The translations under genes and the position numbers were made by a program. This document shows positions 1 to 37,883 of a stretch of 37,883 nt of DNA, piece after piece (the first letter of the stretch is position 1; every line of letters begins with the position of its first letter). Under the pieces are notes generated by a model. It did no database searches. It was given only the letters and a program-made list of their open reading frames with translations, and had not been told where the DNA came from. This DNA comes from a virus (lineage: Duplodnaviria > Caudoviricetes): IMG/VR virus record IMGVR_UViG_3300047561_001521, positions 1 through 37,883 of that record; one strand, written 5' to 3'.

Positions 1-99
1 GCCGGCTGGGCACTCGCCGGCTGGGCACTCGCCGGCTGGGCACTCGCCGGCTGGGCACTCGCCGGCTGGGCACTCGCCGGCTGGGCACTCGCCGGCTGG
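1..99. repeat. Perfect 15-bp tandem repeat (GCCGGCTGGGCACTC) x6.6, running off the window edge
   Basis: Six exact units at 1-90 plus GCCGGCTGG at 91-99. Confidence 0.97.
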
Positions 100-222
100 C
101 AGATAGTACGCTTGCCCTATAGTACGGGCACACTACTGGCCACACGGCCTAAAATCATCCAAACTAAACGCAAAAATAAAAAAAAATTGAATGAAAAAAT
201 CACTGTAACCGTTGTTCAAAAA

Positions 223-373
223 ATAACAAATAACAAATTAACCCTAAACAATGGCACAAGCCTTTCCAGGTTAATCCCAAAAATAGGCTCAGGCTATCAG
301 CTTTTAACCCTAATTGACAACATAACAAATAACAAACTAATTTCAATTAATAATATAACAAATAACAAATTAA
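223..373. repeat. Three dispersed copies of ATAACAAATAACAAA(T/C)TAA in an A/C-rich non-coding tract
   Basis: Copies at 223-241, 322-340 and 355-373. Confidence 0.85.
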
Positions 374-433
374 ATTACACAAAAACAAAAACACGCGCAC
401 GCTTTTAACGCAAAAATAAAAATATAAACAACA

Positions 434-463
434 AAAACGGCGCCACCTATTGAACGCCGTTTT
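434..463 (-). terminator. Intrinsic terminator closing the leftward early operon
   Basis: Inverted repeat AAAACGGCG-N12-CGCCGTTTT about 40 nt past the stop of ORF 503-811. Confidence 0.6.
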
Positions 464-502
464 ATGTATTAAAGGCCGGACTTATGCAAGTCCCAAAATT
501 TT

Positions 503-811
503 TTAGGTATGAATTGAACCATCGGGCAAAATACAGCCAAAACAATTACAGCCGGGGATCATTCCTTGAATTTCACCAGTTGGAACTTTTAGAATCATGC
601 CATTAAACTTAACGGATTCGGTAATGTAGTAAAAATCAGAAGCGATATGCTTAACGTTTTTATTTTCCATTACCAATATAAAAAATTGGCGCAACTGTTC
701 TGGTGACAAAAAATCTGGATGCTGTGAAACTTGATTACTTCCCCTGAGCCAAACGTTTTCACCAACAAAATCAAGGCGTTGGTAAGACTTGAAAATTTCA
801 AGATAGTTCAT
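503..811 (-). CDS. Hypothetical protein
   Basis: 102 aa ORF whose ATG overlaps the upstream stop (4-nt overlap). Confidence 0.7.
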   Translation of the reverse strand: MNYLEIFKSYQRLDFVGENVWLRGSNQVSQHPDFLSPEQLRQFFILVMENKNVKHIASDFYYITESVKFNGMILKVPTGEIQGMIPGCNCFGCILPDGSIHT

Positions 812-1077
812 GGTTGTTGGGCGGTGGGTGAATTTAGAAAGGCTTTGATTTCTTTGTAAGTTTGCTTGATTTTAACCGCTTTACATGCTCTTTTTATTCC
901 CCCGTCGTCTTTATTAGTGTCGTTGGTGGCCAGACCGTTAGCAATACAATCGGAGAGCTGTTCGGGTGTTTTTCCGCTAGCAGAGTAAGCATATTCTGGA
1001 TCGTTAGCGAATAGGTCAATGTAGGCAGTGGTCAAATGTTGCTTAAAAATGTTTAGATTGACTTGATTGATTGGCAT
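808..1077 (-). CDS. Hypothetical phage early protein
   Basis: 89 aa ATG ORF in a tightly packed operon. Confidence 0.75.
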   Translation of the reverse strand: MPINQVNLNIFKQHLTTAYIDLFANDPEYAYSASGKTPEQLSDCIANGLATNDTNKDDGGIKRACKAVKIKQTYKEIKAFLNSPTAQQP

Positions 1078-1123
1078 GATTGTTGAGCGGTGGGATTGTA
1101 CAATTTTTCAGCGTGGTACATTT

Positions 1124-1540
1124 TTAACCCTTGGAAATTTTACCGTTTGCGGTAAATTCATATTCGTTTGCAATTATTTCATCCGCTACATAATCGTGGT
1201 CATACAACCTATCTTCCAATTCCTTGCTCCAAGCCTCGCCATAAAAGTTCCGAATAGAATTAACGGAAACATGCTCAGCTCCTTGTTGTTCAATGTGATC
1301 AGCTAGAAGAGAATCTGCGCAGTAGCCGGTAAAAATACAATTTCTTGAGTCTTCTATCAGGGTATCACATGCACCATAACGCTTAAAATTTTCAACAGAT
1401 TCTTTCATACTTTCAAAATGCTCTCCACGCCAGGCCGGACTTTGTAACTCACAACTACGCCACCAATCGCGTGCATTTTCTTGAGCTTCAAGACTTAATT
1501 CCTCAAACTTGTAAACCTGAAAACCGATAGTTCTTGGCAT
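1124..1540 (-). CDS. Conserved acidic phage/MGE early protein (VYxFxELSxxAxxxARDW...YEFTxxG family)
   Basis: N-terminal VYKFEELSLEAQENARDWW and C-terminal IIANEYEFTANG motifs, recalled from phage and plasmid leading regions; function unknown. Confidence 0.75.
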   Translation of the reverse strand: MPRTIGFQVYKFEELSLEAQENARDWWRSCELQSPAWRGEHFESMKESVENFKRYGACDTLIEDSRNCIFTGYCADSLLADHIEQQGAEHVSVNSIRNFYGEAWSKELEDRLYDHDYVADEIIANEYEFTANGKISKG

Positions 1541-1575
1541 TGTTTTAAGTGATTAGGTTTGCTGTGAATAAAAAT

Positions 1576-2250
1576 TCAACCACTAGAAAAAACATAAACG
1601 CGGCCATTTCCAGCGTCTACAGTATCATATTCATGCCTTAGCTCACATTCCGCATATTTTTTCCAGTCAATGTAATTTTCTAGGTAGCCCAAGTTATCGC
1701 CAAAATCTTCGTAATGAGATTCTTTAGCATATTCAGCTAAATCGCTATAGGTTCCCATATATTTATCCCTAAAATCTTGGCGAGAGTAAACGGTGTCATC
1801 CTCCTGACATAACGCTGCGTAAGCGCTATCATCATTGTTCCCCAATCTCTCAAAGTTATCCAAATACTCTAAAATCTGCTCAAAGTCCGGCCCGTCTTTT
1901 TGTAAAAACTCGGGAATGCCATCCGTCCATTCACCGATTGAATAATCAGCGTAGTCACCTAGCTTAGATTCTATATCGGTAACGTCAAAACAATTATCTA
2001 ATGAAATCCACTGGGTTTTGCCATTACTGACAACACTAAAACCGTACAAAGGTAATTCTTGAACAGCTTGGCAACTCGAAGAAATCAAGCCTAAATCCTC
2101 CTTAGCCTTAAGCAAGGCTTCGTAGAATGCGGTATAACCGGGCTTCTTGCCATCGCTGCGAACATAACCCGCCGCCAAAACCATAGAAGATTTATCACTC
2201 CACCGATCTTTTATCAGTGAAACTAAGCCAGCGCCAGTAACAGGAATCAT
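1576..2250 (-). CDS. ardA: ArdA-like antirestriction (DNA mimic) protein with an N-terminal cyanobacterial AbrB-like domain
   Basis: C-terminal ~150 aa is very acidic with ArdA motifs (WISL, DKYMGTYSDLAEYA, LENYIDWKKYA, terminal YVF); N-terminal TG..LV...KS.MV.AAGYV...YTAFYEALLKAK matches cyAbrB N-termini. Confidence 0.75.
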   Translation of the reverse strand: MIPVTGAGLVSLIKDRWSDKSSMVLAAGYVRSDGKKPGYTAFYEALLKAKEDLGLISSSCQAVQELPLYGFSVVSNGKTQWISLDNCFDVTDIESKLGDYADYSIGEWTDGIPEFLQKDGPDFEQILEYLDNFERLGNNDDSAYAALCQEDDTVYSRQDFRDKYMGTYSDLAEYAKESHYEDFGDNLGYLENYIDWKKYAECELRHEYDTVDAGNGRVYVFSSG

Positions 2251-2293
2251 GGTAAAAAAGCAAGTGGAAGCCCGATCGGTCGGGCATGGATAA

Positions 2294-2344
2294 ATAATAA
2301 GCGCAAACCGAACCGACCAATGCTGGCCCGTTACAAAATGAAAT
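2294..2344 (-). promoter_or_regulatory. Putative early promoter for the AbrB-ArdA gene
   Basis: Minus-strand TATTAT (2299-2294) with GTAACG 29 nt upstream, followed by a 5'UTR hairpin GCCCGA-N4-TCGGGC (2270-2285). Confidence 0.5.
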
Positions 2345-2346
2345 AA

Positions 2347-2514
2347 TTACACAAACTCTCCATTGGTGCTGGTTTCATTTGGTGAGAGAATTGGTAGAAT
2401 TTCCCAAGTGTCGGTATCAAGCGATTCCGCAAAAAGAATCAAATTGTCTACCGACGAAAATGGACCGTGCAACCTTTGCTCCGTAAACTGTGGGCCGGAA
2501 ATTAGGACGTACAT
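2347..2514 (-). CDS. Small hypothetical protein (55 aa, MYVLISGPQF...)
   Basis: Translated by hand; fills the operon gap and overlaps the upstream ORF end. Confidence 0.5.
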   Translation of the reverse strand: MYVLISGPQFTEQRLHGPFSSVDNLILFAESLDTDTWEILPILSPNETSTNGEFV

Positions 2515-2666
2515 TTCCTGAAAAGGTAAATAAAACGATCGTCAATGGTTACGAATAAATCAGCAGGATTGTAACCTTGTAAGGCAGTTTTGACGTGATC
2601 AGGAAAAATAGGATGATCGCACCCAGGAAATAACTCGGCTTCAATCAGTCCTAATAAATCATCCAT
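2502..2666 (-). CDS. Small hypothetical protein (54 aa, MDDLLGLIEAELF...)
   Basis: Translated by hand; ATG overlaps the end of ORF 2659-3048. Confidence 0.5.
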   Translation of the reverse strand: MDDLLGLIEAELFPGCDHPIFPDHVKTALQGYNPADLFVTIDDRFIYLFRKCTS

Positions 2667-3048
2667 GGTAGTTGTAAGCGTAAATTACATTATCGGCGCT
2701 GAGGTAAGCGCCATCCTCCAGAAATGGCTGTGATTTTGCTACTTCCTTGGCAAAATCGGCAACATGCCTAAATTCATCAGTAATCGAATCGGCAAAACCT
2801 ACGCCGTGACCCATACGGACGCATAACCAAACCCAACCAAGGTCGGGCCAAAAATCTTCTAAGCAAACTTCGTCATCGTCGGGAAATTTTTCAACCAAAT
2901 AATCATTTACCTTGGCAGTGAAATGATCAAATTCATCATTCAACCGTTGCAAGTGTGGACCATGCAAACTAGCGCCAGAATCCAGTAATTTAGCGGAATC
3001 GCCGGAAAGAACTAAAAAATCGTTAGCAAGATCAGCCAAGTAGGTCAC
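2659..3048 (-). CDS. Acidic hypothetical phage protein (WLxxRxGHGxGF motif)
   Basis: 129 aa, about 24 D/E versus 8 K/R; RMGHGVGFAD resembles a recurrent phage early-protein motif. Confidence 0.75.
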   Translation of the reverse strand: MTYLADLANDFLVLSGDSAKLLDSGASLHGPHLQRLNDEFDHFTAKVNDYLVEKFPDDDEVCLEDFWPDLGWVWLCVRMGHGVGFADSITDEFRHVADFAKEVAKSQPFLEDGAYLSADNVIYAYNYHG

Positions 3049-3220
3049 CGCAGTCCTCTGTAGTGTTGATAATTTTGAAGTCGGAGCGGGAAAGTGTAGG
3101 CCAAACCGCCAAGAGATCGGAGATTGCCTGCTCTGCCCCTACGGCAGTCTCAAATAAATTAAGACCGCCGCCTAAATAGTCTGTCTGTCCGTGTGGTGTT
3201 TTCAGGATAATCTTAAACAT
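3032..3220 (-). CDS. Hypothetical protein
   Basis: ATG (MFKIILK) 2 nt after the upstream stop. Confidence 0.6.
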   Translation of the reverse strand: MFKIILKTPHGQTDYLGGGLNLFETAVGAEQAISDLLAVWPTLSRSDFKIINTTEDCGDLLG

Positions 3221-3222
3221 TT

Positions 3223-3429
3223 TTATTCCCCCAAAAATGCAAACATTTGCTCTTTGCATTCTGCCACCGTTGAATAGCTATGGACCTGCCTAACGATACC
3301 ATCACGATTAGCGCAAAATGCGTAGGTGCCAATTGGACCTGTCCCATCGTAAACGCAACCAACATAAACGCCATCCCTGAAAACGTTTTCCAGATAGCCG
3401 TCTCCTGTCAATCTTTCGGAAGTAAACAT
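3223..3429 (-). CDS. Hypothetical protein
   Basis: ATG start MFTSERL preferred over the longer TTG-started ORF; first gene of the leftward operon. Confidence 0.6.
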   Translation of the reverse strand: MFTSERLTGDGYLENVFRDGVYVGCVYDGTGPIGTYAFCANRDGIVRQVHSYSTVAECKEQMFAFLGE

Positions 3430-3537
3430 AACAAAACCAATAAGTGGAAGAATCATCCAAACCGGATGACGGGCCAATCCTGCAGCAGATCGCTAGCCCT
3501 GGCCAGCGCCGACCGATAAATCGCAACAATCCGAAAC

Positions 3538-3590
3538 ATTCTCAATAAGCGCAACGGACTGATTCTCAACTAGGCTCGCAATTGAGAATC
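3538..3590. promoter_or_regulatory. Three ATTCTCAA half-sites including an inverted repeat (Fur-box-like)
   Basis: ATTCTCAAT at 3538-3546; GATTCTCAA-N12-TTGAGAATC at 3561-3590. Confidence 0.4.
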
Positions 3591-3736
3591 GACACCCCCA
3601 GGCACGCAATCCCGATCAAATTACCGGGGTTTGGGTATTAACAACACCAAACGGATTACGCCCTTCCCGAACCTGTAAAATCGCCGCCACCACAGCCCGT
3701 AAATCAAACAAAAAATAAAAACATTAAAACACACTT

Positions 3737-3782
3737 TAAAAGCCGACTATTTGCAGGTGTTAAAAGCCGGCTGTTTGCAAGT
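3737..3782. repeat. Imperfect tandem repeat with 24-bp period (TAAAAGCCGRCTRTTTGCARGT)
   Basis: Copies at 3737-3758 and 3761-3782; related copy at 470-491. Confidence 0.75.
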
Positions 3783-3786
3783 TTTA

Positions 3787-3996
3787 TTATTTTAGGGCGT
3801 TCAACCATTGAGCTGCCATAGCCTTGGCAATTCCGGGATAAGTTTTGCTTCGTATTTTCCAGCGATCCACGGATGGTGGTAATTTATTCTGCCCTGAATC
3901 GGTCTGATTTGACCACCTTTCTTTCCCGCAAACAATACGACCTGCAACTCTTTCGCCGTGAATCAAGGGGGGGGGAGATCCTTCAGCCATAAACAA
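3787..3996 (-). CDS. DNA cytosine methyltransferase, C-terminal part (out of frame with 3963-4391)
   Basis: RWSNQTDSGQN and RSKTYPGIAKAMAAQW are the usual C-terminus of this small phage C5-MTase family. Confidence 0.8.
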   Translation of the reverse strand: MFMAEGSPPPLIHGERVAGRIVCGKERWSNQTDSGQNKLPPSVDRWKIRSKTYPGIAKAMAAQWLNALK

Positions 3997-4391
3997 GTTC
4001 TCTTTGAGGCATCGTCGCCAAATTGATATGGCTGTATAATTTGATCCGGCTTTCTGTAGTTTGTGGACATGATTCCAACTGGATTTTCAATTGCCCAGGC
4101 GCAGTTTAATTCCGTAAATTTTAAGAAAAAATTAACAGCTTCAGCAGTTAGGATTTTCCTTTCCGGCCTTCTGTAATTCCAGTGCTGGCCGGAAACCGAC
4201 AAGTAAGTGCATGGAGGATGAGCAATAACTAAATCCCAATTATCAAATAATATATTAAAAACATCGCAAATGATATGATATTCACTTTCTGTGTCCGCTG
4301 GAAGCAAGTCGCACGAATAAGCATCTGCCCCTAGAAGCCTGAATTGATCACGAACAATTCCACTGCTTTCGCACGCAATCAAAACTTTCAT
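3963..4391 (-). CDS. DNA cytosine (C5) methyltransferase, N-terminal part, frameshifted at a C9 run
   Basis: VLIACESSG (SAM binding), catalytic AHPPC, AIENP, IIQPYQFG, KRTCLWLK; stops right after the homopolymer. Confidence 0.85.
   Translation of the reverse strand: MKVLIACESSGIVRDQFRLLGADAYSCDLLPADTESEYHIICDVFNILFDNWDLVIAHPPCTYLSVSGQHWNYRRPERKILTAEAVNFFLKFTELNCAWAIENPVGIMSTNYRKPDQIIQPYQFGDDASKRTCLWLKDLPPP
3967..3975. repeat. G9 homopolymer at the methyltransferase frameshift
   Basis: aatcaa-GGGGGGGGG-agatcc. Confidence 0.95.
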
Positions 4392-5143
4392 TTCAAGGCA
4401 TCCCCCAAATGCTTATCAAGCATAGCAGGGAAACGATTTTCAAAATCCCTTCCGATCAAACCGCTAAAATCAAAAATTTCTGGCACTGCGGGAACATTAC
4501 GCAACGCAGCGAATAAAAGCGAATACTTCGGCTTAACCCCCGCCTTGCCCTTTGTCAGAACAGAATAAATACCAGGAGGAATTGCGCTTTTTTGTTTTTC
4601 ACTTCTGTCGAATCCAAAATAAACGTAACTGCCACTTAGTCGTTTTGAAACATTTCCACCATTAACAACTGCCAATACCTGCTGATACTGTCCCTTACTA
4701 ATGTTTCCATAGGCGTTAATTCGTGCGTCTGGATTTGACGATGCCGACTTTGCCTGTGTGAAATATCCAGGTTTATTGTTTCTGTTCAATGCCCTGGTAA
4801 AACGCATTCGATAAGCCCTGCCAGCGCCTGGGTCCGACGAAACAGGAAATAAATACTCATCCGGCCTGTTTCCACCAGGCGCCTGATCCGTAAGTTTTAC
4901 GACAGCTCGAAGTACATAATCACTTCCTGCTGATTCGCCTGTTACCTGTTCGTATTTACCGGCATTTTGTGTGAATGGAACTGGCCGATCAATTTTGCCA
5001 CTATTGATTTCACCTTTAATAATTTTCCGCGTACTGAAGACATAATCGTTCAAAGCTCTAGTCGTCGCGTATCGCAATTGGGATTTTTGCAACGCATTTA
5101 GTTCGCCTATTAAGTCCGTCAAATCATCAATGTTGATACTCAT
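4388..5143 (-). CDS. Conserved phage protein, possibly neck/tail-completion (gpZ-like)
   Basis: QLRYATTRALN...IDRPVPFT motif of a common phage family; basic protein; start MSINIDD chosen. Confidence 0.6.
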   Translation of the reverse strand: MSINIDDLTDLIGELNALQKSQLRYATTRALNDYVFSTRKIIKGEINSGKIDRPVPFTQNAGKYEQVTGESAGSDYVLRAVVKLTDQAPGGNRPDEYLFPVSSDPGAGRAYRMRFTRALNRNNKPGYFTQAKSASSNPDARINAYGNISKGQYQQVLAVVNGGNVSKRLSGSYVYFGFDRSEKQKSAIPPGIYSVLTKGKAGVKPKYSLLFAALRNVPAVPEIFDFSGLIGRDFENRFPAMLDKHLGDALK

Positions 5144-5205
5144 GCCCAGGAGCCCCGTTAAGGCCACTCTAGCCGCTCTAGCGCCCGTTGCCCTGCTCGA
5201 CCCCC

Positions 5206-5608
5206 GTAACGCACCTCAGGGGCGCACTGGGCAGCCTCTGGAGATCAATCCATCGAATCCCTCCAGTCCCAGTCCCAGGAAAATGCTCCGTAACACCCTC
5301 TCGTAACGCTGTAACGGTGATGTAACACCCACCGTTACGCCGAAACCCCTTGCCCCGCCTGCTTTGTAACACTGTAACACTAACTATAGGTAAGAATAGG
5401 TAAGAAGAAGAAGAAGAAGGGTTCACATCGTCTCACTAGGGATATGGAGAGGTGTTCATCCTTTCGACCGTTACAACGTTACACACCGTTACAACCCTTG
5501 GTACGACTGGGTTTTCAAGCGTAACGACCGTTACTCGGTGTAACGATTCCCAGTTCTCGCAGTGAGACTAACGTGCAACGACTGGGGCCAGACCCTGGAA
5601 AACGTAAC
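5206..5608. other. Putative replication origin: cluster of 15 GTAAC/GTTAC pentamers
   Basis: Pentamers at 5206, 5290, 5303, 5311, 5322, 5334, 5366, 5374, 5470, 5478, 5488, 5521, 5530, 5540, 5604; overlaps the 3' end of the primase-helicase. Confidence 0.65.
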
Positions 5609-8127
5609 ACCGACCGTGACGCTCTCGCTCCATTTATTCGTCGTAATGATTGCCTATATCCATTGTTTCCCCATGCAGTATCAGCTAGAATACCGCTTAA
5701 ATTTTTGTTTGTGTTTGAAATTGCAAGGTCATCATCCTGTACTTTTAGGCCGTATCTACCAAGAACTGATTTAACATCATCGACCGCTTCACCGTATTTA
5801 CTTGGAATAAGATTACGTCCCGCAACCTCCATTTCAATCAATTCAAGCACCGACATTTTAGCCCCACCATCGAGGGAAATAATTGATTGCATAATATATG
5901 ACATACACTTCATTTCATCGGAGTCTTCGTCATCTGCTTTTGCGGATTCCCATTCCATTGAATTTATCCATGTTTCGGCCACTGTTTCATTTACAATTTC
6001 CGCTCCAGATTCCCCTAATGACCACGCACCAGCAAGCAATGTTCCGTGTTGATCGCCAAAACGTTGACCGAAACGCCGACCAAGAATTGCTGCAAAAATC
6101 CTTGCGTTATGGCGAATTATTGGAATTAGCGGGAGAGTCCTGGCGATAAGCGCCCGCCCGTTTTGCTCGGATGAAACCAATTTAATTTGTCGTTCAAATT
6201 CACGCCATTCACTTGCCGGCCTTGTATTTCCGTTTTTCAGTGGTAGAACACAAAATCTTTCTATATCAGCCCTTTGTATTAACGCAACATTGATTGATGA
6301 CACGCAAAACATTGATCTGATTTCATACGCGTTATACCCACCTTGGGCTTTTCCTTTCAGAATTTTTCCGCCATCTTCAGACGATGCAATTCTTGCCAGT
6401 GCCAAAACAGACTGAACAATTTCACGTTCATTCTTTTTGTTTTGCTCAAATTCATCAAAAACAACCGGAATTGCGTCCGATTCCAGTGCATTTCTCAATC
6501 CTGCTTCAGTTGTTCCACCCTCTGCCCGCTGAAAAACTCCGCCTAACAATGGCTTCATAAATAATTTTAGGATTGTTGATTTCCCTGTTCCAGCACCGCC
6601 AGTCAACCAAATATGCGGCCTCCAATTAAGCGCACCGCAGACAGGCGCCAGCACAATCCAACCCATCAATAGGTGGGCGCTGGCTTGGGCCTCCCAATTG
6701 AATTTGAATGCAATTTCGTAAATTTGTTTTGCGATTGCATCTGGAAGTGAATCGTTTCCAGGCCCTCGCAATGGTTTAGCGTTTTCGTAAAAATAATTAC
6801 TCTTGAATGGCTCCAGAATTGGCTGTGATTTATCGTCAATAACAAGCCGATCGCCAAGATGGAAAATTACGCGGCCATCATCAAACCACGCACCACGACC
6901 ACGAATCCGTTCTGGGTCATAAACACCATTTGATCTGCATTCACGAATCATGTCATCCACTGCGGAATCCCAGTCAATAGCGCCTGATTCCTTCTGATAA
7001 TTTCGCTTCCAGAATACAAGATCGCCCAATGAGATAAGTTTATTTTTTGTGTGTGATCCTGCTGAAATTTCAATAATTTGTCCGCCAGTATTTGGCATGT
7101 AGTAAAAATTGTCCCTATCAAAGCCAAGGCACCTGAAAGGTGCATCTGCTGGTAAAAATCTCAATCCCTCGGGTTTTTCCACCCCAGGCTCTGGCGGAAT
7201 AACTGTAACCATATTTTCGTTAATATATTTTGTTGCCTGTTCTGGTGTCCAGTCCGCATCAGCAATATCCCAGCCGGAAGGCGACCCCTCTGGTGCCCTG
7301 ACAACTGAAATTGATTGATTTAATTCGGCAAGAACTAGCTTAAGCGCCGATTCCCCTGGTTCGTCATTATCTGGCCACATTAGTATTTTCCTGTTTTTCA
7401 GTGGCACCCAGTCGGTAGATTTAACGGCCTTGCACCCTCCAGCCCATGTGGTCGCAACTGCAAATGGAAAAAGTTTTTGTGCCGCGTCTGCTGATTTTTC
7501 ACCTTCAACAACAATTACTGGGTGATCAGGGCATTTTGTTAAGAAGTGAAGATTGTACAATGGTCGCGGTGATTTCCATGCGGCATTTACCCATTTGGAG
7601 TCTATGGAATCCCAGCAATAGGGCTTAACTTCTTTGTTTCCTTTTTCGTCAACAAACCGTGCGACGTGAAACCATGTGCCACCCTCTGCCGTGTGATATG
7701 TCCAGTAATTTTCAGCATATGTATTGAAAAAAGGTTTTGCGTCAGCCGGGGGAATTGCTAATTTTTTTTCTTTTTTCTTTGGCGATTCAATTCCAAGATA
7801 TTTCTCCAGCCTTACGATTGTTACCTTGAAATCTGAATCCAAATATCTCATTAACAGATCAAATCCAGACCCACCGCCACCAGATCGATCCTTGCCGCCA
7901 CATTGATTACAGAACCACGACCCAGTTCCATTTAGATCATCAAAACGAAATCTATTCGTGCCATCGGCGCACAGCGGACAAGGCCCATGCGTGGTGGTTA
8001 AATATGTTTCAGAAATTCCGCCAAGTTCATTGAGAATTTGCGGCCATTTCCCTGTTGCCGCTTCAATTGTTTTGTTTTTGAACACGGAATTGAGTAATTG
8101 AGTTTGCGTGCTACAATGTAAAAGCAT
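5515..8127 (-). CDS. P4 alpha-like DNA primase-helicase (Zn finger + TOPRIM + P-loop helicase)
   Basis: HGPCPLC...RFRFDD..G.GSWFCNQCG Zn finger; VVEGEKSADA and WPDND TOPRIM; GGAGTGKST Walker A and VVFDE Walker B. True start may be the GTG at 8085. Confidence 0.92.
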   Translation of the reverse strand: MLLHCSTQTQLLNSVFKNKTIEAATGKWPQILNELGGISETYLTTTHGPCPLCADGTNRFRFDDLNGTGSWFCNQCGGKDRSGGGGSGFDLLMRYLDSDFKVTIVRLEKYLGIESPKKKEKKLAIPPADAKPFFNTYAENYWTYHTAEGGTWFHVARFVDEKGNKEVKPYCWDSIDSKWVNAAWKSPRPLYNLHFLTKCPDHPVIVVEGEKSADAAQKLFPFAVATTWAGGCKAVKSTDWVPLKNRKILMWPDNDEPGESALKLVLAELNQSISVVRAPEGSPSGWDIADADWTPEQATKYINENMVTVIPPEPGVEKPEGLRFLPADAPFRCLGFDRDNFYYMPNTGGQIIEISAGSHTKNKLISLGDLVFWKRNYQKESGAIDWDSAVDDMIRECRSNGVYDPERIRGRGAWFDDGRVIFHLGDRLVIDDKSQPILEPFKSNYFYENAKPLRGPGNDSLPDAIAKQIYEIAFKFNWEAQASAHLLMGWIVLAPVCGALNWRPHIWLTGGAGTGKSTILKLFMKPLLGGVFQRAEGGTTEAGLRNALESDAIPVVFDEFEQNKKNEREIVQSVLALARIASSEDGGKILKGKAQGGYNAYEIRSMFCVSSINVALIQRADIERFCVLPLKNGNTRPASEWREFERQIKLVSSEQNGRALIARTLPLIPIIRHNARIFAAILGRRFGQRFGDQHGTLLAGAWSLGESGAEIVNETVAETWINSMEWESAKADDEDSDEMKCMSYIMQSIISLDGGAKMSVLELIEMEVAGRNLIPSKYGEAVDDVKSVLGRYGLKVQDDDLAISNTNKNLSGILADTAWGNNGYRQSLRRINGARASRSVLRFPGSGPSRCTLVSLRELGIVTPSNGRYA

Positions 8128-8133
8128 TGCAAC

Positions 8134-8391
8134 TTGAAAATGGTTACGTTTGTCGGATGCGACTGGAACGGAACGCTCGGACGCGACGGAATCTATCGTG
8201 GTCTATTCAGAATTGATGGCTGGATTAAAGGAACAAGATTTATTTCTTATCACACAAAAAGCCGCGACGTAATTAAGTTCATGTCAGAATGCCGTGATAA
8301 AAAAATCTGCATTGTTGGAAAATGGAGGACTCCAGATGAATTTGCCGTCTCAGCCGTCAATTACTCCGAAGCTGGTTCGGTTTATGCGTGA
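8134..8391 (+). CDS. Hypothetical protein
   Basis: 85 aa ORF divergent from the primase; TACAAT at 8112. Confidence 0.55.
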   Translation: MKMVTFVGCDWNGTLGRDGIYRGLFRIDGWIKGTRFISYHTKSRDVIKFMSECRDKKICIVGKWRTPDEFAVSAVNYSEAGSVYA

Positions 8392-8479
8392 CGGTGGAAT
8401 GAGTGTTAAAAAGATTTCGGTGGCACTTGAAACAAGTGTTTACATGGTGAGAAAAATGCTAAGCGAAAGCCGATCTTAG
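8336..8479 (+). CDS. Small helix-turn-helix protein
   Basis: GGAGGA RBS before the ATG; GMSVKKISVALETSVYMVRKML fits an HTH pattern. Confidence 0.6.
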   Translation: MNLPSQPSITPKLVRFMRDGGMSVKKISVALETSVYMVRKMLSESRS

Positions 8480-8500
8480 CGGTCGTCCGGCAATTTAGCT

Positions 8501-8548
8501 GTTAATTTTCGTCACAGTTCTGCGACCAGACCCACTCTGGGGTATGAT
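8501..8548 (+). promoter_or_regulatory. Putative early promoter (upstream box + -10)
   Basis: GTTAATTT-TC-GTCACA, then TATGAT at 8543. Confidence 0.5.
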
Positions 8549-8572
8549 TGCGGAGTTCACACCAGAACCACC

Positions 8573-9298
8573 ATGAGAATTTCTAAAATGCGTTCACTGC
8601 TAAAACGAGCAGACCGGGCCTATCGCGGCGGCTGTCCGATTATGTCTGACCGTGAATTTGATCAGTTGGAGCGCGACCTGAGGGCCGCATGTCCCGACGC
8701 ACTGGAATTAAGAGTTCCTGGTGGTGGTAACGCAATGCTATCACTGGATAAGCCACAGGTTTTTGACTTCGTTAAGCCCGATCGTATTTACGCTATTCAG
8801 CCTAAAATTGATGGCTGCTCGCTTGCCCTGAAATATGTAAATGGTTGTTTAGTTGCTGCGTGGACTCGCTCCGGTCGTGATGTATTGAAATTTGTACGCG
8901 GAATGATTGGTGTCCCTGGTGTAATCACAACCACCAAAACTATCGAAGTTCGTGGTGAGTTGTGGTGGTCGGATCGTAATGTAGTTGCGCAAGTGCTACG
9001 GGGGCTGAAAAATGCTCCCTGTATTTTTCAAGCATTTTCTGTGATTGGCATTGATTGCGATACGGAGGCCGATGCCTTGGAATGTTTGCATGGCATGGGT
9101 TTTTTGGAGATTGAATCTTGGTTTATGTTCGGTGGTCAAATCTCCAGTGATATTTTTAGTCATCAGCGGTCCGATTATCCAACTGATGGAACCGTGATCA
9201 AAGATAATTGCAAAAAATATCAACGACAGGTGGGATCCACCAGCCGCGCCCCATTGTGGGCGATGGCGGTTAAGTATGCCGATCAATTTAATTCCTGA
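8573..9298 (+). CDS. ligA: NAD+-dependent DNA ligase, domain Ia + adenylation domain only
   Basis: AY..G.P.MSD.EFD (Ia), KIDG (motif I), TRSG, EVRGE (III), PTDGTVIK (IV), APLWAMAVKY (V); ends before the OB fold. Confidence 0.85.
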   Translation: MRISKMRSLLKRADRAYRGGCPIMSDREFDQLERDLRAACPDALELRVPGGGNAMLSLDKPQVFDFVKPDRIYAIQPKIDGCSLALKYVNGCLVAAWTRSGRDVLKFVRGMIGVPGVITTTKTIEVRGELWWSDRNVVAQVLRGLKNAPCIFQAFSVIGIDCDTEADALECLHGMGFLEIESWFMFGGQISSDIFSHQRSDYPTDGTVIKDNCKKYQRQVGSTSRAPLWAMAVKYADQFNS

Positions 9299-9373
9299 AA
9301 TGAAAACCGCTAACAAAGTGTGGTTTCCGCGATGGCCCTGAAGGGCCTGAAGTTGCCAGCGGTTAAATTTTGC

Positions 9374-9423
9374 GTTAAAAAATGTGACATTTATCGTGGC
9401 TTGCCCCTGTTTGCATTTATCAT
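9374..9423 (+). promoter_or_regulatory. Putative early promoter (HLR1-like box + -10)
   Basis: GTTAAAAA-AT-GTGACATT, then TATCAT at 9418. Confidence 0.5.
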
Positions 9424-9459
9424 TCAGGAGTGGTCACGTCACCCACTAATTTAATTTTT

Positions 9460-9762
9460 ATGGAAATCACCCAAGATCAAATTGAAGAATTTTTAGCAAT
9501 TCTCACCCACAAAGCAAATTGCAGTTATGCCTATGACGCAAATAAAAATAAAACATACACGCGTATTGCAATGGCTCCCGTTCATAACTGCAAGCTCTTG
9601 GAGTCTCAAAGGTCCGTTTATTGCTTTATTCGCAATAGCGATGGAGCAATTCTGAAAGCCGCAAGCTACAAAGCGCCCGCCAAAGGTGTGCGAGCTTGGC
9701 TGGCCGAAGTATTGATTGATTCATCCCGCGTTAGTCCCACCACCGCTTGGCTTTACAGATGA
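9460..9762 (+). CDS. Conserved phage hypothetical protein (SVxxFI...G.ILKAASxKAPAKGVR family)
   Basis: Motif common in cyanophage early genes; ATG at 9460 chosen. Confidence 0.8.
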   Translation: MEITQDQIEEFLAILTHKANCSYAYDANKNKTYTRIAMAPVHNCKLLESQRSVYCFIRNSDGAILKAASYKAPAKGVRAWLAEVLIDSSRVSPTTAWLYR

Positions 9763-9992
9763 AATTTATTGAAACTGGCAATGCCCCAATTATTACTGCC
9801 ATGACCCACACTATCAACGGCCGCCAGCTTTATTCCATCTCTATTACTCATTTTTGCGGCAATCTCCTCTGGGGCCTCCAAACCTGGCACTTAAGCCAAT
9901 GCAACGCCCTGGCCTATGGCAACCGCATGGCTGCTTATCACTACGCCAACGAGCCAGCCGGCGCTATCCGTGTTTCCGCTCAGCTTGTCTGA
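9759..9992 (+). CDS. Hypothetical protein
   Basis: ATGA overlap with the upstream stop. Confidence 0.65.
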   Translation: MKFIETGNAPIITAMTHTINGRQLYSISITHFCGNLLWGLQTWHLSQCNALAYGNRMAAYHYANEPAGAIRVSAQLV

Positions 9993-10031
9993 CCCCCACG
10001 GCCCACCAGGGCCGACCCGATAACCTATCCC

Positions 10032-10223
10032 ATGACAACCATGACCACCACCACACTCCACACCGCCAACCAGATCCTTAACTTCTTCCGCAAGCACCCC
10101 GATGTTCGGGTGATTCAGATAGTGGGCGCCTATGAAATCCACCGTGTAAAGGATGGCAGACTGGTTGGTCGCATGGCCACCTACGACCTTGCACAGTTGA
10201 AAGAGTGGGCCGCTTGCTGGTGA
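10032..10223 (+). CDS. Hypothetical protein
   Basis: 63 aa, MTT start, flanked by conserved hairpin linkers. Confidence 0.7.
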   Translation: MTTMTTTTLHTANQILNFFRKHPDVRVIQIVGAYEIHRVKDGRLVGRMATYDLAQLKEWAACW

Positions 10224-10274
10224 CCCACGGCCCGCCGGGGCCTACCAGGTATCCATTTCACCGCATTAACAACC

Positions 10275-10544
10275 ATGACTATCACCTACCGAGTTGAAGC
10301 CCACGACGACAGTCGCTGGGGGTTTGGTATTCGAGCCAACAAAAATAGCAAAATCCCTGAGTTTTGCAGCTTTAATCTTGCCGATCATTTTTTGTCCCGT
10401 ACCGAGGCAGTGCAGCTGTGCAATAAAGCCGCTCGATTGTGCGGTGGCAGTCTTAGGATCGTCGGAATTACGCCCCCTGATTTTACGGTGACGCTTGATG
10501 ATGTTGGCATAAGCGATATTGAATACCATGACCGTACGCTTTAG
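10275..10544 (+). CDS. Hypothetical protein
   Basis: 89 aa ATG ORF in the early operon. Confidence 0.65.
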   Translation: MTITYRVEAHDDSRWGFGIRANKNSKIPEFCSFNLADHFLSRTEAVQLCNKAARLCGGSLRIVGITPPDFTVTLDDVGISDIEYHDRTL

Positions 10545-10579
10545 TTTTAATTTGTAATTCATTTAATCATTTTCAAACC

Positions 10580-10882
10580 ATGGCTCAGATTGCTCAACTC
10601 ACACAAAAACACGCCATCGCTCTTGCTGAAAGCAGAATATGGGAAGAATGGGATCTGCCAATTAGGGCGCTGTTTCAAATACACCAGAACAAGTTATGCA
10701 TGCCTTTTAACGTGTTTCAAGAAGCAGTTGAGAAAACTTTGAATCGTCCTGTTTTTACTCACGAATTTAGCTCCCCTTACTTACTGGGATTGAAGAATGA
10801 ACTCATGGAATCGGTTGATTCGTCAGCGCTGGTTCAATTTGCCAAGATTATGTACGCATTCAGGCGTAATGGGGCCAAGTGA
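10580..10882 (+). CDS. Conserved phage hypothetical protein (LCMPF..F.EAVEK.L.RPVFTHE family)
   Basis: Recognisable recurring phage motif; function unknown. Confidence 0.8.
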   Translation: MAQIAQLTQKHAIALAESRIWEEWDLPIRALFQIHQNKLCMPFNVFQEAVEKTLNRPVFTHEFSSPYLLGLKNELMESVDSSALVQFAKIMYAFRRNGAK

Positions 10883-11018
10883 TGAACAGGCCGCTGATCC
10901 GCACTGCGATATAGACGCGGCCTACATGGCTTGAAATCGTCGCACAGCCTCTCAGTCGATTAAGAAATTGCAGAAATAATCAGAATACATTTATTGCAAC
11001 CAATCACGCCCTAACCCC

Positions 11019-11204
11019 ATGCCATTAGCTGATTTCATAACCCTTCCACGCCTTGAATCTGATTCCGTAACAATGAAAAGCCATTTTATTTTTATCACCC
11101 CTGACTGGGGAAGAATTGGCAACATTTCTTGGTCAAACAAATCCAGCCACAGCTTTGGCTGGGTTGAATTTCGGCGTGCATGGCACTGGAGCTGGAGTCG
11201 TTAA
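11019..11204 (+). CDS. Hypothetical Trp-rich small protein
   Basis: 61 aa ATG ORF on the operon strand. Confidence 0.45.
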   Translation: MPLADFITLPRLESDSVTMKSHFIFITPDWGRIGNISWSNKSSHSFGWVEFRRAWHWSWSR

Positions 11205-11446
11205 TAATTGCAACAATTACTGGCACTGCAACTGTTTTTGTTTTATCCTAGGCACGTCCCAAGCATTTTTCATGGATTCACACCCCGTTTATCATTTTAA
11301 TCTTTTAAGTCGGTACGGTCAACGTTGTTTTTGTTATTTTTTGCCCAAACTTTGGAAACGCCCAGGCTTTTGGATTGCTGTTTTTGTTGACACTGTTTTT
11401 TGTCCATGGATCTAAGGTTTATCCCCTGCATTCATTTCTCCAGTAA

Positions 11447-11722
11447 ATGACTCTCCCCCCCCTCACCCCCCAAGCGCAAGCGCTTTGGGACGCCTCTGGA
11501 ATGACCCGCCATGAACTAGCGCAATTACTGAGGCTCGCCATCAAATTAGACATCGAATCTGGCTGTAACCCATTAGCTTATTTTTCTTTATCAACACTGG
11601 CTTTTATTATTCACCCCCCAACACCAGCCGAGGTTTTGGAGGAAGGCTGCCAACTGGCCGACTTTGAGGCGGAGGCTTGGGACAGGTTTTTGGCCAGTAT
11701 CTCAAAACTAAACCCGTCCTAA
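11447..11722 (+). CDS. Hypothetical protein
   Basis: 91 aa; MT..LTPQAQA start resembles cyanophage accessory proteins. Confidence 0.7.
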   Translation: MTLPPLTPQAQALWDASGMTRHELAQLLRLAIKLDIESGCNPLAYFSLSTLAFIIHPPTPAEVLEEGCQLADFEAEAWDRFLASISKLNPS

Positions 11723-11756
11723 TTTCCGCAAAATTCAAACATTTTACTTTCCTCCA

Positions 11757-11957
11757 ATGACTCAAAATTTTTCTAATTGCGTTCATAAAATTGACAACCT
11801 TTATTTTGTCTACAAAATACTAAAAAATCGGTATTACGCAACACCAACTCCCAATGACGTTGTAATTGGATTAGCACCCGATCCCAACGGCCTTCGCTAC
11901 AAAACAAAAAGCCGCGCAATTGCATGTGCTAAAAAATTTTTTGGTGATACGGAATGA
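11757..11957 (+). CDS. Hypothetical protein
   Basis: 66 aa ATG ORF. Confidence 0.65.
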   Translation: MTQNFSNCVHKIDNLYFVYKILKNRYYATPTPNDVVIGLAPDPNGLRYKTKSRAIACAKKFFGDTE

Positions 11958-12107
11958 AAACTTCACACGTCGTTGGCTTTTCATTGGGACTAGCATTTAG
12001 CCTCCTAATTACTCAAAAAAATTGGATGCCGTTTTTTGAATGCAATCCAGCTATTACTACCTCATGCGCAACACATAAATCACAAAAATAAATCCTGTGT
12101 CAAAAAT

Positions 12108-12145
12108 GCGCCTCTGGATCGTATTGATCCGAGGCGCTTTCTTTT
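12108..12145 (+). terminator. Intrinsic terminator between convergent transcription units, probably bidirectional
   Basis: GCGCCTC(T)GGATC-GTATT-GATCCGAGGCGC followed by TTTCTTTT and preceded by an A run. Confidence 0.8.
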
Positions 12146-12411
12146 ACACATGAATCGTCGTAAAGAATTAACCTTCTTCTGAAAACATCATTTTCCAGTC
12201 TAAGCAAATAAAGCTCTTTTTTTTCATCTTTAGTTAGTTTCAATTGCAATAAGCATTGCCAACTCTACTCTAGCTTTTTCGCCCCTGGGTAGCCACTAAG
12301 AGGCCGTCAGCGGAAAACATTTACTTGAATCTGGCCGAAACTTTTCAAGGTGGCACTGTTCATCTGACGGCATATCACTATCGTAATATGCACATGAAAC
12401 GCAAAAGTTAT

Positions 12412-12978
12412 TCAAATTCCTAGTGCTATTTTGATTTTGATTTTAAGTTCTTCAATGCTTCCGTTGTTATGTATTATGTGATCTGGTTGAAAGTCAAATA
12501 GCTTTAGCATTTCTGATTTATGCTTACCGCAAGCTAATTCATTATGCCCCACAACGGCTACAATTTGTCCATGCAGCGATTTCACGGCGTTAATTTCCTC
12601 AATAAATCTAACGTCATCTGCAATAAATTTCTCTGCCAAGCATTCTCCTCTCCATGCGTTTACCCAAATCCCTGGTGAAATCAATTCCCTGCCCCATTCA
12701 GTTCCAAGTGTTTGCATAAGTTTTCTTCCAGTTGGCTTTCCGGCAATTAAATCAATTGGAACCTCTTTTCCGGCTGCATCGTATAAATAGAATTTTCTTT
12801 GACTGTAGCTGTATCCATGCACAATTAACAATGAATCTATCATCATTTTTAATGCTCCTGAAAATGGTCTAATCTGAAATTCTGGACAAATCTTTTTGAT
12901 TATTCTTGCGACCGTGCTTTTTCCTGCTCCAGGGCCGGACCCCCAGATGCCAATGCCGTTAATCAATGAAGTCGTCAT
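12412..12978 (-). CDS. Deoxynucleoside monophosphate kinase
   Basis: GIWG..PGAGKST P-loop, RKLMQTLGTEWGR, DDVRF..E, H.SE, IHNNGS; start MTTSLING chosen. Confidence 0.9.
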   Translation of the reverse strand: MTTSLINGIGIWGSGPGAGKSTVARIIKKICPEFQIRPFSGALKMMIDSLLIVHGYSYSQRKFYLYDAAGKEVPIDLIAGKPTGRKLMQTLGTEWGRELISPGIWVNAWRGECLAEKFIADDVRFIEEINAVKSLHGQIVAVVGHNELACGKHKSEMLKLFDFQPDHIIHNNGSIEELKIKIKIALGI

Positions 12979-13168
12979 TTGTCGGAACCTCAAGTGAGAA
13001 AGTACTTGGATAAGTGAATTGATTTTTTGCAAGTGTAAAATCAATATCAACAATTGAAAGGCCGGTTTTTTCGCAGAAATCTTGCATTAAGGCGAGAATT
13101 TCTTGCTCTATTTCCGCTTTAAGCGCCATTGCTGGCTCACCCTTGAGCAGTTCAAATTCAATGCACAT
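12959..13168 (-). CDS. Hypothetical protein
   Basis: Overlapping chain of minus-strand ORFs. Confidence 0.6.
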   Translation of the reverse strand: MCIEFELLKGEPAMALKAEIEQEILALMQDFCEKTGLSIVDIDFTLAKNQFTYPSTFSLEVPTNDDFID

Positions 13169-13583
13169 GCGGCACCTTATCCCAGTCGATCAACATTGCC
13201 GGATGAAGTGTTCCGGTGACAATTTTTTCGGCTAACTGTGTTGCCGTATTTCCTTTGATTGACTCCGCAATTGACTGAACCAGCATTTTTCTGCCGTAGC
13301 TGCCTTCCTGGTACTGGATGGTAGGAATGGCCCATGGCAACCGCTCAAAAATTGAAAAAATTGCAGCTTCACGGGCCTCCTCAAGTCTTTCAATAGTTTT
13401 TGTTATTTCAAGTCGAATTTCCTTTTCAAGTTCAAGAAAAATTGACGTGTCAATACCGTTTAGCCGTTGAATAACCTTGTCAATGTTTTCAACTGTTGCA
13501 CCGGCTGGAATTTTTTCTCCGGTTTTTTTTACGAGTTCAATTGAAATAAGGCATTTTGCCTTAGCTTCATTTGTCAGTCCCAT
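13158..13583 (-). CDS. Hypothetical protein
   Basis: 141 aa, overlaps both neighbours. Confidence 0.7.
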   Translation of the reverse strand: MGLTNEAKAKCLISIELVKKTGEKIPAGATVENIDKVIQRLNGIDTSIFLELEKEIRLEITKTIERLEEAREAAIFSIFERLPWAIPTIQYQEGSYGRKMLVQSIAESIKGNTATQLAEKIVTGTLHPAMLIDWDKVPHVH

Positions 13584-13789
13584 AGTCCTTTGTTTTCGGT
13601 GAGTTTAACAATTGAATGGTCGTAGTAGTCTTCTTTAATCTTTTCAGTGGCTTCTTTTTGATTTTTCGCTTCTATCGTTACAACGGTCAGTAACTGTGTT
13701 CTGGATTTTTTTAACGTAGCAATAAAAGAACGTGGCTCCTTCATTGCCGCACATGTTTCCCGGTAGCCTGGCGGATCGCTCCAGTTCAT
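13574..13789 (-). CDS. Hypothetical protein
   Basis: 71 aa, ATGA overlap; IEAKNQKEA motif. Confidence 0.65.
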   Translation of the reverse strand: MNWSDPPGYRETCAAMKEPRSFIATLKKSRTQLLTVVTIEAKNQKEATEKIKEDYYDHSIVKLTENKGLWD

Positions 13790-14028
13790 GCAGGTCTTTT
13801 GTATCTGGACAGTTCAAGTTGCGACACCCTTAATTTGGCTCCGTAAGATGTAGCGACTATGTAATGAGGCCAGGCCTGTCCCTCAACTCGCTCAACAATT
13901 TCAAATTCAATTGCAGGATCCTGGCATTCAACGCTGACCCTTTGCCCTTTATGAAATTTAAAGCATGGATGATTAGTTGAAATTGATGAAACAGCCCATT
14001 GCCTTGTTAAGCCTTGAAGAACTTGCAT
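13786..14028 (-). CDS. Hypothetical protein, possibly SH3-like beta fold
   Basis: KFHKGQRV...WPHY..VSQLELS pattern. Confidence 0.65.
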   Translation of the reverse strand: MQVLQGLTRQWAVSSISTNHPCFKFHKGQRVSVECQDPAIEFEIVERVEGQAWPHYIVATSYGAKLRVSQLELSRYKRPA

Positions 14029-14053
14029 AAACGTTTTGTAATGACAAATTATT

Positions 14054-14485
14054 TTACTTCAATCCCTGCCCCAAATCCATAGAAGTAGCAATTCTTATCG
14101 CGTCCTCTGGTGACCTGGCAAATCCCGCAATTCCGCCAGCCTCCTGTACGAGTCGGCACCAATTTTTCTGATTTTGCCTGGCCCTGCCAATTGGTGTTTT
14201 CATTTCAACGGAAGTAAATACAGCAATTTTCATTCCAACGTGCTCGGGAAGAATTGTGATCGTCCTCCAACCGATTAAATCACCCGATCCAATCGAAAGC
14301 CCTGCGTGAAGCGGCCTGGGATTTCTGATTACAATTGTTCCTTTTGTAAGTGTAACCGTGGAAACTCCTGTAATTTGTTTAATATCACCTTGCCAGCCAG
14401 TGCCGACATTGTTTCTTAGTAGTGTAGCTCCGGCTAATTTGCCAATTGCAAGTCTTGCTCGGTCTTGAATTTCGGATTCAAACAT
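14054..14485 (-). CDS. VRR-NUC domain nuclease
   Basis: ExxIQ, LRNNVG, GSGDLIG, SVEMKTPIGR, QxxW...GGIAG PD-(D/E)XK motifs. Confidence 0.88.
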   Translation of the reverse strand: MFESEIQDRARLAIGKLAGATLLRNNVGTGWQGDIKQITGVSTVTLTKGTIVIRNPRPLHAGLSIGSGDLIGWRTITILPEHVGMKIAVFTSVEMKTPIGRARQNQKNWCRLVQEAGGIAGFARSPEDAIRIATSMDLGQGLK

Positions 14486-14515
14486 TGAATAATTGCAATC
14501 GAAGCCAACTATACA

Positions 14516-15988
14516 TCAAGCTCTTTGCTTTCTGGCCTCCGCAATGTTACTGGCCCATGCTGTCGGATTATTTGCGCCAATGCTTAATGCAATAGCAAAC
14601 AGTTCTTCGTATGTTTGCGCGTTATACCTATCTTTAATTAAACGTGCTGAAAGCATGTGCCTGGCCCAGCCAGCGGGATCCTTGTAATTTCTGTTCTTTC
14701 CAAGCTGTAGTAAATCATTGAATGATCTTGCCTGTGACTGTTCCTGTTTTTTCTTTTCTTTTTCTGCTTTTTCCAGTGCTTTTAGATCAACATCTTCCAG
14801 CGTTCCATCAACTTCTTCGGTTGGTCCACGCGCAGCAACATGATAAACATGTCCACAAAACGGACAGATTGGTGCTGGTATATGGCAATTAAGACAATTT
14901 GGGCATTCCCGTATCTGGACTGGATTTTCTTTTTTCTTTCTTGCCTTTTTACCTTCCAGTGACCATTCACGCTCCATCAATGGTGAGCCATGCTCCTTTA
15001 GGTTGCCGGCATGATCTGCAATAATTAAATGAGTTTTTCCTTCGCATGTTCTCAAGCCCCTGCCTACTGCCTGGAGGTAAAAAGTCAAGGATTTTGAGTG
15101 TCTCAAAAAACCAATATATTGAATGTTTGGTGCGTCAACGCCAGCAACCCATAAACCACAATTTGCAACTATATCCAGGCTGCCAGACCTTATACCCTCA
15201 AGCGCTTCACGTCGATGTGATTTTGGTGACTCGCCCGAAATAGCCATAGACCTATAACCAGCATTCGCAAATGCCTCTGCTACATCTTCTGCGTGTTGAA
15301 TGTTTTGGCAAAACATCACCCCCGGCCTTCCGTGCCCGTGCTCTCGGTAATGATCAACACTGTTGCCAACAATTTTTGGTTTACTAAAAAATTCTTCTAT
15401 TTCTTGCTCTGTAAGCGCATCTGAATTGAAATTCCCCAAGCCCGGTGTCAAATATCTTATGGGTGCCAGTAACCCTTCCTGAACTAATTCACCTGTTGAG
15501 CACGTTGGAATAATATCATCAAACAATTCCCCAAGTCCTTTTCCGTCCAGTCTTTCAGCGGTTCCCGTAAGCCCCAAAAGGAGAGGACTTCCGACTGATT
15601 CAATTACTTTTTTGTATGTATTTGCCACTGCCAAATGACATTCATCAATAATAATTAAATCAGGCTTTGGAAGGTCATCACGACGCACAGCCGTTTGAAC
15701 ACTTACTATTTGAACGTGTTTTCCGTATTGTCTACTGCATTGCGAAGCAATAAATCCGTGTGGTATTCCCTGTGACTGTAAACGTGCTGAAGTATCCTCC
15801 AGGATTTCTTGGAGGTGTGCTAAAAACCATACTTTTTTATTTTTTTGTATTGAGTTACGAATAATTACGCTTGCAACTGCCGTTTTTCCAAAACCAGTTG
15901 GTGCGACAAGGATTGGCGCTCTTTTTTGGCTTGAATAAGATTCCCTGAGGTCTTCAATTGCTTTAAGTTGTCGTGGCCTGAGTTGCAT
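14516..15988 (-). CDS. Superfamily II (DExH) helicase with C-terminal Zn ribbon
   Basis: LRPRQ, APTGFGKT, IIIDECH, LTGT, GVDAP, QAVGRGLR, CPNC..CPFCG. Confidence 0.93.
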   Translation of the reverse strand: MQLRPRQLKAIEDLRESYSSQKRAPILVAPTGFGKTAVASVIIRNSIQKNKKVWFLAHLQEILEDTSARLQSQGIPHGFIASQCSRQYGKHVQIVSVQTAVRRDDLPKPDLIIIDECHLAVANTYKKVIESVGSPLLLGLTGTAERLDGKGLGELFDDIIPTCSTGELVQEGLLAPIRYLTPGLGNFNSDALTEQEIEEFFSKPKIVGNSVDHYREHGHGRPGVMFCQNIQHAEDVAEAFANAGYRSMAISGESPKSHRREALEGIRSGSLDIVANCGLWVAGVDAPNIQYIGFLRHSKSLTFYLQAVGRGLRTCEGKTHLIIADHAGNLKEHGSPLMEREWSLEGKKARKKKENPVQIRECPNCLNCHIPAPICPFCGHVYHVAARGPTEEVDGTLEDVDLKALEKAEKEKKKQEQSQARSFNDLLQLGKNRNYKDPAGWARHMLSARLIKDRYNAQTYEELFAIALSIGANNPTAWASNIAEARKQRA

Positions 15989-16026
15989 AATGTTTTTTCG
16001 GCCCTTCTATTGTATCACATTCTGTT

Positions 16027-16075
16027 GTTAAGAATTATCACTGTTTTTGGATTTTGGCGCCATGCGTCGTATTAT
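16027..16075 (+). promoter_or_regulatory. Putative promoter of the recombination operon
   Basis: GTTAAGAA-TT-ATCACT, then TATTAT at 16070, in the divergent intergenic region. Confidence 0.5.
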
Positions 16076-16096
16076 TTTTTGTCCACCACAAATTAA

Positions 16097-16960
16097 ATGG
16101 ACTACCACGACCACCCAGCTTATTCATCCTCCAAGATAAAGTCATTTGCCACATCCACAGGTCTTTCCTACTGGGCGAGGCATGAAGATCCCTTGCGGGT
16201 GCCATTCCTGCCCTCTGAGCCAATGCGACAGGGCTCCTTGGTGGATTGCCTGCTAACGCAAGAACACAAATTCTTGAAAAAATATGCAGTCATCCCAGAG
16301 GAAGCACCCAAAAAACCTACAAAAGCGCAGCTTAGAGTAAAAAACCAATCACTTGAAACTGTTGCTGCTATTAACTGGTGGAGCAAGTGGAACCTTGAAA
16401 ATCAATGCAAGGAAGTAATTTCAAGGGAGTGGGAGTTAAACGCAAAAAACATTGCAGAAGTTCTCAGGTCCGACCCGGAGATTGCGCCTTTGATTGAATG
16501 TCCGTCCCAATCGCCTCATTTTTGGTTTGATGATCAATTAAGTGTTGATTGTCGATACATGCCAGATTTTGAAAACGAAGATACTGTTGACCTTAAACAG
16601 TCAAATTCAGCAAATCCAAGAAAATTTCAGGGCCGTGCTTATTTTGATTTTGCCTACGATATTCAATGCGCCCATTATCGTGAAGGTCGCCTTAGTCGGA
16701 GCGGTTCATATCCAAAGCGTGTGATCCTGCTTGCATATGAATGGAAATATCCTTACAACCGATCCGTAAACATTTTAAGTGATGAAGATTTGCTTGAGGG
16801 ATATAGGCGCCGTGAAGAAGCGATTTTAGGGATTGAAGAATGTAGAAAAAATAATCACTGGCCGTCTTATGGTACTGTAATAACAAAAATGCCAAGACAC
16901 AGTTACAATGTTGAAAGCGAAAACGATTTAGATGAACTTGATTTGGAGGGACTGGAATGA
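16097..16960 (+). CDS. RecE/exonuclease VIII-like PD-(D/E)XK exonuclease (DUF3799-like)
   Basis: DYH..PAYSSS.IK, M.QGS, CRYMPD...VDLK, YDIQ.AHY, C.....WP.Y. Confidence 0.85.
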   Translation: MDYHDHPAYSSSKIKSFATSTGLSYWARHEDPLRVPFLPSEPMRQGSLVDCLLTQEHKFLKKYAVIPEEAPKKPTKAQLRVKNQSLETVAAINWWSKWNLENQCKEVISREWELNAKNIAEVLRSDPEIAPLIECPSQSPHFWFDDQLSVDCRYMPDFENEDTVDLKQSNSANPRKFQGRAYFDFAYDIQCAHYREGRLSRSGSYPKRVILLAYEWKYPYNRSVNILSDEDLLEGYRRREEAILGIEECRKNNHWPSYGTVITKMPRHSYNVESENDLDELDLEGLE

Positions 16961-17517
16961 ATTACGATGAACTTTATCCAGGTCGTTTTTTGAAAGCCGG
17001 TTTAATCCCTGGTGGAATTTGCACTTACACAATCAAATCTGTTTACAGGGATGATATTGAGCAAAATAGCAAAAAATCTGTTATTATGACTTTTGGCGAG
17101 ATTGATTATCAATATGTTCTCCCCAAGATTAACGCAGCAACAATTGCTCATATTTTTGGTAAAAATACCAAGGATTGGATTGGTAAACAAATTACGCTAT
17201 ACACCACAAACAAAATAATGCCATTTCCAAGTCGCCCACAAGAAGCAGTAATTAGAATTTACGGTTTTCCAATACTTACTGCACCAGTTAAATTTGCGTG
17301 GCAACCATCCTCGCCAGCCGGTAAGCCCAAAAGGCGTGAAATCACCCAAACCCTTGCCCCTACAGGTGCACTGACTACCGCAATTCAGGAAATTCGTTCT
17401 AGGCCGCCCGAGCACTTTCCCCAGCTTCACCCTTGGATTGCGCAATTGGAGTCCGATGGTTTCATTACGAACGCTGAGGCGTCCCTGCTGTTTCAGTTGA
17501 TGAACTCGCTCTCCTGA
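16957..17517 (+). CDS. Hypothetical protein, candidate ssDNA-binding/annealing partner of the exonuclease
   Basis: ATGA-coupled to the exonuclease; YPGRFLKA, INA..I..IFG..T.DWIGK.ITLY motifs. Confidence 0.65.
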   Translation: MNYDELYPGRFLKAGLIPGGICTYTIKSVYRDDIEQNSKKSVIMTFGEIDYQYVLPKINAATIAHIFGKNTKDWIGKQITLYTTNKIMPFPSRPQEAVIRIYGFPILTAPVKFAWQPSSPAGKPKRREITQTLAPTGALTTAIQEIRSRPPEHFPQLHPWIAQLESDGFITNAEASLLFQLMNSLS

Positions 17518-17585
17518 TTGTCGCTTTTATTCGCAACCGTGCTATTGTACGGACGGACCACAGCCATTTTTACCAGCCAGTACCA

Positions 17586-17981
17586 ATGTCCAAGCCTTTT
17601 GAACCGATTACACCCGACGAAGCATCCAGCCTGACCCTTGTTCGGGCAAGTTCCGTCAAAACCAGTGCATTTATTGAATCCTTGAATGCTCTTGCAATTG
17701 GCGAATGCCTTTTCGTCCCCACTTCAGTCAAAGATGGCGACGAAAAATACAAGAAATCCAACGTTCAGCAAATTGTCGCAAAGGTTAACAAGGGATTTAC
17801 CGATCGCAAACTACGCTGTGAAACGGTTTCAAAATCTGATGGAACTATCGGCGTAAAAATTCAATCCACCGTGCGCTATCCTGACGAAGACTCCAAGCCT
17901 AAAGTCGGTCGCCCTCCTGGAAGCAAGTCCGCTCGTAAAAGCACCCGCAAAGCAGCCGAAATCGAAGCGCCAATCGAATGA
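17586..17981 (+). CDS. Putative DNA-binding protein with an AT-hook-like tail
   Basis: L.IGE..FVP core and basic C-terminal KPKVGRPPGSKSARK. Confidence 0.6.
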   Translation: MSKPFEPITPDEASSLTLVRASSVKTSAFIESLNALAIGECLFVPTSVKDGDEKYKKSNVQQIVAKVNKGFTDRKLRCETVSKSDGTIGVKIQSTVRYPDEDSKPKVGRPPGSKSARKSTRKAAEIEAPIE

Positions 17982-18457
17982 CATTCACCCGCATTAACGG
18001 ATCACTATTTCAAGACAATCCCCAGCAACGGCTAGGCGATCGTTTTGATCCCAGCAAAAACTACCCTCATTACTCGGGGGTGGTTTCAATGAAGCTGGAG
18101 GAAGCAATGGCGCTGGTGGATTATTTGTCCACCGCCACGCCGAACGATAAAGGCGAGGTCAACATTCGATTGGCCGGCTGGAATCGAACCTCGCAAGGTT
18201 CTGGCCAGTGGTTTTTGTCACTGGCCCTAAGTCCCGACCGGCAAAACGTCTCGCAGCAGGCCCCCGCCGGCCTGCCGCCTGGCGTGGCCCCTGCTGGGTA
18301 CGCTCAGCCTCCGGCCCCGGCTTTCGCTGGGTACGCTCAGCCTCCGGCCCCGGCTCCCGCTGGGTACGCTCAGCCTCCGGCCCCGGCTCGGGCGTGGCAG
18401 ACTGCTCAGCCAAGTCCGCAAAACGCTCCAAACTCGCAAGACTTTATTCCGTTTTAG
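17978..18457 (+). CDS. Single-stranded DNA-binding protein (cyanophage type)
   Basis: Compact N-terminal domain, Pro/Ala/Gln-rich linker, terminal DFIPF typical of SSB tails. Confidence 0.7.
   Translation: MTFTRINGSLFQDNPQQRLGDRFDPSKNYPHYSGVVSMKLEEAMALVDYLSTATPNDKGEVNIRLAGWNRTSQGSGQWFLSLALSPDRQNVSQQAPAGLPPGVAPAGYAQPPAPAFAGYAQPPAPAPAGYAQPPAPARAWQTAQPSPQNAPNSQDFIPF
18293..18388. repeat. 33-bp-period coding tandem repeat x3 (AGYAQPPAPAx)
   Basis: Identical 30-mers GCTGGGTACGCTCAGCCTCCGGCCCCGGCT at 18293, 18326 and 18359. Confidence 0.95.
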
Positions 18458-18503
18458 TTTGATTTAATGCGTGTTTTGGCGGCTCGCAACCGCCACCCTT
18501 GTT

Positions 18504-18977
18504 ATGGAAATTTATTTCAATTCAATTTCGCTTGGAAAAAAAATTCAGATTTCCGAGGTCAAATTACTCTCACAGGACAAAGTAGATACACTGCATACTG
18601 AATTACTTGCTGTAATTTGCGGGTTACAAGAATTTCTTGCAAGTGAAACGCCAGATGTTATTGGCGATGTAATGCGTGATCATATTATAAATAAGCAACG
18701 TGCAAAAACAAAACTTCGCACTGCAATTGTTTTTAGGGAAAAACTTGCCCTGCTTTTAAGCCCAACAAAAGTTGAGCGCAGTAATGCAAAGCAACAGAAT
18801 TATTTTAATTCGTTGTTGCAAGGGCAATTCCTGAAAGCACTTGAATCGGAAGGTTTTGACGAGTCAGACCGAAATAGTATTTTGGCGGAATGCTTTAAAA
18901 ATGCCTCCGACAAATACAACCTGTGGATTACCGAGTCCGGCCATGAACGTTTTTTTGATCCCTTAAAAAATGCTTGA
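18504..18977 (+). CDS. Hypothetical protein
   Basis: ATG start MEIYFNS chosen. Confidence 0.7.
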   Translation: MEIYFNSISLGKKIQISEVKLLSQDKVDTLHTELLAVICGLQEFLASETPDVIGDVMRDHIINKQRAKTKLRTAIVFREKLALLLSPTKVERSNAKQQNYFNSLLQGQFLKALESEGFDESDRNSILAECFKNASDKYNLWITESGHERFFDPLKNA

Positions 18978-19099
18978 ACCAACTGCAATTGAAGTTATTG
19001 TTTTTTTTCATTGTCTATCTATCTTTTTTGATGATTGTCATATATTTTGCCTTAAATATGAAATGACCTATCCTGCCAACAACCACTAAAACAATTTCA

Positions 19100-19729
19100 A
19101 TGACTTCAACTATCCCAGCCACAGTTAACGAACTTCTTGATTACTGGCCAGGGAATATTCCTTTCAAAGGAAGCCTTATCAGTGACGACGGTTGTATGTG
19201 CGCCCAGGGCCAAGCGCTTCATTTCTTGAATGGATTAAGCCCCGACGAATTACGCAAACTAGGTCAGTGGGAGGCCGATAGAAAAGTAGCTGAAATCTTT
19301 GGCATTAGCATCGCTCATTCGGTTTTACTTAGGATGGTCAATGATTCTCGGGGTGGGGCGCCTTCTGTTGTCATTCGTAATCCCGAAAAGATTTTAGGTG
19401 ATCAAACGCAAGTGATTTTGGCCTTTTGGCGTCACATCGACACAATTTCCTTGGCGGACTGGGAGGCGCTAGGGTCAGGGGTCGTGTACGCGGCTGGGGA
19501 GCTGGCCAAGGAAGCCGCTTGGGAAGCGGCTGGGGAGCTGGCCGGACAGAGGGCCAGGGCAGTGGCCTCTACGGTGCCGAATTGTGAAGCCGGCAGAGCG
19601 GTGGCTGGGGCCACAAACGAAATCCAAGGCGCTGCAATTATGCGTGCCAATAACCAGCCATTCCTTTTCTTGCCGCTGTTTGGTTTTGCTACCCCAGAAA
19701 ATGTGATTGAAGCGGAGACGGGAAAATGA
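19100..19729 (+). CDS. Hypothetical phage protein with an Ala-rich segment
   Basis: 209 aa; CMCAQG motif and AAWEAA-type repeats. Confidence 0.8.
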   Translation: MTSTIPATVNELLDYWPGNIPFKGSLISDDGCMCAQGQALHFLNGLSPDELRKLGQWEADRKVAEIFGISIAHSVLLRMVNDSRGGAPSVVIRNPEKILGDQTQVILAFWRHIDTISLADWEALGSGVVYAAGELAKEAAWEAAGELAGQRARAVASTVPNCEAGRAVAGATNEIQGAAIMRANNQPFLFLPLFGFATPENVIEAETGK

Positions 19730-20118
19730 ACATGCCCACGAAGCAGGAAATTGACGACTGGCACGAAGAATGCGCAGTCGATGCCCGCAGGCCGGAAAGC
19801 AGCATTGGCTTCTGGCCGTTTGAGGTAGGTGGCGACGATTTGGCGGAAATCGTTGTAACTGCCTTGTCCCGCTGGGGTAGCCTTGCCACCTCACTAACGC
19901 CGGAGTCCGGGGAGGTGCCGGTGCCGGTGGCTGAGCGGTTGCCGGAGCCAGGGGATTGCGATGTGGAGGGGAGGTGTTGGTGGTCTACACCCCCCGCCTG
20001 CGGGCCTCACAGGATCCGCCCGTGCTGGACATTCGACTCGGAAATTATGGAGGGTGACACCCACTGGCTGCCCGCCCACGCCATCCCACTGCCCCAGGCC
20101 GGGGAGGTGCAGCCATGA
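19726..20118 (+). CDS. Cyanophage accessory protein (DUF551-like PVxERLP...THWLP)
   Basis: PVAERLP..DCD.EGRCW...THWLP.HAIPLP; ATGA overlaps. Confidence 0.75.
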   Translation: MNMPTKQEIDDWHEECAVDARRPESSIGFWPFEVGGDDLAEIVVTALSRWGSLATSLTPESGEVPVPVAERLPEPGDCDVEGRCWWSTPPACGPHRIRPCWTFDSEIMEGDTHWLPAHAIPLPQAGEVQP

Positions 20119-20429
20119 GCGCCATTCCGCCGCACATCGCCATCAGCTGGCAGCCCAAGACTAGGTACGAGCCATTGAAGCGCGACACGCCCCCAGCTCC
20201 CGAGGAATCCTCGGCACCTCAGCCCACCCCCGCCGACCGCCTGGCCCTGGCGATGTGCGATGCCAGCAGCGACATAGGCCCGTGCGCCGAGGCGTGTGAG
20301 GACTGCCGGTTCCTGGCCACCGCCGTCACCGCCGAGCTGGCCACCATCCTGCGGGAGCGCTACGGCTCCAGCGTCGTAGCCGATTGGTTGGATGGCATAA
20401 CCCACCCCAATAGCAAAATCAATGATTGA
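20115..20429 (+). CDS. Hypothetical protein with a Cys cluster (C..AC.DC)
   Basis: ATGA overlap; GC-rich codon usage. Confidence 0.7.
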   Translation: MSAIPPHIAISWQPKTRYEPLKRDTPPAPEESSAPQPTPADRLALAMCDASSDIGPCAEACEDCRFLATAVTAELATILRERYGSSVVADWLDGITHPNSKIND

Positions 20430-20607
20430 CTTTTATATCAATCCCGAAGCCGGAAGAATTGGTCCCTTTTGGTGGGTTAATGCAAACACACAAAAAGTAA
20501 AAGTAGCTAACTGGCTCTGGACCGGCTCCGTTCATTATGTATGGCGCCCCGGCTGTTCCGGCTGGGGTTTTTCGGGTAATTTCTATTGGAGGATTATCTC
20601 TCAATAA
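20422..20607 (+). CDS. Trp/Gly-rich small hypothetical protein
   Basis: 61 aa, overlaps the upstream stop. Confidence 0.55.
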   Translation: MIDFYINPEAGRIGPFWWVNANTQKVKVANWLWTGSVHYVWRPGCSGWGFSGNFYWRIISQ

Positions 20608-20714
20608 TCACTATTAAAAAATGTGCAATTACACGCATTTATCATTCCGTGTCTTAAAACTTAATAAGAATTACGCTTGAACTTGCTACACTAAAACCGT
20701 CGTCACCCCAAACA

Positions 20715-21014
20715 ATGAAACTTTCAAATCAAATTTCCGAATACATTAATGGAACCGAGGCGATTGGCGAACCGCTTTTTCAAAAAGTCTTTCTTGCTGG
20801 TGTTCGGTACGGATACGTTAATTCCGAAATCATGGATGAACCACAATCTAACCCGAACCCCGATATTAAAAAATCCATTGACTTGATCAAATTGATTCAG
20901 GGTCGTCGAATACTTTGGGATCTTTCCGACCTTGATATTATCACGGAAACACTTGAATCCCTTCGGCCCCCAATCCTGGATGACGAATTGGAAGCCGCGT
21001 ATCGCAGCATCTAA
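20715..21014 (+). CDS. Hypothetical protein
   Basis: 99 aa ATG ORF after TACACT. Confidence 0.65.
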   Translation: MKLSNQISEYINGTEAIGEPLFQKVFLAGVRYGYVNSEIMDEPQSNPNPDIKKSIDLIKLIQGRRILWDLSDLDIITETLESLRPPILDDELEAAYRSI

Positions 21015-21089
21015 TTTTTGCAATTCCATGAACTCTGGAGACTAAATCTCCAGAGTTTTCTGTATTTTTGTTGAACTTCCTGACCGCAG

Positions 21090-21386
21090 ATGATTAGAAT
21101 TGACAACCTGTCCAGCGTCCGCCCTGTAATGAACGAAAAAGAAAAATATGTATTTGATGTTTTAACTTCTGGACTGTCAGGGGCTGAGCTGGCCAGGAAA
21201 TATGGCAAAACAAGGGCGGCAATTAGTCTGGTTAAACTAGGAAAAAGTCACGTCAATACACTACCAGAACTGTCTAGGCCGCGTTCATGTAAAAAATGTA
21301 TTCATTGGCTGCGAGAATCGTGTGGATATGGATTTCCCGAAGCGATTGACGAAAATTTTGCCACATACTGCAATGTATATCAATAG
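21090..21386 (+). CDS. HTH protein with a C-terminal four-Cys domain
   Basis: SGAELARKYGKTRAAISLVKLGK HTH; CKKC...C...FPE...C. Confidence 0.75.
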   Translation: MIRIDNLSSVRPVMNEKEKYVFDVLTSGLSGAELARKYGKTRAAISLVKLGKSHVNTLPELSRPRSCKKCIHWLRESCGYGFPEAIDENFATYCNVYQ

Positions 21387-21561
21387 TGCTGCAAAATGGT
21401 CATTTGGTGTTCATCCGTCAGTCTATGGTATTGATACTTTTTTTCTTCCATGGTTTTTTACTGGTTTTGTGGTTTACTGGGGGGATCCGTGCTCTAATTC
21501 CGAGTCGGCCCTTAAACTAGCGGAACAGATGATGACAATTTTTCGCAATGGCAACACTTAG
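21373..21561 (+). CDS. Hypothetical protein
   Basis: Start MYINSAAK chosen; overlaps neighbours. Confidence 0.6.
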   Translation: MYINSAAKWSFGVHPSVYGIDTFFLPWFFTGFVVYWGDPCSNSESALKLAEQMMTIFRNGNT

Positions 21562-21871
21562 ATTTCACTCCGGCAGGATGATGCTTTTGGAGCGCTTTGA
21601 CGGATGGGCTGTAAGAATAAAATGCAATGATGAAATAACTATTGTCGAACTTGATTCAAAATCACTAAATGATGCAATACTTGAAGCGGAACAAATTTAT
21701 AGTGATGCAAGAACAATTTTAAGTGGAACGGCAAATTGTTTTCAGTGTGTTTTTTGGTTGCCAGAATCTGGCGAATGTTTTATGGAGTTTCCCGAGGGCA
21801 GAAAGACTGGGGGCCGCTATGCTAGTAAATGCCCAGTTTTCAAGCATGACAAAAATAACAAAAAATGCTGA
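21548..21871 (+). CDS. Hypothetical protein with a C-terminal four-Cys domain
   Basis: CFQCVFW...C...FPE...A..C. Confidence 0.75.
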   Translation: MATLRFHSGRMMLLERFDGWAVRIKCNDEITIVELDSKSLNDAILEAEQIYSDARTILSGTANCFQCVFWLPESGECFMEFPEGRKTGGRYASKCPVFKHDKNNKKC

Positions 21872-22028
21872 TGGCACAACTATTCAGCATATCGAAAGCC
21901 AAAATGGAGAAATTGAGTATTTGAGTCGTTTTGCTGACGGTAAACGTAGTAGATACAGCCCTGACTTATGGCAAGCCGAAATGTACTGCAGGGAGTTTAC
22001 GGTGCCAATCGTGCGCGATGCAGTCTAG
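21846..22028 (+). CDS. Hypothetical protein
   Basis: Start MTKITKNADG chosen; 3' end overlaps thyX convergently. Confidence 0.55.
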   Translation: MTKITKNADGTTIQHIESQNGEIEYLSRFADGKRSRYSPDLWQAEMYCREFTVPIVRDAV

Positions 22029-22728
22029 TTTTTTCATACCAGCTCGCAATTTCCGGTGCCCAAAATTGTAAATGGGGCCACATCAAATCACAAAGCTGTC
22101 TGATTTCCTCCTGGGCATCCAGTTTGGCACGAAGATCTAGAAAGTGCAGAAAGGCCCGCAAACTGAAACTCACCACAAAGTGTTGGCGATAATCAAAGGG
22201 AAGCATTCCTCTAGCGTGTTCCTCCGCAGCGCCATCACGAATCATCACTTCATACCTTTTGGCCGACTCCAAGCAATACAGCAAATCGTCCGACCTTTTC
22301 TGTTCAGTATATGTATATTTTCCACCCTTCCTGTCAAGATACTCACCAACCGGCCTAAGGTAAAACACCGTTTCAATGTCAATTTCCTTTTTCGCTGCTT
22401 TTAGGATTCGTTCTCCCGTGTAGCGCATCGACTGAACATCAAAGCTCACGCCCACCCGGTGGGTGCGGGCCTGTTGCATCACCGAATGGGGGAACCAGCC
22501 CACGTTTAGCGTGGTCTGGGGGTGCTCCAAGGGTCCGTAGTGGCCCCGCTCCCCCGCCAGCAGCCGTTTGACACAGATGGCGCCGGCCTGGCTTTCGTCC
22601 GGCCAGTCGGCCCGATCGGCCACCACGAAGCCCTCGCTGTAGTCCTGGTGCATTGCAGCATAAATACAACGCTGTGGATTTGGCGTCGCCGCAATACGTT
22701 CAACACGAAACAGTTGATCCATGATCAA
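21997..22728 (-). CDS. thyX: FAD-dependent thymidylate synthase
   Basis: GHYGPLEH, QARTHRVGVSFDVQSMRY (ThyX motif, cyanobacterial type), E.AR..LP, LHFLDLR...AQ.EIR. Confidence 0.96.
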   Translation of the reverse strand: MIMDQLFRVERIAATPNPQRCIYAAMHQDYSEGFVVADRADWPDESQAGAICVKRLLAGERGHYGPLEHPQTTLNVGWFPHSVMQQARTHRVGVSFDVQSMRYTGERILKAAKKEIDIETVFYLRPVGEYLDRKGGKYTYTEQKRSDDLLYCLESAKRYEVMIRDGAAEEHARGMLPFDYRQHFVVSFSLRAFLHFLDLRAKLDAQEEIRQLCDLMWPHLQFWAPEIASWYEKTRLHRARLAP

Positions 22729-23246
22729 GCGACCTCCCAGGACTGATGAACGGTTCGATGGTTGTTGTAGTGACCAATTTCACTGTATTTTAGTACAGGT
22801 GTTCCGCAAAGCATGTGAAAAACCATTTGACCAATTTTTAGGCCGGGATAGATTGCAATTGCGTGATACTGGCGGATATTTTTCAGCTCAAGAGTGAGCT
22901 TACTGCCGCTCCAAAGTGGATCGCAAAATCCGGCTAGAAGGTGTTGAAGCCCTTCTCTTGCCCTGGAAGATTTCAAAACAAATTGACCGGCAATATCCGC
23001 AGGTATGTTAAAAATTGGCTCAGCGTCGGCTAACACAAACTGACCAGGCTTAAGCATGTATGGTGACTCTTTTGAATACATGACAAATGGTTCAATTTGC
23101 ATGTGTGGCTGCTCTTTTGATTCAGTCATTAGCCCCGTGCCAAGCCTGAGATCATAAGAAGCTGGGTTAAGCAATTTTTTGTCAAATGGATCAATCATTT
23201 TGTACTGTTCGCACAAATGCTGAATTTCAAAATCTGGAAGAATCAT
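22725..23246 (-). CDS. dcd: dCTP deaminase
   Basis: MILPD..I, NPASYDLRLG, KSSRAREG, AGFCDP, LTLEL.N, IGQMVF. Confidence 0.92.
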   Translation of the reverse strand: MILPDFEIQHLCEQYKMIDPFDKKLLNPASYDLRLGTGLMTESKEQPHMQIEPFVMYSKESPYMLKPGQFVLADAEPIFNIPADIAGQFVLKSSRAREGLQHLLAGFCDPLWSGSKLTLELKNIRQYHAIAIYPGLKIGQMVFHMLCGTPVLKYSEIGHYNNHRTVHQSWEVA

Positions 23247-23270
23247 TCACGATTGCTCAACCAGTAAATT

Positions 23271-23441
23271 TTAAGGCTGCTTGGCATTTTTTGGCGTAAC
23301 AAATTGTGACAGCCATTCTTTTGCGTGATCTTCTGAGTACGTCATCATTGATTCACCATGCCAAGATGCCATATAAACAAAACCACCGCCTGAAGTTGTA
23401 AACCTCCACAATCCAGGTTGAATTTTTTTTGATTCAATCAC
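23271..23441 (-). CDS. Small hypothetical protein (56 aa, GTG start, MIESKKIQPGLWRF...)
   Basis: Translated by hand; start overlaps the endolysin stop. Confidence 0.55.
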   Translation of the reverse strand: MIESKKIQPGLWRFTTSGGGFVYMASWHGESMMTYSEDHAKEWLSQFVTPKNAKQP

Positions 23442-24724
23442 TAGCTAAACGTCCAACCCCATGCCGATGCAGGGCCTTCTTTTCTTAACGTAATTCTTGG
23501 GTTGAAATTTCTAAAAGAATAAATCATATTTTTTCCAGAATCGCCACCAGTTTTAATCCATTCTCCAGCAATAAGGTCGATTTCACCATAGGGGTCCATC
23601 ACTCTCCAGGCGTCTTGTGTTGCACCGTAAATTGCAACATAATGCCCGCCACCGCTGGGGGAGTTTACATGGCCCTTGTGTAACGCACCAACAGCAACAG
23701 GACGCCCGCCCTTAATTTCAGCGAGAATTTCACCTGTTGTCATATTTTTTCTAAATGTTGCAGTTACACCAAGCTCTGCCAATGCTTTTTTGTGTGATTC
23801 CTGGTCTGTCGTATCACCATATTTATCAACAATTTTTTGATAATTAAGATCATCGTTGATTCCTTTAATTTTTAGAAATTTTAAGCACATTGCAATTGAC
23901 GAAGTTTGGCACCTTCGCCAGCCATCCGGGCCGTTATCTAGCTGAGAGAAATAAGGAAAATTTGGCAGTTCAACCGAGCCAGCCTCTCCAACTTTTACGC
24001 CTGGGGATTTCTGACCACGCAATGGAACTGCTTTTTGTGCCCGAGCGAAGTACGCTTCACGATCAGCAAGCCCATTTGCGGGGTCACGACCATTTACGCG
24101 TCTTGATATTTCACGGCATGACGCGCCAGAATCGCACACTGCATTCATTCCATTACGCGACCACCAAAAACCAGCTGAAGTAAGAGGATAAACTTGTGAT
24201 ACATATTTACAGCCACCCATAATTTTAGGATCTTTTTTATACGCGGCAAACGCCGCATAGTTCGCCCTGCCGGTGAGTTGAATTGCACCAGCACCTTTGA
24301 AGTGTGGCCCATCACCTGGCTGGGTATTCCCAAGATCTTTGCGACCTTCGTAGGCTGAACCATCCGCAAGTTCTTCAACCCATTTCAACCCGGCAGATTC
24401 GTGGCCAACCTGGGCCAAAAAATGCTGGATACGAATTGCTGATGTAATTGAAAATTCAATTAGACAGCTATTTAGGTCGTCGAGTTGCTGTTTTGTAATC
24501 TGCCTTAAAAAGACCGCCTCGATTTGGGCCATCGTGATTAATGGCTCGGGCGCTGCAGGGGCCACGGTTGCCGAGCCAGCCTTCCACAAATCACGCAGAT
24601 CTCCGCCATCCTGAAGGGCGGCGGGGTCCAGCTTGGCAACACGATCAAGCACCGCTTGCAGGAATGCCCGGTGGTGGGGATTTCCTTTGTCAAAAAATGT
24701 GACGTAATCCCCAGTGGTAGGCAT
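23441..24724 (-). CDS. Endolysin: GH19 chitinase/lysozyme + C39-like cysteine peptidase
   Basis: FLAQVGHES, YEGRKDLGN, KGAGAIQLTGRANY (GH19); PYFSQ..C.TSS.AM, GGHY, DPYG (C39 Q-C-H-D). Confidence 0.9.
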   Translation of the reverse strand: MPTTGDYVTFFDKGNPHHRAFLQAVLDRVAKLDPAALQDGGDLRDLWKAGSATVAPAAPEPLITMAQIEAVFLRQITKQQLDDLNSCLIEFSITSAIRIQHFLAQVGHESAGLKWVEELADGSAYEGRKDLGNTQPGDGPHFKGAGAIQLTGRANYAAFAAYKKDPKIMGGCKYVSQVYPLTSAGFWWSRNGMNAVCDSGASCREISRRVNGRDPANGLADREAYFARAQKAVPLRGQKSPGVKVGEAGSVELPNFPYFSQLDNGPDGWRRCQTSSIAMCLKFLKIKGINDDLNYQKIVDKYGDTTDQESHKKALAELGVTATFRKNMTTGEILAEIKGGRPVAVGALHKGHVNSPSGGGHYVAIYGATQDAWRVMDPYGEIDLIAGEWIKTGGDSGKNMIYSFRNFNPRITLRKEGPASAWGWTFS

Positions 24725-24870
24725 CAGCGGCGATTGAAATTTTTAAGAATAATCTGAATGCCGTGAAGCATTCCATTGGCCTTGGATGGGGAACGACGAA
24801 TAAATTCGTCAAGTCCAGCGGTAAGCATGGCAGCGATTACCGCATAAATCAAATCGTAGTTCGGTTCCAT
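24724..24870 (-). CDS. Small holin-like membrane peptide (48 aa, MEPNYDLIYAVIAAMLTAGL...)
   Basis: Translated by hand; one hydrophobic helix, basic tail, TGATG-coupled to the endolysin. Confidence 0.55.
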   Translation of the reverse strand: MEPNYDLIYAVIAAMLTAGLDEFIRRSPSKANGMLHGIQIILKNFNRR

Positions 24871-24897
24871 GAAGAAAGCAAGAGTTGTTTTAGTTTA

Positions 24898-25203
24898 TCA
24901 TGGCTGACGCTGCAGCGCTTCAAGTGCGCTAACGCGTTGCTCAACAGATGAAAATTTATCAAAAAACTTGTCACGATACTTTTTGCTTTCTTCCCGATCT
25001 TCTTTCATTTCTTCTCTAATTTTTGTAAGTTCAGCACCTATATTACTTATTCCAGAGCTTAGAACGGCAATGACTTCACGGGTCTCACTGTCCTCTCGCC
25101 GCCTTAATTCTCGCTGATCCGCCTTGCGGCTTGACGACGACGACCAAGCTCCGATCACGCCGCCAAGCGCCGCAGAGACTAGATTTGCAGCCCAGTCGCC
25201 CAC
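24898..25203 (-). CDS. Membrane-anchored coiled-coil protein, holin/lysis associated
   Basis: N-terminal hydrophobic helix, charged coiled coil ending EQRVSALE; next to the endolysin. Confidence 0.7.
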   Translation of the reverse strand: MGDWAANLVSAALGGVIGAWSSSSSRKADQRELRRREDSETREVIAVLSSGISNIGAELTKIREEMKEDREESKKYRDKFFDKFSSVEQRVSALEALQRQP

Positions 25204-25530
25204 GATTGCCGCGCAATCGCCTCACTCTAGCTCAATGGCGCCGCAGGGTGGAGGCAATGGCAGCGGATCAGGAAAACCGCTAAGAATTGCAGTTGCTCTT
25301 TTAAAATACCAGTTGTCTCTTTTGCCAGATTTTGCCATTGCAATCTGAATCTTGCGCCAGTTTTCAAGTTCGTTTTAATTTTAACAAAAAAAATTCCGGC
25401 TGACACAACAGCCGGAACCCGATCCCACGATTTGAGCTTAGCAAAACAATTGAAAGCAGGGCGGGGCTTGAACCACGCTGCGCCATGGCGCAGGCCCTGC
25501 TTGCTAAAATAATACCACAAAACTAAATCG

Positions 25531-26811
25531 CTAATCAGGTATAAAGGCAAGCGTTGTAACGCTCGACGTTGCGTCGACTGCCCCAAGACTGCTAACAATA
25601 ACTTTTGCAACAATATAATTGCCATAACCGTTGTTGCTCAAAAGATATTGTGCAAACGGGTAGACCCCCGTAAGTGTCATTGTTGCTGTTTGTGTACCAG
25701 AAATAACCGTATTCAGTGTTCCAGTAACATCATTAGTCGTGTATGTCCAGTATGTATCGTACTTGCTGTTAGTAACTTTTGACGTGGCTGCCAGGGTTGA
25801 GGCTGAGGTTTTTCCGGTTATCGCAACTGTTGACAAAGTACCATTTACTGCGTTGAGCCATGTTTCACCATTGTCAAGGCTTAATTGCCATTGGTATGAC
25901 AGCGCTGACCCGGTGGAGCTATGTGCAATTACCTCAAATACTATTTTATCTCCAACTTCAGTTGCTGGAACTGGATTGTATGGAGGCTCGTACCCAGTCC
26001 ATGTTCCAATGTTTGCGCCTTCGGCATATGACCATGAAAGTTCCCCAGGAAAGAATGAATCTTGTATCCATAACGGGGCCTGTTCATCGAACCAAGTCAC
26101 CCAATCGGTCCATGCGGCATCCTCCGCCGCCTCCCATGCCGCATAAATACCGGGATCGCCACTCGGATCGGCTGGATTGCTGTAAAGGTCATACCATGTA
26201 TCGTAAGTTGAATCTATTCCATAAAGATCTAGGTTAAACGCAGTGATATTACTATAAAACAAAAATGGATCAGACAGTGGAATATATCCGTTCATGTAAG
26301 TGGATTGATAATACCCTGGATACGAGGATCCAAGGCTGCCATCAGTTGTTTTAATCCTTTCAACCGGCTGCCTTGTAAATGTAACAACATTTGGATCAAG
26401 ACCTGGACAGTTTTTAGGCTCCCAGAGTTCGGCAATTAAATCAACTTTTACGCTGTGATAATCACCGGATCTTGAATTTATAGAAGGTTCCTGTTTGAAT
26501 TTCCATTCAAGTGACCCAGCGTATCTAATTCTATTTGAAAGTGAAGTATTGTCAATGCCACCAATTATATTCACTGGTAGATCAACAGGAAAAAACCCGG
26601 ATAAACTGTCGTAATAACATTGAAGTATTTGAGATGTTTGTGCGCTACTTAGGTATTCAAAATTTAATGATAATTGAGCATCGGTTCCAACAGTGCTCCA
26701 CGATTTAAGAAAATACGCCGATTCGTCAACTGACGATTCGGTATATGGATACACCGGGGCGGTATAATCACGAACTTTTTCTGGGCAAATTTGTGGAAAA
26801 GCGACACCCAT
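25531..26811 (-). CDS. Tail protein: distal-tail-like N-terminal domain + Ig-like C-terminal domain
   Basis: FP..P.......LSL.F...WKF..P domain; F.V.A....LSYQWQ.S.DNG.TW Ig-like motif. Confidence 0.7.
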   Translation of the reverse strand: MGVAFPQICPEKVRDYTAPVYPYTESSVDESAYFLKSWSTVGTDAQLSLNFEYLSSAQTSQILQCYYDSLSGFFPVDLPVNIIGGIDNTSLSNRIRYAGSLEWKFKQEPSINSRSGDYHSVKVDLIAELWEPKNCPGLDPNVVTFTRQPVERIKTTDGSLGSSYPGYYQSTYMNGYIPLSDPFLFYSNITAFNLDLYGIDSTYDTWYDLYSNPADPSGDPGIYAAWEAAEDAAWTDWVTWFDEQAPLWIQDSFFPGELSWSYAEGANIGTWTGYEPPYNPVPATEVGDKIVFEVIAHSSTGSALSYQWQLSLDNGETWLNAVNGTLSTVAITGKTSASTLAATSKVTNSKYDTYWTYTTNDVTGTLNTVISGTQTATMTLTGVYPFAQYLLSNNGYGNYIVAKVIVSSLGAVDATSSVTTLAFIPD

Positions 26812-26812
26812 G

Positions 26813-27439
26813 TCACACCTGAACAAAGCGTTTGGGATTAAATGGTTTTAGCTCGACCCTTACGGTGCTCCTGCCATTCCGTATGGAAGTTGTTACTTTT
26901 GGCGGAGTTAAAAATTTCCATTGACAATTGTAGCCATTCAGTTGCATTATCGCGGTCAAATTCCCAGTTGTGCCGCTGAGGACCTGGCTGGGCAGCCTGA
27001 TAGAGCCCTTTCGCTCCTTGCATAAATCATAGGCCGCAATAATTGATTCCGTTTCGGTATCGGTCAGCTCACGAAATTCAAGGCTCATTTTTCCTCCGCC
27101 AGGTGCTGAAGAAAGCAACCTTCTAACCGTCCTGCCGGATTGAGTTTTGGATACTTTTTGTGCATACGATAGTGGAACAAATTCCCTTCCGTTATTGCTT
27201 GGGATTAGCGCTGGAAAATCAACAATAAAATCAGCCTGTAACCTTGTTACTGGAAATTGTGCTGAAAACAGCAATGGCGAAACGACAGCTCTGCCGCTTT
27301 TGATGCCAAGATCGGCGGACGAAAGAAAACTTGAAACCGTTAATGCTGTTACAATAAATGTACTGTTTCTGTAACACGCTATTGTTGAATATGTTGCTGA
27401 AACTGTAATCGAATCAACTACAGCGGTAAATACCGTCAT
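26813..27439 (-). CDS. Distal tail (Dit)-like protein
   Basis: C-terminal FP.L.P...SG.T.R...M.LEF..L.D...WKF..PP.V domain; tail module context. Confidence 0.65.
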   Translation of the reverse strand: MTVFTAVVDSITVSATYSTIACYRNSTFIVTALTVSSFLSSADLGIKSGRAVVSPLLFSAQFPVTRLQADFIVDFPALIPSNNGREFVPLSYAQKVSKTQSGRTVRRLLSSAPGGGKMSLEFRELTDTETESIIAAYDLCKERKGSIRLPSQVLSGTTGNLTAIMQLNGYNCQWKFLTPPKVTTSIRNGRSTVRVELKPFNPKRFVQV

Positions 27440-27858
27440 GGCTCATAAATTACGCCATTGGTTCCGTTAAAATCAAATACAAATGTATCACCAGTTGTCA
27501 TTGAAATTGCCGATCCGTAATCAAAGTAAAACATTAGTGCGTCTGTGGTTGACGTAAAATTGTAGAATACAGCATATCGCCATGTTGCAATTGCAGCACT
27601 TGCAGTTAGGGTGTAATCAGTAACAAGCCATTTGTAGACACCGGCCGTCTGGGTTGAAGATATGGTTGTTACCGCAAAACCTCCAGTTGAATAGCCGCCT
27701 CCAGCCGCAATCTGCGTGATATTACTTGCAACTGTATTTGAAAGCGATGGCGCTGTATTTGTTAGTAAAATCTTTATACTGTCGGTTGCTAAATTATGAA
27801 TGCCATTCCACCTATCAGCCTTGAAGCAGTAAAAAGCAACTGGTGTTACGTTTGCCAC
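27436..27858 (-). CDS. Virion structural (tail-associated) protein
   Basis: H.L.TD.IK..LTN.AP, GGY..GG, DYGSAI...GDTF..DF motifs common in tail accessory proteins. Confidence 0.75.
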   Translation of the reverse strand: MANVTPVAFYCFKADRWNGIHNLATDSIKILLTNTAPSLSNTVASNITQIAAGGGYSTGGFAVTTISSTQTAGVYKWLVTDYTLTASAAIATWRYAVFYNFTSTTDALMFYFDYGSAISMTTGDTFVFDFNGTNGVIYEP

Positions 27859-27888
27859 TGATCAGTCCACCGATTTTACGATTCTACC

Positions 27889-30800
27889 TCAACAGTTGTC
27901 CCCAGTGCCTTGAATAATCCAGTTTGAATCCGTGATATATGTTGTCCAGTTTTTTCCAATCATTGAAATTCCAGATTCATCGACCGGATGGTTTATTGCG
28001 CTAATTTCAATTTCACCATCCTCGTTAATATCAATCTTTTCAATTCTGTAAACCCTTACTTGGCTTCCGGCTGTTTTTTTAACAAATGTAATTCCAGTTG
28101 GTGAAGCGGTTCCACTCCCTGAAACTGTCAGCGTCGTATCGTAAAGATCTGCCTCTGACCCATCCCAAGCGGTTACATCATGGGTTCCAGCCGTCAGTAA
28201 ATCAGTTCTTGTCGCAACCATTGTTCCATCCGCCAGGACGACACCTGTTGCAAATTCGTCAAAATAAGTAAAGTCCATTGCGACTTTTATGTATTTTCCC
28301 GCCGCCAATTCAGCATCTATGCCTTCCGCTGTCGTTGTAAATTTAATGCTATGAGTAATTAGTCTTCTCATGCGAATCATAAAACATGCAATATCTACAG
28401 CATGTTCAAAGTTTGTACAATACTCAGAAACATCAACGTTTTCCGTTTTCAGCGATTTACCTAAATTAGACGCCTCCCTGACCGTAACTGTTTGATTTTC
28501 AGAGAAAAACCCAGAACTGTAATAATCCGATGTTGGCCTTTCCCGCCTCCACATCACGGAAACTTCAATCTCCTCCCTTCCTTCCTGCTCTATAAACGAA
28601 AGACTGAAAGTGTTTTCAACAATGTTTCCGCCATTGAATAATCCAGAAATTGGTAGCGCACCGCTTTCGGGGAAAACAATTGCTGGCTCTAGTGCCCATT
28701 TGCCGCCGCGCCTAATAATATCAAGCAACATTGTTGCGGCAGTATCAACTGACCATTCGTCAAGATTTACTGCCTCTGGAATGCCAGCATCGTAAAAATA
28801 GCGGCGATCGTGACACCAATTTGCCGCTGTAATATAAGACTCAATATCAATATAGGCGTCTGTAATTATATCGCCTAGTCCAAATTGCTCGGAAGTTTGA
28901 CAGGCCCTGAATACGTCCGGCCAAACATCACTTGGCCCCATAGTGTCTCCATCTCGCAATCTTCGCACCTCAGTGCCGCCATCAACAGAAGCGCTAAGCT
29001 GGGAAATTTGAGATAAATCACGGGAGCCCATTATGTTCAGTCCGACTGTTGCGAGATTTGAGTAACTGACCGTAGTTGGATTACATGAAATTATGTTGAT
29101 ATAGGCAATTTCAGCCTCAGGCCCAGCCGATGCTGTTGACTGAATCTCCGAGTAGGCAAATGCTTCCGCCACCCTGCCCCAGTCATCTGTCATTGATTGA
29201 TCATCCGTAAATCCCAGTCCAACATCTTGTGCGGGGTCCAGCGTTGGCAGGGAAAACACGGAGCGATCCCGCGAAACTATTTCGCCCTGCCAGTAGACGT
29301 AAAATGTCGCGCCTCCAGCGGTAAATCCCCAGCTATTAACTGTTGAAATTTTTGAGTCAATAATTATGAACGGCGAAACAATGCCATCGTAATCATTTCT
29401 TATTTCCCAGGACGAGACCGGCTCGAATTTCAACTCCCATCTTTTTGACAGCGATGCCTCAAAGCGCAAATAACTGTAAATCGGTTCACCAGATGACCCC
29501 CTAAATGCAAACGTCATTGGCATTGCCGTATAACTATTGTTTTCGTGCCTGTAGTAAATTTTGTAAAAAAAGTATCGAGTTTCCGATAGTCCGCTAATCG
29601 TGCCAGAGTTAAACTGTTGAACGCTTACTTTTTTATCCGCATCGTAGATATTATTTTTATGCTTGTAGCCGGCTTCTTTGTTGATTTTCAGCAATGTTGG
29701 GCAATCTCTGAAATTGCAAAATCCGTTAATTTTTAGGCCAACAGAATACTTAAATCCAATTTCAAAAATTTTAGCTGGACGCTGAAGCATTACATTTGCA
29801 ATTGCAATTCTAAAAATTTGCGCAAAATTACTTGCCGTTTTGAACTTCGGTGCGTTGATCGTGGCAACATCCTGGCCAGGGCTGAACTGTGTTGGCAATA
29901 ATGTTTGCCCACTCCATGAAGGGTTAATGTCAAGCGCTGTTGAAGTAGTAAATTTTCCAGCTCTAACAGTTCTAAATGTATACGTCATTCCAGAACCAGT
30001 GCCGGACGGAAACGTATCGGCCTCACTTGAAAAAACTTGATTCGATGGAATGCGATTAACAAGTACAGCCAAGGCTGATCCAACTCGATAAATTTCGCCC
30101 ACGACAAGGCTATCGTCGATCGATCTTTGGATTGAGCTGACTGCAGAGGCAATATCGGAACAATCCGCGATACCATCAGCCTCGCTTTCTTTATTGTCGG
30201 TATTTGTAGAGTTCATTTTAAATTGCGTGTAAATATCACTGCTCGGACTTAACGTGTATTCAAATGTTTGCCCAACATAGGAATCAACAGTCCCGGCGGC
30301 GCTTGTAACAATTCCAGAGCGGCAGCTGAAAGAGTATTTATATTTCCAAAATTCAGCCAATCGCTGGGCATCGTCATCAATTGCATACCTTACGGACTGA
30401 CCGTTGCTAAGTGATACGGTGCGAATTGAAATCGTTGGATTTAGCCTAGGATTTACGCGATATGCAAAATTATTTGGAATATGAGAATAGAGGCCAAAAC
30501 TTGTCGAAGTTGATGGCTTGTATGTGTAGCAAAAATCTTGCGTCCACTGATAATTTTGGCCGCGAACGGCATAAACATCTGGCCCGCCAAATCTTTGTGA
30601 ATTAACTGGATCATTGGAACCGGATCGCCCAGCAATGCGATTGGCAGTTCCTATTCTGCCGCCACCTGGTGAAAAGTAAATTGTCATTCTTGAGCTTGAC
30701 TGAGTAGCGGAATCGGTTGACATTCCATAGGATGATAAACTGTTGTCTCCAACTGCAAATCCATTTGGATCCAACGATGAAATTGTTCCCTCGCCAACCA

Positions 30801-31320
30801 TGAAAATTCCCCTGAAAACCTGTCCACCATTCAGTGACAGCATCTGGCTCCACAGCAGGGGCAGGTTTACTCTCAGCCCCCCATAGGATCCCGCTGGCCG
30901 AGGTGGAACCGACTGCGCCGGCAGATCGCGGCGATGGGCAAAAACAAGCGGCACGGTGGCACCCAGTGTGGCCGGCTGTTGAACTGAATCAAACCCAAAC
31001 TGTGGGGCGAATCGTTGGGCGCCGCTGAAACTGGCCCCAGTGACGGTTCTAGCCCTGAGGCCGCCATTGCCACTGCCTGGCGCCTGAGGTTTCCAGATCA
31101 GCGCAGACAGGGCCTGCAGGCCAACAGAAATAAGTGTGCTAACAATTGTGAACGTAAGTGGATCAAGTCCTGCCTGTGGCATTGCAGGATTTATTTTTAC
31201 CCGTGATTTAACCTCTATCAGAAAACTTCTGTACTTATCGCAGGCAATATCAAGCGTTTCATCCGGCCAGAGCAAGCCCGCTTGATAGATTTGAGCTGGC
31301 AAAAGTCTTGGCTTTCCCAT
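27889..31320 (-). CDS. Tail tip / central tail fiber (lambda gpJ-like host specificity protein)
   Basis: 1143 aa; GFDSVQ..A.LG..VPLVF, LF..GNI.E..F, position after L- and K-like genes. Confidence 0.8.
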   Translation of the reverse strand: MGKPRLLPAQIYQAGLLWPDETLDIACDKYRSFLIEVKSRVKINPAMPQAGLDPLTFTIVSTLISVGLQALSALIWKPQAPGSGNGGLRARTVTGASFSGAQRFAPQFGFDSVQQPATLGATVPLVFAHRRDLPAQSVPPRPAGSYGGLRVNLPLLWSQMLSLNGGQVFRGIFMVGEGTISSLDPNGFAVGDNSLSSYGMSTDSATQSSSRMTIYFSPGGGRIGTANRIAGRSGSNDPVNSQRFGGPDVYAVRGQNYQWTQDFCYTYKPSTSTSFGLYSHIPNNFAYRVNPRLNPTISIRTVSLSNGQSVRYAIDDDAQRLAEFWKYKYSFSCRSGIVTSAAGTVDSYVGQTFEYTLSPSSDIYTQFKMNSTNTDNKESEADGIADCSDIASAVSSIQRSIDDSLVVGEIYRVGSALAVLVNRIPSNQVFSSEADTFPSGTGSGMTYTFRTVRAGKFTTSTALDINPSWSGQTLLPTQFSPGQDVATINAPKFKTASNFAQIFRIAIANVMLQRPAKIFEIGFKYSVGLKINGFCNFRDCPTLLKINKEAGYKHKNNIYDADKKVSVQQFNSGTISGLSETRYFFYKIYYRHENNSYTAMPMTFAFRGSSGEPIYSYLRFEASLSKRWELKFEPVSSWEIRNDYDGIVSPFIIIDSKISTVNSWGFTAGGATFYVYWQGEIVSRDRSVFSLPTLDPAQDVGLGFTDDQSMTDDWGRVAEAFAYSEIQSTASAGPEAEIAYINIISCNPTTVSYSNLATVGLNIMGSRDLSQISQLSASVDGGTEVRRLRDGDTMGPSDVWPDVFRACQTSEQFGLGDIITDAYIDIESYITAANWCHDRRYFYDAGIPEAVNLDEWSVDTAATMLLDIIRRGGKWALEPAIVFPESGALPISGLFNGGNIVENTFSLSFIEQEGREEIEVSVMWRRERPTSDYYSSGFFSENQTVTVREASNLGKSLKTENVDVSEYCTNFEHAVDIACFMIRMRRLITHSIKFTTTAEGIDAELAAGKYIKVAMDFTYFDEFATGVVLADGTMVATRTDLLTAGTHDVTAWDGSEADLYDTTLTVSGSGTASPTGITFVKKTAGSQVRVYRIEKIDINEDGEIEISAINHPVDESGISMIGKNWTTYITDSNWIIQGTGDNC

Positions 31321-31700
31321 TACTGATTGATTAGAAAAAATGGTGAACGATTAAAGCAGCGGACTGGAATTTCACTAACGCCACGACCGTGAACCGGAAT
31401 AAGCACTTTTCCAGTTGGAAGGACTGTTCCAATTCCAATGCCATGCGGCCACGATTCTATCAAAACAAGTGACATTTTTGTTGGTGTTACAATTTTTGTA
31501 ACATTGGCAAGAAAAGTACAAAGCAGTAAATCCCAGTGACTGTTTTTTGCGGCAAAAATCATGCCATCAATCGCAGGAAATTTCAATGATTCAGATTCGT
31601 GTAGTATTTTTGCCATTACTAGGCAGCAAGCCGCCTTTTTTTGCCTTGGGTCTGCGCCCGTCTGGTGCGGCAGTCCTATCCAGTCATCCCAAATCATCAC
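31320..31700 (-). CDS. Tail assembly protein, NlpC/P60-like (gpK-like)
   Basis: WIGLPH..GADP.....CC..M and GIG motifs; position in the tail-tip module. Confidence 0.65.
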   Translation of the reverse strand: MMIWDDWIGLPHQTGADPRQKKAACCLVMAKILHESESLKFPAIDGMIFAAKNSHWDLLLCTFLANVTKIVTPTKMSLVLIESWPHGIGIGTVLPTGKVLIPVHGRGVSEIPVRCFNRSPFFLINQ

Positions 31701-32188
31701 TGCATCGAGATTTGGCCGGTCGAAGGGACACTACCAACTAAATCTGTCGTTAAAACTCTTTTTGGCACCCTTCCCCGAATTGCGTTTGTCGGACTTGATA
31801 AATTGATTACTACCTTTCCAAGATCCGGCTGCCCGCCACCGTTACAGGCCCATAACTCTGTTGAGTAAACGGCACACTCCGTAAAGTTTCCGCCAATTTC
31901 AATCGAGATTTCAATGGTTGTGACTTCTACAAGCCAATTTTGCAATATGGCCTCAGTTGCCAATGAGACGCTTAAATCATTGGCTGGAAATAAAAGGGTT
32001 CCCTCAACACCATCACCGTTTCGAGTTGAAGATGAACCGTTAAAGCCGAATGGTGCGTATTGATAATTGATTTCATAAAGCGTTCTCACTTCTCCCGGAA
32101 AAAATGGTTGATACATTCTTGATTGAATGTAGCTTCCACCTTTGTCGAGAAACTTGATATAATAAGTTGTTGCAACAGAAGTTGACAT
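31697..32188 (-). CDS. Minor tail protein (gpL-like/baseplate hub)
   Basis: Directly after the tape measure; Y.YAPF, LSSP..A....P.R.LT..LVG..P. Confidence 0.7.
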   Translation of the reverse strand: MSTSVATTYYIKFLDKGGSYIQSRMYQPFFPGEVRTLYEINYQYAPFGFNGSSSTRNGDGVEGTLLFPANDLSVSLATEAILQNWLVEVTTIEISIEIGGNFTECAVYSTELWACNGGGQPDLGKVVINLSSPTNAIRGRVPKRVLTTDLVGSVPSTGQISMQ

Positions 32189-35100
32189 TAGCCCATCCCC
32201 AGTGATTTTCTGGTTTTGGTGGAACTTCGCATTCCACGGTAAGTCATCATCATACCCTGTTCACCAGCTTGCTTCACAATGTGTGGAATTTGATCGACCC
32301 TGACATATTCGACATTGTTAATGACTTCCGATTGTACGTTTGCCGTAATTGTGTAATTACCGTCCGATCTTGGCTCACTTGCACGATTGCCGTAATGAGC
32401 GGCGGAAATGATTCGATTATTCGGGATAATTGTTCCGCGAGAATCTGGAATGAATATCTCTGGACCGTTCTCGCCAACAATCGACGGGCGACCCATTGAA
32501 ATCGTTCCGCCATTTGCAAAGGCCGGAAGTGCGGCGACATTTACCAGTTGCTCCATTCCGATCATTTTTGTAAAATCACCAGCAACATCTAATCCGGTCA
32601 CGGGAAGTTGCAAGCCTCCGCCAGCCCCTCGGCCCAAAGCGCCCAGAATTGAAGTGATGCCCTTGACAGCAAGCATTTTCATTTGACTTGCGATAATTTC
32701 AGCTGCCATATCAAGGAATGTCTGACTGACACGCTTGAATAATTCGCTAAGTGCCTGCTGCGCGGATTGAGTACCGCTGATGACAGAACTGAAAGCCTGC
32801 CCAAACGAATCGCCAATCGAAGTCGCAACTCTTTCAACTTTTTGCATATCTTCGTATTTCTTCCTCAACATATCAACTCGCCGCGCCTGCTCCAAGACGG
32901 CATCGGCATCGGCACGACTAATTTTTACGCCAAGTGCAGTAATTCTATTTTCGGCTTTCTTAGCCTCGCTATACTGCCCAAGCGAATCAGTAAGTTCGTC
33001 AATTTTTGACCGATAATCTGTAAGGTTTTTGAACTGTTCCGATAGCAGGGATGGGCCGATAGCCTCTGAAACTCTGAGCAGGTTTTGATTTTTTCTTTCG
33101 TCAATTCCAAGGATGCGTCCCGAAAGCCTGCCAACGTATTGATCCCGGCTGGCCTTATTTGCTGGATCGGTAAGTTTAAGCTCTTTCCATGCTTTAATTT
33201 CCAGATTTATTCTCTCCTTAACCATGTCAAGCCTTTCGTTTTCTAGCGATACCTGTTTTTCTGTTTCAATGATTACCTCTGCTTGTGCGCCGCTTACGCC
33301 TTCAGTGACAAGCCTTAAATACCGCTTCTCGTAATCAGTTTTTTCCTGAATAGACCTAACAGAATTGTCTATTTCACTGGTGTATTCTTTTTGCTTGTCA
33401 ACCAAATCATTGATTATGTCATTTTGCTCCTGGAGGGAGCGAAGCTGCCTATTTGTTTGTTCGACTGGCGCCAATGACTGGCCTAGGTCGCCATGCTTTT
33501 TAACCAGTGCGTTGACTTCCGCTTGCGTAGATCTAGTCAGTTTTGCCAACGAAGGTGACGGAATTTGTTTTTGCGGTTCATATTGAGGTGTCGGATAGTA
33601 TGCGCCAGGCGTGAAAGCGCCTTGCGGCACTTGGCCTGCGAATGGAATGTTTGCCGTAACGCGGCGATCCATGTGAAGGTATTGGTTTCCATACCCAGCC
33701 ATGGAATCAGCGGTCCAACCGCCGCCGCTTTTGTCCCACCAAGGCTTGCCAATCGGGAATGGCAATTTAGTGCCCACGGGAATTGATATATCAATTGGAT
33801 TAGTACCGGCCCTTGATCGCGTTTGATGCAAGCGCTGCTCCTGAATAAGCAGTGATTCAAGTTTATTTACATCTTTGACGTTTTTAATATCTACATTTAA
33901 ATTGCCAAGTTTAATGTATTCAAGATTCATTGCTTGCAATGATTTGATAATCATCATTGCTTCTTTGATTACATTTGCAGCAGATGGACCGCGCAGGTCC
34001 AAGTGAGCCTGTCCATTTCCAGTATTCCCACTAAACCCCGTATAACCACCAACAGCCGCAGCGCCAGGAGTTCCGCCATAGGCAGCAAGTCTGTCATTGT
34101 AGAATTTCTGTAATTCTCCAAAATTTCTACTGGGTTGACCGTGATAACTTTTTCCGGTTGCAGCTGTTGGAAATGAAGCCCACACTGGGGCCATTTTGCT
34201 GATTCCAGCTGCAGTTAGCGGTGCATTTGAATTTACGCCAAGTCTTTTAACTTGATCCAGGAATGCAATATCTTGATTTTTAGGCGAGAAATCAGTCAAC
34301 CCAAGCGCCCTTGCGATTGGATCCCAGGTTGTGGATAAGAATTGATAACGTCCAGCCGCGTCAGACGCGTACTTTCCGCCCCTATTTAGCTGGCGTGGGT
34401 GAGTCGTGTAATTATTGAAGGTTCCACCGCCAAACATTGTTTGATAGCCTTTCGGGTTGTAGGTGCCCTCGGCAAAGGCGACGGTATCCATCAATGCCCG
34501 CTGATAGGCGCTGGCTGAGCCCGTTGCAGCGCCCTGTGCTGCCGGTCCAGTCCCACCGCCAGACATTGCCGCGCCAACGGTGTTTCCGGCTTTGATTAGG
34601 TGATTTGCGGCGGCAGTGGCAGCCTCCATAAGGAGCTGGCCAAACCGCTCACCTGCCTGTTCGATAATTTTTCCGGTTGTGCGAGCGTATTCTTCTTGAA
34701 TTTTTGCGCCGCCCTTGTCATAGGCTTCTTTGATTTTTCCGACTAATTCTTGTACTTTTACCTTAAAATCTTCAAATTTACGCTGGCGTTCAATTCGCTT
34801 GTCAAGCGCTTTGTCCTCGGCATTGATCTTGGAATCCGTGTATTTGTCGAAAATTTGATTCAACTGTCGTTCAACTTCGACCGCAGCTGTGGACTTTCCT
34901 TTTGCGCGTAGTTGAATTTCACGTTCAGTTAAAACAGCGTCACGCTGTTGCCGGGCAATTGTGAGCCTGGTATCTCGAATTTCACGTTCAATTGAGCGTC
35001 TTTGGTCGCCAATTTCACGCTCGTATTGTTTGACTTCTTTTGCAGTATTTTTGCGGAGTTCAGCCATGTCTTCGATAGTTTTCTTTTCAAGCTCCACGCG

Positions 35101-37883
35101 ATCTTGAACTGATTTTTTATAGGCTTCGTCAAGATCCTTATTTGTTTTAATACGAAGCTCAAATATATCATCTTGCAATTTTTTCTGTGTCTCAACCTCT
35201 TTCGCTGCGGCCTTCCCGTCTGCTGTTTTTCCGCCAGAAAAATCGGTTAGCGCTCCGCCTTTGAAATCAATTATTGCGGCCTTCATTGCATTGGCCCAAG
35301 CAAGGCGAAGTTTTACTATATTAGTCCTGTATTGAGAAATGAAGCCGCCGCGCCTTAGTTCTTCCTCAGCACTTTTGCCGGTTTCAATTGCAACTTTTCT
35401 GTCCACCTCAAATTGCTGCTTTGTCGATTGGCTGTAAATACCAGCGGGACCAATTTTCAGGCGTTTCTTCAGTTGTTCGGATTCCGATTGCTCTTTACCG
35501 GCAAGCATTACATTTGATGCCACGAAATCAATGGCGGCAAATGCAATAAATGCCCTCATTAGTGGCATTAGTTTTGAGAGTCTACCAGCCAAGGTTACAG
35601 CACTGGCGCTAGTGACTATCATTGCCCTGCCAAAACCACTCATTCCAGCGGTCGCCGGAGCAAGTGAAAGTTTTGCAATCGCAAGACTTGCGCCAACAAT
35701 TGCTTTTGAGAAAATTGGTATCGCAAGATTTAAACTGCCAATTACAGCGGCAAACTTAAGCAGGCTTCCGATCGCACCAGCATTATCAACGATAAATTTA
35801 ATACCAGTTCCAATACCTTTCAGCAACACAATCAAAGACGGACCCGACTCCTTGATTGCCTTAATAAGTTTTTCTTGAATTTCAGCACCAATTGGGATAA
35901 GTTCCGCTCCAAGCAAACGCTTAAACTCTGTTACTTGAACCTGTAACCTTGCGCCTGCGTCCTCTTGGCTGCCAGCAATTTTCATTGCCGTTGCTTCAAA
36001 TTCGGGGCCAAGTGATTTAATAAAACTCATTAAATCATTTAGGCCGATTTTACCTTGTGACAGACCTTTCATCATTTCAGGTCCGCTCATGCCTATTGAT
36101 TTTGCAAACATCGTAAAAGTACCTGGCAAGCGTTCGCCAAGTTGATTTATTTCTTCCATCGACACCTTACCTTTACTGAAGATTTGGCTCATTGCCAATA
36201 GCGATGGTGCAATTTCTTCGGCACCGCCACCCGTAGCCTTAATAGCCGCAGTTACGTTTCTAAATACCAGTTGAGCATCGTAAACATTTCCACCAGCACC
36301 TTTGATAGCGGCTGATAATTTTGTCATCGCTTGAATTGAATCAAGCGCGGGCACATTGAAATCCCTAGTTACTCCACTGGCCGCAGATAACGCCGCTTGA
36401 TAGTCAGACTGACTTCCGGCAACATTCTTCAACGCAATTTCTAGTTTTGTAATTTGCGCGGCGTAATCCGTAGCTTCGGCTGTTGCAGTTTGCATCATTT
36501 GCAAATATGTTCCAGCCGAACCTCCTATAAATGCACCTGTCGCAAAACCAGCGGCATCGCCAACCGCACCGCCAATTCCAGCACCAATCAAACCGCCAGC
36601 CGCACCCTCGGGACCACCGAAAATACCAGCCGCAGCAATTGCACCAAGACCTTGACCGTAGTAACCAGCCTTTCCGGCAAGCGATGATGTATTGCGGCGA
36701 TCAAGCTCCTTGCTTGCATTATTGATTGTTTTTCGCTGAGCCCTGTCGATTTTTTGATACAGTGGATCGAGCGGGCTTAGTGCATCGCGTAATTTCGTCG
36801 CTTCCTCGCGCTGTCTAATTAACTCATTGGTTGTCAGTTTTGACGCATTACGCAGCGACACCAATCGTGCGTCAAGTTGTTGCACCGCCTGGACCTGGGG
36901 CATGGCCTCCACGGCAATCGGTGGCATGGCTGGGCTCATGGCGCCAGCACCGGCAATTTTCCTGCCCAGTGCCGCTTCTTGGCGGATTGACCAATCAGCC
37001 AATTTGCCCAGTCCATACTCCCTTGCACCGCCAGACATGGCCAAACCCGTCCCCGGTGCCGTGGTCTGCCCAGCCATTGGTAGGGCGGGTCGAGACGTGA
37101 AAACACGGGCCAAGGGTTCAAGCATTTGCGCAAATGCTTGTTTTTGAGCGTTTACATATGCTTGGCGATCTGCGACGCTTCCGGCCCCGCCGAGCAATGC
37201 CGGCCCTTCGGATCTCAGGGCAATCTGTGGCATGGGACGCTGCCGCCCTGTTGGGCCGATCACCGCTTCGCCAAGGCGGGTCGGCGGGGCAGGCTGTTGA
37301 GCCCTAAATTTATCTCCTTCGTACTTCGCCCTTGCTTCTTTTTTCTTTATCAGTCTTTCCGCCCTTTCCTCCAGTCTTACTTGCCGCTCCATTTCTTCAC
37401 TTGTACCAGTTACAGCACGTTTCAACTCTTTTTCGGCTTGAACCAATTCCTGTTTCAAGCGTAATTCTTTATCGGTTCTTTCGTTTCTCAGTCTGTAGTA
37501 TTCATCTTCAACCGCCCGCCCAGCGGGAGACATTTTGAAGCCCCCCGCCTTTGCTTTTTTGTCCATGTCAATAATGTTGCGTCGCATTGCATCCAGCGAC
37601 GAATTTCCAATCTCAAGATTATTGAGCTGTGATTTCAGGTCTGCAACCCTGGCCTGTCTTTCGTTAATCGTATCAATCTGCTGCCTACCCTTGCCTGTAG
37701 CACTGCCGGCCATCATCCCCGAAGTATCAACACCCCACTGTTCTTGCAATGGTTTTGATATAAATTGTTTGTTTTCAGCAATTGCAGCTGCGGTTCTACC
37801 TGCAGCGCTCATTTCCCTGTTGAATTTATTCTCCGATTCAACAATATCAGCCAAAGATTTAGCATATTCTTTACTTGTTACTT
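32188..37883 (-). CDS. Tape measure protein with lysozyme and M23-like domains (5'-truncated by the window)
   Basis: >1890 aa, frame open to the window edge; QIFSKGKVSMEEI.QLGERLPG tape-measure domain; AEGT/AAGRYQF..TW/DFSP.NQD muramidase; C-terminal FANGG...VGENGPE.F.P. Confidence 0.93.
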   Translation of the reverse strand, partial: VTSKEYAKSLADIVESENKFNREMSAAGRTAAAIAENKQFISKPLQEQWGVDTSGMMAGSATGKGRQQIDTINERQARVADLKSQLNNLEIGNSSLDAMRRNIIDMDKKAKAGGFKMSPAGRAVEDEYYRLRNERTDKELRLKQELVQAEKELKRAVTGTSEEMERQVRLEERAERLIKKKEARAKYEGDKFRAQQPAPPTRLGEAVIGPTGRQRPMPQIALRSEGPALLGGAGSVADRQAYVNAQKQAFAQMLEPLARVFTSRPALPMAGQTTAPGTGLAMSGGAREYGLGKLADWSIRQEAALGRKIAGAGAMSPAMPPIAVEAMPQVQAVQQLDARLVSLRNASKLTTNELIRQREEATKLRDALSPLDPLYQKIDRAQRKTINNASKELDRRNTSSLAGKAGYYGQGLGAIAAAGIFGGPEGAAGGLIGAGIGGAVGDAAGFATGAFIGGSAGTYLQMMQTATAEATDYAAQITKLEIALKNVAGSQSDYQAALSAASGVTRDFNVPALDSIQAMTKLSAAIKGAGGNVYDAQLVFRNVTAAIKATGGGAEEIAPSLLAMSQIFSKGKVSMEEINQLGERLPGTFTMFAKSIGMSGPEMMKGLSQGKIGLNDLMSFIKSLGPEFEATAMKIAGSQEDAGARLQVQVTEFKRLLGAELIPIGAEIQEKLIKAIKESGPSLIVLLKGIGTGIKFIVDNAGAIGSLLKFAAVIGSLNLAIPIFSKAIVGASLAIAKLSLAPATAGMSGFGRAMIVTSASAVTLAGRLSKLMPLMRAFIAFAAIDFVASNVMLAGKEQSESEQLKKRLKIGPAGIYSQSTKQQFEVDRKVAIETGKSAEEELRRGGFISQYRTNIVKLRLAWANAMKAAIIDFKGGALTDFSGGKTADGKAAAKEVETQKKLQDDIFELRIKTNKDLDEAYKKSVQDRVELEKKTIEDMAELRKNTAKEVKQYEREIGDQRRSIEREIRDTRLTIARQQRDAVLTEREIQLRAKGKSTAAVEVERQLNQIFDKYTDSKINAEDKALDKRIERQRKFEDFKVKVQELVGKIKEAYDKGGAKIQEEYARTTGKIIEQAGERFGQLLMEAATAAANHLIKAGNTVGAAMSGGGTGPAAQGAATGSASAYQRALMDTVAFAEGTYNPKGYQTMFGGGTFNNYTTHPRQLNRGGKYASDAAGRYQFLSTTWDPIARALGLTDFSPKNQDIAFLDQVKRLGVNSNAPLTAAGISKMAPVWASFPTAATGKSYHGQPSRNFGELQKFYNDRLAAYGGTPGAAAVGGYTGFSGNTGNGQAHLDLRGPSAANVIKEAMMIIKSLQAMNLEYIKLGNLNVDIKNVKDVNKLESLLIQEQRLHQTRSRAGTNPIDISIPVGTKLPFPIGKPWWDKSGGGWTADSMAGYGNQYLHMDRRVTANIPFAGQVPQGAFTPGAYYPTPQYEPQKQIPSPSLAKLTRSTQAEVNALVKKHGDLGQSLAPVEQTNRQLRSLQEQNDIINDLVDKQKEYTSEIDNSVRSIQEKTDYEKRYLRLVTEGVSGAQAEVIIETEKQVSLENERLDMVKERINLEIKAWKELKLTDPANKASRDQYVGRLSGRILGIDERKNQNLLRVSEAIGPSLLSEQFKNLTDYRSKIDELTDSLGQYSEAKKAENRITALGVKISRADADAVLEQARRVDMLRKKYEDMQKVERVATSIGDSFGQAFSSVISGTQSAQQALSELFKRVSQTFLDMAAEIIASQMKMLAVKGITSILGALGRGAGGGLQLPVTGLDVAGDFTKMIGMEQLVNVAALPAFANGGTISMGRPSIVGENGPEIFIPDSRGTIIPNNRIISAAHYGNRASEPRSDGNYTITANVQSEVINNVEYVRVDQIPHIVKQAGEQGMMMTYRGMRSSTKTRKSLGMG

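Follow-up and report, generated by a model that had tools for sequence, protein, structure and literature searches.

A cyanophage gene family joining a cyAbrB-type N-terminal domain to an ArdA-type DNA mimic: a candidate anti-silencing and anti-restriction protein

Full-length ArdA, a DNA mimic, dimerises by itself, end to end through its C-terminal domain, and gp5.5 of phage T7 is an early phage anti-H-NS protein. Along with T4 Arn and T7 Ocr, gp5.5 counters a xenogeneic silencer, the means being either mimicry or attachment to the region through which the silencer oligomerises, and unlike the protein described here all three are single-purpose and come from enterobacterial phages. We know of no phage anti-H-NS protein that combines a silencer-derived domain with a mimic. 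Arn and Ocr appear as early anti-H-NS proteins in a reference title in PMC10746416, a passage of which also ties ArdA to H-NS silencing (citing Melkina 2016), and a passage of PMC13300388 has ArdA binding the repressor AllR. Short relatives of ArdA (sArdC and sArdN, PMC12548430) are the closest described counterparts of the short fusions presented below, which match phage anti-restriction profiles. Fusions of ArdA to a proposed targeting domain have also been described, in the ArdC-N polyvalent proteins, which unlike the protein analysed here are large Firmicute proteins; few polyvalent proteins are noted in cyanobacteria, and AbrB goes unmentioned in the main text that describes them (PMC5512222).

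On the host side, the reference proteins are cyAbrB1 (Sll0359) and cyAbrB2 (Sll0822), which carry the AbrB-like C-terminal domain PF14250; we know of no function for the picocyanobacterial cyAbrB. In Synechocystis, AT-rich tracts are coated by cyAbrB2, which is also bound at 80 of 125 IS elements and has cyAbrB1 as an interaction partner (passages of PMC11368403), and in vitro cyAbrB1 is a dimer and cyAbrB2 mostly a monomer (passage of PMC9241938). For other silencers, H-NST, encoded on a mobile element, and an experimentally truncated CgpS consist of the N-terminal part of a silencer without its DNA-binding domain, and H-NST provides a dominant-negative precedent (passages of PMC7074111).

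The protein analysed here (P0001) resembles ArdA (Tn916 Orf18, PDB 2w82; PF07275) in the profile match, fold and acidity of its C-terminal part, and differs in an additional 52-residue host-regulator domain, an eroded first-strand motif and an anti-restriction activity that is putative. With cyAbrB it has in common the picocyanobacterial clade's N-terminal domain, and unlike cyAbrB it has lost the AbrB-like C-terminal domain, has a shortened hairpin loop and matches the canonical clade weakly. With H-NST it may share a dominant-negative logic, by analogy, as H-NST belongs to a different silencer family and has no DNA mimic; no Pfam model of the H-NS family matches P0001 at E 0.1.

The window, i.e., the whole stretch of 37,883 nucleotides that was analysed, is a linear virus record with a completeness rating of 32% and a GC content of 0.45. 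It encodes tape-measure and minor tail proteins, primase, helicase, exonuclease VIII, thymidylate synthase, dCTP deaminase and endolysin, and we read it as a long-tailed phage. Two runs labelled freshwater metagenome contain the window almost entire and are its possible source. The cyAbrB-type N-domain points to a picocyanobacterium, presumably a freshwater one, as the probable host. The coordinates, strand, length and quoted motifs of the fusion gene given by a first-pass annotation are all exact. The gene sits in a cluster of small ORFs (Table 1), most of which belong to no known family; this may be an early or host-takeover region. A promoter scan performed at chance (11 found, 10.7 expected).

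Table 1. Positions of the fusion gene, its domains and surrounding features in the window
Feature	Position	Strand	Remarks
Fusion gene (P0001, 224 aa), cyAbrB-type N-domain and ArdA	1576..2250	-	Start codon backed by homologs starting with the same residues
Residues 1-52, picocyanobacterial cyAbrB-type N-terminal domain	2095..2250	-	Helices 6-13, 20-26 and 39-52
Residues 53-66, linker	2053..2094	-	Length varies among homologs
Residues 67-224, ArdA domain	1579..2052	-	Full length by fold
Nine small same-strand ORFs	503..3477	-	Left contig end; several acidic; 42% GC
Strongly acidic small ORF on one side of the fusion	1124..1540		Net -13; further mimic candidate
Strongly acidic small ORF on the other side	2659..3048		Net -16; further mimic candidate
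GC-rich 15-nt unit	1..100		Repeated ~6.5x at the contig end
AT-rich repeats	167..437		After the GC-rich 15-nt repeat array
DNA methyltransferase ORF	3963..4391		Covers profile positions 15-170 of 247; possibly broken or frame-shifted
NAD-dependent DNA ligase match (241-aa ORF)	8573..9298		Profile far longer, 656 positions

No Pfam, NCBIfam or PHROG family covers the N-terminal part of P0001, because PF14250 starts only at the last helix of this domain, and the ESM Atlas yielded no usable match for it or for DUF7222. Profiles were therefore built for the domain. A host-only profile scores the P0001 N-domain at 31.7 bits, compared to 9.5 for the best shuffle (1878 of 2000 shuffles scored). PF14250 had selected 30 host genes in four picocyanobacterial genomes, themselves reached by motif scan, and 24 of these genes went into the profile; the six genes left out, four of them from a divergent paralog, were missed by the search patterns. 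Without the last helix the score drops to 12.2, versus 10.2 for shuffles. A profile of phage cyAbrB copies, picked with a motif from the query, gives 49.6 bits versus 5.9 for shuffles. Against the canonical cyAbrB1/2 of larger cyanobacteria (29 genes) P0001 reaches 5-7 bits, within the shuffle range, and its relatives P0008 and P0011 reach 15 bits; thus the link passes through the picocyanobacterial clade. The domain is 41-51% identical to 80 host copies found by motif scan of genomes, and by eye all 80 loci are complete cyAbrB genes. By title they belong to picocyanobacteria or unclassified cyanobacteria, bar one cyAbrB gene (L090) in a record titled Bifidobacterium breve that is probably mis-binned. 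PF14250 is absent from P0001 and from the whole contig, so P0001 is not a cyAbrB. Judged by these profile scores, residues 1-52 are a cyAbrB N-domain of picocyanobacterial type, and the earlier assignment of the N-terminus to cyAbrB stands with that narrowing. As a separate observation, the genomes labelled Cyanobium, Vulcanococcus, Synechococcus and Aphanothece (G001-G004) have 7-13 PF14250 matches each, compared to 2 in the 20 remaining genomes of a phylum sample that gave a match.

The first-pass annotation had also recognized ArdA at the C-terminus, and both profile and fold agree. PF07275 matches residues 98-214 (E 5.9e-8, 33.9 bits, curated cut-off 27), and phrog_2059, an anti-restriction protein family of PHROGs, matches residues 81-222. 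In an AlphaFold model of P0001 (mean pLDDT 82), residues 68-224 align to residues 3-165 of ArdA 2w82 (Z 7.4, rmsd 4.0, 145 of 163 aligned), which is the only chain at Z >= 5 among 48,161 and is followed by a row at Z 3.5. The top BFVD rows for the model are mostly antirestriction proteins. Foldseek against the PDB gave no match for either model and missed 2w82, and PDB sequence searches with P0001, A2 and A3 returned nothing significant; the relative P0008 reaches 2w82 by the same kind of search at E 3e-8. The domain contains 35 D/E and 12 K/R in 158 residues (22% D/E, net -23). Tn916 ArdA has a first-strand motif that P0008-P0012 keep intact and that is eroded in P0001, though the strands are modelled. 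Apart from this motif, P0001 matches ArdA in the features of sequence and fold that were checked. The ArdA part of the protein presumably still inhibits type I restriction enzymes. Type I specificity subunits (HsdS) are present in 44 of 101 family genomes, and plain anti-restriction would therefore be enough to explain the ArdA.

A search for the same architecture in cyanophage metagenomes had been suggested, and the architecture does recur in other cyanophages. Eleven homologs have it at 30-84% identity, six at 63-84% (five full length) and five, which carry textbook ArdA, at 30-34%. A contig from another study, differing from the window at 110 letters, bridges the domain junction; together with the homologs, this shows that the fusion is not an assembly artefact. 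Among 67 IMG/VR loci with the N-domain motif, 10 encode the N-domain and a short ArdA and 57 are whole phage cyAbrB genes by eye; all 14 phage cyAbrB genes checked match PF14250, and all five short fusions checked match anti-restriction PHROGs. The short fusion lies beside baseplate-wedge genes in two of these loci (L002 and L014) and beside terminase and integrase in a third (L011). Short fusions also occur in five cultured Autographiviridae, S-B28, WH11-B, 7B11-B (known from a hit table only), S-CBP1 and DSL-LC07, and the listed hosts of fusion-bearing cultured phages include Synechococcus WH7803 and CB0101. The gene occupies an early position in these T7-like phages, among small ORFs upstream of RNA polymerase in S-B28 and WH11-B and as the fifth gene (gp5) in S-CBP1.

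Most fusions found use a short ArdA of ~110-130 aa after the N-domain. When short ArdA alone was scanned for, the best 80 of 190 loci comprised 75 with the N-domain, 3 without and 2 cut, in a sample that is biased by ranking on likeness to the fused protein, includes four query loci and is redundant (58 distinct N-domains). Short ArdAs without the N-domain were seen in S-RIP1, NATL2A-133 and the Mediterranean fosmid MedDCM-OCT-S04-C24. The N-domain persists beside full ArdA (P0001-12) and beside the short form, the latter in T7-like as well as baseplate-bearing phages. Motif scans that covered 25 of 64 genome parts (80 loci kept) and 18 of 64 metagenome parts (80 loci kept) gave no fusion. The N-domain tree is poorly resolved (10 of 55 branches supported) and too weak for independent fusions to be counted; in it, the fusion N-domains have diverged from those of hosts and fall outside the host cluster, with the exception of L021. 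Database labels of fusion members read antirestriction or hypothetical protein. The first-pass annotation knew of no description of such a fusion, and our searches of open-access main texts gave no description of a cyAbrB-ArdA fusion.

The first-pass annotation took the N-domain for a known oligomerisation domain; no printed support for this was found, and a passage of PMC11368403 states that biochemical data on cyAbrB2 oligomerisation do not exist. The P0001 N-domain models as three helices with a shortened hairpin loop in a helix-turn-helix (HTH) arrangement, with a net charge of +2 (+2 to +5 in its close family), and thus it could bind DNA. The fold list for residues 2-57 consists mostly of HTH domains, including DosR, SoxS, AraC and sigma region 4, at Z 2.5-3.5 over ~40-48 aligned residues. 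No Pfam HTH model matches any of 24 N-domain members. In profile comparisons the N-domain reaches divergent HNH-linked copies at 93.9% and those copies reach the AraC HTH at 74% (from only five motif-picked AraC segments), versus 7% for the direct comparison to AraC. An Lsr2-like reading, made by eye, found no Lsr2 among the 50 fold rows listed. The P0001 loop retains Arg31, Lys35 and Lys36. Across 58 distinct N-domains of short-ArdA fusions, core and helix-3 residues are kept at 95-100%, the helix-3 Tyr is invariant, the next Leu-Leu-x-Ala is 97-98% kept, and the invariant hairpin Lys-Lys of hosts is mostly deleted, which would agree with a protein-facing surface having been preserved and a contact to DNA given up.

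The N-domain behaves as a mobile module. Prochlorococcus phage P-TIM68 encodes it alone as gp074 (52 aa; L001:2507-2665), a candidate for a natural H-NST-like protein, and in phage B3 gp253 (L220:1168-1596) it precedes a basic C-terminal part. Whole cyAbrB genes, many with a shortened hairpin, occur in viral loci (L004-L068), compared to N-domain matches only in the cultured-phage collection; the domain alone and the whole genes together indicate that phages engage cyAbrB repeatedly. Domain partners were counted in the best 150 of 802 representative N-domain matches: ~55 match PF14250 (hand count), 3 HNH_2, 1 TIR, 5 LRV and 1 DUF7222, none match PF07275 at E 0.001, and five match the short-ArdA profile, one of which is a TPR protein and probably a chance match. 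Many of the remaining matches appear fragmentary or frame-shifted, and some of the fusions to unrelated sequences are probably assembly chimeras or frameshifts. The domain stands in repeats before HNH, between TIR and TPR, and in LRV/HEAT proteins, where DNA-targeting or decoy use is possible; the proteins of these three types are P0059, P0125, P0135, P0107, P0115, P0124 and P0141. The view that a mimic has replaced the DNA-binding domain of cyAbrB is accurate in that the AbrB-like domain is gone and too simple in that the N-domain also occurs alone and with basic, HNH, TIR-TPR and LRV partners and several sizes of ArdA.

Two further observations concern neighbors of the module. Locus L021 has a second N-domain gene (L021:7911-8312) 4 kb from its ArdA fusion. 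P0145 and P0165-P0168 join the N-domain to the acidic DUF7222, and the T7-like cyanophage S-TIP37 encodes DUF7222 by itself as gp02, the second gene (L212:1074-1424), in roughly the place that Ocr occupies in T7. Neither BLASTP nor hhalign backed a relation of DUF7222 to Ocr, and Ocr 1s7z ranks 12th of 48,161 chains by fold (Z 3.2, rmsd 4.0, 80 aligned), with a score tied with unrelated helical proteins.

The explanation we favor, with a probability of roughly 50%, is a DNA mimic docked on cyAbrB that relieves silencing and works like H-NST and ArdA combined. The shared N-domain would dock the fusion protein onto host cyAbrB, the docked ArdA mimic would be held against the AbrB-like DNA-binding domain, and silencing of the AT-richer phage DNA would be lifted, the hybrid being dominant negative in the way that H-NST is towards H-NS. 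Host cyAbrB would have to silence foreign DNA as Synechocystis cyAbrB2 does; the description of cyAbrB as a global, nucleoid-like repressor fits that protein (passages of PMC11368403), from a clade that the N-domain matches only weakly. At 0.45, the GC content of the window lies below the median of 0.64 at 20 hand-picked host cyAbrB loci. Co-assembly with host cyAbrB, as put forward earlier, receives a weak prediction: the N-domains of P0001 and a host cyAbrB score 0.42 as a complex versus 0.02 for the best of three controls, with at least 95% of contacts agreeing between runs and a partner pLDDT of at least 83. Of 157 solved pairs 116 attain the score mark, as do 2 of 215 mismatched ones; at or below 0.60 it is attained by only 18 of the 157 and by both mismatches. 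By the tool's own account, a score in the range of 0.42 is wrong more frequently than correct, except where the pairing was probable from the start. Because the paired chains are homologs, passing may reflect no more than a general readiness of the family to pair, and a PDB sequence search gave no solved relative. Arguing against docking are the HTH resemblance, the N-domain repeats before HNH nucleases, the basic loop residues of P0001, the drift from host sequence, the unfused short ArdAs and the type I targets in family genomes. The dual role suggested at the outset keeps its two real domains, and its docking on cyAbrB has the weak support of the complex prediction.

These objections feed other explanations. 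None of them excludes docking or the others, and under every one, docking included, restriction enzymes may be a target of ArdA. The N-domain HTH could bind DNA and hold the ArdA mimic on the incoming phage genome for local protection from type I restriction, with cyAbrB as only the evolutionary source of the domain. The HTH rows that fill most of the fold list, the profile chain through the HNH-linked copies to AraC, the repeated copies in HNH proteins and the basic loop residues would all fit such a tether, and passages of PMC5512222 propose that ArdC-N recruits ArdA to injected DNA. However, Z values of 2.5-3.5 reflect a common arrangement only, the direct AraC comparison fails, and the would-be recognition helix presents Ala, Tyr, Glu and Leu in place of basic side chains. 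The loss of most hairpin lysines in short-ArdA fusions also speaks against DNA contact, and an HTH beside a DNA mimic might bind its own mimic, and we consider a tether unlikely. A slightly less likely possibility is that the N-domain pairs only with another copy of itself, so that ArdA dimers become linked into a mimic of greater length or avidity aimed at type I restriction enzymes or BREX, with host cyAbrB not a target. The weak pairing score fits self-pairing equally, the N-domains have drifted from host sequence, and self-pairing could lengthen the short ArdA of most fusions. EcoKI and EcoR124II are inhibited by small ArdAs (passages of PMC12548430). The HsdS genes in family genomes could supply targets. 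Yet self-pairing leaves unexplained why a host-regulator domain is reused alone, in whole cyAbrB and with other partners, and full-length ArdA, which dimerises without help, carries the N-domain too.

It is far less probable that the N-domain is a passenger, the remnant of a truncated phage cyAbrB read into ardA that gives only a translation start or stability. Related phages do have unfused short ArdAs, and the domain is fused to many unrelated sequences, some of them probably chimeras or frameshifts, but the near-complete retention of core and helix-3 residues in the 58 distinct fusion N-domains, and the spread of this conservation over phages of different build, would not be expected of a passenger. 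A broader and tentative extension of the docking explanation, which we hold to be somewhat unlikely as a whole, is that picocyanobacterial cyAbrB is a xenogeneic silencer polymerising via its HTH-like N-domain, and that cyanophages reuse the domain as an address tag. Alone, the N-domain would be a chain stopper; as a tag it would carry full ArdA, short ArdA and perhaps DUF7222, if that is Ocr-like, into the silencer filament, and the HNH and TIR-TPR copies could then serve the opposing side as decoys or sensors.

As far as we know, a phage anti-silencer directed at cyanobacteria has yet to be described. A role of cyAbrB in guarding against foreign DNA is presented as a proposal only in a passage of PMC11368403. 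The fusion family makes both cyanobacterial anti-silencing and this guard role testable, and it does so in cultured phages that carry the fusion (S-B28, WH11-B, 7B11-B, S-CBP1 and DSL-LC07), an unfused short ArdA (S-RIP1 and NATL2A-133) or the domain alone (P-TIM68). Through its N-domain and ArdA, the phage likely disarms a host silencer as well as restriction enzymes. The fusion hints at what the unannotated half of cyAbrB does, and it offers a route by which a DNA mimic could be aimed at one chosen DNA-binding protein.
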